Source of the DNA: a virus
Length of the DNA stretch: 64,000 nt
Reading direction: 5' to 3' (one strand)
IMG/VR virus record: IMGVR_UViG_3300009175_000013
Location: 1-64,000 of that record
In this document: positions 1-64,000 of the stretch, piece after piece
How positions within the stretch are numbered: position 1 is the stretch's first letter
Layout: the number at the start of each line of letters is the position of its first letter
The notes under the pieces: model-generated
What the model saw: only the letters and a program-made list of their open reading frames with translations
What the model was told of the DNA's origin: nothing
The model's database searches: none
Program-made: the position numbers and the translations under genes

Positions 1-223
1 GTGATGGGGTCTTCTTGCCCCACCGCCTTTTCTCCGCACTCCTCCTACTCATCTCCATATTCACCGACCGCATAGTCTCTTCGTCGGCGGAGAAAGACAA
101 CTGCCGCAAGGCTCTCCTAAGTCTGTCATGAAATGCCAGGCTTCTGGGAAGACGACCAAATGCAACAATAACCCGATCGATGTCCCCAGGCGATAACGAC
201 TCGTGAAGGTCCCTAATCTTCAT
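1..223 (-). CDS. Partial hypothetical protein (runs off left edge), N-terminus MKIRDLHES
   Basis: Manual translation from ATG at 223 is open to position 1; divergent from the 288 ORF. Confidence 0.5.
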   Translation of the reverse strand, partial: MKIRDLHESLSPGDIDRVIVAFGRLPRSLAFHDRLRRALRQLSFSADEETMRSVNMEMSRRSAEKRRWGKKTPS

Positions 224-287
224 ACCCTATATTTTCTCGCCCGCGTATTTATAAATCAAAGCCGCACTATTTAATCAAAAATAAAAT

Positions 288-1025
288 ATGAGAACAAATC
301 AAATTATAAATTGCAGTGATTGCGGATGCCAAATTGTCACCAAGTCTTCCACCCATGCCAGATGCGGCCAGTGCTCAGAGTCTCGAGCGAAAAAACAGCG
401 AAACAATGCCGCCAAAGCGAGATATGCGAGGATTAAAAGCGGTGGCCCACGATATTTAGTGGGCACAAATCAGCAATGCGAATGCGGCGAGAAATTCACA
501 AAGACTTCTCCAACCACCAAGCGATGCCCAAAGTGCCAGACCGCAACACAATTAACTGCGCACACGCAAACAGAAGAGAAAAGGGCCGCGTGGCGTGCTG
601 AGGACTCAGCCACGAAGTATGCCAGCCTAACCACAATCTGCCAGATATGCAATGTGACAGTGCGGCTTGGGAGATACCAAGATTGTAGGAAGTACTGCCG
701 AAAATGCTCTGCTGTAGTTCGGAAATTGAGAAGCTCAATCGCCAGAATTGTGCGATATGAAGCAGTCGATCTCTCCCTCCAGCCACTAATTAATATGTAT
801 ATGTGCCAAAAAGGCAAGTGTGCAATATCCGGCCTCGACATGCATCCCACTGGCCTGTGCGGCATTAGCATAGATAGGATAAGCTCAAACAGACCACACT
901 CATTAGATAACATTCACTTAACATGCGCGTGGGCTAATTGGGGACGAAATAAATATAGCATCGACGAATTTAAGAAGGTGCTGGGAGAAGCGCTCAAAAA
1001 GAACCCCAATTGGTTACCACAATAA
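288..1025 (+). CDS. Zn-finger-rich His-Me finger (HNH-like) endonuclease
   Basis: Multiple CxxC pairs; C-terminal CAISG...SIDRI...NIHLTCAWAN motif, similar to both domains of 13750..14520. Confidence 0.7.
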   Translation: MRTNQIINCSDCGCQIVTKSSTHARCGQCSESRAKKQRNNAAKARYARIKSGGPRYLVGTNQQCECGEKFTKTSPTTKRCPKCQTATQLTAHTQTEEKRAAWRAEDSATKYASLTTICQICNVTVRLGRYQDCRKYCRKCSAVVRKLRSSIARIVRYEAVDLSLQPLINMYMCQKGKCAISGLDMHPTGLCGISIDRISSNRPHSLDNIHLTCAWANWGRNKYSIDEFKKVLGEALKKNPNWLPQ

Positions 1026-1113
1026 TGGGGACGAGGGCGAGCGGCTATCTTGCAGCTCCCTCCGCCAGCGAGAAAGTAAAAGCTGAATTGGTTAAACTAG
1101 GTTATAAGTTTCT

Positions 1114-1731
1114 TCAGGTTCCCTGATCGACCGCATACCGCTGGATTTCCCAGTAGTTCTTGGTCCACTGCATAAATCTTTGCTTGATATCACTAGCGGC
1201 CACATCCGGCACGACCTCACGAATGGTCGCCACTGCGATGTCATCAATTTCCTTATCCTCAGCCAGATACGCGGAGAACATCTCATCGACAATCTGCGAC
1301 TGAAACGCGAGCAAATCGGACTGCTCGATCATCGGGGTGACATCCGGGCCAAAATCCGCGACGACCTCGTTGATGGCATTGTCAACCCGATTCTCAAAGG
1401 ACTCGGAGGTGCGCTGCCCAGTTTTCTCGGCCTTGGCTCTCTCTGGCCTGTTTTGCCAATAGGGGCCACGTATCCGATAGGATTTTCTATGTCGAGCGAG
1501 AGGGGCGCGTTGATGTTTCTTGAATCCGCTCTTCTGGGCGCAACGGGCTGCAACTGCGGCAACATATGGCCACTTGTCTTCAACCTTATCCCGCTTGCCT
1601 GCCCGGTATTTCTTCATTTCACGGGCATAGGCGTCACGTCCGCGCTGCCAGTATTCTTGCATCTTAGACATGGGGATTTCCCCATGTGGATTGATGCTCT
1701 TGGCCCAACTGAAAAAGGCTCTACTAGGCAT
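1114..1731 (-). CDS. Hypothetical protein
   Basis: 205-aa ORF with GGGAG RBS and a CAAATATA motif upstream. Confidence 0.65.
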   Translation of the reverse strand: MPSRAFFSWAKSINPHGEIPMSKMQEYWQRGRDAYAREMKKYRAGKRDKVEDKWPYVAAVAARCAQKSGFKKHQRAPLARHRKSYRIRGPYWQNRPERAKAEKTGQRTSESFENRVDNAINEVVADFGPDVTPMIEQSDLLAFQSQIVDEMFSAYLAEDKEIDDIAVATIREVVPDVAASDIKQRFMQWTKNYWEIQRYAVDQGT

Positions 1732-1765
1732 AGCGTCTCCCTATTCTACAATATATTTGAGTAGA

Positions 1766-2380
1766 TTAGGGGAGATCTGCTTTCCCCTCCATGGAATCAC
1801 GCAGACTGGTCAGATTCGAGGAAAAGTCAGCCGAGCGGCACCGCAACGCACTAACCTTGGTCGAGTACCGGTCATAGGCTTCCTTGTCACCCGAGGCGGC
1901 ATAGGCGACTGCCCCCAAGATATCAGAAGACTCCGAAAAGTCATTCAGGACCAGCAGTTTGGTCCCGGCCCGCTCAGCAACTGCGTCCCAGAACAGATTG
2001 CTGCCACCGTTCCGCATGCACTGCATACCGAAGACCTTAGCCTTGGCGCAGAGGTCTTGCAGTTCCTCACGCCAGTCGAGGTGCTCGGTGTTCTGCAGAT
2101 AATCAGGCTCATGCGGGTTGGCATCACCGATCAGCACAAAAGCCCCATTCTTGCCAGACCAGGACATCTGTTTGGCACGCCGGAAGACCAATTCATAACA
2201 CTCATCGGCATCGCCGCCGCTAGTGCCTGGGGCGTTCTCAATGAAGGCCAAAACCGCATCGTGGTCTGCGGTCAGGTCTAAAACCTTGGTATTATGCCGC
2301 CGTATATGATGGGCATGAAAAACGACAGCCTTATCGTCTCTGCGAAAGTCCTTGGCCCAGCCGCCATGAAGGATGGCCAA
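1766..2380 (-). pseudogene. vWA-domain protein, apparently N-terminally truncated
   Basis: GGDADECYE and VLIGDANPH vWA motifs present; first MIDAS strand (DxSxS/DxTGS) absent; 5' part overlaps an opposite-strand ORF. Confidence 0.5.
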
Positions 2381-2650
2381 ATAGTTGACGGCCTCGCCCC
2401 CTCCGTCAAGGCCTGGTTCCTAGTACAATGTGACATAATGAGTACGAGGTATGCCGGCCCAAATTCCGCACCATACACCGAGACCATCCTCTATGATGGC
2501 CAGATCTACCTAAACGTACGCGATGGGGTCTGCATGGGCGGGTTCTGCGTCCCCAGCAAGCTGAGCGCTAAGGTGCTCCGGAAGGCTGTGGCTGGTTATC
2601 TCAGTGTTCTGCAAAATGAGAACGCAGCGCCGCCAGCTCCTCCGGCGTAA
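2294..2650 (+). CDS. Hypothetical protein
   Basis: 118-aa ORF with protein-like composition. Confidence 0.45.
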   Translation: MPPYMMGMKNDSLIVSAKVLGPAAMKDGQIVDGLAPSVKAWFLVQCDIMSTRYAGPNSAPYTETILYDGQIYLNVRDGVCMGGFCVPSKLSAKVLRKAVAGYLSVLQNENAAPPAPPA

Positions 2651-2840
2651 GCTTGGACTTGGCGGCTTTGACCACTTTCTTGTGTGCCCGATACTTTTCC
2701 AGTTCCTCCCGGTACTTCTTCCGGTAGGGCTTCCAAACATTCTCAATAAAGTCCCGCATGGGCACAAACTTCGACCCGCTGCACAATGGGCAGAGGATCC
2801 GCCGTGACATGTCTTTCCATCTTTTGTCTGGTTCTCTCAT
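2601..2840 (-). CDS. Hypothetical protein
   Basis: ORF coupled to the upstream gene by ATGA overlap. Confidence 0.55.
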   Translation of the reverse strand: MREPDKRWKDMSRRILCPLCSGSKFVPMRDFIENVWKPYRKKYREELEKYRAHKKVVKAAKSKLTPEELAALRSHFAEH

Positions 2841-3256
2841 TTCTCATCCTCAATCTTTTTGGCGACGTCTCTAATTCGTGTGGATATTTCTAGCCTATCT
2901 TGTGCCGAGACAGGGTACTCATGCCCCAGGTTGGCCATAATAAGGGCCACACCCAGGACGCGTTCTGGTTCGAGGCCATGAGCTATGTTAATCTCCCCCA
3001 ATAATTTCTCCGATTGCTCACAGAGGTAATAAGCATGCTCGTCGTCAATCACGAAGAGCTCGCACCAACTGGTGCGGACTAGAAACATGGGCTTACAATT
3101 AGGTGATTCATAGTTCTCAGTTATTAGCCCATCTGAGTCCACCCCCACCAACACTCCAGACGAGAAGACGCGTTTACGCTGTGACCGCAAAGCGTCTCTG
3201 CGCTTCTTCATGTACTCTGCCACGGTAGGGACTACGTTGATGTCTTCTTCGCTCAT
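2837..3256 (-). CDS. Hypothetical protein
   Basis: Likely start MSEEDINV at 3256, just after the terminator hairpin. Confidence 0.55.
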   Translation of the reverse strand: MSEEDINVVPTVAEYMKKRRDALRSQRKRVFSSGVLVGVDSDGLITENYESPNCKPMFLVRTSWCELFVIDDEHAYYLCEQSEKLLGEINIAHGLEPERVLGVALIMANLGHEYPVSAQDRLEISTRIRDVAKKIEDEK

Positions 3257-3272
3257 ATGCTTTGAATACAGA

Positions 3273-3300
3273 AACGGCGGAGTTAGCACACTCCGCCGTT
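3273..3300 (-). terminator. Hairpin, probable terminator of the ncRNA transcript
   Basis: 11-bp inverted repeat AACGGCGGAGT/ACTCCGCCGTT followed by a T-rich tract on the minus strand. Confidence 0.6.
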
Positions 3301-3766
3301 CCGTTGTTATATCGTTTACAAGACGATTAACGTGCTATTTCGACCTGCCAGTGAATCCGTTTAATCCAAGGCCTCAGTCTGAATGCCACCTGCTTTTCCT
3401 CTTAGCTACCCCGACGGAAGGTTAAACGGTAAGCGTCGGGGACTGGATTCGAACCAGTGATCGGTGGTGGAGGGTGCCTTGGAACTCGACCTGGCAACCA
3501 GCACTATTGTCTGAGTCTGGAGCGATAATCTGAGTCTGAATGCTCTCAACGGGTATTAGCCGCCGCGTCTGCCAGTTCCGCCACCCCGCTATTAGACCCA
3601 CCCGCAGTTTAGGCATGCAAACCGGAACTTCCGGGATCCAAGATCCACTATCTGCACAAAGGGTGGGTCTAATAGCGGGGGCAGGAATCGAACCTGCACG
3701 AGAGCGAAGTTGAGTCTGAATCTTCTGCTCAGCTTACGCTCAAAACTCTACTTGGGCGATCAGTCT
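3300..3766 (-). ncRNA. Structured RNA with two circularly permuted tRNA-like modules (YrlA/Y-RNA-like)
   Basis: T-arms at 3681-3697 and 3442-3458 (GGTTCGAWTCC); closed acceptor-like stems 3661-3680/3584-3603 and 3434-3441/3409-3416; D-arms at 3565-3583 and 3392-3408 lie 3' of the T-arms. Confidence 0.75.
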
Positions 3767-4504
3767 CTAATTGCCCAAGATAAAGTCAAAAATCTCCTTT
3801 CCGACCGACACGTCAGAGACGGCGATCTGATTAGCAACTTGCTGTGCCGACTTGACCGCCTCCAAAAGCTTCGTCACCTTCTCCAGGAGCTTCTGCCTCT
3901 CAGAGGCGGGAACCGCACCAGACATGTGCGTCGTCGACCAATTGCCGACGAATACATCCTTGGTGATAGTTTTGACCTGCGCCGGGTGCTTGTCCGTGGC
4001 TTCCGACATCACCAGCGGGACTTCCGTCTTGACCGTCTTGTTCTGCGTCACCGGGTCGGTAACATAGAACCCGCGATTCGAGTCAAACTTCCAATCGAAC
4101 GTCGGATCCAAGACCGGCATCTTGTCGATGAAAGTCTTGACGTCAGTAAGCTGCTTGTCCAAGAACAACAAGTGCGTCACCGGGACTTTCGCCAGGATCG
4201 TCTTCCCATCCACCACAACGTCCGCCTTCGCCTCGCAGTTGGCAGTGTCCTGAGTGGCCACCACATCGAGCAGCGAAGTCCAGACCTTGGCCGCTTCCTT
4301 CAGCCCATCCGTGGCGACTTGCTGCACCCGCTTATTCTCAGCGGGAAGCTTCTCGCCGTTCTCCAGGTCCGAGGGGGTGTAGGACCGCGACAGACCCGTG
4401 CACAGGGCTTCCTTGGTCACCCGGTGATGGATCTCCGTGATCCTGGCCTGGGTTTCGGACTTCCGACCATTGACGATGGCGATGATTTGGCACAACCTGG
4501 CCAT
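3767..4504 (-). CDS. Conserved uncharacterised protein directly upstream of the ncRNA
   Basis: 245 aa, AAGGAG RBS; MARLCQIIAI...GLSRSYTP...GEKLP...VPVTHLLFLDKQL resembles, from memory, a widespread uncharacterised bacterial/phage family. Confidence 0.8.
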   Translation of the reverse strand: MARLCQIIAIVNGRKSETQARITEIHHRVTKEALCTGLSRSYTPSDLENGEKLPAENKRVQQVATDGLKEAAKVWTSLLDVVATQDTANCEAKADVVVDGKTILAKVPVTHLLFLDKQLTDVKTFIDKMPVLDPTFDWKFDSNRGFYVTDPVTQNKTVKTEVPLVMSEATDKHPAQVKTITKDVFVGNWSTTHMSGAVPASERQKLLEKVTKLLEAVKSAQQVANQIAVSDVSVGKEIFDFILGN

Positions 4505-4582
4505 GTTTTCTCCTTAAATTGAGACTATTGTTGGTTTCTTTCGCCGATACCTAGTGCGACCGACGGCTGCGGGCAGCAAATC

Positions 4583-4948
4583 CTACTTAACAGACTCATC
4601 CTGATCGTCGGCGTCAGCCTCGCCGCAGATTGTCTTCAAATACGCTTGAATCGCGTCCACCCCAAGATCATTGTCCATCGGCTTAAACTCGCCCACCGTA
4701 GTCAACCCATAAATATCAGCCAGCAAAAATGGCCTAGTAGAAGCCCCAGAAAATATCGACCCACAAAACATCTCCGCACCCAACACCGTCCGCGCCACCT
4801 CCCCATTATAAATAGCCAGCCGGCCATTGGGTGGCTGAATAATAAACCATGCACTGGGATTATTAGGATCGTCACAAGGGCGGATCATCCCATGGTCGTC
4901 AAGACTGACAATGCCCATAATAGATAAATTAGCCTTGACTTTAGGCAT
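4583..4948 (-). CDS. Hypothetical protein
   Basis: ORF coupled to the upstream gene by TAATG overlap. Confidence 0.6.
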   Translation of the reverse strand: MPKVKANLSIMGIVSLDDHGMIRPCDDPNNPSAWFIIQPPNGRLAIYNGEVARTVLGAEMFCGSIFSGASTRPFLLADIYGLTTVGEFKPMDNDLGVDAIQAYLKTICGEADADDQDESVK

Positions 4949-5469
4949 TAACGACTCAAATCCTTCTGCAAATCATAATCGATATCGTGGAGCAGCGACT
5001 GTGCAATCAATGCAGTCAAATACTCCTCACGATTAAACTCCCCATGAGTCTGACCCCACTTATCAATAGCCTGGCTAATTATAATCCGGTCCACCGCCGA
5101 TAATTTCGTTTGGCAATCCGGATCAATCCAATAACGATTGCTATCTGTAGCGACAGTTGCCCCAGAGCCGTTCCAATAGATCAATGCCACGATTACAGCG
5201 GCTACCCCATGATTAGGTTTCGTAGCATCAACAGGAAACGCCAACTGTCCCCGATAATCCAGCGCCGCCACCCTCACCACATGGGCGCTGATGATGTTTT
5301 TGACACTCCCCAGATACGGCTTAGGCGTTCTCTTGAAGGCCGCCGGTTCACACCAAAAAGTGGCTTGCATGATGTCTTGAGCCTTTTCTATAGACCAGGT
5401 GCACTTGAGCTTCCTATGCTCACGAGTGCAACAGGTGGCTGACAAATTGACATTGATCTCGCAGCTCAT
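4948..5469 (-). CDS. Small protein carrying major-capsid-protein-derived segments
   Basis: RKLKCTWSIEKAQDI matches MCP RKLKTAWSLEAAQDL; C-terminal EEYLTALIAQSLLHDIDYDLQKDL matches MCP ESTLTDLMADEMVAEIDREIINDL. Confidence 0.7.
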   Translation of the reverse strand: MSCEINVNLSATCCTREHRKLKCTWSIEKAQDIMQATFWCEPAAFKRTPKPYLGSVKNIISAHVVRVAALDYRGQLAFPVDATKPNHGVAAVIVALIYWNGSGATVATDSNRYWIDPDCQTKLSAVDRIIISQAIDKWGQTHGEFNREEYLTALIAQSLLHDIDYDLQKDLSR

Positions 5470-5493
5470 ATTAGCCCAGCGTATCTTATAGTG

Positions 5494-6214
5494 ATGAACA
5501 TCTTAGACATAATCCGTGGCCAACACAAACCACCGGAGGATGCCATCGAAACTGACTACTCACCGGCACTTCTAAAATACTTTCTTATCACCTGCGAATC
5601 GCATGAATATGGTGGCCCCACAGAGAAAATGTCCGCCAAGAGCCTCGCCTGCCTAACCAAAGCATTCTGCTCCTCAGACCAACTCCCAGGAGAAGAACAA
5701 TCCGGATATGAACGGCACGACACCTTCGGCGTAGTCAGCACCCAAATCGGGAAACACAAGCATGTCACGGTACTCGACTGCGATAGTACCGACGCAGTTC
5801 TTGCCGCCGCCCACTGGTGCTATCCTCAACATAAAATGCCAGCCAGTCGAGAGCAGCCCAGGCCACTTCTGGCTGATTACCGACCAAGTAGGAACTATCG
5901 GCGACATCATCTCAGATATGCTCCAAATCCCAGGAGTCGACAAAGAATTCACACGCATGAACAACGAGCGGAAAAGCATCCACATCCGCGTCACACCCAG
6001 ACTAAGTGGCGGCAAATCCAAAACCATCATCACACCCAAGTTCAAGGATGACTGCCAGCTGATCCATCCGCTCGCCGTCACCTGGTACAAAACCTTCAAA
6101 GCCCACTTCGAGTCCGACTCCTACAAGATGATGTATAAATCCATCCTACTCCGCCACCACATCAAACATGGGACCGTCAGTACAATCGCCTCTGACCCTT
6201 CTTTCGAGGTATAA
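5494..6214 (+). pseudogene. Frameshifted gene (5494..~5820 plus ~5820..6214), possible AEP/RepB'-primase-like domain
   Basis: Two overlapping frames join into one plausible protein with VLDCD and VESSPGHFW motifs. Confidence 0.45.
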
Positions 6215-6215
6215 A

Positions 6216-6770
6216 ATGTTAACCGATAACGACATCGCCAAACACGAAACCATCCTTCGGAAAATCGCAGAAGCACGCTACGACCCCATCGCCCACATGA
6301 CCCCCGACGTGGGCCTGGTAAAACATGAGCAAAGCTTCATCCGGACCTATAACCGAGTGCATCCCCTACACATTAAGAAAATCTGGTACCGCCCACCCTA
6401 CCAGAATTGCCGTAGCCCAGGAGCAGGAGCCATCGATTGCCTCATCGCCGACTTCAGCGATGGCTTCAATCTCATCGACGTCACCCAAATTGGCGCGGTC
6501 AATCCTAAATGGAAAATGGCTGACTTCGATAAGCTCGACCATTACAAGTATGGGGGCATCATCGTGGAACCATCTACACTCTACTACGCCCTAGGCCTAA
6601 TTGAAGACGCCAAGATCACCGACTTCTTATTTTATTATTCCGATAAGCTTCTAAAAGAGGCACGCTTCATCGAAGCTACTACTGTACGCCACTTACTCTG
6701 CGAGCGAATCGCCCAGCGCGTATGCGGTAAGATCAGCGTCCCCTCCATCCATTGGACTAAGAGCTGGTAA
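6216..6770 (+). CDS. Hypothetical protein
   Basis: ATG directly after the upstream stop. Confidence 0.6.
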   Translation: MLTDNDIAKHETILRKIAEARYDPIAHMTPDVGLVKHEQSFIRTYNRVHPLHIKKIWYRPPYQNCRSPGAGAIDCLIADFSDGFNLIDVTQIGAVNPKWKMADFDKLDHYKYGGIIVEPSTLYYALGLIEDAKITDFLFYYSDKLLKEARFIEATTVRHLLCERIAQRVCGKISVPSIHWTKSW

Positions 6771-7113
6771 CTGAATCACAGAATTTGCGCACCGCCGCCA
6801 CCGCAATCTCCCTCGCACTCCCAGGAATGACACTCCGAGGCCCCCATTCGCCCACCGTTTCGGAAATATTATTCCACCAATACCTAAAACTAGGCTTGAT
6901 GCGCGGGTCAGGATCACACACCATAAAAATTAAAATCGGCGACTCACGAGCACGATCCCCCAAATAAATGTCCGCCTTGACAATATCAATCAGGTGCTGC
7001 CCCTCCTTCAGCCTTTTATTGACCTCGTGTACCAGCCCCTTAGCTGTATGGTACGACAGATCGGCAATGTTAACCGCAAAGATTCTGCCATGAGCCTCAA
7101 TCAGCATAACCAA
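6757..7113 (-). CDS. Hypothetical protein
   Basis: ORF; C-terminus resembles that of 7135..7668. Confidence 0.55.
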   Translation of the reverse strand: MVMLIEAHGRIFAVNIADLSYHTAKGLVHEVNKRLKEGQHLIDIVKADIYLGDRARESPILIFMVCDPDPRIKPSFRYWWNNISETVGEWGPRSVIPGSAREIAVAAVRKFCDSVTSS

Positions 7114-7134
7114 CCGTGCCGCCGCACCGCGCTC

Positions 7135-7668
7135 CTAGCAACTTCTGTTCACGAAGTCACGCACCGCTCTTTGGGCCACCGCCAACGCCGCTTGCGTTAC
7201 CCGAAATTTACTACCCACATACAGCTGATTCCCATGATAGTTTGTCATCCAGAATTTCCCCCTTCCATTGTATGCCACATTAATCCGGCAATCGTATTGC
7301 GCTATCGACTGTGCCGATTGCCACCTAGCATTGATGTAAAATCGCAAAGATGTAGGGGTGGACATCGGCTGCACCCCCACCAGTTGCGCAGCCATCAAAG
7401 TCGGGTATACGCGGCGGATTGTGGGCATGACCAGCTTCTGCCACTTGACGAAAGAAGCCTGCATGAGCGAGGGGCCATAAGTCGGCTCCGGCCCCAAGAC
7501 AGGCGGCATCCCCCACTGCACCTCCAATGTAAATATTATCCGATCATTCCCAGGATCAGCATAAGCCCCCGAATGTGGAACAATCAGTCCATTTTTCTCG
7601 ACAGCCGCCAAGCCGCCACAGAAAACGCTGCGGAAAGAACGACACGCTGTGGGTTGCGATCTTGACAT
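7135..7668 (-). CDS. Small protein carrying a Gol-peptide-like major capsid segment
   Basis: LVMPTIRRVYPTLMAAQLVGVQPMSTPTSLRFY matches MCP FALPLIRKSYARLISDNLVGVQPMSQPASLIFY. Confidence 0.7.
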   Translation of the reverse strand: MSRSQPTACRSFRSVFCGGLAAVEKNGLIVPHSGAYADPGNDRIIFTLEVQWGMPPVLGPEPTYGPSLMQASFVKWQKLVMPTIRRVYPTLMAAQLVGVQPMSTPTSLRFYINARWQSAQSIAQYDCRINVAYNGRGKFWMTNYHGNQLYVGSKFRVTQAALAVAQRAVRDFVNRSC

Positions 7669-7681
7669 AGGTATATAATAC

Positions 7682-8029
7682 ATGACGTTCGACCCATACA
7701 ACCAGTGGTTCATCGGCGGAAACATGAACAATCGCATCGCCTGCGGGTGGAAAGGCTTCTACCTAGAATGGTGCGACGGGAAAACCCTCTGCGTCTATGA
7801 CGTCTTTGGGATTAAGTATAAAATGCCCCTCACCGACTTCAAACTAACCTGCATCGAAACCCGATCCATCATCTTCCCCTGGACTATCGACAAAGGCTAC
7901 CTTAAAATCACCCACCCCAATGGCTCCCTGAGCATCTGCCCCTGGGAAATCTATGAAGCCAGAGCTGGCCTCAAATCCATCCGCCTCCCCCTCGACAACT
8001 TTGAATTTATGATTACTATGCCGCTCTAG
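7682..8029 (+). CDS. Hypothetical protein
   Basis: 115-aa ORF divergent from 7668. Confidence 0.55.
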   Translation: MTFDPYNQWFIGGNMNNRIACGWKGFYLEWCDGKTLCVYDVFGIKYKMPLTDFKLTCIETRSIIFPWTIDKGYLKITHPNGSLSICPWEIYEARAGLKSIRLPLDNFEFMITMPL

Positions 8030-8540
8030 ATTCACCCAATAGCTCAATCAACTTATCCCGCAATAGTGCCGGAGAGAACAAATAGGGCCGCACCCCCAAG
8101 CATGTGAACTTCTCGTAGAGCGACAGCATTTTCGCCACCAACTCCGAACAAAACCACGCCCTGGCCGATGGCTTGGTGCACGGGAAAACAAACCGCAACA
8201 CCCCATTAATATCGTAGGGGCACCCAATCTCCGGCCCCTTATCCACAAATTCTCCCTGCCCCAACAACCAATCCAAAACCTTCTGGTATGGAAAATCATC
8301 CGGAAGCGGATGAATTTCATATAGCGACTCGTCGTAGATAATGGGAGCCCCAGATGGCCCAATATTAGTAAATACCACCCCACCCTTAAGCACAGCCGTG
8401 GCTCGCATAATTACACCATCATCCCGCTGAAACCACAGATCAACATGCCCAAGATTACTCTTCGTGACCCACCCCACCACCACTTCAAGCCAATAGCCTT
8501 CTTTACGGTCAGCATACGGGAACGCAACGTACATCTTCAT
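8016..8540 (-). CDS. Permuted papain-like amidase (YaeF/YiiX-type, permuted NlpC/P60)
   Basis: N-terminal GHV catalytic His, G.PYD, then WFCSELVA catalytic Cys; GGAGG RBS before ATG 8540. Confidence 0.75.
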   Translation of the reverse strand: MKMYVAFPYADRKEGYWLEVVVGWVTKSNLGHVDLWFQRDDGVIMRATAVLKGGVVFTNIGPSGAPIIYDESLYEIHPLPDDFPYQKVLDWLLGQGEFVDKGPEIGCPYDINGVLRFVFPCTKPSARAWFCSELVAKMLSLYEKFTCLGVRPYLFSPALLRDKLIELLGESRAA

Positions 8541-8560
8541 AGGGGCCTCCGATTGTATAT

Positions 8561-8887
8561 TTAATCGGCGAGCCCATCTATTATCGCAGCCGTCCCGCGA
8601 ACCGCTTCGTCCAAATTTATTATCGGGCCATACTGACTCCCCCAATGCCTCTTTCTATTCCTCAGATCAAATTTCTCCAACTCACTAGGCATCATCCACT
8701 GGATAGTATGTAAATAATCCTGCCCCGCCATCTCTACCCCCACCGCTAAGTATAAAATTGCCTTCGAACCTGGTTTAGTGCTACACCACAATTTAACCCC
8801 AACATCATAGATGTAGGTAACACCAAGTTCGTAGACGCGTGCCGGTGACTTCCACCGACCCAAGTCAAGCATTTTAGAACTTTTCAT
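8561..8887 (-). CDS. Hypothetical protein
   Basis: ORF in a minus-strand run. Confidence 0.5.
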   Translation of the reverse strand: MKSSKMLDLGRWKSPARVYELGVTYIYDVGVKLWCSTKPGSKAILYLAVGVEMAGQDYLHTIQWMMPSELEKFDLRNRKRHWGSQYGPIINLDEAVRGTAAIIDGLAD

Positions 8888-9341
8888 GGTAGAGACTCAC
8901 CGCGTCCCGCACCAGTACCGGATTGGGGCAACACTCGCATTTGGCACTCTCACCAATAGCCATCCTGACAGAGAAATCATAACTCAAATTCAACCCGTGC
9001 ATAGAATTTAGATCCTCAATCAGCCCCGTGGCAAGATTTCCTATGGGAAGCCACAACTCCCCATCAAATAAGAATCGAACCGCATTTGGAATATATGAAT
9101 GAGGATCAAGCTCCAAAGCAAAGCACATCATGAAGATGGGTATATTGTGCGGATTGGTTATGTCCTCGGTGAATTCCCCCTCGGGCGTTCGGGCAATCAT
9201 CTTTTCCACAAAAATGGCGTGCCTAGAATAAGGCTCCACAAATGGAAGAAAATCAATGCGCAGATCTGGTGCGGCGCGCTCGTCCATGCGACTCAAATAC
9301 TCGGAGCGGTATTTGACCAACGAGGTGCCCGATGTATACAC
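8874..9341 (-). CDS. Hypothetical protein (start uncertain)
   Basis: ORF in a minus-strand run. Confidence 0.5.
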   Translation of the reverse strand: MYTSGTSLVKYRSEYLSRMDERAAPDLRIDFLPFVEPYSRHAIFVEKMIARTPEGEFTEDITNPHNIPIFMMCFALELDPHSYIPNAVRFLFDGELWLPIGNLATGLIEDLNSMHGLNLSYDFSVRMAIGESAKCECCPNPVLVRDAVSLYHEKF

Positions 9342-9793
9342 GCTACGCCGAACTCTCCGAAAAGAACTACATCTACGATGGCATCATCGCCATCTGCAAC
9401 TCCGAAATGCATGAACACGAACCCTTCCACCTCCTCATGCCCAAAATCGAGAAAGCAATCAAAAACAAGGAAATCATCGTCGCCGACTCAGTATCATCCA
9501 ACGCCACCGGCATCATCGGCTTCGTCTGGGGAACTATCGGCTCAAAAATCCCCCACGGCATCGATTATGGATATGAGAACAAATACTGCTGGATCAACTG
9601 GACCTACGTCAGCCCCCACCACCGCCACAGAGGAGTCGCCACCACCCTCTACCGCCGCCTCGAACGCGACTGCGCCAGAGCAGGAATACATACCATGTAC
9701 ATCGACTCGTTCCGCATAAACAAAGAATCAACTAAATTCCACCGCCACTTCGGATATAAAACCAAACTCACCATCTTCACTAAGAAAATATAA
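9332..9793 (+). CDS. GNAT-family N-acetyltransferase
   Basis: YVSPHHRHRGVATTLY acetyl-CoA-binding motif A; N..S.KFH..FGY. Confidence 0.8.
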   Translation: MYTRYAELSEKNYIYDGIIAICNSEMHEHEPFHLLMPKIEKAIKNKEIIVADSVSSNATGIIGFVWGTIGSKIPHGIDYGYENKYCWINWTYVSPHHRHRGVATTLYRRLERDCARAGIHTMYIDSFRINKESTKFHRHFGYKTKLTIFTKKI

Positions 9794-9794
9794 C

Positions 9795-10205
9795 TCAATC
9801 CCACGTGCGATGCTTCTCCGCGATGTGCTCCTGTCCATCATACTCCTCAATCGTATATTCCACATCGTCTGGAATCTCCACAATCTTCAATTTCGCATGG
9901 TCCCCATTAGCCTTCTCCTTCAACGCCTTCACACACTCCACCAGTAACGGTTCAGACCGGCAACCCAGATTATTCGTCAGCACCAGCTTCTCGTCCGGAG
10001 AAAAGACTACCGGCGCAAAACCACCACGCTTCCCCGTCTTGCGGTACTTCCTCCACTTCCGCAACTTAGCCGTCAGCTCCCCAGACTCATTATAATAATC
10101 TTTCGCGAGAGTCGCGTTCGCCCTAAACCCATGCTTATACAACCATAGCAACGCCGCTGGCGACAAGCTAAACCCACCGAAACACTTATTAATCACAACC
10201 CTCAT
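9795..10205 (-). CDS. Conserved phage hypothetical protein
   Basis: VVINKCFGGFSLS...LKIVEIPDDVEYTIEEYDGQEHIAEKHRTW, a recognisable phage family. Confidence 0.75.
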   Translation of the reverse strand: MRVVINKCFGGFSLSPAALLWLYKHGFRANATLAKDYYNESGELTAKLRKWRKYRKTGKRGGFAPVVFSPDEKLVLTNNLGCRSEPLLVECVKALKEKANGDHAKLKIVEIPDDVEYTIEEYDGQEHIAEKHRTWD

Positions 10206-10540
10206 CACTGACTCCACTCGATCACAAAACGATGCTTCCCGCGATGCCCAAGGGGCAACGAACAAAACACATAACTATGCCCATCGGCCTCTGCCCCACA
10301 CGCACACTGAAGCTTCACCACCTTCACCTTCGAGGCCTCCCAATCAGTACTCAAGCTAACCCCATGCTGCTTCGAACAATAACACTTCCGCGCATGCTTA
10401 GCCCCCGCCGCCATCGCCGCCTTGGGATCATCATAAACCGCCCGACTCCGAGCTCTACAATTCTCAGCATCAGGATGAAAGGCTCCCCCGGTCCCGGCGC
10501 TACACGCCCAATAATACTTCCTCTTACTGCCCTTAACCAC
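10205..10540 (-). CDS. Cys-rich hypothetical protein
   Basis: Coupled ORF. Confidence 0.5.
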   Translation of the reverse strand: MVKGSKRKYYWACSAGTGGAFHPDAENCRARSRAVYDDPKAAMAAGAKHARKCYCSKQHGVSLSTDWEASKVKVVKLQCACGAEADGHSYVFCSLPLGHRGKHRFVIEWSQ

Positions 10541-10730
10541 AGTTCATCCTCCGCACAGTCCGCCGAAACCGCCATTTCGATAGCCACCTGCTCCACGGCA
10601 ACGCCACAAATACCATCGAACCATCCTCGCACGGCCTCCCGCTCCACACACGCCACCACCCCTTCTTCCATCCAAAATTCCGCACCACCAACCGACAACC
10701 AGTACAAGTATGCAACTTAAAACCTAACAT
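10533..10730 (-). CDS. Hypothetical protein
   Basis: Short coupled ORF. Confidence 0.35.
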   Translation of the reverse strand: MLGFKLHTCTGCRLVVRNFGWKKGWWRVWSGRPCEDGSMVFVALPWSRWLSKWRFRRTVRRMNCG

Positions 10731-11011
10731 CCCAACTCCTCAACCATCCCATGCACAGTATCTACCCACTTCTTCCTCACCTCATACCAAGGCACCCGAC
10801 TACCTAAACTCAAATGTAGACCACTAAATACCATAAGCTGCCGATGATAAATCTTACACCTATCCTGATCACTCCGCGTCAACCACCACTTGCCATCACT
10901 AAACACATACCAATGCCAATACTCATTCCGCACCGCCACCGCCGGCCTAATCCCAGAATCCGGAGCCTGCGGCACCTCCACCAACCACCCATTCTCATCC
11001 ACCCCACACAT
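10724..11011 (-). CDS. Hypothetical protein
   Basis: Coupled ORF. Confidence 0.5.
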   Translation of the reverse strand: MCGVDENGWLVEVPQAPDSGIRPAVAVRNEYWHWYVFSDGKWWLTRSDQDRCKIYHRQLMVFSGLHLSLGSRVPWYEVRKKWVDTVHGMVEELGC

Positions 11012-11091
11012 CGTCGCCGTATACTCAGCGCGAAGCCCTATCGAATATTGGATTTAACCACTTATAAATAAATACCCGCAAAGCCACCCAA

Positions 11092-11145
11092 CCACCCACC
11101 AACGCAGCAGAAAATAACCCACCCACCAACGCAGCAGAAAATAAC
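11092..11145. repeat. Perfect 27-bp tandem repeat x2
   Basis: CCACCCACCAACGCAGCAGAAAATAAC at 11092-11118 and 11119-11145. Confidence 0.9.
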
Positions 11146-11161
11146 AATATTTCAATATTTC

Positions 11162-11608
11162 TTAACAACGCGGTCTCTCCACCCACGTCCTGATCGCCTT
11201 CGCCAACTCCCCCGGATTGGGGCACAATATGGGCCGACCTCCACGGCCCCGCCCATAATCTAACAACGCCACCAACAACAACTCCAGCGACGCATTAACC
11301 CCCTGACCCTGTAAATCACACAACGCATCATAACAAAACTCCCCCACCGGACACCACACCCCCTCACCCACCAACGCCGCCCGATGCACCATACGAAACG
11401 ACACATTATTAGGCCCACCCTCATGCACCACCAGAAAAACCGGAACACGCGTCCCAGGATTGCACCAATCCACCAACTCTAAATTACCATCCACCCCCAA
11501 ACCCAGCTCCCGCACCACAACCACCGGACCCTCCGAGAACGGAGGACCCATCGGCCTGAAAACCGGCTTAGCAAAATCGCGCGGCTCATCCATAACAACT
11601 CTTGTCAC
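11162..11608 (-). CDS. Hypothetical protein
   Basis: 148-aa ORF. Confidence 0.5.
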   Translation of the reverse strand: MTRVVMDEPRDFAKPVFRPMGPPFSEGPVVVVRELGLGVDGNLELVDWCNPGTRVPVFLVVHEGGPNNVSFRMVHRAALVGEGVWCPVGEFCYDALCDLQGQGVNASLELLLVALLDYGRGRGGRPILCPNPGELAKAIRTWVERPRC

Positions 11609-11700
11609 ACCGCCCCGCCGCCAGAAAAGCCCTCAAATACCAAGAAGGCCCGACCGAAGCCGAGCCTCCCAGGACCAAGTGGCCTTGACAATCTCCAAAA

Positions 11701-12096
11701 TCACCCCTCAATCACACCCTTATCCTTACCCACCCCCTCCAACGGAGCCGCCATATCACTCACGCTCCCCGCCGGCTCCCCCCGATCCTGCACTTGCGTC
11801 AACGTCTTGCGCATCAACCCCCTCGTATCCGTATCATCCAACTTCGTCTCCATCCGCAGCAACTCCCGCATCAACACCGACAACGGTGTGGACCCCTCCA
11901 ACCCAAAATCCTCCATCACCTTATGAATTTGATCCGAAGTGGGGTACGGAACCTCAGGGGCCACAGGAGCAGCGGGCTTCACCCACCGACTACTCATCTG
12001 TTGAACCTCTTCCGGAGCGGGCGGCCACCCCTCCCCAGTGTATGCATCCTCCAACAAATCCGCAATGCCCTGAATCTCTTCACGCGAAGCAGCCAT
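11701..12096 (-). CDS. Hypothetical protein
   Basis: GGAG RBS before MAASREE; CAAATATA motif at 12123-12130. Confidence 0.6.
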   Translation of the reverse strand: MAASREEIQGIADLLEDAYTGEGWPPAPEEVQQMSSRWVKPAAPVAPEVPYPTSDQIHKVMEDFGLEGSTPLSVLMRELLRMETKLDDTDTRGLMRKTLTQVQDRGEPAGSVSDMAAPLEGVGKDKGVIEG

Positions 12097-12146
12097 AGCA
12101 TAACTCCAAATAGGAACTACACTATATTTGCACACATACTTCAAAC

Positions 12147-13763
12147 TCATTTGGTCGCAAACACCAAAATCGGTTCAAACGTCTTTTCCCGCCCCATAAA
12201 GCTCGCCGTCTTCATCTCAATACGATCAACAAGTCTGCGACCGCACTTAGCCGCCACCCCCAAACACATTTCCTCCTGTCTCTTCGGCAAATTTAAAGCC
12301 ACCATTCCCCTAAACTTACTCAAAATATTCTCAACGATCGGCTTCGTCAACGTCTTAGAACTATCAATCCCAAAATAATGCTCAGTATCATCATAGGGTG
12401 GAGAAGTCAACAACAAATCGCCATCAGGAAAATCGCACACAGTAGCATCAGCAACACTAAACTGCGGTTCACTCAAAAACCGAGCACCAACAAATTTCCT
12501 AAGATTAACATGAGAATCAATCACATTCTGATTGAGATCGGACCCCAGATATTGATATTTAGCGTCAATAGTCCCAAGCAATCTCCCACCCCAACCCATA
12601 CAAGGATCAACAATCACACCGCCAGATGGAAGATACTTATCATAAACGCCGCGAGCAACCCACGGTTTAAAGATGGAGACTGCCGCAAAGTCCTTATAAA
12701 ACTTAATGATTGAGCTAATAAATCCATATATGGCGACTTCAGATTTAATCGCCCACGCCCTCTCAATGGCGTTTCTTAGAATTGATGTATTGCCGCATTC
12801 CCACGCCGCAGTAACTGGCAGATACCCTTTGTGGGTAGATCTCCAATAATGCTGGCTAAAATGCTTAATCAGGCTAACCGCGCTATCATTCTGGAAATTG
12901 GCATTAAATTGCGCACCACCTGGCGATTTATATCCATCCAACCCACCACGCAATATGTGGCTCGGATATTGAGGTGGCATAAACCCATAATTAAGAAGCC
13001 AATCGGCACAACTGCCTGGAGTATTCCAGATTAATTTCCAGTTGCAACAATAATATCGATCAGCATCCTGAATCACAATTTTATAATAATCACCAAACTT
13101 GCCGAGATCGGCGGAGTTTGCTGCTGCCACCAGCATATCGCGCACCACTACACGCCGATTCGGCCCTGGCTCATGAGCAATTGAGATACCATCTGGCTCA
13201 ATATAATACTCATAATTACAGTATTTAACTTTAATGCCAGATTTAACCGACTTGCCAGTACTGGGAATAACAAAAGCCTTGACCGGAGCATCCACACTCC
13301 GCTGTGGACTCCTATGCAGTGCTTTTATTCCATACCTAGCCGCCACTGCACAGACAGTATTCGCCCGCACCCCAACCATGGAAGCTATCTTCCTAAATGA
13401 ATATTTATTGGCTAACTCAGCAAACTGCTCGCGATCATTTAGTATGCTTGGCCTCTTAGCATCATCCATGGATCTGAATTTCATTTCTGGTTTATACTTA
13501 AGCAGTTGCCGCTTAATCCTGGCCACTGGCGCGCAATATGCCTTATGAAGAGCATCTAGACTGGCCCCGGCCACATAGGCACCATAAACCTTGGCGATCG
13601 GCAACAATTTTTCGATTGATTTGTGCCGCCCGGCTATGCCATGTTTTTTACAAATTACCGATACAACACCCGGCGCAGTCCCCAATTGTGCCGCAACGGA
13701 TGACATCGATATGCCATCTACCTCAACCATCTGCCTAATCATATTTATATCATACTTGCCCAT
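12147..13763 (-). CDS. DNA amino-methyltransferase (N4-C/N6-A) fused to N-terminal HTH repeats
   Basis: Motif I VDPCMGWGGR and motif IV TSPPY; HTH-like segments in the first ~150 aa. Confidence 0.75.
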   Translation of the reverse strand: MGKYDINMIRQMVEVDGISMSSVAAQLGTAPGVVSVICKKHGIAGRHKSIEKLLPIAKVYGAYVAGASLDALHKAYCAPVARIKRQLLKYKPEMKFRSMDDAKRPSILNDREQFAELANKYSFRKIASMVGVRANTVCAVAARYGIKALHRSPQRSVDAPVKAFVIPSTGKSVKSGIKVKYCNYEYYIEPDGISIAHEPGPNRRVVVRDMLVAAANSADLGKFGDYYKIVIQDADRYYCCNWKLIWNTPGSCADWLLNYGFMPPQYPSHILRGGLDGYKSPGGAQFNANFQNDSAVSLIKHFSQHYWRSTHKGYLPVTAAWECGNTSILRNAIERAWAIKSEVAIYGFISSIIKFYKDFAAVSIFKPWVARGVYDKYLPSGGVIVDPCMGWGGRLLGTIDAKYQYLGSDLNQNVIDSHVNLRKFVGARFLSEPQFSVADATVCDFPDGDLLLTSPPYDDTEHYFGIDSSKTLTKPIVENILSKFRGMVALNLPKRQEEMCLGVAAKCGRRLVDRIEMKTASFMGREKTFEPILVFATK

Positions 13764-14520
13764 GATTCGCCTTTATATCATTAATCCATTTTATAACACT
13801 TAAATCATCAAACGTTGATCTAGCCCTATTAATGGCTTTCAAAACCAATCTAATATTAGTAACTAGGTATCCGATTTTATTATCAATTCGATCAATAGAT
13901 AAGCTAAGACATGGGTGGGCATAGCATGCCATTTTAACCCCAGCGAGGGCGCATTCGCCATTCTGAGATCTATATAATTCCACTACCTTATCAGTATTAA
14001 TATCATTTTCGGCGAACTTGGCCTGGGCGTTTCGGACACAAGTTGAGATATAATCCCTACTAAACTTCTCTGGTTTAAATAAACTTGGATCTTTAATACA
14101 TTCTACAAAATATATCACATCCGCATTGGTGTGTCGATTCTTAGCTAGGTTAATGCCCCTACACACTAACTGGGTATTAAGTTTAGTGTGCCCAATAGAA
14201 TTGTCAATGCGATCGATCGATAGAGACCAAAGTGAAAAATCGTGCGTGAGAGTTAGACCAGAAATCGCACACTTTTCATTGGTACTATATAACTTATTGA
14301 TAAATCCCAGGTCTAAATCGCAGCCCCTACCCTTGGATTTATCCTCCAGAATCGCCTGCCAAGCATGCCTGGTAATCCATGATCTCCACGTTCTTGTGTA
14401 ATATAAGTGATTGTGTTTGGACTGCTCAATAGACCTGCCAGCCCTACACTTCTTGACATATTCTCTGTTGCGATGCAACCTCTCATCGTTTGTCATAATA
14501 CCTTTAATACATCGCGTCAT
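13750..14520 (-). CDS. Tandem His-Me finger (HNH-like) endonuclease
   Basis: Two CA(I/L)xG...LSIDRIDN.IG....N..LV...IN repeats. Confidence 0.7.
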   Translation of the reverse strand: MTRCIKGIMTNDERLHRNREYVKKCRAGRSIEQSKHNHLYYTRTWRSWITRHAWQAILEDKSKGRGCDLDLGFINKLYSTNEKCAISGLTLTHDFSLWSLSIDRIDNSIGHTKLNTQLVCRGINLAKNRHTNADVIYFVECIKDPSLFKPEKFSRDYISTCVRNAQAKFAENDINTDKVVELYRSQNGECALAGVKMACYAHPCLSLSIDRIDNKIGYLVTNIRLVLKAINRARSTFDDLSVIKWINDIKANHGQV

Positions 14521-14541
14521 TATAGTATTATGTGCATATAT

Positions 14542-14577
14542 AAAAAAGAACCCCGGTTTCTTAGGCCGGGGTTCTTT
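14542..14577 (-). terminator. Rho-independent terminator after the major capsid gene
   Basis: AAAGAACCCCGG/CCGGGGTTCTTT stem plus T-tract on the minus strand. Confidence 0.85.
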
Positions 14578-14586
14578 ACTAAACTA

Positions 14587-16128
14587 TTACAGATTCGATA
14601 CGGTGATGGTGGCATAGTAAAGTCCACCATCTTCTATCAACTTCTTACCATACCGCGTCATGATGCCCTTGCTCGGCGTATAGGAGTTTGGATCCAATAC
14701 GGTCGGGGTCGAGAGGAGGGGGATGTACGGAGCATAGAAGTATCCAGCATCCAGGACCGAATTGCCCTTATAACCCAAGAGGATCTTGCAGTTGGGGAAC
14801 AGCGGGTCCTTGAAGAGCTGGAGTTTGCCCTGGATGGTGCCGGCGTTCATGATGCCGATATCCATGCCTTCGTCGACCATGGCGTCGGAGCCACGGAAGT
14901 CGTTGAGCTGCTCGAACTTGGAGCTGATGTCCGCGGAGGTGACCATCCAGTTGGCGGGGCCACGGAGGGTGGTCCGGTGGATGATGTTGGCAACTTCGAG
15001 GACTTTGTAGAGCAGAGCGATGTTGCGGTCGGTGAAGTTGACGGAGGCTCCGGCGGCGGTGGCGAAGTTGTGGGAGGCCCGAATTGCCGCACTGATAATC
15101 AGGTCGTTGATGATTTCACGGTCGATTTCGGCGACCATTTCATCAGCCATCAAATCGGTGAGGGTGGATTCGGCGTCGATGTTGTGTACGGCCTTGAGGT
15201 CTTGGGCGGCTTCCAGCGACCAGGCGGTCTTGAGCTTGCGGGTAACGGCGGCGACGGAGTCGCTGTCGATGCTCAGGGTGAGTTCGGGCTGGAAGGGGTT
15301 GGCTTCGAGGTCGTATTCGTAGTTGACGCGGGCGAATGCGCCGACTGGGAAGGTTCCAGCATCGAATTTGACTTTGAGTTCGCCGGTGGTGTTGCTGAAG
15401 CTGGAGTAGGAGGTATCAACGGTGATACCGGAGGTGACATCGCAGCCTTCGCCGAGGACTACGACATCGACTGCGCCGTCGGAGTCGAAGGTGACTTGGA
15501 CGCAGGGGACCATGTTTTCGCAGGTGGCGCTCTTCTGGGCGAGGTCGTAGACGTTGAGGACTACGGTGCCGGCGAGTACTGGGCGGTGTTGGAGGATGTG
15601 ATCGACTTTGTTGGCGGCGAAGGTGGTGACGTCTTCGTCACGGACTTGCTGCGAGGAGTAGTAGGGGTCGAGTGCCCAGCCGTTTTGCTTGGCGAAGGTT
15701 TGGCTGGTGTTTTGACGCATGATCTGGGTTCCGGCGACCGTCTGGCCCTTGGTGAGGGCGTAGCGGTAGCGGATGTAGAAGATCAGGCTGGCGGGCTGGC
15801 TCATTGGCTGGACGCCGACGAGGTTGTCGGAGATCAGGCGAGCGTAGCTCTTGCGGATGAGGGGGAGGGCGAACCGGGTGAAGTCGGCGACGTTGCCGGT
15901 GGTGGTGACGTCTTCGAACAGCACGGTGCGGTTTTTGGGGTCCCAGGCCTTGTGCTGGTTTTCAAGCAGGGTGGCCATGAGGCCGAGTTTGCCCTTCTTG
16001 ATTTCGCGGCACTTCTGGAGGACTGGGCTCCAGCGGGCGACGTCCTGGTTTTTCTTGGATTCGGCCAGGACTGCGGCTTTGTGGGAGTCGCGGGTTTCAG
16101 TGATTGTGGTTTTGACGTGTTCTGCCAT
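14587..16128 (-). CDS. Major capsid protein (T4 gp23-like)
   Basis: LVGVQPM, RKLKTAWSLEAAQDL, EIDREII, DAGYFYAPYIPL, GIMTRYG motifs. Confidence 0.97.
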   Translation of the reverse strand: MAEHVKTTITETRDSHKAAVLAESKKNQDVARWSPVLQKCREIKKGKLGLMATLLENQHKAWDPKNRTVLFEDVTTTGNVADFTRFALPLIRKSYARLISDNLVGVQPMSQPASLIFYIRYRYALTKGQTVAGTQIMRQNTSQTFAKQNGWALDPYYSSQQVRDEDVTTFAANKVDHILQHRPVLAGTVVLNVYDLAQKSATCENMVPCVQVTFDSDGAVDVVVLGEGCDVTSGITVDTSYSSFSNTTGELKVKFDAGTFPVGAFARVNYEYDLEANPFQPELTLSIDSDSVAAVTRKLKTAWSLEAAQDLKAVHNIDAESTLTDLMADEMVAEIDREIINDLIISAAIRASHNFATAAGASVNFTDRNIALLYKVLEVANIIHRTTLRGPANWMVTSADISSKFEQLNDFRGSDAMVDEGMDIGIMNAGTIQGKLQLFKDPLFPNCKILLGYKGNSVLDAGYFYAPYIPLLSTPTVLDPNSYTPSKGIMTRYGKKLIEDGGLYYATITVSNL

Positions 16129-16199
16129 GGGTATTTCTCCTTATCCTGGCAAATCCCATTTCTTAATTATAGGTTTGCCTGGAAGTTGTCTTTTTTCAG

Positions 16200-16973
16200 T
16201 TACTCTTCGAGCGATGCGGCGATGGCATCGGGGCTGAAGCTGTCGGCGATGACTGGGGCTTCCTTCTTGGGTTCCACTTTGGTGGCAACTTGGGAGTGGT
16301 CGCTCAGTCTGGTCGTCGCGGGTTCAGCTGACGGTTTGCGCCCTTCGGTGAGGGATTTGGCAGGTTCCTCTTTCTTGGCTTCGGGTTTGCCTTCGGTTTT
16401 CCCTTCGGCGACTGGTTTGGCTGGTTCCACCTTGGTTTCGTTGATGGGTTTGCCGGCTTTGACCAGGGCTTCTTGGAGTTCCTTGGCTAGGACCTTGTTC
16501 CGTTCGAGAGTTTTCCCGGCGATGCTGTGGGCGCGGATGGCCTTTTCGGCGAGCATCTTGGAGTTTTCCTGCTCAGCGTGGAGTTGCTCGGTGAGTTGCT
16601 GTACTTGCCCTTGGGCGGCCTTGACTTCCGCAGTATCGCCTTTGCCATTCACTTCCACTCCCTCGAGCAGAGCTGCGATGGATTGGAGTTTGGCTTCGGC
16701 AGCGGCGTCCTTTATGGCCACTTGCTTGGCAATCTGTTGCTCGATCTTCTCGGAACGGGTTTCGAAGAAAATCTGCACTTTGCGGGCAAGGTCACGCTTG
16801 TAACTTTCGACCTCTTCGAGGCAGAGGGCTTTCGCCTTTTCCAGGCGTTTCTGGTATTCTTCTTTGATTTCGGTGGCGGATTTGTTCTTCCACTCTTCGA
16901 GGGTCTTGACGATGGTAGTCGCGAGTTCTTTGGATCCACCGAGTTGTTCGAGTAGGGCTTTGATCTTTTCCAT
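16200..16973 (-). CDS. Prohead core/scaffolding protein (gp22-like)
   Basis: Glu/Lys/Ala-rich coiled coil immediately upstream of the MCP. Confidence 0.7.
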   Translation of the reverse strand: MEKIKALLEQLGGSKELATTIVKTLEEWKNKSATEIKEEYQKRLEKAKALCLEEVESYKRDLARKVQIFFETRSEKIEQQIAKQVAIKDAAAEAKLQSIAALLEGVEVNGKGDTAEVKAAQGQVQQLTEQLHAEQENSKMLAEKAIRAHSIAGKTLERNKVLAKELQEALVKAGKPINETKVEPAKPVAEGKTEGKPEAKKEEPAKSLTEGRKPSAEPATTRLSDHSQVATKVEPKKEAPVIADSFSPDAIAASLEE

Positions 16974-17019
16974 GAGCTTCTCCTCTGTGTCCTTTTAAAC
17001 TACAGACTCTTGGCCCTAC

Positions 17020-17358
17020 TTACTCAGGTTGTGGGCGAACGTCTTTGGTGGCCAGGCCGGACTTGGTGAATCCAGCAACGGAGGTGGTTTTCAGGCCGCC
17101 GCTGTTGCCTTTGGGCATGAGAGCTGGGCCTTTGCCCTTGGTGCCGCAGCACACGCTCTTGCCGCCCAGGTTGGCCATCTTGTGTTCGCCACCGGCGAAA
17201 TGTCCACCGCTGGTGACACCACCGGAGGTGCCGGCCATGGGGCGGACATTGGCTTTGGCGAGGCTCTTGCCGCCGCCGCCGCCGCCGATTGCTTTCATGC
17301 CGATTCCCGCCCCGCCGCTCTTGGTTCCCGAGAATCCAGTGAGAGTTTTGCCGGCCAT
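17020..17358 (-). CDS. Small Gly/Lys-rich basic protein
   Basis: GAGGAG RBS; located in the head cluster. Confidence 0.6.
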   Translation of the reverse strand: MAGKTLTGFSGTKSGGAGIGMKAIGGGGGGKSLAKANVRPMAGTSGGVTSGGHFAGGEHKMANLGGKSVCCGTKGKGPALMPKGNSGGLKTTSVAGFTKSGLATKDVRPQPE

Positions 17359-17432
17359 GTTTTGCTCCTCTGTAGATAACGGATGCTAGATGTCATCCTG
17401 TTTCCTAAAATTTACATTTGCTCGGAGGATGC

Positions 17433-17780
17433 ATGAGTAAAATAATGGCCATTGTAGAATCCATGATTGCCCATAAAGCCCATGTCGTAAAATGGCACCG
17501 CAACCTCCAGAATTGCATCCTCTTAACTCAGTGCCGAGTCTGCGGCAAGGATTCCAAAGTCTCTATTGACGCTATCTACCGTCAATACCAGAGGGGCAGC
17601 AAACTTTATAAGTGTAAGTCCTGCTCGAGCTCAATGGGATGGAGTGCATTATCACGCAAGGCCGCCGGCTCCCGCGCACGAAAGAACTGGAAAGATCCTA
17701 ATTATGCTGGGAAAATCGTGGGGAAGGCAATGGCCAGGAGCATTAAGAAGAAAGCTCGCAGTGGGTTGGATTTATTATAG
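17433..17780 (+). CDS. Basic Zn-finger protein, possibly an endonuclease-associated DNA-binding remnant
   Basis: CRVC...CKSC; GGAGG RBS. Confidence 0.5.
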   Translation: MSKIMAIVESMIAHKAHVVKWHRNLQNCILLTQCRVCGKDSKVSIDAIYRQYQRGSKLYKCKSCSSSMGWSALSRKAAGSRARKNWKDPNYAGKIVGKAMARSIKKKARSGLDLL

Positions 17781-17794
17781 CTCAAAGATAAGGT

Positions 17795-18118
17795 ATGAAG
17801 CTCAAGACTTTATTCGAGGAAGTTCAGCCAGACATCCAGGCTTTTGCAGATTTGTTCGGGCTAACGGTCACGCCAGCGGGGCGTGATACCTATTCCGATG
17901 CTCCTGCTTTTTATTTGAGTGAAGGGCCGCTGGCACGCGCTGGTGAGGGGTTCGCAACTCCTACTTATTATGTATTTCTTCCTGCTGCGTCCAGGAATTT
18001 ATTCATCCAGGGTGCTTTTAATGGGACGCAGGATGCACAGGGCTTTCCGACGCGGTGGCCTTTGACGCGGTTTGCCGAGGCGGGGATGTTGTCGGGTGGG
18101 GATACCATTAAGCTCTAA
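17795..18118 (+). CDS. Hypothetical protein, N-terminus MKLKTLFEE
   Basis: CAAAGATA motif directly upstream; hairpin downstream. Confidence 0.6.
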   Translation: MKLKTLFEEVQPDIQAFADLFGLTVTPAGRDTYSDAPAFYLSEGPLARAGEGFATPTYYVFLPAASRNLFIQGAFNGTQDAQGFPTRWPLTRFAEAGMLSGGDTIKL

Positions 18119-18122
18119 ATAA

Positions 18123-18158
18123 GCCGATGCCCCCGAGCTGTGAGAACGGGGGCATGGC
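18123..18158. terminator. Hairpin between convergent genes
   Basis: ATGCCCCCG/CGGGGGCAT stem. Confidence 0.5.
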
Positions 18159-18185
18159 GAGAGAGAGGGGGACAAGTGGGCTGTG

Positions 18186-18926
18186 TTATAGTCCGAGTTT
18201 CTGGCGTAATTCCCGCATCAGGGCTGCTCTGGTGTTCATCTGGGAGAGGTTGGCTCGCGTGATGATGCCACGGCGTGGTTTGCCTTGGCGGCTTTCCATT
18301 ACGGAGAGGGTGGCTTCCAGTACGGATGGTTCACCAACTACGTCCCAGGTGACGAAGCGGTAGCCGGGCTGGACGATGTAGCGTTCGTTCTCGGAGCCTT
18401 CGTTGACTACTTCCATGTCGCCGACGCCGCGCGAGGAGATGCCGAGCTTGACCCCAGCGCGGAGGAGTGCGGCGAGGTTTTTACCTTGGTCGGTGCCTTC
18501 GATGACTTCGGCTTCGCCGTAGACGTATTTGCCTTCGGTCCAGACTTTGGTGATGAGGTGGCTGACTCTTTCGAGGTGGATTTTGGCATCGGGCGGGTGG
18601 TCGAATTCGCCCATGACGACGCGGCGGGTGAGGTCGGGTTGGAGGGCTCCTACGGCTTCGCGGATGATTGGTCCGGTGTAGAGGCGGTGATTTTGGTTTT
18701 CTTCGTCCATCTTTTGGAAGATGCCGGTGATGCGGAGGATTTGTTTGGCTGCCGCTCCGGCGGCTTCGGAGAGAACGGACTTGACTTCTTTGACGTCGAA
18801 GGCGTAGGTTTCCTGGAGGAATTTCTTGCCGACGGGGATGATGCCGGTTTGGGCGATGAGGCCGCGATTGAATTCTTGCACGATCCCGGATTGTCTGGTG
18901 ATCATAGTCTCTCCATGTTTTGCCAA
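18186..18926 (-). CDS. Prohead core protease (T4 gp21-like)
   Basis: N.N.R.Y, GEFDHP, VSHLI, GISSRGVG, WDVVGEPS motifs. Confidence 0.93.
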   Translation of the reverse strand: MAKHGETMITRQSGIVQEFNRGLIAQTGIIPVGKKFLQETYAFDVKEVKSVLSEAAGAAAKQILRITGIFQKMDEENQNHRLYTGPIIREAVGALQPDLTRRVVMGEFDHPPDAKIHLERVSHLITKVWTEGKYVYGEAEVIEGTDQGKNLAALLRAGVKLGISSRGVGDMEVVNEGSENERYIVQPGYRFVTWDVVGEPSVLEATLSVMESRQGKPRRGIITRANLSQMNTRAALMRELRQKLGL

Positions 18927-18999
18927 TTTATTTTTGCCGGGATGGGATTATATATACGGCGAGGGCGTGCTGTTACACACGCCCTCGGTCTTCATCGGG

Positions 19000-21756
19000 T
19001 CATTTGGTCTCGACTGGCTTTGGCTCTTCTTTCTTTGGCTCTTCTGGCTTCTGTGCTGCTACTGGCTCTTTTGGCTCTTCTTTCGCTGCTGGCTCTTCTT
19101 TCTTTCCTGACTTCTTTGCTGCCATTTCTGCTTGCTTCGCTTTCCACCAATCACTGCCTTCTTGCACACCTTCCGGCTTGCCAGCTTCATCAACCGTAGC
19201 TTCACGGCCTTGCGGCTCAGCAGGTTGTTCCGCTGGCTTACCAGTCAGATTGCTTTCCGTAACGCGGAGCGACTCGATATTGGAATCGAGCCATTCCACA
19301 AATTCATCGATCGACGCTTCCTTATCCGAGGCTTCGCTCAGGAACAAAGCACCGCCGACCATCTCAGCAGGAACGGGGACCTCAATAGCCCCATTTTCGC
19401 TGAGGAGCACAAGGGGAGCCTGGCTATTATCCAGAACGAACTTGACGCCCTTGTACTCACCAAGGACGGCCTTCTCTTCGCGTTCCAGCCACTTGAGTTT
19501 CCCCTCATCAAGCTTATTGATGGAGGAACGCTTGAAGCCTTGCCGGCCTAGGCGACCCCGGAAGCGTTGCCACTTATACTGGCCCTCAGAAATAACCGTG
19601 CCGGTATCCTGAACGCTCTCGGGTGCACCCTGGGCTTGCTGGTACTGAGCGAGCAGTTGGCCACTGAGATCGGTCACCATCTGCTGCTGGGCCTTAGGAT
19701 CGGTCACGCCCTGGAGTTGTTGAGCCATACGCTGATTCTTGCGGATGTAGGCTTCAGCAGCCGCCTGTGCCGCCAAGGGGTCCTTAGCAGCATTGGGGTT
19801 GGTGGCGATTTCCTTCTTGAATTCTTCAACATCTTGGGTGCCGACAGCATCCTCGACGAGCGTGTGGTAGTCCCTATTCAGGTCGGATTCTACCATGCCC
19901 TTCGGGAGGCGATAGGGGTCATCCGGGTTTTCTTCATCCACGACTTCCGGCTCAACCTTGTTTTCAGCGACAGGCTCGGCTTCCGGCTGGATGATTTCGG
20001 CCTTGACGCCTTCAAACTTGGCGAACTCTTTCAGGAGATCTGATTCGAGGGACTCAGAGATGGCCGGACCGGCTGGCTCTTTGGACGCTAGGAGATTGCC
20101 TCCACCGCCAGCGCCCGCACCGCCCTTAGGTGCGCCACCGCCCAATCCGCCTTCTTCCTTCTTCTCGCCGCCTTCGCCGCCACCACCGCCCAGATCGCCA
20201 AGGTCGCCAAGGCTATCTAGGTCGAATCCACCCTCTCCTTCACCGCCCTCGCCACCGGGGGCTGGGGCGGGAGCTGCGGGAGGAGCAGCGGCGGCTGCGA
20301 TGGCCTTGGGATCGATACCCACCGTTACCACAATAGGCTTATCGGTAGCACCTGCACCGCTGGTAACTCCAGCTGGTTCTGCTGCTTTGGCTTCGCTACC
20401 GGCTGCGGCACCAACTTCAGCGGGGCCGCTTTCCCCGGCTTGGGAGCCTGGCATTGCGTCAAAATCGTTGAGACCGCCCGCTTCCATGAGCTTCAAGCTA
20501 CGGCCTGCCGCTTCGAGGGCTTCCATGGCCGCGTGAATAGAGGCGGTATCGCCCCTGGTCTCAATATTGTTAATCAATTCGTCGATCTTCTGGACAGTCT
20601 GCCCGCCAGCTTCGCCACCATTCTTGATCTTGTCCGCGAGCATCCGTAGTCCAGCGGCAGCGGCGTTTCGGTCAGTCTCGGTGACTTCCAAGATGGTGGG
20701 GAGGAATTGCTCATAGGCCTGCTCAAAGTTCTCGGCTTTCGCGAGCAAGTCCACATTCTCGAGCATAATGGGGTGCTCGGTCTTTTCGGCGGTCTTGCGC
20801 CAGGCGTCGATCAATTCTTCCCGGTTGACCTTGAGGTTGGTCTTCCGCATCAGGGTGGCCGTATCCCGCACGAGGTCTTCGTTGAAGCAGGCTTTGGTAG
20901 CCAACGTTTCGCCAATCAGTTTTTCCCATTGCGGGCCGTTGAGCAGGCAGAATTCCTGGTGCTCCTTCAGGAATTGCGAACTGAACCCCACTGCGTCAGT
21001 CAACTTATCCTGAGAAACCAGGCCGGCCACGCTCTCGATCATGGTCTGGAAATTGGGGCTGCGGTAGGCGCTGAGAGCAGCTTCCTGCATGTTGTGGGCG
21101 ACGAGCTTACGCGTAGTTAGCTCGGTAATCCCCAGGTCGAAGGATTTGTCTTTGGAGAAGGTGCCTTCGACGCCACCAGATTCACCAATGGTGATCTTAT
21201 CGGCTAGGAGCTCCACAATCTCTTCGGCAAGTGAGCGGCCCAAGCTCTTATTTTCGTGGACGGTGACTTGGCGGATGACGCCATCTTTGGTTTTGACGAC
21301 GCCACTGGAGGGTACGGCGGTGGAACGGAAGCGGCTGGCCGCAACGCGGTTATAGGCCGCATCGATATCCTTGGCACTGCTCTTCTCGATGGATTCCACG
21401 AGAGCGAAACAGGCCTGCTCAAACATCTCAGGCTTGGTGTCTTCATGGAGTTCGAGTTTCACAATGTTGTTGATCTTGACCCTGCCACCCTTCTCGCGTA
21501 CATGGTCGGCGATCAGGAATTCATTGGCAGTAGTATCTTCGATGATGAGCTTGGTAGATTGGAGTGCAGTGAGCTTCCAGGCTGCTCCCTGCTGTTCTCC
21601 CAGTCTCCGCACCGCATCCTCAAAGAAAGCGATTTGGGCTTGGGCTGACCCGTTGATCGCGGACAAGAACTTACGGGTATCCATAGTCACCTTCGCGGGG
21701 ACGGACGCCGAAGTTTCCTGATTGCGCTGTTGGGACATTGCCATACTCCGATACAA
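19000..21756 (-). CDS. Large acidic head-associated protein (putative prohead core component)
   Basis: 918 aa between portal and protease; low-complexity Gly/Ala/Pro/Glu segments. Confidence 0.6.
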   Translation of the reverse strand: MYRSMAMSQQRNQETSASVPAKVTMDTRKFLSAINGSAQAQIAFFEDAVRRLGEQQGAAWKLTALQSTKLIIEDTTANEFLIADHVREKGGRVKINNIVKLELHEDTKPEMFEQACFALVESIEKSSAKDIDAAYNRVAASRFRSTAVPSSGVVKTKDGVIRQVTVHENKSLGRSLAEEIVELLADKITIGESGGVEGTFSKDKSFDLGITELTTRKLVAHNMQEAALSAYRSPNFQTMIESVAGLVSQDKLTDAVGFSSQFLKEHQEFCLLNGPQWEKLIGETLATKACFNEDLVRDTATLMRKTNLKVNREELIDAWRKTAEKTEHPIMLENVDLLAKAENFEQAYEQFLPTILEVTETDRNAAAAGLRMLADKIKNGGEAGGQTVQKIDELINNIETRGDTASIHAAMEALEAAGRSLKLMEAGGLNDFDAMPGSQAGESGPAEVGAAAGSEAKAAEPAGVTSGAGATDKPIVVTVGIDPKAIAAAAAPPAAPAPAPGGEGGEGEGGFDLDSLGDLGDLGGGGGEGGEKKEEGGLGGGAPKGGAGAGGGGNLLASKEPAGPAISESLESDLLKEFAKFEGVKAEIIQPEAEPVAENKVEPEVVDEENPDDPYRLPKGMVESDLNRDYHTLVEDAVGTQDVEEFKKEIATNPNAAKDPLAAQAAAEAYIRKNQRMAQQLQGVTDPKAQQQMVTDLSGQLLAQYQQAQGAPESVQDTGTVISEGQYKWQRFRGRLGRQGFKRSSINKLDEGKLKWLEREEKAVLGEYKGVKFVLDNSQAPLVLLSENGAIEVPVPAEMVGGALFLSEASDKEASIDEFVEWLDSNIESLRVTESNLTGKPAEQPAEPQGREATVDEAGKPEGVQEGSDWWKAKQAEMAAKKSGKKEEPAAKEEPKEPVAAQKPEEPKKEEPKPVETK

Positions 21757-21788
21757 TGGACCTTGGATTCTGAATTATTTTTGAATAA

Positions 21789-24686
21789 CTATTGGTCTTT
21801 CTGGACCAATATATTATAAATCTCTGTGGCAGCTTTCTTCCGCACTTCCTTAGAGATGCTGTGCTCAATGATGAGCTTCTGCTCAGCACCCTTACGAAGG
21901 CCATCAACTTCATGGAAACTAAGCACATGCTGGTATGCCGAGTTGGTCACGCCATTACGTTTTTCGTCAAGTTTCTCGATGAATTCCCGAATCATCTTGC
22001 CGCGGCGCATCTTCCTCTGCTCCGAAATCAGCCGTTTGTAGTCGTGGTCTAGTCTTTCGCCTAGGCCACCTAGTCCACCAGCTCCGGCACCCGCGCCTGC
22101 GCCTCCGGCACCTGCTCCAGCTCCAGCTCCGGCTCCAGCTCCTAGGCCAGCCCCAGCACCACCAGCTGGCGGTTTGCCGAGACCCTTATCCATCCCGCCC
22201 TCTTTCTTATCCTTATCCCCAGCAATCTTCGGCAACTTATCAGCACCACCAGGAGGCGGCTTGGGTGCTCCACCCAATCCCCCGCCGCCACCGCCCAGCC
22301 CACCCTCTTCATCCTGTAGATCACCAGCTTCCGACATAATTGCAGATAGCTCATCGATCTCATCTGGGCTAAGATCCGAAAACCGCGTGACAATCCATTC
22401 CTTTGGGAACCATCCCAGTTCCTTCAGGTCACTCATCACTGCAGTACGGCTCTGCCAGGTTTCCATACGGTATAGCTCATCGATAGCGCTGGAAGCACTC
22501 ATCCCGATCTCAAACCCTTTGAGATCTTCAATGGTGAATCCCTTCATGGCCAGATGGCAGATAGCAACTTTGGTGAGGCCCATTGCGACTTCGCGCTGAA
22601 CCCATTGTACTGATTTGGCGAATTCGGCATCCGTGGAGGAAAGGGACTTGCCCTGCTCTTCACCCGCGCCCTCACCAATGCCCACTCGCTTAAAGGGGAT
22701 CTTGGTTGGTGCAACCATCTTCTTTTTGAAGTATTCGATGTCCTTGATTTGGTCAAGGTTCTCGGCCCCCTCGAGAGTGTCGATGCTCGGGGCAGTCCCA
22801 TCGGGACGAACCGGCAGGAAGAAATCATCTTCCTGGATGAGTGGGGAGAACCGCTCGTTGAACTGGCCAGTGCGGGGATCGTAGAATTTCTGCTGTTTGA
22901 ACATCCGGGCCACGGCCTGCATGAATTCTGGGATGTCTTTGGCAGCGATATTGCCCACTGGGATCTTGAAGATTCTTTTCTCAGGAGCCCTAGTGATACG
23001 GTAGATGAGGGCCGCATCTTCCATGAGCCGGAGTTGTTTGAAGGCTTTGCGTCCACCTTCCATAATCGCCCGACCATATGGGTGATAGATGTTGGCGTAG
23101 TCGGTCAGGCGGAGGTGCATGACCTGCCATGGGTGCATAAATTGGGGTTCTTCCATTACTTCATCTTGGTGGAAGAATCCTACTAGGTCACCGTGCTTGG
23201 TTTCAATGCGGGTGAAGTTGTACACGTTAACGAAACGAAGGGATGCCACTCCATCGCGATCACGCGTGGGGACGATCTCATATGGGGCGTCGCCATATTT
23301 GCACAGGTACCTGACCATGGGGCGGACGTAATTGTCGATGAGAAGCTGGCTAAAGAACAACTCTTCGAGGGCGTGCTTGACGGCGTGGGTTTTGGCCTTG
23401 ATTACGATGGTGTGCTTGCGTTCGGGATCTACTAAACTGGCTTCGTCACTATTGTGGACAATAATCCATGACGACTCAGTACCGGCTGCAAAGCAATTAT
23501 ATCCATCAACTTCGATATCATATACCTCAGTAGCGGATTCGCAGGGCGTAACCGAGATAACTTTGTGATTACCAACAGCGGCCATTCTAAAATCAACTAG
23601 ATTAGTATTATGCCTTTCAAACAGCCTAAGAATAACTCGCTGAGCACATCCCAGATTGTGTGCTATTTTGCGCACGCTACCCAGATCGCCACCATTATTA
23701 ATGTAATTTAATAAATCATCCCAGGTAACCACTGAATATTCGGCTGTCCTGCGGAAAGATTTACCACTTAGGTTCAATTGCATTCCGCGATTGCGGCAAT
23801 GTGGAGCCATTTTGCATCTATATTCTGAGTTTTGCCATTTCAATTTGGCCGCCTCAGAACACTTAATACGCTTTGATTCGCGGGCCTCACCAGTTAATTT
23901 ACCAAGACCTCTGTGCAACTCGGCATGGTCTGCCCACGTCATCAATTTGAAATTTTCTGGTGAATTATTATACTTATTTAAGTCACAATGGTGTATTACA
24001 CCCTTGCGCTCACCAAACAATTTCTCCCACACCCATTGGTGGGTGGCCTGCCACCTCTGATCTTCTAATTGAATAAATTCATATTCACGATTTACCAACC
24101 CATCATGCAATTTTGATAGGGGCGGCTTTCTGGTTTTATATAATGGAACGACTGATTCGCCAGCGCTTAACTTAGCCGCCTCGACCCAGCCATTTTTCTT
24201 AGTTAAAATTTTATGGTTAGGGGTGCATTTAATAGTCAATCCATCATCAAATAACACTTCAACCATTTTAGCATTGCGACCAGAAACATGGGGGTTCCTG
24301 GCTTTAGCTGGCACATACCGCCCATTTGTAACGTCATAGGCATACACCCAAAATTCGGCATCTATCCCTTTGCTAGCTAATTCTCTAATAGTTGGGTGTG
24401 TTCCATCAAGCAGTGGGATTATGGTATCACCATGCAAACAATATAGATCGAGGGCCAGGGACATTTCCCCGGTTTCATCCATTTGGTCGTAGTCTTTGTA
24501 CCGCTCCAGCCGGTTGATTTGGAGGTTGGTCTGGTTCAGGAGCATCTGCTGCTGGTTGAAGTTCAGCAGTTCATTGCCTGCCATGATGCGTAGCAGGTCA
24601 GATTGGTCCTGGAATAGACGCTCTTGCTGATAGATATTAGCTGAGCGTGCTAGGGATCTGATTCTATCAAATAAATGCCAGCTCAT
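21789..24686 (-). CDS. Portal protein (T4 gp20-like) with intein
   Basis: QLRLMEDAALIYRITRAPEKRIFKIPVGN, EDDFFLP, IDTLEG, DIEYFKKK motifs. Confidence 0.95.
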   Translation of the reverse strand: MSWHLFDRIRSLARSANIYQQERLFQDQSDLLRIMAGNELLNFNQQQMLLNQTNLQINRLERYKDYDQMDETGEMSLALDLYCLHGDTIIPLLDGTHPTIRELASKGIDAEFWVYAYDVTNGRYVPAKARNPHVSGRNAKMVEVLFDDGLTIKCTPNHKILTKKNGWVEAAKLSAGESVVPLYKTRKPPLSKLHDGLVNREYEFIQLEDQRWQATHQWVWEKLFGERKGVIHHCDLNKYNNSPENFKLMTWADHAELHRGLGKLTGEARESKRIKCSEAAKLKWQNSEYRCKMAPHCRNRGMQLNLSGKSFRRTAEYSVVTWDDLLNYINNGGDLGSVRKIAHNLGCAQRVILRLFERHNTNLVDFRMAAVGNHKVISVTPCESATEVYDIEVDGYNCFAAGTESSWIIVHNSDEASLVDPERKHTIVIKAKTHAVKHALEELFFSQLLIDNYVRPMVRYLCKYGDAPYEIVPTRDRDGVASLRFVNVYNFTRIETKHGDLVGFFHQDEVMEEPQFMHPWQVMHLRLTDYANIYHPYGRAIMEGGRKAFKQLRLMEDAALIYRITRAPEKRIFKIPVGNIAAKDIPEFMQAVARMFKQQKFYDPRTGQFNERFSPLIQEDDFFLPVRPDGTAPSIDTLEGAENLDQIKDIEYFKKKMVAPTKIPFKRVGIGEGAGEEQGKSLSSTDAEFAKSVQWVQREVAMGLTKVAICHLAMKGFTIEDLKGFEIGMSASSAIDELYRMETWQSRTAVMSDLKELGWFPKEWIVTRFSDLSPDEIDELSAIMSEAGDLQDEEGGLGGGGGGLGGAPKPPPGGADKLPKIAGDKDKKEGGMDKGLGKPPAGGAGAGLGAGAGAGAGAGAGGAGAGAGAGGLGGLGERLDHDYKRLISEQRKMRRGKMIREFIEKLDEKRNGVTNSAYQHVLSFHEVDGLRKGAEQKLIIEHSISKEVRKKAATEIYNILVQKDQ
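23451..24440 (-). mobile_element. Intein (330 aa) with HNH homing endonuclease, in portal
   Basis: LY|CLHGDT...CTPNHKIL...HHCDLNKYNNSPEN...VYDIEV...IVHN|S; lower GC than the host gene. Confidence 0.93.
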
Positions 24687-24709
24687 TTATACTCCGGTCA
24701 CTCCGGCAT

Positions 24710-25360
24710 TTATGGTTGGTCTTCATTTATGTCCGATGCGGGAGCGTCGCGCAACAGACCGACCAGATCCATATTCTGGCCCTCGGTTTCAATATTTTTG
24801 ATGGCTGCAGCCATCTTGGCCATCGAATCAAGTAGTTTACTCGAGTTCATAGAAGTTGCCGCTCTGGTAGCTACCAGAGTGGTGATAGCCTCGATGTACA
24901 TCTGTTTGGTCTCAGCGGGAACGTCGATCCTACTAGTAAATAAATTTAGGTAGTAGTCGATCTTCGCTCGGTCATCCTTAAGATTGGACCAGATTGCCCC
25001 CTGGATACCAGAAAATTCAGCCGCGATTTTGTGCATTAGGGATGCGATCTGGTCGTTGGCTTTACCAGAGGCTAGTTGCTCAGCAGTGATTGGCGCAACT
25101 CTAATTTCTTGGGGAGTCTTGGCTTTGGCCAGTACTGGATCCTCTTTAACCTCCTTGGGCTCTTTCCCTTCCTCCTTTTTGTCGTCCTTCTTGACTAGGC
25201 TGGGGCGTTTGGATTTGGCTGGGGATCCGGATGGCGATGTGGTAGGGGCCTCGGGGGCTTCAAGTTCCTCTTCCTCTGGGCCTAGATTTGGGTCTGACTC
25301 GTCCAGGGCGGACAGCAGCTTCTCAAGGTCATCCTGGTCTTTGTCTGGGGTATCAGCCAT
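24710..25360 (-). CDS. Hypothetical protein between portal and terminase (small terminase candidate)
   Basis: AGGAG RBS; the functional guess rests on position only. Confidence 0.5.
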   Translation of the reverse strand: MADTPDKDQDDLEKLLSALDESDPNLGPEEEELEAPEAPTTSPSGSPAKSKRPSLVKKDDKKEEGKEPKEVKEDPVLAKAKTPQEIRVAPITAEQLASGKANDQIASLMHKIAAEFSGIQGAIWSNLKDDRAKIDYYLNLFTSRIDVPAETKQMYIEAITTLVATRAATSMNSSKLLDSMAKMAAAIKNIETEGQNMDLVGLLRDAPASDINEDQP

Positions 25361-25416
25361 TCGTTACGACTCCTGCTTTAAATTTGACCAAATATAATAT
25401 AGTATTGGGAAATAGT

Positions 25417-27738
25417 ATGGCCAATCACGAAGAAATTGCGAAATTCATCGCGGACTGCCGACAATCTGCCACCTTCTTCATGGAAAACAGTTGCCGCATC
25501 AAGCATCCCCTTATTGGTATCATACCGTTCAAGCTTTTTGGATACCAAAGACAAAGTCTGTTCAGCCTCCGGAAAAACCGCTTCAACATCTTCAAGAAAT
25601 GCCGCCAGTGCCTCGCCGAAGGATCCCCTGTCCAAGCCCCCGGTGGAGACATCCCCATCGAGAACGTAAGAGCAGGCGATACAGTATTTACACTCAACCG
25701 AAAGTCAGAATCCATAGAGCTGGCCACCGTCGAGCAGCTCCATGATAACGGAGTCGCCCAATGCTATCAAATAACCATGGCCTCGCGCCGTAAAATCATC
25801 CTGACCATGGACCACCGCATTCTCACCTACGAAGGCATGAAAGAAGTCGCAGAGCTCCGCGTCGGAGACCACCTGGTAGAACTGAATGCACACACTACCA
25901 GCAGAATTGCAGAGATCGCGGCAGTGGGCCAACGCCGCGTCTATGATCTCACCATCCCACCCCACCATAATTATATCGTCAACGACCTAATCGTACACAA
26001 CTGCGGAATTTCCACCTTGACTGGGATATACGCCCTCTGGGTGGCAATGTTCTTTGGGAATAAAAAGATTCTGATCGTCTCGAAGCGTGACTTGGACGCC
26101 AAAAGCTTCCTCGATGACAACATCAAGCTGGTATACAACAACTTGCCGGCATGGATGCGGGAAATCTGGAAAACTCCTATCCTTAACGAGCATGAATTGG
26201 GATTCCAGAATGGTTCAATAATCCGCTCACTAACTTCCAGCCCGGACACCCTACGGTCCAACGCTTCATCATTGAATATCATCGACGAAGCTGCGTTCAT
26301 GCCCGACATGGAAACGATGTGGTCTGGCGGCTGGTCTACCCTCCAACACGGCGGATCGGCTGTAATCATCAGCACGCCCAATGGCCAGGGTAACTGGTAC
26401 TGGGATAAATGGACGGACGCCGAAGACAAGACCGGCATCTTTAACCCACTCCTCATCAACTGGTGGGATATGGACTGGGTCATTCAGTCCAAAGACCAGA
26501 TCAGCGGCAACACTATTCGGATCGCCCCAACCGATGGCATTAGAAAATGCACAACACCAGCCGAGCGCGATAAATGGGGTCCGTACTGGTCGCCCTGGCT
26601 CGAGAATGAGTATAAGGGTCTGCAGGCCAGAGGCGAAGCCCATCTCTTCAAACAAGAAATCCTCGGACAGTTCATTGGTGGCGGCGGCACCATTATCACT
26701 ACTATGGCTCTTGAGAACGTAGGTAAGACAGTCGAAGCCTCAGAGGACCCACAAACTGTAGCTGAACCAATTAGCTGGACCAATCAAGGCACAGGAACAA
26801 CCGAATATATTGATTTTTCTCCCAACGAGCCTCGTGAGGGCCTCTGGATCTGGAAAAAGCCAGATGCCGGAAAGCCCACCAAATATCATAATGGTAGAGT
26901 AATAGACCCAGGTGAGCCAGGCCATGCCTACGTAGCTGGGGTCGATACCGCCACCGGCGAGAACAACGACTACCACGCTATTGAAGTGTACGACACTTCG
27001 ACGATGGAACAAGTAGCTGAATACATGGGGCGTGTCCCCATTGCCCAATTCGCTAAGATGGTGGATTGGATAGGCAGATGGTACAACGATGCCTTAGTTA
27101 ATCCAGAACGCACTGGCGTAGGTGCAGCTCTCGTGCAAGAATTGCGCGGGATGCTCTACCCAAATCTGTGGCGGATGAAGCGGTCTCGATTGATTAGGCC
27201 AGGAGTACACAGCCCCACCGGTCCGGGCATCTCACTGGGACCCGAGGGATTTTCCACGACTCCAGCGAGCAAACCAGCTCTTAATAAGGCCCTGATCGAG
27301 TTCATCGGCGAGAAGGAGGATGAGGGGTATGCGATCAGAAGCCCACGGCTATACAAGCAACTACAGATTTATATTCGGCATAAGAATCGCCAGGGCATCG
27401 AAACCAAGCGGACTGGTGCTCAGACTGGAAGAGGCAACTTCGACGATTTGGTTATTGCCACTGCTCTCGCTTTTATCGCCGCGCCTGACGTGATCGATAT
27501 AAATCCGATTGGCTTGATCCCAACACACAGCAAGCAAGTTGGTACTTCACCGATTCCTACCAGGCCAGATATGAGTACGGTGACGGACCAGCGGGTGTTG
27601 ATGCCTTTAACCTATTCAAGTATTAGTCGGAATGCCCCCACCGTGGCCGAGCAGGTAGATGCCTTCGCTCGTCAACTGGTGGCTGGCCAGAGCCAGGTCC
27701 TCCCAGCTTCCCGCCAACCCAAAAAGTTCTATAGATAA
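25417..27738 (+). CDS. Terminase large subunit (gp17-like) with mini-intein
   Basis: RQ|CGIST Walker A region, IIDEAAF Walker B, ISTPNG, AGVDTATG nuclease, FDDLVIA. Confidence 0.93.
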   Translation: MANHEEIAKFIADCRQSATFFMENSCRIKHPLIGIIPFKLFGYQRQSLFSLRKNRFNIFKKCRQCLAEGSPVQAPGGDIPIENVRAGDTVFTLNRKSESIELATVEQLHDNGVAQCYQITMASRRKIILTMDHRILTYEGMKEVAELRVGDHLVELNAHTTSRIAEIAAVGQRRVYDLTIPPHHNYIVNDLIVHNCGISTLTGIYALWVAMFFGNKKILIVSKRDLDAKSFLDDNIKLVYNNLPAWMREIWKTPILNEHELGFQNGSIIRSLTSSPDTLRSNASSLNIIDEAAFMPDMETMWSGGWSTLQHGGSAVIISTPNGQGNWYWDKWTDAEDKTGIFNPLLINWWDMDWVIQSKDQISGNTIRIAPTDGIRKCTTPAERDKWGPYWSPWLENEYKGLQARGEAHLFKQEILGQFIGGGGTIITTMALENVGKTVEASEDPQTVAEPISWTNQGTGTTEYIDFSPNEPREGLWIWKKPDAGKPTKYHNGRVIDPGEPGHAYVAGVDTATGENNDYHAIEVYDTSTMEQVAEYMGRVPIAQFAKMVDWIGRWYNDALVNPERTGVGAALVQELRGMLYPNLWRMKRSRLIRPGVHSPTGPGISLGPEGFSTTPASKPALNKALIEFIGEKEDEGYAIRSPRLYKQLQIYIRHKNRQGIETKRTGAQTGRGNFDDLVIATALAFIAAPDVIDINPIGLIPTHSKQVGTSPIPTRPDMSTVTDQRVLMPLTYSSISRNAPTVAEQVDAFARQLVAGQSQVLPASRQPKKFYR
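25609..26001 (+). mobile_element. Mini-intein (131 aa) in the terminase Walker A region
   Basis: RQ|CLAEGS...LTMDHRILT...VYDLTI...IVHN|C. Confidence 0.93.
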
Positions 27739-27739
27739 T

Positions 27740-27778
27740 TTAACGCCCCTATTGGCGACGCGCCTTTAGGGGCGTTAA
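27740..27778. terminator. Hairpin between convergent genes
   Basis: TTAACGCCCCTA/TAGGGGCGTTAA stem. Confidence 0.7.
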
Positions 27779-27796
27779 TGAAGTGGGTGGTCACGC

Positions 27797-29551
27797 TTAT
27801 TTAAAAGCGAACCAGTACCGCCCGCCACCGTGGATCGGGAAGCACCGCGAATACTTGTGCAAACCACCCTTGGCTTTCTCTTTGCCTTCGGTGATGGCCA
27901 GGCTCTCGTTCAGAGCCTCACAGAGTTCCAGGAAAGTGTCCTGGTCACCAAGGAATTCCACCGCGTTCGGCATCTTGGCCGCACGCAGGGCCGGTTTGAT
28001 CTTCAGTTTTTCTTCGGCCAGGGCCGCGACTTCATCTTCGAGTTTGGGTTCGGCTGCGGGAGCCGGAGTCGCCTCTTCCTTCACTGGCTTCCGCTTCGGC
28101 ATCTTGCCTTTGCATTTCTTATCGCACTCGGCAATCTCACCGACTGGCTTCATCACTGACTCGGTGGGATGTTCAGCCGCTTCTTCGGCGGGACTTTCCG
28201 CAGCTTCGTGAGCCGGACCTTCAGCAGCTTCCTGAGCGGGGGTCTCCCCACCTGGTGCTGGAGGAGTTGAAACTGGGGCTGCTGGGGGTACATCACCAGC
28301 CGAGGCTTCTACTGGGGGAACTGGAGGCCCCGCCCCACCAGGAGCCGCCCCAGGAACAGGAGGAACCGCACCTGCGCCGGCACCCTCCCCTGGCATGGCA
28401 CATCCTTCACAAGATCCAGTTTCAATAGTCTTGCCACAACTCGGGCACTTGACGATTTCGCCCTTGATGGCAGCTGGGAACATTTGCTGCTTGATATCGG
28501 GGAGATCGGCCATAGTGAGCGAGCCCTTAGTCGCACTTAGCGAGGCTAGCTTGGTGGCAATAGCGTCACAATCGCATCCACCACCGCCACCGCCGCCCAT
28601 TGGCGGTTCTTCGCCCAGTGGGGCATCGTCTACTGGCTCATCCTCTCCATCCTTGGGAGGGCCGTCGTCTTCCTTGTCTTCCTTGGGAGGACCGTCTTTC
28701 TTGTCTTTCTTGGGTGGGCCGTCCTTCTTGTCCTTCTTAGGAGGACCATCTTCTTTCTTATCCTTCTTGGGAGGGCCGTCCTCTTTCTTGTCTTTCTTGG
28801 GTGGCCCGTCTTCCTTCTTGTCCTTGGGACCGTCCTCTTTCTTGTCCTTGGGTGGGCCATCCTCTTTCTTGTCCTTCTTGGGTGGGCCGTCTTCCTTCTT
28901 GTCGTCCTTCTTGGGAGGGAACTCTTCCATGATCACGTTGCGTGTGCCTTCACGGCATTCGCGGACGTCTTCCTCGCTCACTTCAAGCTCATCGTCGCTA
29001 GGCATTTCGTCCTCGGATTTGCCTTCTGCGCCGCCCGCGCCTTCGCTCTCACCTTCACCGCCCATCGGAGGGAGATCGTCCTCTCCGGGTTCTTCTTCCA
29101 TTTCGCCTGGCTCACCCTCCCCGCCTGGCTCGACTGGGGCCTCGGTGCCAATGGGTGGCAACCCTGTGGGTTCCGGTGCACTACCTTGGCCATCTGCTAC
29201 CATACGCAGAATTTCGGCCAGGAGGTCACGGTCGATAGTGACAGTCTGTGCTGATACCGCAGCGGGCGCTGCACCAGGAGCAGGAGCCGGGGCCAATGGA
29301 TCAACCTTAGGAGCTGCCGGGCCAGCAACTGGAGCCGGGACTTCGGGAGGAGTGTCGATGGGAGCCTCAGCTGCAGGGACCGCAGACTGGGGGGCAGCTG
29401 GGGCACCGGTGCCATCTACTCCGGGAGTTGCCTCAACCTCGTCGTCGAATCCTGGAATACCACCGCCACCACCGGCCCCGGCAGGTAGCTCCTCTTCCAT
29501 TCCTTCGGCGATAATGCGGACATCATCCAGGCTTGCCATGTTAGTCTCCAT
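27797..29551 (-). CDS. Low-complexity Pro/Glu/Ala-rich protein with KKDKKEDGPP repeats
   Basis: 584-aa ORF with CAAATATA motif upstream. Confidence 0.7.
   Translation of the reverse strand: METNMASLDDVRIIAEGMEEELPAGAGGGGGIPGFDDEVEATPGVDGTGAPAAPQSAVPAAEAPIDTPPEVPAPVAGPAAPKVDPLAPAPAPGAAPAAVSAQTVTIDRDLLAEILRMVADGQGSAPEPTGLPPIGTEAPVEPGGEGEPGEMEEEPGEDDLPPMGGEGESEGAGGAEGKSEDEMPSDDELEVSEEDVRECREGTRNVIMEEFPPKKDDKKEDGPPKKDKKEDGPPKDKKEDGPKDKKEDGPPKKDKKEDGPPKKDKKEDGPPKKDKKDGPPKKDKKDGPPKEDKEDDGPPKDGEDEPVDDAPLGEEPPMGGGGGGGCDCDAIATKLASLSATKGSLTMADLPDIKQQMFPAAIKGEIVKCPSCGKTIETGSCEGCAMPGEGAGAGAVPPVPGAAPGGAGPPVPPVEASAGDVPPAAPVSTPPAPGGETPAQEAAEGPAHEAAESPAEEAAEHPTESVMKPVGEIAECDKKCKGKMPKRKPVKEEATPAPAAEPKLEDEVAALAEEKLKIKPALRAAKMPNAVEFLGDQDTFLELCEALNESLAITEGKEKAKGGLHKYSRCFPIHGGGRYWFAFK
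28653..28919 (-). repeat. Degenerate 24-30-nt coding tandem repeat (KKDKKEDGPP, about 9-10 units)
   Basis: Visible in both DNA and translation. Confidence 0.85.
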
Positions 29552-30440
29552 ATGCGATCTGAATTATATTTGCACGGTCGTTAGATAGAATTAGATGTCT
29601 ATCATCCATCCCCCTACGCTCAGCAAATACCTCACTCGGAGCACCGTCGTAACAGGCCTTATATACTATGCAGCCTGGTAACTGTACCCTTTCGATCCAC
29701 GCCACTCCGTCGCCCCAACCCTTCAGCTCCTCAAATAAAACGGCCACCTTATCAAACAAGGCCAGCTCGTTCTCCATCGTGGGAGCACACATCCCAGCGT
29801 ACCGCTCGATCAAGCGGCTCGCCCACACATTCTTAATCAACTCAGCAGCACGCGGGCATGACTCCACAATCTGCTTATAATCAGATACCGGATCATCCAA
29901 CTGCTCCGCCAGCAGCACTGCCTGCGTCGGATCATCTAATGACTTAATAACGTCGTCAGCTACGACGGCTTTAGCCCCATGTTTTTTGAATTTCGCTGCA
30001 TTCCTCTTGTTCTTCAATCCCTGCCGCCGCACTGACATCTTGCCCCTACCAGTTTTAGTTGGATCATTGTTTGCTGGTCTATGCGGGGTCTGGTCGAAAT
30101 TGCGTTCTGTGGGTTCTGGATTGGGCAGCCGAGTGTGGCGGTGGATTCTCTCCAGAGTGCTCTTGGCCGTGGCCTCCAGCATGTTCTGACCCGCTGGTCT
30201 AGGCCCATATTTTACATCCAGGATGCGGGGGGCGTTTTCATGGACGTAATCAACCATATGGCTTTTGGTGAGGTAGCAGACTTTGCCCTCGGTGGTGGAT
30301 ACGACGTAGGCTTTTCCATCCTCAGCAATCTCCGGCCCCTCCACGTCAGTTTTTTCGAGCTGCCCCAGCTTAGCTTTGAGGATACGATGGAAATCGTTGA
30401 CTTCACTCTTCCATGTCATATCGGTTATCCTCTGTAGCAA
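29541..30440 (-). CDS. Hypothetical protein
   Basis: 299-aa ORF in the minus-strand operon. Confidence 0.65.
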   Translation of the reverse strand: MLQRITDMTWKSEVNDFHRILKAKLGQLEKTDVEGPEIAEDGKAYVVSTTEGKVCYLTKSHMVDYVHENAPRILDVKYGPRPAGQNMLEATAKSTLERIHRHTRLPNPEPTERNFDQTPHRPANNDPTKTGRGKMSVRRQGLKNKRNAAKFKKHGAKAVVADDVIKSLDDPTQAVLLAEQLDDPVSDYKQIVESCPRAAELIKNVWASRLIERYAGMCAPTMENELALFDKVAVLFEELKGWGDGVAWIERVQLPGCIVYKACYDGAPSEVFAERRGMDDRHLILSNDRANIIQIAYGD

Positions 30441-31305
30441 CGGAGCGTAACTTCTGTTGCTTGTCGTGGAGAGGGGAATCGGTGAACTCGTTGCTCCGCA
30501 AGCGTATCATCTTCAGGAATCCGGCAACTTGCGCCCGCGACTGTCCCGAAATCCTGACCAATTTCCCGATAATTCCCTCATATGGCCTGTCGTCAGTCTT
30601 AGAGATATACTCCAATGCCTCCAAGACTGCGGCATAATTCTTATTATATTTGAGAAGGTGTCGGGCCTCCGTCAGGAACCGCTGAAGAGCCTCGTTGGTC
30701 TTTGGCGTTGTCTTATGATCCAAATGGCTACGATAAGCATCACTGTTCTTGTAGTCGCGGCTCTCCTTCTTAATATATGCCAGGATGACCGTGCGGGCGA
30801 CCTGACTCCATAAATTGAACACCTTTGAAGTTCCGCGATAGACTATCCTGGAGGGGATCTCGCCGCATTGGGGGCAGTGTATCTTCTGCTTCGCCACATC
30901 GTGCGGCTCTATGATATCGTATTGATGAATAGCTGGATTAAAGATACAGGAGTCCATGGGGCGGATGGTGTTGTAGCACTGAGCACAGTGCACGCGCGCC
31001 TTATACTTATACAATGTTTTTTCAATTTGGCACCAGCCTGTTTGGAACAGATCCATAAAAGCTGATTCTTCTTGCCCTGGATAGATGCGATGCAGGTTGT
31101 GTGCTCGGATGATTTGGCGGATTAGTTCCTCGGTATTGGTCATGATCTGGTCGCGGAGAGTGCGATCAGTGCATCCCGTCCACCGGTACTTGAGCATGAG
31201 GTCTTCGACTTTATTATTGTCGAAGTATAATTTTCTGCCTGGGGTGGTTGTAGTAGGGAAAATAACGACTTCAGGCGACTTCATAATCTTACTCGATTCT
31301 GGCAA
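30403..31305 (-). CDS. Putative late-transcription sigma factor (T4 gp55-like) with Zn-ribbon insert
   Basis: YFDNNK N-terminus and KVFNLWSQVARTVILAYIKKE resemble gp55 region 2; CAQC...CPQC insert. Confidence 0.55.
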   Translation of the reverse strand: MPESSKIMKSPEVVIFPTTTTPGRKLYFDNNKVEDLMLKYRWTGCTDRTLRDQIMTNTEELIRQIIRAHNLHRIYPGQEESAFMDLFQTGWCQIEKTLYKYKARVHCAQCYNTIRPMDSCIFNPAIHQYDIIEPHDVAKQKIHCPQCGEIPSRIVYRGTSKVFNLWSQVARTVILAYIKKESRDYKNSDAYRSHLDHKTTPKTNEALQRFLTEARHLLKYNKNYAAVLEALEYISKTDDRPYEGIIGKLVRISGQSRAQVAGFLKMIRLRSNEFTDSPLHDKQQKLRSVATEDNRYDMEE

Positions 31306-31384
31306 GAGGTGCCGGCCATGACTGTGGCGATATATTATAAATACTGACCCGTAATTCTATTATGCCACTTTAGATACCCACAAG

Positions 31385-32926
31385 TCAATATTTGGGCCGC
31401 CGGAACCTGGAACGGATAAATTTATAAACATCCACCACGCCATTCTTAAACACGATCTTGGCATCATATCCCATGCTGGCCACCGCCCTAATCCGGCTAC
31501 GAGAATGATCATATAGATAGTGGTTGCACAGAAAGAAGAAATCATAGATCGTGGCGTGGCCACGCTTATTCACCCGCACTGCCCTCCCTAACTTCTGACT
31601 AAAGTCTGACTCTAACTTGCCGCCAGTGGCAATGATCAGAGTCTCGCACCCGCCCTTCAAATCCATGCCTCGTTTAACGATCTTACCGCCAATGAGCACA
31701 TTGACATGCCGCGACTCGAAATTCTTAATTGCCTCCTTTCGATCTTTCATCGAGTGATCGCCACAGATAAACTTAGACCCCGCAATGGCCAGCTCCAGAG
31801 CGTAGCCGAGAGGCTTACTCTCTACTAGAATTAGCACCCCGTGGGTTGGATCGCCCCTGGTGCACTTCGCCACCAGCTTCGCCACCAGGCTGTGGAATTG
31901 CGTATTGCCGATTAGATGTTCCTGAACAGCAATGTCGAAGGCCGATTTGTCCTTGATCAACCCTTCATCGCCGAACGCGATCGCAATATAATCAACTGGA
32001 ATAATACGATGGATCTCTTCGAGACGGTCCTTGCCCACATGAAAAATGACCGAGCCCAAATGCTCCTTAAGCACTATGGCTTGAACTGGCTTACTCTTAT
32101 CGTAGGGAGTCCCACTAAAGCCAAAACGGTATCGACCCTTGAACCAATGCCAGAAAAGGTTCTTCCATTGAGCGCTGACGGCACAATCACATTCGTCAAC
32201 CAACAATAGCTCACACCGCGCGATAATCTCACGCAGCTTCTTAGCGTTGTTCCTCCGCGTCTTCCAGGCTGCCATCTTCTTGGCGTAACTCTCCGGGGTA
32301 TCCTTCTTCAAATGGTCGGGCGGCGGGGGAATGATCAGCGACTGAAACGACCCTACAATAATCTGCTGGCCATTGGGACGCTTACCGGCATAGAACATGC
32401 CGATTTCCTCGGCGGCTTTCCGTAGCTCTAGCCTTTCCTTGATCTGATCTACCACCACGGTCATGTCACAAAGGATTACAGTGGGGCAATTGTAGGCCTT
32501 GGCGATGCCGGCCATCATTTCGGTCTTCCCACCCCCAGTCTTGCAGGAGATAGTCCCAACCTCCTCCTTGCAACATACCTGGATCGCCTCCACCTGGTGA
32601 TCATCTAGTATGATATTGTGCAAATAATCTTTGGTGATGGTAGCAGGATCCGGCATAAGATGCTTGGCCGGGCCACGCTCATCACGAACCATAAGCGGCA
32701 TCCCATGCTTATCACAGACCCGCTTCAACTCCCCCAACAATGGCCTGGCTAGCCGGTGGTGGGCCTTATTATACTTGTGATAAACGCCATCAAAGAATCC
32801 GCTAGATAGATCCAAGTATTGCTGCCGAGGGTGGCGGACACTAAATTCCTTATCTAGAGTACTCTCCTCCTGGGCAGTGATCTGCTCAATGTAGATCCAC
32901 TTATTATCAAAGATCCGAGCGAGCAT
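31385..32926 (-). CDS. uvsW: SF2 DNA helicase (UvsW-like)
   Basis: KTGGGKT, LLVDECD, FGFSGTP, QKLGRAVR motifs. Confidence 0.85.
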   Translation of the reverse strand: MLARIFDNKWIYIEQITAQEESTLDKEFSVRHPRQQYLDLSSGFFDGVYHKYNKAHHRLARPLLGELKRVCDKHGMPLMVRDERGPAKHLMPDPATITKDYLHNIILDDHQVEAIQVCCKEEVGTISCKTGGGKTEMMAGIAKAYNCPTVILCDMTVVVDQIKERLELRKAAEEIGMFYAGKRPNGQQIIVGSFQSLIIPPPPDHLKKDTPESYAKKMAAWKTRRNNAKKLREIIARCELLLVDECDCAVSAQWKNLFWHWFKGRYRFGFSGTPYDKSKPVQAIVLKEHLGSVIFHVGKDRLEEIHRIIPVDYIAIAFGDEGLIKDKSAFDIAVQEHLIGNTQFHSLVAKLVAKCTRGDPTHGVLILVESKPLGYALELAIAGSKFICGDHSMKDRKEAIKNFESRHVNVLIGGKIVKRGMDLKGGCETLIIATGGKLESDFSQKLGRAVRVNKRGHATIYDFFFLCNHYLYDHSRSRIRAVASMGYDAKIVFKNGVVDVYKFIRSRFRRPKY

Positions 32927-33555
32927 CAGTCAGTCCTAAAATCAGCACCCAGAATAGCCCTAATTCTACATTTCAGCGAAGCATTTCGATAGAGTTTGCA
33001 CCTAATATGGAATAAATCGGCATAATTAGGTACCATTCCTCTTTCTACCCCGCATAGCCGATCAATTGCCATGCCCGCTTTTCTAGATACAGCCAGGAAA
33101 TTCCTGGATATCTCCCCACGCATATACCATCGCACAATGTTGGGCAGGCCACGCGGGGTATTCCGTGCTGAGGCGTCGGCTGAATTAAAAAGAGCCAGGT
33201 CTGACTCCAATTTGGTCAACAGCCCATATTGGTGCCCCTGAGCCTCAGCGGCTATTTTCGTGCACTCCTCCAGTATCTGATCGTTGGTTAGTAAGGCCAG
33301 ACCCTTGCGAAGCTGCTTATGGGTCATAGCATACTGAACAACTGCTTCGACGATCCGAATGGTTGCCTCTTCACTGGCACCCAATTCTTCGACTTTCAGA
33401 GCAAAATTGACTAAATACCGCCACTTGTAGGTCTTCTCGGGAGGAGTGTCCGCAGGAAACGCGATCACCACGCCCGCCTTCCGAAAGGCATCCTGGCAGT
33501 ATTTGAAGAGCCTGAAGATTTTAACCTTGTCCGGAGCTATCACAATGTCTGACAC
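32926..33555 (-). CDS. Hypothetical protein
   Basis: Coupled to the helicase gene by TGATG overlap. Confidence 0.6.
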   Translation of the reverse strand: MSDIVIAPDKVKIFRLFKYCQDAFRKAGVVIAFPADTPPEKTYKWRYLVNFALKVEELGASEEATIRIVEAVVQYAMTHKQLRKGLALLTNDQILEECTKIAAEAQGHQYGLLTKLESDLALFNSADASARNTPRGLPNIVRWYMRGEISRNFLAVSRKAGMAIDRLCGVERGMVPNYADLFHIRCKLYRNASLKCRIRAILGADFRTD

Positions 33556-33838
33556 GCCAACCTCCGAACCTCAAAATACGACGCCGACACCCCCAGACCG
33601 CCTCCACCCAGGCGGGACACCGCTGACTGATGGGGCGTCAAAGCGTGAATTATTCTTCAAAGGATTTTCCGAGCAGCTAGAAGCCCAGGGGGTCAAAGTA
33701 GCCTTCGCTTTCATCTACGACCAAGACGCCAAAGAGCCACTAGTCTTCTGCAAAGGCAATCTATATCAAGTCACCAAGGCGGCGGTGGAATTCGCCCGCT
33801 TCATGAAGCATAAACTCGACGAGGATCTAACCGTATGA
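33545..33838 (+). CDS. Hypothetical protein
   Basis: GGAG RBS; coupled to the methyltransferase by ATGA overlap. Confidence 0.55.
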   Translation: MSDTPTSEPQNTTPTPPDRLHPGGTPLTDGASKRELFFKGFSEQLEAQGVKVAFAFIYDQDAKEPLVFCKGNLYQVTKAAVEFARFMKHKLDEDLTV

Positions 33839-34587
33839 ACACCAAGCTCTGCTGGACCAGTACCTGCCTCCACGGCGATAGCCTAGGTTGGATGCGCCAA
33901 CAAATCGTGCCATTCGCCGATCTGATTATCGCCGACCCGCCCTTCAACATCGGGTGGAAGTACGATGCATACCAAGACAAACGCGCTTCCGGGGACTACC
34001 TGGGCTGGACTACTGAGTGGATCACCGAAGCGAAGCGGCTGCTCAAGCCAACCGGGAATCTCCTCATCTGCATGGGGGACGAATACGTCTCGGACATAGA
34101 TGTTATCTGCCGCCACACCCTGAAGCTGAGCCGCCAGAACTGGATAGTCTGGCACTACTCTTTCGGGCAATCTGGCACCCTCGAAAGCCGCACAGGCTTT
34201 ACTCGCAGCAAGACCCACGTGCTGCGATATTCCTTGGGGAAGCCATATTTCAATGCCGCCGCTGTCGCCGAGCCGTCTGACCGCCAATTAAAGTATCACG
34301 ACAAAAGAGCAGACCCACGGGGTAAGTGCCCAAATGATGTGTTTATCTTCAAGCGCGTCTGCGGCACCCACGTTGAGCGAGTGCGTGGTGTTAGCACCCA
34401 AATGCCTGTGGCCCTGCTCGAGAAATGGGTTAAGGCGATGTGCCCAGAAGATGGCTTCGTGTTCGACCCATTCCCAGGCAGTGGGGCCAGCTTGATAGCC
34501 GCCAAGCGGCTCAATCGACAATATGTGGGGGTAGAGCTAAGCGAAACCTACCACCGGCTAATCCTAGCCAGACTGGCGAAGGCCTAG
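33835..34587 (+). CDS. DNA methyltransferase, N4/N6 beta class
   Basis: ADPPFN precedes FDPFPGSG. Confidence 0.9.
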   Translation: MNTKLCWTSTCLHGDSLGWMRQQIVPFADLIIADPPFNIGWKYDAYQDKRASGDYLGWTTEWITEAKRLLKPTGNLLICMGDEYVSDIDVICRHTLKLSRQNWIVWHYSFGQSGTLESRTGFTRSKTHVLRYSLGKPYFNAAAVAEPSDRQLKYHDKRADPRGKCPNDVFIFKRVCGTHVERVRGVSTQMPVALLEKWVKAMCPEDGFVFDPFPGSGASLIAAKRLNRQYVGVELSETYHRLILARLAKA

Positions 34588-36170
34588 CGGACTTCGTAAT
34601 AGTACCGGATTTCCTTGTTGCCGAGCGTGAGCAATTCGTTCACGTCCACGCCGGTTCCACCTTCCGTCCCAGCAGCCGTATTCACATCGTTGGTCGGCAA
34701 AATATTGTTCGCGGGGGCGAATAGATCCACATACTTCACCCCATCCACGCTGCCAATAGCCTGCTGCAGCTTAGAAGTGAATAGCCCCTGCCCCATGCTC
34801 CAATTGGCAATGTTAAAGAAATCGGCAATGGCCTTCTCAACATTGACCTTAACCACGGAAGCGTCAGCACTCCGGCTCATAACTACTGTCAAATCCAGAT
34901 CGACGGCCTTGATCTTGCCATCCAGCACCGATACGCTATCGGTCAGTGTATTCAGCTCATCCACATAGCTCTGGACGGCCCGCTTTAGCCCCTCATTGGC
35001 GGCGATTGGTTGATCTGGACCGATCGCCAGAACGTACAGCTCAACCAAATTGGTATTGATGTCCGTCCGTACTGTCGCGGCGGCCTTGGCTATCGAACCA
35101 TATACAGGATGGCTATATGACCCAACCAGTTGCGCATAATCCGAGCCAGTGACAATCGAATTGTGGGTGGCAAAATCGCGTGGGGCACGTGATTTGGCCT
35201 GGTCGATGGTCTCAGCGTCAACCCCGCCAGAACTAGGAGTGACATTCCGGAAGAGCACGGTAACGGGGGCAGTATACGGGTAATTCGGCGTGACCGGCCT
35301 GGTCTCACTAATCACCCCGACGCCAATTCTGCCAATGGCCCCACCACCGAGGCGATAGGTGCATTTGATATCCGCCCCCGCTTGCGGGATAGCTCCGGTT
35401 ATGTTGTCTCCGAATATAAATTCGATTCGCTTGCTAAAAATCCTAGCTTCAAACACCTTATCGTTGGCCCCCGCCTTCTCGATGGCATCAATCTGGTTCC
35501 ATTCAGTAGTGATGCTATCGAGAATAACCTCCACCTTCAGGGGCGATTCTAGGATATTCTCGCTGGTATTGACGGTGATGATCTGACCGGCTGACCCGTC
35601 ACTGGAAGACACAGTAAAATCGGTTACTCCCTGTACCCCATATGCGATTACAGCCCGTTTCCCCGCTGGGATCACAATATCGCCAGCCAGGTCGGTGGGT
35701 GATCTGAACACTTCATAGCCAATCGAGGCCCCCGTGCTCCCTTTGATGGTGAACTTCTGTGCAGCTGAAATGGCGACATCTGAACCAACTGGGCTGGACA
35801 CTGAGCACTCAATATCCACCACTGCTGGTGTGGCACGCCTGATGGTCTGGCCGATTAGGACTAGGTGATTGGCCACTGCTTCCGGGTCGGTCGCAGTGGG
35901 TAGGAATCCCTGATTGCCCTGCATATCGCCGCGAAGACTGAGCACGCCGGTGAGATAAGAGATGAGTTCCAACAGCATGATAATGCCGTTATTGCTCACG
36001 AAGTCGTTGAAATCATTGGGAAAGTAGGTCTTGATATACTCTACAGTAGCCCGCCGCGCGGTGGCAAATTCCAGGGCACTGAAGTCGATCTTGCGCAGCT
36101 CCGAGGGAGGCAGCAAGACGCTGAATTCCTCGGGGCTAGTGGGTAGTTTAAAGAGGGTTTCTTCAGACAT
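34584..36170 (-). CDS. Baseplate wedge protein (gp6/baseplate J-like)
   Basis: IDFSALEF, GGVDAETIDQAK.RAP, VTGSDY motifs. Confidence 0.88.
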   Translation of the reverse strand: MSEETLFKLPTSPEEFSVLLPPSELRKIDFSALEFATARRATVEYIKTYFPNDFNDFVSNNGIIMLLELISYLTGVLSLRGDMQGNQGFLPTATDPEAVANHLVLIGQTIRRATPAVVDIECSVSSPVGSDVAISAAQKFTIKGSTGASIGYEVFRSPTDLAGDIVIPAGKRAVIAYGVQGVTDFTVSSSDGSAGQIITVNTSENILESPLKVEVILDSITTEWNQIDAIEKAGANDKVFEARIFSKRIEFIFGDNITGAIPQAGADIKCTYRLGGGAIGRIGVGVISETRPVTPNYPYTAPVTVLFRNVTPSSGGVDAETIDQAKSRAPRDFATHNSIVTGSDYAQLVGSYSHPVYGSIAKAAATVRTDINTNLVELYVLAIGPDQPIAANEGLKRAVQSYVDELNTLTDSVSVLDGKIKAVDLDLTVVMSRSADASVVKVNVEKAIADFFNIANWSMGQGLFTSKLQQAIGSVDGVKYVDLFAPANNILPTNDVNTAAGTEGGTGVDVNELLTLGNKEIRYYYEVR

Positions 36171-36557
36171 TTAGGCCTCCGTAGCCTGCTGCATTGGCAA
36201 ATTAAGTTCGATCTCGAAGGTTTGGTTGGGCTGGTCAGTAAATGTACCACTCACGGTAATGTTGACCATGTGCTTTTCTTCATCGGTTGTAATATTAACT
36301 GCCGCCTGCACCCTTGGCTCATATTGAGAAATAGCAGACTGAATATTGGATATTAGTCCGCTAATCCCTTGCTGGTCGATATTCTCGAACAAGTACTGCT
36401 TAATGCCAGTCCCCCAAGTGGGGCGCATCATCCGTTCTCCCGGAGACGTCATCAGCAGCTGCAGCAGGTCATTCTTGATAATTCTATCGCCCGATTGCTG
36501 CGACAGAATGTTCTGCTGACCGCCAATAAATGGTGGGTTCCACCCTTTGTAAATCAT
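36171..36557 (-). CDS. Baseplate gp25-like protein
   Basis: LMTSPGERMMRPTWG...YEPRV. Confidence 0.92.
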   Translation of the reverse strand: MIYKGWNPPFIGGQQNILSQQSGDRIIKNDLLQLLMTSPGERMMRPTWGTGIKQYLFENIDQQGISGLISNIQSAISQYEPRVQAAVNITTDEEKHMVNITVSGTFTDQPNQTFEIELNLPMQQATEA

Positions 36558-37270
36558 TAATCCACCAACGCAGCTAGTGCACGTAGCTGATCCTGTTTTT
36601 GCTGAACCTGGGCTGGAATAGCATTTAGTTCAGCCACCACAGCATCTAGGCTGCTCTGGGCCTGGGTCTGGGCAGCCACCGCTTTGGCCTTGGCATTTTG
36701 GATAGGCACATTGCCCGAATCGGTGCTCAAGATCACATCCAAGCCACTGATAACCGTGGTAGCTTCATTAATGGTCTTCTGGTAGCTGACGGCGTCAACT
36801 CCCAGTAAATCCTTGTGTCTCTGCAACTCACCAAGCTCCGCTAGGATTACCTGTTGGGCCTTGGCGGCCCCTGCCGACACGCTAGCCATATCAGCACTGT
36901 CCAGCCCAACATCCTCTCCGTTGACATAATACTGGTCGTGCTGGGTATCAATGGAGGAGTCTACCGAGGTCACGGTTGCGGTTGCTACCGTATCGAACCC
37001 CAAAACCTGCCCAACATAAAATAGGGAATTGCCAGACACAACATCGCTGGGCCTATTATCCTTGGTGGTAAAGACCAAGGCACCGAGCGCGGCCCGGTTG
37101 ACCGGCGGGACATCCCTCTGACGTGCCCCAATACCAGATGGGATCTGGCTGAAATTCAGCGACGATCGTGGCGGGTCATTATTGCTGATGGTATAGACTA
37201 CACTGGTGTCGTCCGAGGGAGTCTTCGGAAGAACATTACTATATGAACCTGTGGGGTGGCTTAGGATCAT
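36557..37270 (-). CDS. Hypothetical baseplate-region protein with coiled-coil C-terminus
   Basis: Coupled ORF. Confidence 0.6.
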   Translation of the reverse strand: MILSHPTGSYSNVLPKTPSDDTSVVYTISNNDPPRSSLNFSQIPSGIGARQRDVPPVNRAALGALVFTTKDNRPSDVVSGNSLFYVGQVLGFDTVATATVTSVDSSIDTQHDQYYVNGEDVGLDSADMASVSAGAAKAQQVILAELGELQRHKDLLGVDAVSYQKTINEATTVISGLDVILSTDSGNVPIQNAKAKAVAAQTQAQSSLDAVVAELNAIPAQVQQKQDQLRALAALVD

Positions 37271-39417
37271 TCACCTAACCTATTCGTAGGCTGCGTAGCC
37301 GATGGTACAGTCTCTAGTTCTACATTTGATACGGGGTAACCACCTCCAGATTGGGCACCAACTCCCTTCCCACTTACCTCCTTGGGTTTATCAATGGTCG
37401 GGAAGAAAGCAAAAATGTTCTTGGCGTGAATGTCGGCATTGGTCTTCAGAGCGTTGGCATCTAGGGTGAAGCTGGTCCCGCCGGACTCCAGTCTGATTTC
37501 ATTGGCCTTCATTTCTATAACGTTACCCTTTAGCTTGAGAGTCTTACCCGCCACCACCTCAACATCCCCACTGCAGTAAATCTGTACCTTACCATCGGTG
37601 CCGTTATGAATGACCACCTTATTCTTACTATCATCCATCCAAATTAGCATGTCTTTGCCATCTTTGGCACGCCACACGCCCAGCGAGTTCTTGCGGCTAA
37701 ACCACATCCCACGCTTATCGTGGTCTATCACCTCCGTCCATGGGTCATCCTGGGGGGCGTCATGAATTTCTAGGCCGGCAAATTCGCCGCTGGCTGCCTC
37801 GCCCAGTTTCTTGCCCTTCGACGCGTCCCCGTGCCCAGCCCTGGTCTTAAGACGAATCAGTTCGCGTCCGTGGTCGATGATGAGGTGATGGGTTTTGGCG
37901 GCGGCTTCCTGGCTGTCGATGGACTTATCTAAAAATTCATTGTCGTCAAGATATTTCCACTTGGTCGGGACGTCGGGGAGCCGCGAGCAGATCGTGAGCG
38001 ACTCTTCGTTGTCGTCCATTCCCATGACTTGGCCAAGCGGTGTGCCCCATGCCGTATGGTTCTTGCTTGGACGCTCGTCGAACTGCCAGAAGTACCCCCT
38101 GGGATCACCGCTCTTTTTCGCATAGTCTGCCTTCGCACCGGGGGTAGCCCTGCCCTTAATTAGAACACCAATTCCTATTTCCTGATTGAGTCGAGCTGCG
38201 GCGGACGAGCTAAATGGGGCTAGATATTTCCCTCCGTCGTGGCTGCCGCGGTCATCGGCGACTATCTTAATCCCGCTCCGAGTAACGAAACGGAGCATCC
38301 GCATGTCGCGGCTGCCATATTGATTCCAGTCTGACTTAGTCTTGCTATACTGATCCTCCCGATCCAAGTAGGTGTTCTTGGCTTCGTCCAGGAGGAGCCG
38401 CGAGACAAACTCATCGTTCTCGGGGTCGAATCCAATATCGCACAGCTCAATCAGCATCCCGCCCTTGGTACGCAATTTAACCCATCGCTGATCGTCACCG
38501 CTGCCGATGGTCTTTTTCTGGTCAGACCACTCGCCTGGCCGAGAGCTATTCCAGCCGACGTCGCGCATTTCCAGCTTATTACCATATCTGGAAAGGAACA
38601 TGATCTTGCGCATATCATAGCTGGTGGGGTGATCTTCGTGGATGATCTTCTGGAGATCTAGCCAGCGCTTGATTTCGAATTTTTCATCTTTATCGAAGTC
38701 GCCGCTGAACTCACCCTTATCCCCATTTAATTTCCAGTTATACCCGACATCAGACTGGAGAAGAATCATGCCATACTTGGTGGCACGCAGCATCATCTTG
38801 GAGTCTGGGTTGTTGGCAATAGGTTTATTGGCGGCTTGGGAGAATTTACCCTTTGAGAGAGGGTCAGCTTCAGCCGGAGGTGGTGTAATATCATGCTCGG
38901 TTGGGAAGAAGCCGGTGGCATCATGCATGTCCAGATTACCGTAGCGATCCTGCCACCCATGGCTCATGGGCCTGCCATCTTTAGGGAGATAATCCTTGTT
39001 GTAATCTTGAGGCTTATCGGCTATATCACTATTTTGGCCGACCGGGATCTGAGTCTCGCCGTATAATGATGGTAGGGCGTAGAATTTTCTCCTAGTGGGG
39101 GTGGCGAAACCAGTGCAGATCGGCCCATATGGATGATTCTTCTCAAATGAGATCCAGACCCAGTCTCCGATACATGGGTAGGAGAACCTTCCGGCCCGCT
39201 TTCCGCCAAGATCTGAGGCAGTTACAGCCCACGGGCAATCCTCTGGTTTTAGGTCCCAGTCGTGTAGATCTGGGATTTTAAATTTAATGCGGCGGGATTG
39301 TAGTGCATCATTGGTCTCTACGACTACAGCTCGATAGGAGCCAGGGAAGCGAAGGTTAAGCGGCTTGGTCCTAGTCTGGAAGAACGCGTTCCAAGCTGCT
39401 TCAAATGAGTCTTGCAT
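37267..39417 (-). CDS. Baseplate hub/spike protein (gp5/VgrG OB-fold)
   Basis: YRAVVVETND....RIKFKIP...PWA...PCIGDWVWISFE.NHP. Confidence 0.8.
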   Translation of the reverse strand: MQDSFEAAWNAFFQTRTKPLNLRFPGSYRAVVVETNDALQSRRIKFKIPDLHDWDLKPEDCPWAVTASDLGGKRAGRFSYPCIGDWVWISFEKNHPYGPICTGFATPTRRKFYALPSLYGETQIPVGQNSDIADKPQDYNKDYLPKDGRPMSHGWQDRYGNLDMHDATGFFPTEHDITPPPAEADPLSKGKFSQAANKPIANNPDSKMMLRATKYGMILLQSDVGYNWKLNGDKGEFSGDFDKDEKFEIKRWLDLQKIIHEDHPTSYDMRKIMFLSRYGNKLEMRDVGWNSSRPGEWSDQKKTIGSGDDQRWVKLRTKGGMLIELCDIGFDPENDEFVSRLLLDEAKNTYLDREDQYSKTKSDWNQYGSRDMRMLRFVTRSGIKIVADDRGSHDGGKYLAPFSSSAAARLNQEIGIGVLIKGRATPGAKADYAKKSGDPRGYFWQFDERPSKNHTAWGTPLGQVMGMDDNEESLTICSRLPDVPTKWKYLDDNEFLDKSIDSQEAAAKTHHLIIDHGRELIRLKTRAGHGDASKGKKLGEAASGEFAGLEIHDAPQDDPWTEVIDHDKRGMWFSRKNSLGVWRAKDGKDMLIWMDDSKNKVVIHNGTDGKVQIYCSGDVEVVAGKTLKLKGNVIEMKANEIRLESGGTSFTLDANALKTNADIHAKNIFAFFPTIDKPKEVSGKGVGAQSGGGYPVSNVELETVPSATQPTNRLGE

Positions 39418-39418
39418 A

Positions 39419-39736
39419 TTATTGTCCAGACTGGCTGGCGTCCATGGATAGAACCGATGCTCGGTCTGGGATTGCGACCTGGTCTCCAGCCCTGGGCCAG
39501 TTAATATCTGTGATTTTATTATAATACATAATGACCCACCAGAGGTCAGTCGAACCTAAGTACCGCATGGCTATTAAATCACACCTGCCAACCAGGTCTG
39601 AAGTCGCAATAACATATTGCCCAGGCTGATCATTAACCCAATTAAACCCCGGCCATACTCCAATGGTATCATGGCCTTTGTGGCTAATGGCTGCGGTGTA
39701 GCGGTATCGCGAATTTATCGGCAGAGACACTGGCAT
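39419..39736 (-). CDS. LysM-like baseplate wedge protein (gp53-like)
   Basis: RCDLIAMRYLGSTDLWWVIMYYN...GDQVAIP. Confidence 0.8.
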   Translation of the reverse strand: MPVSLPINSRYRYTAAISHKGHDTIGVWPGFNWVNDQPGQYVIATSDLVGRCDLIAMRYLGSTDLWWVIMYYNKITDINWPRAGDQVAIPDRASVLSMDASQSGQ

Positions 39737-39737
39737 A

Positions 39738-40406
39738 TTAATACCACTCCGGATTTCCTACCAATTCATTGGCTGACTTGAGCCATTCCATATTTAGCAT
39801 CGCCTTTTTGTTTTTGTCTTCCGCTTTGGACCACAATTTCAGCTTCATAGAGAGGTCTGTCCGCAACGGGAATATGGTTCCAGCATCGTTTATGAGAACA
39901 TCGCCATACTTTACGTCAACCCCATCGGATCTAAAGCTGAACGATGATATACCAGCATGTGGCGACCCAACGACGTCATATGCCCTGAACTGCACTGCCA
40001 TGCTATTCTGAGTCAACTCAGAGAACATGGACATGTAGAAGAAACCCCTGATCTTTTTCACTATACTAGCAATGCTCTCCGCAGTCCATGACTGATCCCC
40101 ACGGCCAATGCTGCTGCCAGTTACAATGTAGTGCCACTCTATGTGTATTTCTCTTGCTTTTGACCCCTTAAAGACAACCAGTGGCTCGATGTTTCTAAGG
40201 TTGGTCTCCTCCCACTCTATTTGTTTATTGTCGGATTTAACAATCAGTGGGAACTGAAACGGCACCCACCCGCCAGAGCCAGGCAGCCCAACGTCAGCTC
40301 CACGCTTAACCACATTGCCTTTCTTATCAGTGGCGTCGCCATGTAGCAGCATCATGTAGCAGCCTCTACTTAGTGTTGTATCTATTGGCGCAAAGCTAAA
40401 AGACAT
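39738..40406 (-). CDS. Tube-initiator-like baseplate protein
   Basis: Position between tape measure and LysM genes; FQFP...WEE...R.EP pattern. Confidence 0.55.
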   Translation of the reverse strand: MSFSFAPIDTTLSRGCYMMLLHGDATDKKGNVVKRGADVGLPGSGGWVPFQFPLIVKSDNKQIEWEETNLRNIEPLVVFKGSKAREIHIEWHYIVTGSSIGRGDQSWTAESIASIVKKIRGFFYMSMFSELTQNSMAVQFRAYDVVGSPHAGISSFSFRSDGVDVKYGDVLINDAGTIFPLRTDLSMKLKLWSKAEDKNKKAMLNMEWLKSANELVGNPEWY

Positions 40407-40409
40407 ACC

Positions 40410-43400
40410 CTACCCCTGGTTAGAATTCCATTGGTTCAATGAACTACCAAATCCCCGACTGCCACCATCGGCGATCTCTGGCAGCCAAGTGGAAACCACC
40501 CCCTTAATTTCATCTAGCTTCTCCACAACCTGCGTCTGGCTTAGTTTGCTGTCAATCGAGGCGACCAGTTTGGTAATCCCATCTTTAATAGCATTGAGGG
40601 TTTCAGTCTGTTTGTCCTGGCGATCAACATCACGCTTCCTGTCTTCCACATCTGTCTTCACCGAGACGATGGCCGCAGTCCGGATCATCTCGTCCATGCC
40701 AGTAAGTTTCAAGAGGGCCATACTCCCAGCAACCATGAGTAGCGACTTGGAGATTCGAACAGCTGCTCTTTCCACGAAGAAGGCATAGATATTTAATCCA
40801 ACAGCCATTGAGGCCAACATAACTGCAAGATTGCGAGCGAATGAGAGCATAGCATCACCGCCAGCCATGCCCTGTGCCACTTTGCCTACTCTCTCCAAGA
40901 AACCAACAATCTTCTCCAAAGACGTCGAGAATAACGCAAAGAAGAATAGGGCCGGGGCAAATGCCAGTAAACCGCGAGAAATCGCCAGCGCGGCAATAAC
41001 AAATTGGAAATACTTCGCACCAACTAAAATGTCAATGCCCTCTCTTAGTGGCTTCATTAGCTTGGTGAATTCCATTAGCCCTGATACATCCAGTTTGGAC
41101 GCTAGCCACAGCAAAAGCAGCCCAGCAGTAAGCGGGATGGCCGCCATTGCCAGCCCATATGCGCCTATTAGTAGAGCCGGGGCAGCCGCAGCCAGCATAT
41201 ACCCAAATACAAATAATTGACCACCGAGTTTGATTAAATTTAACCCGGCCAGTGTTGCCATGGCCTGGGCAAAAACCCATACGGCAGCCGCCATGATCAG
41301 CATACCGTACGCCAGAATCACAATCGCCGCCGCGACCAGCAACATAATTGGGACTGCTGGTGGGAAAAATGATAATGCAATTGCTAGGCCAACAAGTACG
41401 GCACCGAGATAGGCGACCGCAATCGCGAACAGGATTATTGTAACTGGATTCACACCCTGCACAATTCTCATAGCTATAGCCATTGGTATCATGGCAAGGC
41501 CAAGGATGCCCACGGCCAGGGCGGCTTTAATTATATCTCCCTCGGCACTCGCCACAATCTTAGACATCAGCCACATAGCACTAGCAAATCCAATCAGGCT
41601 AGTCCCAATCATACCCAATTGTGGCAAGGTCATGTCAACTACGGCCTGATGGAATACCCACAAAGCCCCACCCAAAATGGCGAGGGCGACCGTCGCCTGG
41701 ATTAGTCCATCCCAATTAATGCCGGCAATCTCATTGACAAAATTCTTGATTCCAGTGCCAATGCCCTTTAGTCCGCTCGTAAGGCCACTGCCCTTGGTAA
41801 CAGCCTCGGTCGCGCCCTTAACCGCATCCTTAATGCCGAAGAGGGTCTGCCAGGCCACTTTGATAGATGCTACGAACTTCAATGCCCACGCCAACGCAAC
41901 AAAGGCACTTCCCAACGCCACAATCCATATGATTGTCTCTTTTATTACCGGGTGGGCCTTCATCTGTTGGGTGAACCATTGTAAGCCATGGGCAATCGCA
42001 ATTGCCAATGGTTGAATCAGCTCCACGAATGCATTCTTTAGAGAATCGGTAGCAGAACTTAAGGCATAGGACGCGTCTTCCTGCATCCGCAGGTTCTCTT
42101 GTACATTCTCAAAATCTTTAGCCGCGTCCTTCATCGCCTCATCGCCATTGCGAATGCCCTCAGCTATCCGGTCCCAATCTGCGCCATACTTCTTCTTGCC
42201 CCATTCCTCCATCTTATCGTTTACTTTGTCCATCTGCGTTAGCATCGTGAACGATACACCATAAATCTCCTTGGCCAGCTTATTTTTCAAGAAGGTGGGC
42301 AAATCCTTTAATGTCTCCACTGCCTGCTTGGCGTTTCCAGCCATAACCATGAACTGGGCGCTGGGCTTATCAAGCGAAACGGCCCCACCCAGTAACACGG
42401 CATATTTAAGGGCATCATTGGCAAGAGTATCAAAAACCTCGGCAATCTCGGACATTTCCATGCCAGCAGCCTTAGCCGCACCAGCCACCATGCCCATATG
42501 CAGAGTCGCCATCTGCACGCCTTTAGCTCCACCACCCCATGCCTCTGCGTATATCCCTATGTCTTTACTGAGCATCTTCATTAATGTGTCGACATCACGC
42601 CCAGTTAAACCAAACTGGGCCATAGACATTCTCAGGCTATTAAAAGACTTCTGTGTTTGCCCAGATGTTGCCCCCATAACCTCCATCCTCTTGGCAAACA
42701 TGGCGGCGGTTTCATTACTAACCCCGGTGGCTGAGGCGAATGTCCCAACCGCTTCCGTCAATACTTGGAAATTCTTTCCAGATATCCCAACGTCGGCTAA
42801 AGCCTTGGCCGCTGCTGTAGCTTCTTTTTGCAGCATTCTGGTGTTAGCCTGAGCGTTGCGAACGGCAGTTGATATCTGGTAGATACTCCCATATAGTTCA
42901 TAGTTTTGCATCCGCCATTCAGAGGCCTGCGCAACCGCCTCCGACAGATGCTTCGACCAGAAGTTAATTACCCCGCCAACAGTAGCTAGTTTGAGGGCTG
43001 AATCATAGATTTTATCAAGGCCTACCTCTTTGAGCGTTGCCGCCCATTTACTAGAGGCCTTGTCGACGTCCTTGATCTTCCCGCCAATTGAATCCAACTC
43101 GATAAGCATTCTCCCACAGTCATCGAGCTGGGTAGTTAGCATGCTATCTTTCGCTGTCTTATGCAATTCGATTAATGCATCCCTCTGCCCAAGCAGTTGA
43201 TCGTATATCTCCTTCTGCTTCTCAGCATTATCTTTATGGATATTCTGCTGAACCCTTAGCTCAGCCACTTGCTTCTTGAATTGCTGGAGGGTATTTTCAG
43301 TATCCGCAGCCTGTGTGTGCAGGCTCTTGGAAATATCCTTCCCGATTTTGGATATGTCGCCCATGGCGGAGCAGGCCATTTTCAGGCCCTTGACCAGCTC

Positions 43401-43448
43401 CTCATCCTCGAGCATCAGGATGAGTTTTAGTTCTTCAAAACCTTCCAT
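40410..43448 (-). CDS. Tape measure protein
   Basis: ~1010 aa, Ala-rich and helical with hydrophobic repeats; TAATG coupling at 43448. Confidence 0.8.
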   Translation of the reverse strand: MEGFEELKLILMLEDEELVKGLKMACSAMGDISKIGKDISKSLHTQAADTENTLQQFKKQVAELRVQQNIHKDNAEKQKEIYDQLLGQRDALIELHKTAKDSMLTTQLDDCGRMLIELDSIGGKIKDVDKASSKWAATLKEVGLDKIYDSALKLATVGGVINFWSKHLSEAVAQASEWRMQNYELYGSIYQISTAVRNAQANTRMLQKEATAAAKALADVGISGKNFQVLTEAVGTFASATGVSNETAAMFAKRMEVMGATSGQTQKSFNSLRMSMAQFGLTGRDVDTLMKMLSKDIGIYAEAWGGGAKGVQMATLHMGMVAGAAKAAGMEMSEIAEVFDTLANDALKYAVLLGGAVSLDKPSAQFMVMAGNAKQAVETLKDLPTFLKNKLAKEIYGVSFTMLTQMDKVNDKMEEWGKKKYGADWDRIAEGIRNGDEAMKDAAKDFENVQENLRMQEDASYALSSATDSLKNAFVELIQPLAIAIAHGLQWFTQQMKAHPVIKETIIWIVALGSAFVALAWALKFVASIKVAWQTLFGIKDAVKGATEAVTKGSGLTSGLKGIGTGIKNFVNEIAGINWDGLIQATVALAILGGALWVFHQAVVDMTLPQLGMIGTSLIGFASAMWLMSKIVASAEGDIIKAALAVGILGLAMIPMAIAMRIVQGVNPVTIILFAIAVAYLGAVLVGLAIALSFFPPAVPIMLLVAAAIVILAYGMLIMAAAVWVFAQAMATLAGLNLIKLGGQLFVFGYMLAAAAPALLIGAYGLAMAAIPLTAGLLLLWLASKLDVSGLMEFTKLMKPLREGIDILVGAKYFQFVIAALAISRGLLAFAPALFFFALFSTSLEKIVGFLERVGKVAQGMAGGDAMLSFARNLAVMLASMAVGLNIYAFFVERAAVRISKSLLMVAGSMALLKLTGMDEMIRTAAIVSVKTDVEDRKRDVDRQDKQTETLNAIKDGITKLVASIDSKLSQTQVVEKLDEIKGVVSTWLPEIADGGSRGFGSSLNQWNSNQG

Positions 43449-44815
43449 TATCCAGGTCCAGGAATAGACGCCGCATTGTAGTCTAGGCGGCTCAGATATA
43501 CATCTGTCTCCCAGCCGCGAGCTTCTGTCAGGCGATGGTGCCAACCGTATAGAAGCCAATCACCATCGATAAATCTAGGCTTTACCCCAGCTTGATCCTC
43601 CGGGGGCTTAAGCCAACTTAATTTAACTTTGGTTCTACCCAGTTCAGTCGAATCGAACAGCCTTGGCTGACCCCTAGCCGTCACCCGCATCCTCATGACC
43701 ATGTTGATCATTTCTAGATATTTCTGGCGGGCACGGCCATCTATATATTTACTATATTTAGCCCCTATCTCGCCCGCACTATAGATTTCTGGGATTGACG
43801 GTATGTGTGTAAATCCGCGATCATCCTTCTTGGGCTTAGCAAAGCTTTGGTCACCCTTCAGGCTTGGATTAACTTTATTTTGAGTATTCTCATCCTTAAC
43901 AAAGATTACACTTTCATCTTTATCTGTTACCTTATCCCAGTATTCACCGGAAATGGCAGACATACCAGAAGTAAGAAGCTTCAGTTCAACGGCTGATAAG
44001 AAATTGTTGGTTAGTAATTCCCACTTCTTAACTGACGCGACAGGAGCGCTATCAATACCACCATACGCTAAGATATATGGCCCATCGTCACCCTCGATAT
44101 TAGCTGGATATTTAAGATCTGGAGTATATGACTCCTTAATCTCAATACCCAATGTGGTATCTTCTTGGCCATTGGCAACCACCCAGGAAGTCTTATGCTT
44201 TGTGAATGCACTCGACCAATCTATTAGTGATGCGATGAAAGTACGCGGGTCCTGCCTCATCATCCAATAGATATTGGGCTGATCGTCGGTCTCACCAATG
44301 TCGAATTTAACGTTATAGCTGCCTATCGTTGACGGCACATACTCCTTTAGAACCTGGCTAATCACACCAGAATCGCCGCCGAGCTTCCCACGATACGCCT
44401 TCCCGGACGCCTTCCCAGAGTTCACATAATAAGAAATCGGATCCATGGCAATGAATTCGAAAACACCCTTGAAAGCTTCCTTTCCGACGGCTCTAATATC
44501 CGATATCAGCGCAACCCTCTGCTTACTCTTCACCCCACCCTGCCACTCAAGTTGAAACACCATTAGGGCCGGCTTGTCGTATTGGCGGCCAGTGATCAAA
44601 TAATCGCTACCCTGCTCCTCAATTATTTGGTCCAAAGTCTGAAAGAATGGGTCCTGAACACAGCACCGCACGACATACCCGCCATTGACCATGCTCTTCC
44701 ACTCAAAAGTGGACACAAAAGCAGTGACGTCAATGCCATTAATCTTGCAATTGGCGATCCAGGATACGCCAGATGGGCTGGGCATAAATACCTCAAAGTA
44801 TATTTTACACCCCAT
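43448..44815 (-). CDS. Baseplate hub protein (gp27-like)
   Basis: Position; C-terminal RGQP...DGDWLLYGWHH pattern. Confidence 0.55.
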   Translation of the reverse strand: MGCKIYFEVFMPSPSGVSWIANCKINGIDVTAFVSTFEWKSMVNGGYVVRCCVQDPFFQTLDQIIEEQGSDYLITGRQYDKPALMVFQLEWQGGVKSKQRVALISDIRAVGKEAFKGVFEFIAMDPISYYVNSGKASGKAYRGKLGGDSGVISQVLKEYVPSTIGSYNVKFDIGETDDQPNIYWMMRQDPRTFIASLIDWSSAFTKHKTSWVVANGQEDTTLGIEIKESYTPDLKYPANIEGDDGPYILAYGGIDSAPVASVKKWELLTNNFLSAVELKLLTSGMSAISGEYWDKVTDKDESVIFVKDENTQNKVNPSLKGDQSFAKPKKDDRGFTHIPSIPEIYSAGEIGAKYSKYIDGRARQKYLEMINMVMRMRVTARGQPRLFDSTELGRTKVKLSWLKPPEDQAGVKPRFIDGDWLLYGWHHRLTEARGWETDVYLSRLDYNAASIPGPG

Positions 44816-44836
44816 ACCCTCCGTGTATATACAGGT

Positions 44837-45151
44837 ATGAAACTGGCCTGGATAAAGTATGCTCCACCCGGCACCAAGCCAAAGTACATGCTGGTGCTCA
44901 CCCTGGGCACCAAAGACGATAAATTTTACTGCCTCGACGCCAACATGCCAGAAAAAGCCCGCGAATTCTTCAAATCCAAATCAACCTACCTAAGCGGCCT
45001 AACCCTGGAAGAACGAATCCAAATAATTAGGGATCAACGCCCCGAAGCCATGGCTGGGTATAAGACCATCCACGCCAGCAACGTAACCATTGAACGAGAG
45101 TATGAGGTCAATGCTTCTTCTTCACGGCCAGCAAAATCTGGATCATCTTGA
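44837..45151 (+). CDS. Hypothetical protein
   Basis: Start MKLAWIKY, divergent from 44815. Confidence 0.55.
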   Translation: MKLAWIKYAPPGTKPKYMLVLTLGTKDDKFYCLDANMPEKAREFFKSKSTYLSGLTLEERIQIIRDQRPEAMAGYKTIHASNVTIEREYEVNASSSRPAKSGSS

Positions 45152-45919
45152 TAGATCTATGCATTTTTCAAAATTGCGACGCTTCCTATGGAGCCACACT
45201 GTTGCGTCATCATAAAGATATTGGTATGCCTTTTTGCACCCACTCCCCGCTTTATCCCATCTCCATACACCACGCTGCCAATGGATAGAAGCATCAAGCC
45301 CAATTAGGCCGCGAACCGTCTCAACCGGCCCGCGAAATGGATTGCAGAATCCAATCGTTAAATATCCATTGGCTGGTATTGAGGCCCATCCATCACCATC
45401 AAACAACCCACGAATAAAATGCCTAGTAAGATTGGCATCAACAGTCGGCCAGACACCTTCCTTTTTATAGGTTACTATCCCATTATTGATTAGACCCCCA
45501 ACCAACTCGGCTGAATTAATATTTAGTCTGGACGAGCACGTGCTACTATCGCGCCTAATTGGGTGGTTTGACCCCACAGACACCCTAAAAGACCTAAGAT
45601 GCTGTTCATCTTTTCTTGCTAATTTTATTACAAGTCTTTTGTCAACATGCCCATTCTTGCGCTCAGCATGTTGTACATATCCATCAGATGCAATAAAACC
45701 AAACCAATAAGCTTTATGCTCTGTGTCTATTGCATCAAAGAAATGCCTATCTATAGCATATGTTGAGCACTGCTCGCTAAGCGCTCTATGGCCGCCATTG
45801 GCGTTTATTAATTTAAGTACATTATAATAAGAGATGTCACATTGTAATGATATGGCCCTGGATGACATTCCAGATCTATGCAACTTAATTATATAATCAT
45901 TTGTAATGAGGTGTTTCAT
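45143..45919 (-). CDS. LAGLIDADG homing endonuclease
   Basis: KAYWFGFIASDG and HFIRGLFDGDG motifs; lower GC. Confidence 0.9.
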   Translation of the reverse strand: MKHLITNDYIIKLHRSGMSSRAISLQCDISYYNVLKLINANGGHRALSEQCSTYAIDRHFFDAIDTEHKAYWFGFIASDGYVQHAERKNGHVDKRLVIKLARKDEQHLRSFRVSVGSNHPIRRDSSTCSSRLNINSAELVGGLINNGIVTYKKEGVWPTVDANLTRHFIRGLFDGDGWASIPANGYLTIGFCNPFRGPVETVRGLIGLDASIHWQRGVWRWDKAGSGCKKAYQYLYDDATVWLHRKRRNFEKCIDLSR

Positions 45920-45920
45920 G

Positions 45921-46943
45921 CTATATTTTTGATTTCGAATTAATTATAATTTTACAGATAACCCCAAGGTCCAACGGTCTCACCGAATTTTCAAACATCG
46001 TACGTATTTCCTTCCGATCCATATGAACATGTTCATATAGCTCATTAAAGTCCTTCGTCACCCCACCGTCATATTCAAGCTTCGGCGGCACCGCATAATA
46101 GACCTTGAAATAGGGCGACAGCAGCTTATAGTTCGCCACCAAACTCACCAATCCTGGATCATCATTGTCCGGGGCTAAAATTACTCCATTGGCTGGGTTC
46201 AACGCCCGCAACTTCTTGACCTGCCTCTCCACTATCGAAGCCCCACCCGTAGCCACCGCCTGATCGCCCAGAGTCATGCTGCCAAAGATAGCCTCCGTCA
46301 CAATCACATAATCACCCGGCTCCACCATATCAAAACCATACAGAAACATTCCCTTGCTCACCCCCACACTCTCGGGCGGAAAGCGGAAAGACTTGTTGAG
46401 ACGATCTCTCTCCTGCCAATACACCAAAGAGCCATACTCAAAATAGGGCCAGACCACGTACATCGAGTGGTAAGACAGCTTATGCCGCTCCACCATTTCT
46501 AGCGTCACCCCTCTGGTCTGTAGCCACCCCAGCAGCCCTTTGGCGCACCCGTCCTGCTGATTCTCAAACAATAGCTTAGAGCCGGTAGGCAAAGCGACGC
46601 TGGTCTGGGCTTCCTCTTCTTTCTCCTCCTGCTCCTGCCGCCGGAGTTTACGATAGATAGAAGAGAGGCTTGTGTCTTGCCCACAGACCTCACGAGCCGC
46701 CTCCACGTAGGAGCAATTTCGATAGAGCTGCACAAACCGCAGGAAAGTGCAGCCCTTCCCACCAGCCCAGGTATCACCACGCCAATCGTGAAGCACTGCT
46801 TTTGAACAGCTTATTTCCAGCTTTTTACTATCGTTCTCATACCACGGATTGGCTATGAGCAATTCGTCGCCACCTTTCCGTGACTTATAATCGAAATTCT
46901 TGGTCACCCAAGCATAGATCTGTTCGGGAGTGGGTTTATGCAT
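45921..46943 (-). CDS. DNA primase (DnaG-like, Toprim)
   Basis: FLYGFD, VIVTEAIF, ILAPDND..G, KDFNE motifs. Confidence 0.8.
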   Translation of the reverse strand: MHKPTPEQIYAWVTKNFDYKSRKGGDELLIANPWYENDSKKLEISCSKAVLHDWRGDTWAGGKGCTFLRFVQLYRNCSYVEAAREVCGQDTSLSSIYRKLRRQEQEEKEEEAQTSVALPTGSKLLFENQQDGCAKGLLGWLQTRGVTLEMVERHKLSYHSMYVVWPYFEYGSLVYWQERDRLNKSFRFPPESVGVSKGMFLYGFDMVEPGDYVIVTEAIFGSMTLGDQAVATGGASIVERQVKKLRALNPANGVILAPDNDDPGLVSLVANYKLLSPYFKVYYAVPPKLEYDGGVTKDFNELYEHVHMDRKEIRTMFENSVRPLDLGVICKIIINSKSKI

Positions 46944-47661
46944 CTACAACCTGCTTGTGCGGGCAAGTACCCCCATTTATGCTTCTACCAACGTTACAAT
47001 TAAAACACAATACTTGGAATCCAGCTGGGTATTTGTGTCGCTTCAGCCAACAATACATTGTACTACCACCACGCCTTTTGCCTAATAAACGACGGTGCTC
47101 AGCCCCATTGTTATGAATATGGTCAATAGTAAGAAATTGTAGAATAATCTCACCGCAGCAATTGCACCGAGACCCACCATACGCCGCAAACGCTGCAATT
47201 TTGCGGCGAAGGTCACGCGACTTAGTTGCCTTATTGTTATTCAGGGCACAGAGTGGGCAGCATTTTTTGCCTGGCTCGGCCTTGGTGCTCCCGCATTTAA
47301 CACACATTCCATTTGCAAATCTAGATTTATATTGATTTTGCGCCCACTTTACCTTACTTTTCTTGCATTGCCTACATTCGACCCCTTCGCTACCTTTCTC
47401 GCGTGGCCTTCCACAGTTCATGCACAGGCCAGATGCCACCTTCTTAACACGCCTTTTGCGTGCTGACTCATTGTGCTTATCTTTACACAACACACACAAC
47501 CGCCCCGAGTCAGCAGGATTGCGTCCGCAAAAACTACATAGTTTATTCTGTATTCTCAATAGCCGCCTATTTCGCAATGTCTCGTTGTGTCTATCTGCGC
47601 ACTCGATACACTGCCTAAGCCCGTCACGGGCTTCATTCTTACGACAACACACACATTTCAT
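46936..47661 (-). CDS. HNH endonuclease with repeated Zn fingers
   Basis: CNCCGE...LTIDHI.NNG..HR...FQVLCFNCN. Confidence 0.85.
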   Translation of the reverse strand: MKCVCCRKNEARDGLRQCIECADRHNETLRNRRLLRIQNKLCSFCGRNPADSGRLCVLCKDKHNESARKRRVKKVASGLCMNCGRPREKGSEGVECRQCKKSKVKWAQNQYKSRFANGMCVKCGSTKAEPGKKCCPLCALNNNKATKSRDLRRKIAAFAAYGGSRCNCCGEIILQFLTIDHIHNNGAEHRRLLGKRRGGSTMYCWLKRHKYPAGFQVLCFNCNVGRSINGGTCPHKQVVDA

Positions 47662-47733
47662 ATCATCACTCCAAATATATTAAGATATTTGACTGGAGTG
47701 GTGACGCTGATCGGCCATGTTTTTAGAATACGG

Positions 47734-48117
47734 CTAAACGATGCGGTTCTTCAGAATTCCGCCGCGATTAATGGCATTGAGTACCGCCGTCTCCGAGGTG
47801 TGAGTGGTCCTCTTGACTGCCACAACTGTTGGCCCATTATAATAATACGCCACCACATCATAGTTCATGGGAGCATTGTCCAGAGATGTGCCGGTGTAGA
47901 TGAAAGCATAATACTCATCTGGGTTCAGCCCGAGCTTCCAAAGCATCTCCTGAATAGTCAGCGAAGTGAAATTCGCACGCGCAAATAGCTCTCGCTGCAA
48001 CTTCAAATAGAGGCGCTCAGTGGCAGTGGCTTCAGATCCACAGACACATTCAAGCGTCTCCGTCCCCTGCTGAACGGTGATCAACTCCAACCACTGATTT
48101 TGCGCAACTGTAATCAT
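47734..48117 (-). CDS. Hypothetical protein
   Basis: ORF in the minus-strand run. Confidence 0.55.
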   Translation of the reverse strand: MITVAQNQWLELITVQQGTETLECVCGSEATATERLYLKLQRELFARANFTSLTIQEMLWKLGLNPDEYYAFIYTGTSLDNAPMNYDVVAYYYNGPTVVAVKRTTHTSETAVLNAINRGGILKNRIV

Positions 48118-48120
48118 CCA

Positions 48121-48948
48121 TCATTCCGTTATCAACTGATCAAACGGGATTGTGCCAATCTTGGGCCTATTAATGTCGCGGCTGGTCACCAGAATCGAGG
48201 CAAAATCGACCTCGCCAGAGACGGCGATGTCTGAAGTACCGTCTCCATCGGCTTGCTCCTGAACCGATGCGAATCCTGTCGTCACCAACGAAGTTGTGCC
48301 ATACGCCAGAACTGTTTCCAGGTACAGCACAATGCCATATGCATAAAGCGTCGTGGTGCCGTAGGAGGATACTGCTTCAGTATATCTGAACACTGGAGAT
48401 ATGTTGGCAGAGACTGTATCGCTACCGTCAGAGATGGATAATACCACGGTATAATGCGGCGTGGTTGTGCCCGATTTGGCATAAGTGTGTGAGCTGGAGT
48501 AGCTCCCCGATCTACCAGTAGACCATATCGTTGAATGCCCATCTCCCCAATTAATAGTAATGGTATAGATCTCGGTAGTACCAACATCGGTGAAGGTATA
48601 ATTTAGAGCTGCAGCCCCAATGGAATTGAACACAACAAGCGAAGTGCTAGTGATTACCGGTGGCACATTCTGGACTTGCACAAAAGTGCCGTTGGTTGTG
48701 CTATTGTTGATGTCCTGAACGGTGGCCGATATATCAAATGAGCCACCCCTGGTATAAATGTGATAAAAGTCATAGGAGTAGTTCGGCGGGGCAATGGGAA
48801 TATCCCGCATCGTGGCCGTATTATCCCCCCATTGCATCATTACTGTCTGATCGCGGTTTAGGGCATTGACCCAAGTGACTATAAAGTGGGCCAAAGACCC
48901 CTCAACTGGGATGCCATCAGGCGTGATTACAACATTGGCGATGGCCAT
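48121..48948 (-). CDS. PKD/Ig-like domain virion protein
   Basis: Two WGD(N/G)...H.Y...G repeats. Confidence 0.7.
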   Translation of the reverse strand: MAIANVVITPDGIPVEGSLAHFIVTWVNALNRDQTVMMQWGDNTATMRDIPIAPPNYSYDFYHIYTRGGSFDISATVQDINNSTTNGTFVQVQNVPPVITSTSLVVFNSIGAAALNYTFTDVGTTEIYTITINWGDGHSTIWSTGRSGSYSSSHTYAKSGTTTPHYTVVLSISDGSDTVSANISPVFRYTEAVSSYGTTTLYAYGIVLYLETVLAYGTTSLVTTGFASVQEQADGDGTSDIAVSGEVDFASILVTSRDINRPKIGTIPFDQLITE

Positions 48949-49739
48949 TACGATACCCCGACGGTCACTGCATTCGGCGCGGTGAACTCCATGGAATCAG
49001 CAGCACTAATGCTGCGCGCAACCGGCAAGGCCAAAGCATACAAGAGATTTCCGGCAGTAGATGTATCCCAAAGACCGAGATGCGAAATCAGACCCCACTG
49101 GGCAGTCGCTGTAAAAACCGCCGTCGGGGCGGAGACCCTACGAATCCCATTCGCGACAGACGCAAACGAAGTCGCATGGACTCTAAAATATCCGCTAAGT
49201 GTTGGGGGCTCAGTCAAGGAAGACAATATGGTATCAACCGCGAGGCCCACCCCCATATACACGGTTGCCGGCGGAGTTAAAGTGCCTCCCTTGAACAAGA
49301 AATTTAGCACTCCATTTCGCAAATATGCACTAAACGCCCCGGCTAAGCCCAGCTCAAGCATTCCTGCATAAATCTTGAACATCGAGCTAAGAGCAATAAA
49401 CTTAGGAATGGCCAACGGGCTATACCACAGCAGATTCCCAGTAGTAGATGAATTGAATAGGCCAATATACCTGGCCGTGCCCCAATTCGATAAAGCCGCC
49501 GCCCACGAAAGATTGCCCGTAGTAGCGATCGACCCATTAGAAGCCGAGCTGAAGCTCCCCGAGGGGGCTAAGACCCGCGTGTAGCCATTCGCGCCAGGAG
49601 TCTGAATCTCAGTATATGTGACATCATCGCTCACACCACTCAGAAGAGCCAGATAGGTGGGGCTAGGAGTATACGTACCCAACCCCAGCGTGTGCTTGAT
49701 CAGCTCTTCCCGCAGATACGCAGTCATGCCCATATGCAA
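48948..49739 (-). CDS. Virion structural protein with duplicated tail-associated domain
   Basis: Two repeats of AYLR...Y..L...E....GY.RV...WG.....GL....T.GNLL. Confidence 0.7.
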   Translation of the reverse strand: MHMGMTAYLREELIKHTLGLGTYTPSPTYLALLSGVSDDVTYTEIQTPGANGYTRVLAPSGSFSSASNGSIATTGNLSWAAALSNWGTARYIGLFNSSTTGNLLWYSPLAIPKFIALSSMFKIYAGMLELGLAGAFSAYLRNGVLNFLFKGGTLTPPATVYMGVGLAVDTILSSLTEPPTLSGYFRVHATSFASVANGIRRVSAPTAVFTATAQWGLISHLGLWDTSTAGNLLYALALPVARSISAADSMEFTAPNAVTVGVS

Positions 49740-49741
49740 CC

Positions 49742-50500
49742 CTACGAAATAGTTAGTATGAAATCACCACTAACCCTAGTGGTGCCATCCGGTAAAGTGG
49801 CCGTCACGCGGTATTTGTAAGTACCCTTAAGGAATGTCGAAGTATCGAGCAGATAGCTGATCACATAGGGATTGCTGCGGTATGCCCCCTGCCGCAACTT
49901 CAGGAAGCACGGGGCATCTTCGACAATAGACTCGCAGTTCTCAGTCCAAATCGAGACAGTATAAGTTAGATAGGGGATTAGAGGTGCCACCAAGTTGTAG
50001 TTATAATCGTACAACGGAAGCGGCATGATCCCAACTTCCAGAGGCCGCAGCTCCGGCTTGTGGAACTTGATGTCGAGCGGCTCAAAAGCGAACCGGATTG
50101 TGTCTAAACCACCGTCGGCGTACCAACCAGCAGGATAGACCCAAAACCGATTACACTGCTTCAGCAGTTCACTGGTGTGGCCGGACAGGGGCTCAGCCAC
50201 TGGACTGCCATACCAATACCATTGGTCGAAATAGATATCAGGAACCACCGCGTCTATTGGGACAGTCCAGTTTAGGGTAAACTTCCCGGCACCCGAGGTG
50301 ACGAGCGGCGATGGATAGCCAGACTCTGATGGGTCCACTATATCAATGGCATCTACAATATTGGCGTCGGCCACGGAGCCACGATAGATTTCCACTCGGT
50401 AGACGGCAAATGGGTTGGCCGCCACGCCCCCATTATAGAAGTCTGAGTTAAGGGCAACTACTTCTCCGCGCCGAGCCGAGATGCGGTTATAGATAGTCAT
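49742..50500 (-). CDS. Hypothetical virion protein
   Basis: GAGGAG RBS; CAAACATA motif upstream. Confidence 0.65.
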   Translation of the reverse strand: MTIYNRISARRGEVVALNSDFYNGGVAANPFAVYRVEIYRGSVADANIVDAIDIVDPSESGYPSPLVTSGAGKFTLNWTVPIDAVVPDIYFDQWYWYGSPVAEPLSGHTSELLKQCNRFWVYPAGWYADGGLDTIRFAFEPLDIKFHKPELRPLEVGIMPLPLYDYNYNLVAPLIPYLTYTVSIWTENCESIVEDAPCFLKLRQGAYRSNPYVISYLLDTSTFLKGTYKYRVTATLPDGTTRVSGDFILTIS

Positions 50501-50530
50501 ACAGCTCCTCTTTAGAGTATGTTTGAATTG

Positions 50531-50824
50531 CTATCTAGATGGCAAACTCGGCTTGGGTACGGACGGCCTTGATGGCATAGACGGCGCGGATTGTTTGGAA
50601 CGCCGCTCCTGCTCTTCGTTATACTTATTGATTCGCTTAATCCACCATGAGCGGTCTTCAGCAGTTAGGGAATCTATCTCTGGGAAAGATAAATTCCCAT
50701 GCGTCTTGAGCTGGAACATCTGCTCAAGCAGATGCTCGTACTCGTTCTCTAATTCACTCGGATTTTCGACTGCCCGTTGGGCGAAAGAAGCTTTCCGTGA
50801 TTGGAAGCTCCGTTCTGGACTCAT
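50531..50824 (-). CDS. gp51-like small baseplate/tail assembly ORF, possibly reached by frameshift
   Basis: MFQLKTHGNLSFPEIDSLTAEDRSWWI pattern; overlaps the upstream gene. Confidence 0.55.
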   Translation of the reverse strand: MSPERSFQSRKASFAQRAVENPSELENEYEHLLEQMFQLKTHGNLSFPEIDSLTAEDRSWWIKRINKYNEEQERRSKQSAPSMPSRPSVPKPSLPSR

Positions 50825-51776
50825 TGCCGCAATCGGGACATTCGAGCTGAATCGTCGTGTCGATTCCTGGCGAGTAATCCTTCAAGTACTGCCGGATGGT
50901 CGAGCTGTCCTTGGCGTGCAGCTTCTCCACCAGCTGCTTTAGCCGAATGCGATCCTTCACTTCACCCGACATCCCCTCCCCGCCAAAGGACTCAACAATC
51001 AGGGCCAGGTTCTCAGTCACAGTCTGGTCAATGATAATCTCACGCTGGCGTCCCGGCCCAGAAGCAACATTGGCCCCATGAGCACGTTTATTGAATCGCA
51101 CCCGGTTGGCCATGAAAGTCAAATCCTTACCACGCATGAACCGGACTTTCACCCAGACCTTCTTCTTGAGGCTCTCAGAAGTGTATGGCAACTCGACCTT
51201 AAACGGCTCAAGGCCAATGGACATGTCGGGGTATTTGGTCGTGCCGGCCAATTCATTGAGATCATACTTGTGGGCGCTGCTGGCTTCGCAATTCGGACAC
51301 TTCATCACAAATTCATAGATGTTACCGTGCGTCATCCCACGCAAAGCATAGAGCAAGAAGACCCGGTCACCTACCAGCAGCTCACTCTGATCGAACCCAT
51401 CTGGCAGCTGGATACAGTGATTAAACAGGTAATCAATCGACTGACCAGAAGAGGCTAACCGCTGAGTGGCCAAGATCTTCTCGGCATGGATACCCATGGC
51501 CCGGATCTTGACCACCCCACCAGGCAGCTTTTCACCATAATAGACACCCCGGCTAGGAAGTCCGATTTCCTCCCAGGGAATCCACTCGTCCTCAGAAGTA
51601 GTAACGATCTGCTGAAGAAGCGATTCGGCAGTCGTCAGCCCTTCCGTCTTCTTGGAGAGGTCTGGCGTAGCCGAATTCATGTCGGAGACCTTGGCCGGGG
51701 CCTTAGCCGAAGCGGCTGGATTGTCCAGATCGACCACTTCTTCTCTGGGTGTGCCGGGTGTGCCTTGCTCAGTCAT
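50754..51776 (-). CDS. Baseplate hub assembly chaperone (gp26-like)
   Basis: LPSRG..Y, EKIL, LLVGDRVFLL..LR, two CPxC, terminal FFRP. Confidence 0.8.
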   Translation of the reverse strand: MTEQGTPGTPREEVVDLDNPAASAKAPAKVSDMNSATPDLSKKTEGLTTAESLLQQIVTTSEDEWIPWEEIGLPSRGVYYGEKLPGGVVKIRAMGIHAEKILATQRLASSGQSIDYLFNHCIQLPDGFDQSELLVGDRVFLLYALRGMTHGNIYEFVMKCPNCEASSAHKYDLNELAGTTKYPDMSIGLEPFKVELPYTSESLKKKVWVKVRFMRGKDLTFMANRVRFNKRAHGANVASGPGRQREIIIDQTVTENLALIVESFGGEGMSGEVKDRIRLKQLVEKLHAKDSSTIRQYLKDYSPGIDTTIQLECPDCGNESRTELPITESFFRPTGSRKSE

Positions 51777-51822
51777 ACATAACCTCCATTTCTGCTATGT
51801 ACGTTTGAGCAGCGATTCGATC

Positions 51823-52356
51823 TTAAGCGTTGCTGTTAGAGAACTCCGCCCAGGAATAGGCAACTGTGACATTGGCGGTATTTATCCCACTGGTTTCATA
51901 GGTCAATTTGCTGAAGTTAATGCCCTTGATCCAGCTATTCTTCAACGACCATCCGTAGGCGAAGCTATCATCGGCGTAAAGGCCATTAATCGTGGTCTCA
52001 GCCATATATTCATCAGCTGGCCTAATACCACTTGTAGAATTCCACACTTTCTTCTTCAGATCCTCTAACTGCTTGCCCAGTCCGTCGGTATCATAAAATG
52101 CTAGCTTGATGTCTTCCCATTTTATGGACTTTGCAAACTCATATGTAGTATGCCCAGTCTTTACCGTTTCTGCCTCAATTGCGAACCCTGGAAAATTTGC
52201 TTCCTTGAGGTAGATCAGCGCCCCAGCCGCGCCGCCGATGATGATAGGGCTACCAACTAAGTTGGTTACATCCCAAGTATAGGTGTATACTACCAGCGCT
52301 GGGGCAGCTGGCTGCTTGTCCTGCATATGGGTCGGAGCTACCTTGAATCCAGGCAT
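51823..52356 (-). CDS. Tail tube-like protein (gp19 paralog 3)
   Basis: MPGF start; KWEDIKLAFYD; WSLKNSW...LTY. Confidence 0.75.
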   Translation of the reverse strand: MPGFKVAPTHMQDKQPAAPALVVYTYTWDVTNLVGSPIIIGGAAGALIYLKEANFPGFAIEAETVKTGHTTYEFAKSIKWEDIKLAFYDTDGLGKQLEDLKKKVWNSTSGIRPADEYMAETTINGLYADDSFAYGWSLKNSWIKGINFSKLTYETSGINTANVTVAYSWAEFSNSNA

Positions 52357-52917
52357 TTATCTTACCTGCACTTCGCCGCCACGGACATCTTCTTCTTCAC
52401 ACGCGTCATATTGAAACGTTACACCTATCGTGGAGATTGCTGTATCAGTATATGTAAATTCAGCTGGGTCGATCTTACTGGGCCATACATTATATAGGGT
52501 ATATTTATGGTATCTGGACCCCAACCCATCCTCAGTATAAATTCGGCAAGTAGTTCTGAAGTTTATCCCCGCCGAATTGTTCCTAACTACTAGCTTATTG
52601 GTCGTATACTCCATCACATTCGACCAATAGATCCAGATTGCTTGAGCTGTGGCGGTATCCACCCCATCAATGACTTCATAGAACTTTACATTAATGGGAT
52701 TCCACTTAATCTTACCAGGCAGGTTTATCTTAGCCTGCTTATGGTGCATATACTGAACTTCAAACTCTGGAGAGGGCCGCTGCACTGAGAGGGCGTAGAG
52801 AGCCACGTCGATCATTGGGCCGATGGAATCGAATTGTAGGGTCCAACGGTAGACACGGGCGGTCTCGGAGGTGGCCTTAGGCCCAAACCCTTCTCCATTT
52901 ATGATGAAACCCGGCAT
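52357..52917 (-). CDS. Tail tube-like protein (gp19 paralog 2)
   Basis: RPS...PGKIKWNPINVKFYE...LYNVWP. Confidence 0.8.
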   Translation of the reverse strand: MPGFIINGEGFGPKATSETARVYRWTLQFDSIGPMIDVALYALSVQRPSPEFEVQYMHHKQAKINLPGKIKWNPINVKFYEVIDGVDTATAQAIWIYWSNVMEYTTNKLVVRNNSAGINFRTTCRIYTEDGLGSRYHKYTLYNVWPSKIDPAEFTYTDTAISTIGVTFQYDACEEEDVRGGEVQVR

Positions 52918-52932
52918 TTTTCACCAAAAATT

Positions 52933-52965
52933 TGGGCATCGAGGGCGTCTAGCCATCGATGCCCA
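52933..52965 (-). terminator. Hairpin after the main tail tube gene
   Basis: TGGGCATCGA/TCGATGCCCA stem with a T-tract on the minus strand. Confidence 0.65.
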
Positions 52966-52997
52966 TTTATTTATCGAGGGCCGCCAATCTGGACGGT

Positions 52998-53531
52998 TTA
53001 TAGTACCTTCACAGCGCGGTCGAACCGGTACTTGACCTCAATCAGCTGCAGCTCCGTCGAGGTGTAGTCAATGGCACCCCAGTTCATGTTCTGCGGCCAG
53101 CCATTGTAAATCGCCCAAGTCTCGTTGGGGACTCCCTGACCGTCTTCCATGTGTAGGTTGACCGTCTGAGCCTTGTAGGCCTTAGGAGGCTGTACAGAGG
53201 CGGCACCACCCGGCTGCTGGTTCCCGGTCAGTGACATGCAAACCGTCATCCACTTCCACATGGCTGCGGAAACGTCGGGATCCTGCTCCACATCATAATA
53301 GGTCATCCCAACCGATTCCCAGCTGTGCTTGCCAGCGAAGTAGACCTGTTCCTGATTGTGGTGCATCACAGGCTCTTCGAAGGTCAAGTTGGGCCGGTTC
53401 GCCTTTTGCAGGACCAGCATCACTGGACCCGACACGCTGGGGTGCCCTTCGAAGGTCCACCGGTGAGTACGACGGACTTCCGACAGGGAATTGGGTCCCC
53501 GACCTTCGCCGTGAATATTGAAGCCAGGCAT
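52998..53531 (-). CDS. Tail tube protein (gp19-like)
   Basis: Follows the sheath gene; ANRP..., YFAGKHSWE...YYD, W....GWP....WG.IDY, RFDRA. Confidence 0.88.
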   Translation of the reverse strand: MPGFNIHGEGRGPNSLSEVRRTHRWTFEGHPSVSGPVMLVLQKANRPNLTFEEPVMHHNQEQVYFAGKHSWESVGMTYYDVEQDPDVSAAMWKWMTVCMSLTGNQQPGGAASVQPPKAYKAQTVNLHMEDGQGVPNETWAIYNGWPQNMNWGAIDYTSTELQLIEVKYRFDRAVKVL

Positions 53532-53562
53532 TGAAAACTCCTTGTCACAGCCGCTTGGCGGC

Positions 53563-56403
53563 TTAGGCTGACACTACACCACCAGCCACGAGGATCTCCT
53601 GCGCCCCGAAGCTAGCCCCGGTCCGCAGAATCACCAAGTTCAGGACGATGAATTCTGCGGAGCGGTTGGGCTTGATGAACACCGAAACCCAGAGTTCGTT
53701 CCGATCGATTCTCTCCGGAGTGTTGTTAGTCTCGTCGCAAACCACTTTGAAGGCAGTCAGGCCACGCCGCGCTGCCACATCACCCAGATATGGTTCGATC
53801 AGGTTCCGGATCTGCGCCCGCGTCGAGCCGTCATTGAACTCAAACACGAAGTTACGCAACGTCGAGGACAAATTCTTCTTCAGGGAGATACACAGCATCC
53901 GGACGTTGACCCGGTCCAGAGCCGTGGATTGCCGCTGCAGCGTCCGCTGGCCCCATACCGTAATGCCCTGCTGGATGAAGTTCACGATGGCGTTGACCGC
54001 ATTGCCGCTGCCGTACAGAGCGTCACGCTCACTCTGAGTGGGATTGTATTCCACATCCAAAGCCGAAAGCACGCTGCCACGGTTCAGGCCAGCGGGAGCA
54101 TACCACTGTTCCGCCACCCGATCTGTACGGGCAAAGACCGCCGCGATGTGGCCGCTTGGCGGAACCCAGATGGTCCCACCATTGTACTGATCGCTAATCT
54201 TGAGCCAGCTCCAGTACAGGGCCGCATAGCTGGTATTCAAGGCCGTTGCCAGATCGCTGGTTAACATCCCATTGTGCCAATCGATCACTTCCTGTGGCCG
54301 CAGACCAACTGGCGGATCGATCAGGTACAGGACGTCGCCACGGTTTTCGCAGAACTGAATGCCCTGAGCCAGCACGGGACCGCTCGAGAATCCGGGGGTA
54401 GCCAAGAGGTTGAAGTCGAACGCTTCTGGATTCTGCAGGGCGTAGATGCCAGTGGAGAGAGCCGGGTTACCGATGACCTTCTGGTCCAGGTAGATGCTGT
54501 CTTCGGTTTCCGTCGGGATCCCGTTTTCGCCGCCCACAAAAGCCGTATTGGTGAATGGGCTTGGATTCCGTACATCAACCCCAAGGTAGGAAGGACGAGC
54601 TTCCCACTGGAAGTAAGTATTGCCAGTCACGCCGCCAATTGGGCTGCCGGCATTGACCACATTGCCAATATACCGGGTGGCGGCTGGATCAAAGCTGACA
54701 TCCTGGGTCACATCAACGGCCATGCCGTTGCCATCCTTCACCGTGACCTTGTACCGTCCCGCCACATCGCCCACGCCCTCGGTGAACACTTCCAGCGAGA
54801 TGGTGTAGCCACTGGACCAAGTCCCAGCATATTTCGCCACGACCCAGCCCACAATGTTGTCATAGTAAGCGGAGTCGGTGACGCACTGAGTCCCACTGGG
54901 GGCATCGATACAGGACTGGGGAGTGGTGGGATCGCCCGAGTTACCTTCAGGGAGCCAGAGCCGTGCGTCGGTGAAGGTCCGGTAGATGGAGGTGTACGGC
55001 GGCAGGATGCCGATTTCGTTGGCAAACTGCATAGTCTCGAAGTGGCTGTAGCTGGCCAGAAGCTTCAGCTGATCGGTCATTCTGGCGTCGGAGGTCTGGA
55101 CCACCACCAGCTTATCGCCGCCTGGGATGGTCAGAGCGAATGCGGTGAAATAGTCGGTCCCGCCGTAGTTGGAGTTCGCTTCAAGAGCCGCAGCCAGGGT
55201 GGTTGCATCCGTCCCCGAGACCGCAGGAACCACGAAGTTGAACTCAACCGTGTTGGCCGACCCAATGCAGTCGAGAACGACGCGGTTGTTCGAGCTGGAG
55301 AAGTTGTAGGGGCCAGCATTGGTGCCCAGAAGGTGGCTGCGGGGGATATCATAGGTGTATTGGGCCACGCCGACTTCAGCACAAAAGGCACAAGTCCCAG
55401 CCAGCTGAATCCAATCGCCGACCGTATCGGTTTGGAGAGCCACCACTTCCACGCCGTTGGCATCGAAAGAGGTAGTCGCAGCCAAAGTGGTTACGCCGAG
55501 CACGACGTTAATGGCATTGATCAAAGTCGTGTTGGAGGAGTAGGTGGCCGCAGGCACTACCACGCTGGTAACTGCCCCACCGTCGACTTGGTAGGTCAGG
55601 GTGCGGTTGTCGGGTTTGGAGGTGATCACCAAGGTGTCATTCACACCAACCTGGGTAGCATTGGTAATGGTCACAGTGAAGGAAACCCCGAGGCTTACGC
55701 TGTTGAGGGCCAGATTGATTTGGTTGCTGACAGCCCCAGTGGTGGTGAAAGTGCCAGAGGCGACTTCATCACCTGAGCTGTTAGTGACCACGTAGGTGGC
55801 TCCGTCCCACAGGTGGGTGCCGGGGTCGCCAGTAATGGTAAGGGTGAAGACATCGTCAAGGCAGCCGCTGTACAGAGTCGCGCCACCCACAAAGGAAACA
55901 GTAGTGGTGACTGCGCCGACTGAGGGATCGGCAACTTCGGCGTCATTCCAGGATCCGGCAGTGCTGAGGGCTGCGTGCAGAACAACGGGGGCCGGATTGC
56001 CACCAGTGCCATCGCCAACTGGGCGGAATTTGACACGGCCAAAATCCATGCCCTTGAAGACTGGGATGCGGCCCCAACCCTGCTTGCGTGTACCGGCAGT
56101 GTCGATAGCAATCGGCTCTAGGGTGCTTTTGATGCCGTTGTAGTACTCGACACCTACACGGAGTACATAGCAGGAGTTGCCTTCCTCAAGATACGCCAGG
56201 GTGGCATACCCTAGGTAGCTAGTCGGGAACGGATCCCCGAAGGTGTCAACGAACTGCGCAGCACTGGTGATCAGCGTGGGCACATTGAGAGGGCCTTTGC
56301 TGGCGGCACCAATGAAAGCTGGCCTGAGCGTCCCCAGGTTGCTGGGCAGAAGGCTGAGGTCAATCTCTCTGGTAAATACGCCTGGGCTTAGGAAGACTGC
56401 CAT
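53563..56403 (-). CDS. Tail sheath protein (gp18-like)
   Basis: SPGVFTREID, WYAPAGLNRG, WGQRTLQ, DRVNVR, CDETNNTP motifs. Confidence 0.96.
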   Translation of the reverse strand: MAVFLSPGVFTREIDLSLLPSNLGTLRPAFIGAASKGPLNVPTLITSAAQFVDTFGDPFPTSYLGYATLAYLEEGNSCYVLRVGVEYYNGIKSTLEPIAIDTAGTRKQGWGRIPVFKGMDFGRVKFRPVGDGTGGNPAPVVLHAALSTAGSWNDAEVADPSVGAVTTTVSFVGGATLYSGCLDDVFTLTITGDPGTHLWDGATYVVTNSSGDEVASGTFTTTGAVSNQINLALNSVSLGVSFTVTITNATQVGVNDTLVITSKPDNRTLTYQVDGGAVTSVVVPAATYSSNTTLINAINVVLGVTTLAATTSFDANGVEVVALQTDTVGDWIQLAGTCAFCAEVGVAQYTYDIPRSHLLGTNAGPYNFSSSNNRVVLDCIGSANTVEFNFVVPAVSGTDATTLAAALEANSNYGGTDYFTAFALTIPGGDKLVVVQTSDARMTDQLKLLASYSHFETMQFANEIGILPPYTSIYRTFTDARLWLPEGNSGDPTTPQSCIDAPSGTQCVTDSAYYDNIVGWVVAKYAGTWSSGYTISLEVFTEGVGDVAGRYKVTVKDGNGMAVDVTQDVSFDPAATRYIGNVVNAGSPIGGVTGNTYFQWEARPSYLGVDVRNPSPFTNTAFVGGENGIPTETEDSIYLDQKVIGNPALSTGIYALQNPEAFDFNLLATPGFSSGPVLAQGIQFCENRGDVLYLIDPPVGLRPQEVIDWHNGMLTSDLATALNTSYAALYWSWLKISDQYNGGTIWVPPSGHIAAVFARTDRVAEQWYAPAGLNRGSVLSALDVEYNPTQSERDALYGSGNAVNAIVNFIQQGITVWGQRTLQRQSTALDRVNVRMLCISLKKNLSSTLRNFVFEFNDGSTRAQIRNLIEPYLGDVAARRGLTAFKVVCDETNNTPERIDRNELWVSVFIKPNRSAEFIVLNLVILRTGASFGAQEILVAGGVVSA

Positions 56404-56431
56404 TGGTAGCTCCTGTTAATTTTCGCTGCCT

Positions 56432-56439
56432 TATATTTG
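56432..56439 (-). promoter_or_regulatory. Putative late promoter CAAAnATA (representative site, upstream of sheath)
   Basis: The same motif occurs upstream of about 15 gene starts (see findings). Confidence 0.6.
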
Positions 56440-56460
56440 AGTGATGACGGTAGATTTAGA

Positions 56461-56676
56461 TTATTCTTCGACTACCGCGATATCACCACGGCCTTGGCAG
56501 TTCTTGATCTGAGACCAATTCAAAAAGTTGCGCGGTACTTTGAGCGACTTACCAGGCATTAGCCGAAACTGCTGCTCTTCATAGAAGAAGTCACCATTCG
56601 GCGGCTTAACTTGGATCGGGATGCACTGCCGTGTGCGATTGGTGATGTGGATGTTGGAAGTGGTTTTATTAGCCAT
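56461..56676 (-). CDS. Small hypothetical protein
   Basis: AGGAGG RBS. Confidence 0.65.
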   Translation of the reverse strand: MANKTTSNIHITNRTRQCIPIQVKPPNGDFFYEEQQFRLMPGKSLKVPRNFLNWSQIKNCQGRGDIAVVEE

Positions 56677-56713
56677 TAGAACCTCCTGGCTCTGGGTAAA
56701 GACAACTTCTTAT

Positions 56714-57535
56714 TTACACTCGTCTATTTAGCATTTCAGATTCATCAGCAACAACTTTACCCAGAATCACCGGCATAATCTTCGGCGGAATCGATAGCCA
56801 AGCCTCCGCCGTATACACCACCTCATACTTTACCTTGGCGTATTGCTCCGAGGTAGCTTCCTTCTCGCTGGAATCAGCCGAAGAGTCCATCTTCATCTGC
56901 ACGCATCCCACCGAAATCCCGTCAGAAACCCGCAACTCGGCTAAAGGATTGAAACGCGTCAGCATCTGATATAGCACATACTCAGCGTCACGCTTGTGCT
57001 CGGCCCAGATGCTAATGGTGTAATTCACATTATAAGGAACCGGACGATAGAACGCTGCCGCCATGGTCCGCTGCCGATTCACAAACCTCTTATGCAGATT
57101 GCGATATGGCGGCGAAAACTTCTGCGGATTATAAGTGTGGCCAGTGCGGCTAATGGAGATCACCGGCAATTTTACCCGGCCATGCTTTAAATCTTCAGTC
57201 CAGACTTGCAAGCTGGTCCGCATGCCAGCTACCTTGGCACGAGCGAAGCGATATGAATCTTTTGACGGCACTCTGATGTCTGACCAATAAGCCTTCATCC
57301 CGGCGTCCAAATAGTGAAAGGCCGCGTCGATGGAGTCTTCCACATAGCCTGGCTCGACCCGGCTCTGCTCCCACTGATTAGGAACTCTACCGCTTTGGGC
57401 ATCAGATAGCTGATACGCAGCTACCGGCACCATAGGGCTAATGGGATTGTTAATAGAGCCGCCTGGCACCTGCCCGGCCACAACGCCCCTGGGCACGTTT
57501 TCAAAGGTGAAAGAACTACCAAATTGATGAATCAC
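56714..57535 (-). CDS. Tail terminator/sheath stabiliser (gp15-like)
   Basis: LPVISISR...PVPYNVNYTISIW...QMLTRFNP. Confidence 0.8.
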   Translation of the reverse strand: MIHQFGSSFTFENVPRGVVAGQVPGGSINNPISPMVPVAAYQLSDAQSGRVPNQWEQSRVEPGYVEDSIDAAFHYLDAGMKAYWSDIRVPSKDSYRFARAKVAGMRTSLQVWTEDLKHGRVKLPVISISRTGHTYNPQKFSPPYRNLHKRFVNRQRTMAAAFYRPVPYNVNYTISIWAEHKRDAEYVLYQMLTRFNPLAELRVSDGISVGCVQMKMDSSADSSEKEATSEQYAKVKYEVVYTAEAWLSIPPKIMPVILGKVVADESEMLNRRV

Positions 57536-57810
57536 TTAAGCACCGTCGGGAAAAGAGCCTTGGCCCTGGTAATCAGTTTGAGTTTGGATGCCTCCGCCAT
57601 TTCGCTGGCTGGAATGGTAATCTCATATCCATCTTTATCTTTCCGCTCAGTCACCTGAGGATGGACTTTGCCATTACCCATAGTCTCCATCATCTTGACC
57701 ATTTTCTCCGCAGACTCCTTCAGCTTCTCCATGGCCTTTTTGCGGTAGAATTCGGCCACCGCCTTCTGGCGGTTATTGTCTGCGAGATCATTCCGTACAA
57801 TCTTAAACAT
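57532..57810 (-). CDS. Hypothetical protein
   Basis: Coupled ORF. Confidence 0.55.
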   Translation of the reverse strand: MFKIVRNDLADNNRQKAVAEFYRKKAMEKLKESAEKMVKMMETMGNGKVHPQVTERKDKDGYEITIPASEMAEASKLKLITRAKALFPTVLK

Positions 57811-58379
57811 TATTTATGGTCAATATCGATGGTTTCGTCGTTGGTGATATTCTCAACTTGGCACGTCCAGTACAGCCAGTTATACTTGAAGTTGCCAGCG
57901 TCGGCGGCATTCAGAACACGATAGCGATCCGGTTTGATCCCACTCCCACCATAGGGTAGCTCAATGATATCGCCGATGCGGATCATTCTCTGCCCAAACT
58001 CCTTGAAGACCTGCTCCTTACTAAATGAAACCTTGGTTTGGTTGGGCGCGTCCACGCCCCAGGGGGTAAGCTGAGCCTCAATCGGCTGAGGGGCGAACCA
58101 GGCCTTAAGATGGTGCCCAGACCCGTAAGTGGGATCGGGATCTTCCTCCCACACATCATCATAATGCTCGCTGCTCGTGCGTGGATAGACTGTAACATCC
58201 CCGCCAGCAATATTCACGATTTCTTTGGCGATAGATCCAGCCAGAATATGATCCGCACTGCCTGCGTCATGTAGCTGGATTAGAGGGTGCTCCTGCTCCA
58301 TATCCGACCTAGCCTGTAAGCGGCCCTGGCTCGGAGCTACCCTTGTTGCTTCAGAATCTTGCGAGAAGCGATGGATCAT
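57810..58379 (-). CDS. Neck protein (gp14-like)
   Basis: E.V.I.G.DV..YPR...DDVWEED...WG......F...GDII.LP. Confidence 0.7.
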   Translation of the reverse strand: MIHRFSQDSEATRVAPSQGRLQARSDMEQEHPLIQLHDAGSADHILAGSIAKEIVNIAGGDVTVYPRTSSEHYDDVWEEDPDPTYGSGHHLKAWFAPQPIEAQLTPWGVDAPNQTKVSFSKEQVFKEFGQRMIRIGDIIELPYGGSGIKPDRYRVLNAADAGNFKYNWLYWTCQVENITNDETIDIDHK

Positions 58380-58795
58380 TTACTTCTCCAGGCGCGGTCT
58401 TCACTCTGCACTTGGCAAGGATCAGCCGCGAACGCATCGCAATTAGCATTGATCAAAGCCTCCTCATCCTCGGTGGCACCACGCGCCAAACCCCGGATAA
58501 TTGAATAGTAATCCGTGAGAGGAGCGCAAGGGCAAGTTTGGTCCACCGCCGGAAGGACCAGTAGCCTTCTATTTCCTGTGAATCCCATGTTGGGGAGAAG
58601 CTCAATATATGAGCCTGGGATAGCCTCAAGGATATCGTTCACATCAGCGATTGATCCCTTGCATAAGCCTTGTAGGCGGATTTGGTTATCCATGGTCACG
58701 GAGGTAATGGTGGTCGAAGGCTCACACCCTGGAACTAAAATGCTACCACCATTCGGGCTTTGAATGACGTTGAACTTAATGCTCTTAGTGATCAT
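58376..58795 (-). CDS. Hypothetical protein
   Basis: Coupled ORF. Confidence 0.55.
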   Translation of the reverse strand: MITKSIKFNVIQSPNGGSILVPGCEPSTTITSVTMDNQIRLQGLCKGSIADVNDILEAIPGSYIELLPNMGFTGNRRLLVLPAVDQTCPCAPLTDYYSIIRGLARGATEDEEALINANCDAFAADPCQVQSEDRAWRSK

Positions 58796-58796
58796 A

Positions 58797-59558
58797 TTAG
58801 TACCGGTAAATCATGCTGGCATAGGGGTCATCTGACAACAGTAGGGCTTTCTCGTAAACCTCTTTCTGCAGCTCATACCCCTTAGTCTTCATGGCATCAC
58901 CATCCAGTGTCAGAGAGCCACCATCTGGACTTGGGATGCCACCGAACTTCCCACGGGCGTTGCCGAGCATGATCATGGTCTCGGCTAGCATAAGATCATA
59001 CACTAGCAGTTTGTTGGCCGGCGTACGCCATGTTGAGATCGCTGGGATATAGATCACGAAGACTGGAAACGATCCCTTGGGCGTGGGATATAGCCGGATC
59101 TTATTGTCGCCCAAACACTCCCAGTGACCCTCATTACCCAAAATGCGTTGGCTGAACCGGCGATATTGTTGCAGTAGTGTGTAGTCAGTAAGGATGGTCT
59201 GGATGCCAGTGATGTTTCCAATGTTTGCTGCGATAGACTTGGGGATACCGAGTCTTCGCCGATTTTTGTCCATTAAATCAGAATGCGGTGGAACCGAACC
59301 ACAAGATCGCAGGCACGCTTCTTCCCATGATTTCCCATGGTTAGCATCACCAGAAATAAAGTGGGCCATTTCGTCAGCCACAACATCGCCGGCGGCAGCA
59401 GTACAAAATTTATATTGTGATAAGAATATCTCCCCCGTGTTTAAGTCAGTAAACGCTCCCACATTTGCAATTGGAGCGAGCCTTATTTTTAGATTTCGGT
59501 ATAAATTTGCATTTGTAGTAACATCCTGCTCTCTGGGAATAGGCATAGTGGTGTTCAT
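58797..59558 (-). CDS. SprT-like metalloprotease domain fused to the C-terminal half of neck protein (gp13-like)
   Basis: aa 1-111: IFLS...VVADEMAH.....NHGKSW; from about aa 112: NIGNITG...IRLYPTP...LGNARGKFGGIPSPDGGSLTLDG. Confidence 0.75.
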   Translation of the reverse strand: MNTTMPIPREQDVTTNANLYRNLKIRLAPIANVGAFTDLNTGEIFLSQYKFCTAAAGDVVADEMAHFISGDANHGKSWEEACLRSCGSVPPHSDLMDKNRRRLGIPKSIAANIGNITGIQTILTDYTLLQQYRRFSQRILGNEGHWECLGDNKIRLYPTPKGSFPVFVIYIPAISTWRTPANKLLVYDLMLAETMIMLGNARGKFGGIPSPDGGSLTLDGDAMKTKGYELQKEVYEKALLLSDDPYASMIYRY

Positions 59559-60423
59559 GCGATACCTCGCTGAGTTCTTCTTTACTTTTGAACCATAATG
59601 TATAAGTTGTCTCTGGCTTAAGAGCTACCGGATTAACAAACTCAATCATGTTGGCATTAAACCCACCCAAGAATAATTCGTACCCAGCTTCACGCTCTTG
59701 TGCTGTCACTCCACGAAATTTTGCCCCAGCGTTTTTTGCAGCTTGAGATGCGTATAGATATTTATCTAGTGGTATCATGTTTTCGGCTGGTTTGACTTCA
59801 ATCCAACAATCTCCATTCGGTGATTGCACCGAAAAGTCCACAAAATACGTTCTTTGTTTGCCAGTTAACCTGTCAGCATATGGCACTCTAATTAGCTCAT
59901 AGTCCCAATTCTCAACAGATGTGTCGCTATCGAGTAGCAAAGCATAAGATAGCTCGTGAAGCGACTTGAAAAGATGAGGTCCATATCCATATCGTGACTT
60001 AGCTTTGTTGATTTTCTTGATGGTTTCTGGATTACACCCTGGGTGCCTATAACCAGTCTTCAACAAATACCTAAGCTGCATAGCCGCCGCCGCATGCTTG
60101 GGAGGCTTCTTTAGACCATATTTTCGAATTTTAGACCGGACAGTGTTAAAATGCAACCCCAACGATTCGGCTATGGTCTTTGCGTCTTTGTTCGCAATCA
60201 AGTATTCATTATATAAATATTTAGGGGTTAGAACTGATGTGTCTTTTCTGGTTTTAATAAACTCGGCATAGGCTATAGAGCTGTGGTTATGAAGCGAGGT
60301 ATCAACACCCAACTCCTTTAACTTACGTTTAACTGTTATTGGTGCACAACCGAATTCGCTTGCGCATTGCTTTAAAGTATGAGATGTGAAATACGCAACA
60401 AGTCGTGAGCAATCAATATTCAT
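59446..60423 (-). CDS. Free-standing PD-(D/E)XK (TnsA-like) endonuclease with HTH domains
   Basis: FKS..E......LD....V..WDYE...VPY.......YFVDF.......IEVKP; lower GC; own CAAACATA motif. Confidence 0.8.
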   Translation of the reverse strand: MNIDCSRLVAYFTSHTLKQCASEFGCAPITVKRKLKELGVDTSLHNHSSIAYAEFIKTRKDTSVLTPKYLYNEYLIANKDAKTIAESLGLHFNTVRSKIRKYGLKKPPKHAAAAMQLRYLLKTGYRHPGCNPETIKKINKAKSRYGYGPHLFKSLHELSYALLLDSDTSVENWDYELIRVPYADRLTGKQRTYFVDFSVQSPNGDCWIEVKPAENMIPLDKYLYASQAAKNAGAKFRGVTAQEREAGYELFLGGFNANMIEFVNPVALKPETTYTLWFKSKEELSEVSHEHHYAYSQRAGCYYKCKFIPKSKNKARSNCKCGSVY

Positions 60424-60459
60424 ATACTATGTTTGATTGCCCATTGTGTTATTAATATA

Positions 60460-61173
60460 TTAATGCACCAGTATCGGCTGGCCACCATGGCATCCGTAAA
60501 AACAATGTGCACCAACCACATATATTGTTGTGGTCGGCCCAAACCCAGCGGCCTTAACGTTTAAAATCTTGTTCTTGCAACCAACACCAATCGCCTCCCC
60601 AGTCACCGCTTTGGCTTCAACCCAATCATTGATCATGTCGTCGATACCATTGATTTTGATTGGGTGGTTCGGAGTGCACTTTAGCAGGCCACCCTCGTAC
60701 ACAACCTCAACCAGTTCTTGGTCTTGTTCGTGACGTTCTAAGATTAATTTGCGAGGTCCATATGGCGTTTTGGCTTTGAATTCGGGCTTCCACTCAGCCA
60801 AGTCCACAAGCACCCCATCGTCACGCAAAACCATCATCCCATCAGCAAAACAGAACAAGAAGCTCTCGGCCCCGAACACGTCGCCAATATTGGTTGAAAC
60901 TGGATCCCAAGCCACTTCTTGGACCCAGTAGGCATCATTGGGGAGTGGGTAGGTACTCACCAACGGGGTGCTGTAGAAAACGGCGAAACGCTGCTCTTTG
61001 GAGAGATAGTGGGCGATGAAGTTGCCCGTGGTCTTGAGCACGGTCTCCCACTGGTCTTCGCTGACTTCTACTTCTACGGAGGATAGACCTAATTTGGATA
61101 GGACATACTTTTTGATTGGTTCGCTGTCAACCTTCAAAACGTACGGCAGTTCAGACGGTCCCAGAATAGCCAT
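60460..61173 (-). CDS. N-terminal half of neck protein (gp13-like) fused to a Hint domain ending in His-stop
   Basis: IKKYVLSKLG...VEVEVSEDQ neck N-terminus; FLF|CFADG...CTPNHPI...ILVH*. Confidence 0.8.
   Translation of the reverse strand: MAILGPSELPYVLKVDSEPIKKYVLSKLGLSSVEVEVSEDQWETVLKTTGNFIAHYLSKEQRFAVFYSTPLVSTYPLPNDAYWVQEVAWDPVSTNIGDVFGAESFLFCFADGMMVLRDDGVLVDLAEWKPEFKAKTPYGPRKLILERHEQDQELVEVVYEGGLLKCTPNHPIKINGIDDMINDWVEAKAVTGEAIGVGCKNKILNVKAAGFGPTTTIYVVGAHCFYGCHGGQPILVH
60463..60852 (-). mobile_element. Hint/intein-like domain (130 aa) lacking terminal Asn and C-extein
   Basis: Block A Cys1, block B TPNH, block G ILVH immediately followed by TAA. Confidence 0.85.
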
Positions 61174-61227
61174 AGTTACCTCCGCTTTATGTTTGCAACG
61201 CGAAACTCAGCGGCTAGGCTGACCGGA

Positions 61228-61773
61228 TTATAAGGGGAAGTGCATCCCGCCGTGCCCGTAGATGACCCCGCCGACATCCATCTTGATCGTCTGCACGTCC
61301 ACAGAAGTAATGGCCGCTTCAAGCGATGTCTTCAGGGCTTTGCACGCAGCAGCGTTAGCAGCACTCGGCATGGTGTCAGTACTATACCCCTTTGGCCCAG
61401 ATGCGGGACCCTTCCAAACTTTCCCCACACTAATTAATGTCTTTTCGCCGTAGGGCACCGCGGCGCTGTCGTCATCGTAGAATCCCACTACGGTCACAGT
61501 GTCAGGAAATTCGCCCATTTGCGGCTTAACCGAGACAGCATTAACGGTGCTCGCCAGAGAATCAGCATCTACTGCCAACCCCCAATGTACTGCCCCACCA
61601 GGCGCTGCCATATTGATGCCAGGGCCAGTGCCAGACTCATTTTCGAGTGTGGTATAGAGATCGCCCCAGATGAGGTGGGCAATCCGCTCGCGGCTGCGCA
61701 CGATCTCAAACCGTTTCCCGCTACCCCGTTCCGGTACGATCTTGAAATAAGCCACGAATGGGATTCTATTCAT
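61228..61773 (-). CDS. Hypothetical late/virion protein
   Basis: GGAG RBS; CAAATATA motif upstream. Confidence 0.65.
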   Translation of the reverse strand: MNRIPFVAYFKIVPERGSGKRFEIVRSRERIAHLIWGDLYTTLENESGTGPGINMAAPGGAVHWGLAVDADSLASTVNAVSVKPQMGEFPDTVTVVGFYDDDSAAVPYGEKTLISVGKVWKGPASGPKGYSTDTMPSAANAAACKALKTSLEAAITSVDVQTIKMDVGGVIYGHGGMHFPL

Positions 61774-61811
61774 GTTTCGTCTCCAGTACAATATATTTGC
61801 ATAATCCCATA

Positions 61812-62039
61812 TTAGGCGTTCTCGATGGGAGGATCCAGCGGGGGAGCGTCGGCGGCTTCTTGGAACAGATCGCCACCGACACTATTTGGCTGCTCTTCTA
61901 CGAACTTGTCTGCACCCACTTCAAAAATAGTGACCTTACCAAAGGTGGCTGGATCATTGGGGCCAACCATAGCCGATAGGTCTTTCTGAGCTGCAACATC
62001 CACAGTAACTGGAAGGCCACGGTTTCTGCATCTTGACAT
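61812..62039 (-). CDS. Short paralog of the C-terminal half of 62137..62565
   Basis: RGLPVTV...QKDL.AMVG...GADKFV.EQ..SVGGDLF.EA...PP.ENA shared; GAGGTG RBS. Confidence 0.65.
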   Translation of the reverse strand: MSRCRNRGLPVTVDVAAQKDLSAMVGPNDPATFGKVTIFEVGADKFVEEQPNSVGGDLFQEAADAPPLDPPIENA

Positions 62040-62080
62040 ATTGCACCTCTGATGATATTTTTGCATAATCCCCAGATACA

Positions 62081-62108
62081 CCAGTGGCCCGGAATTCCGG
62101 GCCACTGG
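62081..62108. terminator. Perfect 28-bp palindrome (hairpin)
   Basis: CCAGTGGCCCGGAATTCCGGGCCACTGG. Confidence 0.6.
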
Positions 62109-62136
62109 CTGGGGTGTTTCTGAAAAGCCTGCTTGG

Positions 62137-62565
62137 TTAGGCGTTTTCGACTGGCGGAACGATTGGGGCTGCAGCGGAGGCTTCGGCGAAGAGGTCGCCG
62201 CCCACGCTGGCCGCCTGTTCCTGGACGAACTTGTCGGCACCAATCTGGAAGGTCTCGACCACGCCGACCAGAGTCGGGGCGTTGAGGCCAACCATCGCCT
62301 TCAAATCCTTCTGCGCCTGGAGGCCAACGGTGACCGGCAAGCCACGGGTAGCTCCCGCGCTGGCATGGCCCATGAACGGGCTGAAATCGGTCACAGTGGT
62401 AGTCCGGCCATTGTACTGGGTCCGGAATTCCGACCCTGGGACAACCAGGATCAGCTTACGCAGATGTCCGGTGAGGTTCTTGATCGAGTCGCCGCGGAGG
62501 TACTCACGCTGCGAACGAACGGTGCGGAAAATGTGAATTGCTGTGTTTAGGGGTTGGTCTGCCAT
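62137..62565 (-). CDS. Hypothetical late/virion protein
   Basis: AAGGAG RBS. Confidence 0.7.
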   Translation of the reverse strand: MADQPLNTAIHIFRTVRSQREYLRGDSIKNLTGHLRKLILVVPGSEFRTQYNGRTTTVTDFSPFMGHASAGATRGLPVTVGLQAQKDLKAMVGLNAPTLVGVVETFQIGADKFVQEQAASVGGDLFAEASAAAPIVPPVENA

Positions 62566-62671
62566 GATCTTGCTCCTTTACTCAGGCATGTCCTTTACTC
62601 AGGAAACACTCCATAAATACTTTTGCCCGAAACCCGTACTCTTGCAGTATTTAACCCAGCACGGAGGACCT

Positions 62672-64000
62672 ATGCACGACACATACCAGTCACCCCTAGT
62701 CACCCGCACCGCATCTACAGAAATGTCCCACATCTGGAGCGACAATAACAAATTCAAATTATGGCGTGGACTATGGTACGAGCTAGCCGCCGCTCAAGCC
62801 GCCCTCGGGATTCCCATTACCCCAGCTCAATTGGCAGAGCTCGCAAAGGCCATCAATATCCCCATTAACCACGCCAAGGCTGCAGAGTACGAAGCCAAAA
62901 CCAACCACGATGTCATGGCCCACATTAAACTGCTCGGAGACGACGCCCCCTCTGCGGCTGGCATTATCCATTTGGGTTCGACCAGCCAATTCGTAGTCGA
63001 CAACGCCGACTCGATCAGAATCAGATCATCCATCCAACTTATATTATCTAAACTGCGCAGCCTAGTCATATCAGTAGGCACCTTCGCCCAAGAACACCGC
63101 AGCGTCGCCACTTTGGCCTTGACCCATTTCCAGCCAGCCACGCCGACCACAGTCGGACGCAGAGCCGCATCGTGGTCATATGGTCTATACCTAGTTTACA
63201 CTGAACTGCTCGCCAAATTCCAAAACTTGCGAGCACTCGGAGCTAAAGGCGCGACCGGGACACAAGCCTCCTTTCTTGAACTATTCAGCGGGGATAAGGA
63301 AAAGGTTGATGAACTCGACCGGCGTGTCTGCCGGGCGATCGGTTTCGATGAAATCTACATGCTCAGTGGCCAAACCTATCCTAGAGTAGATGATAGCGTT
63401 CTTACCTGCCTGATCGCAAATTTGGCCGCCGAATGCCAGAAAATCACCACCGACATTCGGCTCCTCAGTGGTAAGGGAGAGATGGCCGAGTCCTTTTCTA
63501 AGGATCAGGTGGGCTCGTCCGCAATGCCCTATAAGAAGAACCCGCTCACGTGTGAACGTGTCTGCGGCCTATCCAAATTCATCATCGGCCTAGCAACTTC
63601 CTCTCTCTTGGTTACAAGCGAGCAATGGCTTGAACGCACCCTCGATGACTCCAGTGCCAGGAGATTAATCCTTCCAGAAGCCTTCCTCGCAATCGACGGC
63701 ATCCTCGAGTCTATGAATAAGATCTTCAAAGGTCTAGTCATCAACAAACGCGTAATTCAAGCACACCTGATGGATGAAATCGGATTCCTGGTCACTGAGA
63801 AAGTGCTAATGATCGCCTGCAAACACGGAGCTGACCGCCAGAAAGTACATGAGGCCATCAAGCAATGCGCCCTAAGCTGCCAAGGCGACACCTTCCTCCG
63901 GGAATTGCAAAAATTGCCAGAATTGGCCAGCATCGATATCGCCAAAGAATGCGCCGCCAGCAGTCTAATCGGCCTAGCCGAGGAGCAGACCATAAGATAT
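62672..64000 (+). CDS. purB: Adenylosuccinate lyase (partial, runs off right edge)
   Basis: Manual translation: MHDTYQSPLVTR.AS.EM, HDVMAH, IIHLGSTS, THFQPA, in-frame signature SSAMPYKKNP at ~63515; GGAGG RBS. Confidence 0.92.
   Translation, partial: MHDTYQSPLVTRTASTEMSHIWSDNNKFKLWRGLWYELAAAQAALGIPITPAQLAELAKAINIPINHAKAAEYEAKTNHDVMAHIKLLGDDAPSAAGIIHLGSTSQFVVDNADSIRIRSSIQLILSKLRSLVISVGTFAQEHRSVATLALTHFQPATPTTVGRRAASWSYGLYLVYTELLAKFQNLRALGAKGATGTQASFLELFSGDKEKVDELDRRVCRAIGFDEIYMLSGQTYPRVDDSVLTCLIANLAAECQKITTDIRLLSGKGEMAESFSKDQVGSSAMPYKKNPLTCERVCGLSKFIIGLATSSLLVTSEQWLERTLDDSSARRLILPEAFLAIDGILESMNKIFKGLVINKRVIQAHLMDEIGFLVTEKVLMIACKHGADRQKVHEAIKQCALSCQGDTFLRELQKLPELASIDIAKECAASSLIGLAEEQTIRY

Follow-up and report, generated by a model that had tools for sequence, protein, structure and literature searches.

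We found that the neck gene of a freshwater giant phage is broken into two genes: the first encodes the N-terminal half of the neck protein followed by a Hint domain, the second a mini-zincin leader followed by the C-terminal half, and a free-standing TnsA-like endonuclease gene lies between them (Table 1). The window analysed is a stretch of 64,000 nucleotides (positions 1 to 64,000 of IMG/VR record IMGVR_UViG_3300009175_000013). The neck gene is essential, and the explanation that we judge best, and put forward tentatively, is that both domains excise themselves and the two halves assemble as a nicked, non-covalent neck protein. An earlier note, made from the letters of this DNA alone, had described a neck gene in two pieces with a TnsA-like nuclease between; the re-examined open reading frames and motifs match it, and the Asn codon at which SIAA switches to NIGNITG is found at the same position. 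Gene callers choose the GTG codon V33 as the start of gene 2 (P0001, 221 aa). We place the start at the ATG at 59558 instead, because the first strand of the domain (KIRLAPI) is conserved and a GAGG sequence lies 6 nt upstream.

Table 1. Features of the split neck locus, in coordinates of the window
Feature	Position	Strand	Remarks
Gene 1, whole: neck N-half + Hint	60460-61173	(-)	237 aa
N-half of gp13-type neck protein	60853..61173	(-)	gene 1 aa 1-107, end ...ESFLF
Hint domain, complete	60463..60852	(-)	gene 1 aa 108-237
Hint Cys108, nucleophile	codon 60852-60850	(-)	
Hint block B, T167-P-N-H170	60675-60664	(-)	CTPNH = aa 166-170
Hint terminal I-L-V-H237	His codon 60465-60463	(-)	penultimate-type His
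TAA stop directly 3' of His237	60460..60462	(-)	without Asn, without C-extein
TnsA-like PD-(D/E)xK endonuclease, free-standing, putative homing endonuclease	59446..60423	(-)	325 aa; N-terminal HTH modules
Gene 2, whole: mini-zincin + neck C-half	58797-59558	(-)	253 aa
Shine-Dalgarno GAGG for gene 2	59568-59565	(-)	
Mini-zincin leader (SprT/minigluzincin-like)	59226..59558	(-)	gene 2 aa 1-111; tail ...GIPKSIAA111
Zincin D62-E63-x-x-H66 (DEMAH)	59375-59361	(-)	followed by H74-G-K-S-W
Zincin H74	59339-59337	(-)	
Asn112, first residue of C-half	codon 59225-59223	(-)	after SIAA111
C-half of neck protein + stop	58797..59225	(-)	gene 2 aa 112-253, starts N-I-G-N-I-T-G

The divided protein is of the gp13 type, as the earlier note had supposed. 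A model of the uninterrupted homolog P0019 matches T4 gp13 chains (9mkb, 9lu6, 9lu4; Foldseek E 1e-6, prob 1.0), and genes for a gp15-like sheath stabiliser and a tail sheath lie downstream in the window, so that both the fold and the gene context of T4 gp13 are present for a neck, or head-to-tail adaptor, protein. With tblastn the C-half matches jumbo-phage genes annotated as neck protein or head-tail adaptor Ad2. The N-half is 48–77% identical to the corresponding halves of related loci, split and uninterrupted, and the C-half 46–80%. Homologs of 246–249 aa without the interruption read straight through, with ...GAESFLF followed directly by NIGNISGIQ.... The predicted junction is exact, since ESFLF and NIGNI are adjacent in these proteins with no seam, and the alignment proposed in advance as a check thus puts the fracture between FLF and NIGN. 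It falls inside the most conserved motif of the neck protein, GAESFLFNIGNI[ST]GIQ, and Asn112 is invariant in split and uninterrupted homologs alike.

The same split layout was found at the same site in L001–L004, L007–L009, L011, L012, L016 and L069, that is, in at least 11 divergent viral contigs from different metagenomes. Logan contigs from two different studies agree with the window and cover the entire stretch without indels. Recurrence in these 11 loci together with the Logan contigs argues that the layout is the product of neither chance nor misassembly, the latter having been named beforehand as a possible undoing of the finding. The element is present in 83 of the 120 best protein clusters and is common among freshwater giant phages. 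Wherever both sides of the break are visible (10 loci including the window), Hint and zincin are paired; in L010, which also has the pair, the halves are about 5 kb apart, and L007 carries 1.8 kb of extra DNA. In the related complete genome G003 (341 kb, terminal repeats, CheckV 100%) we found no intact gp13 gene: its neck gene exists only as the two halves, which indicates that the split neck gene works.

The N-half carries a Hint domain that is complete except for its last residue. In profile comparisons the Hint domain matches the inteins VidaL and NrdJ-1 as well as the BIL domain 2lwy, with which it aligns up to the LVH end, and residues 108–237 align with intein and PT-HINT clusters among the Atlas structures at TM 0.80–0.83. 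Position 1 is Cys or Ser in 19/19 sequences (Ser in L008 and L011), T167 is invariant, and N169 and H170 are kept in at least 90% of the 19. The chain ends at His237 in 18/19 sequences, the remaining one ending in Ser, and the stop codon stands directly 3' of the His, at the same position, in 10/10 loci, as TAA, TAG or TGA; the domains themselves have diverged to 32–65% identity. Of the features of a canonical (class 1) intein, the N-terminal nucleophile (Cys108) and the block B TxxH are present, whereas the C-terminal His-Asn for Asn cyclisation and the Cys, Ser or Thr at +1 are absent, His237 being followed by the stop and the +1 residue being Asn112. The earlier description of a full Hint domain lacking only the terminal Asn thus holds, as does that of a second gene without a C-intein: the Hint fold is complete in gene 1, and the leader of gene 2 has a zincin fold. 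The lack of a terminal Asn and of a C-intein, together with Asn at +1, rules out both canonical and split-intein splicing.

Gene 2 opens with a probable SprT/minigluzincin-type zincin, for which zinc binding and activity are predicted. A similarity to SprT proteins had been suggested for aa 1–111 and now appears in profile, model and structure comparisons. The family profile matches proabylysin 4jiu (E 1.1e-4), and Pfam SprT-like matches 7/13 family members. An AF2 model of the window's domain (mean pLDDT 77–92 per 10-residue block over aa 21–110) has 4jiu as its top Foldseek match (prob 1.0), with VIA Z values of 6.5 to 4jiu and 6.0 to SPRTN, and the comparison with Atlas structures gave a SprT-like match at TM 0.61. 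In the window's own copy Asp replaces the first zinc-binding His (DEMAH), and this copy alone has no Pfam match, which speaks against a self-excising leader. Such features could indicate that the zincin-like leader serves in docking or as a chaperone, or is a degenerate remnant, and that it is retained or removed by another protease while only the Hint domain cleaves itself; SprT/Wss1-type enzymes, moreover, normally cleave other proteins. We regard this alternative as unlikely: E63, H66 and H74 are invariant in the family alignment, [HD]ExxH occurs in 83/83 fused clusters, the next His following at +8 (73 clusters) or +7 (7 clusters), and the 24 DExxH clusters (HExxH in the other 59) retain the remainder of the motif. 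The distance from the motif to the junction is likewise constrained (43–55 aa in fused clusters), and pN is below pS.

Selection estimates point the same way for all parts of the two genes. Synonymous sites are saturated, so that only pN < pS and upper-bound ratios are usable; read in this way, the exteins are under strong purifying selection (pN 0.13–0.33 versus pS about 0.8–0.9), and the Hint and zincin domains are conserved and, by the same estimates, also under purifying selection (pN 0.28–0.45 versus pS 0.59–0.89). These values also weigh on the proposal that the break is repaired at the level of RNA or translation (intron, ribosomal bypass or +1 shift), or that the split gene has lost its function and a different neck protein has taken it over. 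One observation in the window suits it: skipping a single T after CAT yields His-Asn-Ile. The +1 reading gives Asn in just 2/8 loci examined, and we rejected frameshifting or readthrough to His-Asn as not conserved. Repair of the nucleic acid or its reading also sits badly with Hint and zincin domains conserved as proteins, with an endonuclease gene inverted in L008 and L011, and with the added DNA of L007 and the gap of L010. A dead gene is at odds with the selection on the exteins and with the lack of a second neck copy in G003. We consider the whole proposal highly improbable.

The endonuclease matches Pfam Tn7_TnsA-like_N (PF08722; E 1.7e-9, 38.6 bits, cutoff 26.5), and in 9 other distinct loci a homolog of it separates the two halves. 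On the neck tree the split state is patchy and needs at least 7 gains or losses. In the cassette tree L009 groups with L007 and L069 (96/97), but in the neck tree it belongs to the other clade (100/100). From this patchiness and the conflict between the trees we conclude that the cassette is mobile. The nuclease domain and the mobility evidence expected of a homing endonuclease are both present, its cleavage specificity being putative.

Under the explanation that we favour, the cassette (Hint domain, TnsA-like homing endonuclease gene and mini-zincin), which sits in frame between F107 and N112, has turned one neck gene into two, and both would be translated as precursors. The Hint domain would perform the first intein step only, an N-to-S acyl shift at Cys108, and water or a small thiol would resolve the thioester and free an N-half ending in ...FLF. 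The mini-zincin would take up its C-terminal tail (...GIPxxIAA) in its own active site and cut in cis before Asn112, releasing the C-half with its native first residue. The scar-free halves would then fold together and join the neck ring nicked and non-covalently, and homing by the endonuclease would carry the cassette into neck alleles that are still uninterrupted. We infer that both domains cleave, where exactly the zincin cuts and that the halves are not re-ligated; in favour of this explanation are the exact junction, the linked Hint–zincin pair, the kept catalytic sets, purifying selection, the working split gene and mobility. A non-covalent product would have parallels, since the halves of genes fractured by an endonuclease can function together in this way. 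Fractured genes without inteins are known: Dassa et al. (PMC2677866) describe an SbcD-like locus and cite the fractured gp43 polymerase of Aeromonas phage 25. There, as here, a pair of ORFs presumably yields a single working protein that is not covalently rejoined. The SbcD-like locus, as far as it is described there, has short extra residues at the break (25 + 9 aa) and no catalytic domain, whereas here both junction domains are conserved and catalytic-looking. For the proposed cis cleavage, proabylysin, the closest relative with a solved structure, may serve as an analogy: the cleft of its active site is occupied by its own C-terminal tail, whose final residue sits on the zinc (PMC5557861).

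Some features are left unexplained if the domains only cleave: the exact stop after His in 18/19 diverged sequences with three different stop codons, and the presence on the N-half of a thioester-forming domain rather than just any protease. A nick inside the most conserved motif might also be costly. The main alternative is a novel protein trans-ligation, which we hold to be rather improbable. The Hint domain would activate F107 as a thioester, or as an oxyester where residue 1 is Ser. The zincin cut would expose the alpha-amine of Asn112, the folded halves would bring amine and thioester together, and aminolysis would give a native, scarless F107–N112 peptide bond at a site that lacks Cys, Ser and Thr. 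The stop at the His would leave the pocket of the Asn and +1 residues open for the incoming N-terminus, which could account for its strict position. Because native residues directly adjoin both junctions, no scar would be left in the product; true inteins, too, usually insert in the most conserved motif, and the high frequency of the element among the best clusters suits trans-ligation as well. Each half of the chemistry has precedents, a Hint thioester being resolved by an external nucleophile in Hedgehog (cholesterol) and an enzyme thioester being attacked by an alpha-amine in sortase and asparaginyl-endopeptidase ligases, and the step is chemically conceivable. Against it, we know of no case in which a protein N-terminus that lacks a 1,2-aminothiol has attacked a Hint thioester by aminolysis; hydrolysis or thiolysis would be a competing reaction, and the oxyester of the Ser1 loci (L008 and L011) would be less reactive to amines. 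All evidence cited for processing fits trans-ligation too, and non-covalent assembly of the nicked protein explains the data just as well without new chemistry. A predicted complex of Hint aa 100–237 with zincin aa 21–125 scored 0.00, which is uninformative either way.

The locus resembles the fractured genes of Dassa et al. 2009 (PMC2677866) in that a phage gene is broken at a conserved site by a free-standing endonuclease gene, which overlaps the downstream ORF, and an element-derived domain caps each half. In the genes treated there the Hint fold is shared out between an N-intein and a C-intein, Cys, Ser or Thr occupies +1 and the endonuclease is GIY-YIG or Vsr-like; here a whole Hint fold minus its Asn stands on the N-half, the C-half bears a zinc protease unrelated to it, Asn occupies +1 and the endonuclease is of the TnsA-like type. 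Cleavage-only or external-nucleophile Hint domains (BIL, 2lwy; PT-HINT; Hedgehog) share the N-terminal Cys or Ser, the TxxH and the independence from a +1 nucleophile, and their thioester is resolved from outside, as proposed here. They act within one polypeptide, whereas here the partner gene encodes the other half of the protein, and to our knowledge none has a protease-capped partner encoding the remainder of the same protein. Minigluzincins and SprT/Wss1-type proteins (4jiu, projannalysin 4jix, selecase, SPRTN 6mdx) are, like the leader, domains of about 90 aa in which a three-stranded sheet is combined with an HExxH helix, and a third His follows some 8 residues on. The leader differs in being fused to half a structural protein from which it presumably releases itself, and in the Asp at the first ligand position in 24/83 clusters, the window's included.

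Full-text searches of the literature found no description of a Hint-plus-zincin fractured gene. As far as we know, every natural two-gene rebuild of a protein relies on split inteins, and the junction must then contain Cys, Ser or Thr. The selfish element described here survives inside an essential structural gene by means of a different pair of domains and an Asn junction, and the Hint–zincin pairing may offer a new route from two genes to a single restored protein. Even on the conservative reading the element would define a new class among intein-like mobile elements, one in which two unrelated self-cleaving domains are paired; if the halves were re-ligated, the chemistry would be new and usable as a nucleophile-independent, scarless ligation tool.

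We looked for the cassette in other host genes with the zincin profile and a Hint word search, and at this sensitivity found no second one. Only neck N-halves were returned by the word search. A single-polypeptide form of the whole element was absent among proteins longer than 443 aa, which counts as weak evidence. The zincin profile gave 112 matches among 1.84 billion representatives: neck fusions or fragments of these, small SprT-like proteins of a generic kind, and two large proteins of membrane type, P0144 and P0169, in which the zincin is C-terminal. Pfam PF26809 is carried by homologs as a precomputed assignment.

The gp13-type neck gene of the window is split by a cassette made up of a Hint domain, a TnsA-like endonuclease gene and a mini-zincin leader. 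The locus (58797-61173) is occupied by three ORFs, all on the minus strand, and rechecking of ORFs and motifs bore out every coordinate and motif that an earlier note had assigned to it. Gene 2 and the nuclease gene overlap by 113 nt, at the 3′ end of the latter. Database gene calls place the gene 2 start at GTG V33 (P0001, 221 aa), leaving out 59463-59558. Because the leader's first conserved strand lies upstream of V33 and a GAGG precedes the ATG at 59558 by 6 nt, this ATG is the better start; the V33 call removes that strand.

Features of the split neck locus
Feature	Position	Strand	Description
Gene 1	60460-61173	-	237 aa; Shine-Dalgarno GGAGG
Gene 1 neck part	aa 1-107	-	C-terminal end ...GAESFLF
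Gene 1 Hint domain	130 aa from Cys108, directly after neck part	-	CTPNH at 166-170
Gene 1 terminus	ILVH237, then TAA at once	-	
Endonuclease	59446-60423	-	325 aa; HTH modules and TnsA-like PD-(D/E)xK nuclease domain
Gene 2	58797-59558	-	253 aa
Gene 2 leader	residues 1-111	-	D62-E-M-A-H66, H74-G-K-S-W, tail ...GIPKSIAA
Gene 2 C-half	Asn112 onward (codon 59225-59223)	-	neck-protein sequence

The endonuclease matches Pfam PF08722 (38.6 bits versus a cutoff of 26.5). Its best PHROG matches, phrog_218 and phrog_14892, are labelled 'head closure', which looks like an annotation passed on by nucleases that lie within head-tail connector genes and not like a structural function. Upstream of the neck module (61812-62565), two neighbouring minus-strand ORFs (159 aa and 142 aa) have closely similar C-terminal segments of ~70 aa (GLPVTV...GADKFV.EQ...VGGDLF); judged by sequence, a small gene seems to have been duplicated in tandem here.

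The tblastn matches of the C-half are jumbo-phage genes annotated as neck protein or head-tail adaptor Ad2, and Foldseek matches the AF2 model of an uninterrupted homolog (P0019, 249 aa) to the T4 gp13 of three recent neck structures (E ~1e-6, prob 1.0). Immediately downstream in the window come the genes for a gp15-like sheath stabiliser and for the tail sheath. Aligned uninterrupted homologs read ...GAESFLF/NIGNISGIQ... with no residue lost or gained, in agreement with the seamless FLF/NIGN junction anticipated earlier; the cassette therefore sits between two adjacent residues. This point lies within the most conserved motif of the neck protein, at a low-confidence helix-turn-helix hinge that joins an N-terminal sub-domain to a C-terminal one in the P0019 model.

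Among 71 related IMG/VR loci, the same three-part layout (N-half with Hint, nuclease, zincin with C-half) occurs at the identical site in 11 (L001-L004, L007-L009, L011, L012, L016 and L069), and a zincin-fused C-half is visible in L010, L013 and L023. The best 120 clusters of gene 2 homologs (90% identity) comprise 83 zincin-fused and 33 uninterrupted ones. Identity to the window is so low across loci (Hint 32-65%, zincin 25-56%) that the arrangement must be old. The arrangement is neither chance nor misassembly, and Logan contigs from two separate studies span the whole stretch with no indels. Nor did we find the intact gp13 that the earlier note had named as a counter-argument: there is no second neck copy in the window's record (~20% complete) or in G003, the genome to which L001 belongs, which is complete (341 kb, terminal repeats, CheckV 100%). 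Since G003 holds only the two halves, the split gene must work. A single-chain form of the cassette-bearing neck protein was searched for and not found, zincin-profile and Hint-domain searches returned the cassette in this neck gene only, and a full-text literature search found no description of a Hint and zincin pairing. One zincin-fused C-half (P0109) is an NCBI entry under a Candidatus Lokiarchaeota MAG; for this 12.6-kb contig, a phage origin with binning into the MAG is likelier than an archaeal one.

A profile built from 19 gene-1 proteins matches the VidaL and NrdJ-1 inteins and also 2lwy, a bacterial intein-like domain; the 2lwy alignment extends as far as ...LVH, one residue short of the domain's end. 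Over residues 108-237 the Atlas model resembles intein-bearing terminases, UvsX and PT-HINT clusters (TM 0.80-0.83). In the 19 sequences T167 is invariant, at least 90% retain N169 and H170, and position 1 is Cys in 17 and Ser in two (L008 and L011). The latter two represent a cassette sub-type, in which the endonuclease gene runs on the other strand, and form a separate clade of the cassette tree (100/99). All but one sequence (18/19; L001 has Ser-stop) end in His-stop while using TAA, TAG or TGA, so the termination point itself is under selection. As claimed earlier, the Hint domain lacks a terminal Asn and gene 2 lacks a C-intein; with Asn as the +1 residue, this excludes canonical cis- or trans-splicing.

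The leader had been called SprT/zincin-like, and the family profile and fold model uphold this even though the window's copy matched no Pfam model. Of 13 family members, seven match SprT-like and others match WLM, and the family profile retrieves proabylysin (4jiu, E 1.1e-4) along with projannalysin and selecase. For gene 2 modelled with AF2 (mean pLDDT 77-92 per 10-residue block across aa 21-110), Foldseek ranks 4jiu first (prob 1.0) and VIA-align gives Z of 6.5 for 4jiu and 6.0 for SPRTN; the Atlas model matches SprT-like and YgjP-like clusters (TM 0.55-0.61). E63, H66 and H74 are invariant in the family. Of the 83 fused clusters, 59 have His and 24 have Asp as the first ligand, and 73 place the third His at +8; motif-to-junction spacing is constrained to 43-55 aa, and P3-P1 is mainly I-A-A. 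A non-catalytic leader fits this conservation poorly and is improbable. In proabylysin the cleft is occupied by the protein's own C-terminal tail, whose last residue sits on the zinc (PMC5557861); by analogy, the leader tail could offer the A111/N112 bond to its own active site. Two large proteins with many hydrophobic and coiled-coil-like stretches, P0144 (661 aa) and P0169 (577 aa), carry a similar C-terminal mini-zincin (profile E 8e-8 and 5e-5) and may, on sequence grounds, point to the source of the domain.

We suggest that both precursors would be produced from the two genes, that the Hint domain would make a thioester at F107-Cys108 and that the zincin would release Asn112. On the conservative reading, which we put at slightly less than an even chance, hydrolysis follows and two scar-free halves assemble non-covalently; genes split by an endonuclease and lacking inteins are already known (PMC2677866). 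Alternatively, the neck fold might act as a template on which the new alpha-amine attacks the Hint thioester, ligating the halves in trans. Such ligation would explain why the Hint C-terminus is kept strictly open, why a thioester-forming domain is used and why the most conserved motif tolerates an insertion, but it has no known precedent, and we regard it as rather unlikely.

Hint and zincin evolve with pN (0.28-0.45) well under pS (0.59-0.89) in a comparison made with synonymous sites saturated, and the exteins are more tightly constrained (pN 0.13-0.33). L008 and L011 have the nuclease in inverted orientation, L007 carries 1.8 kb of extra DNA and ~5 kb separates the halves in L010; together with protein-level conservation, these variants disfavour intron splicing and ribosomal bypass. 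Repair at the nucleic-acid level is a poor fit to the conservation data and highly improbable. A +1 shift recreating His-Asn was rejected, as it yields Asn in only 2/8 loci. At least seven gains or losses of the split state are needed on a neck tree of 52 rows. L009 groups with L007 and L069 in the cassette tree (96/97) but falls in the opposite clade of the neck tree (100/100), a conflict indicating that the cassette moved between neck lineages. A distant relative of the endonuclease (25% identity) is a free-standing gene directly downstream of an uninterrupted neck gene in L052 (5582-6232), and likewise in L053 and L054; it could represent an intronless-homing stage or an independent nuclease targeting the same region.
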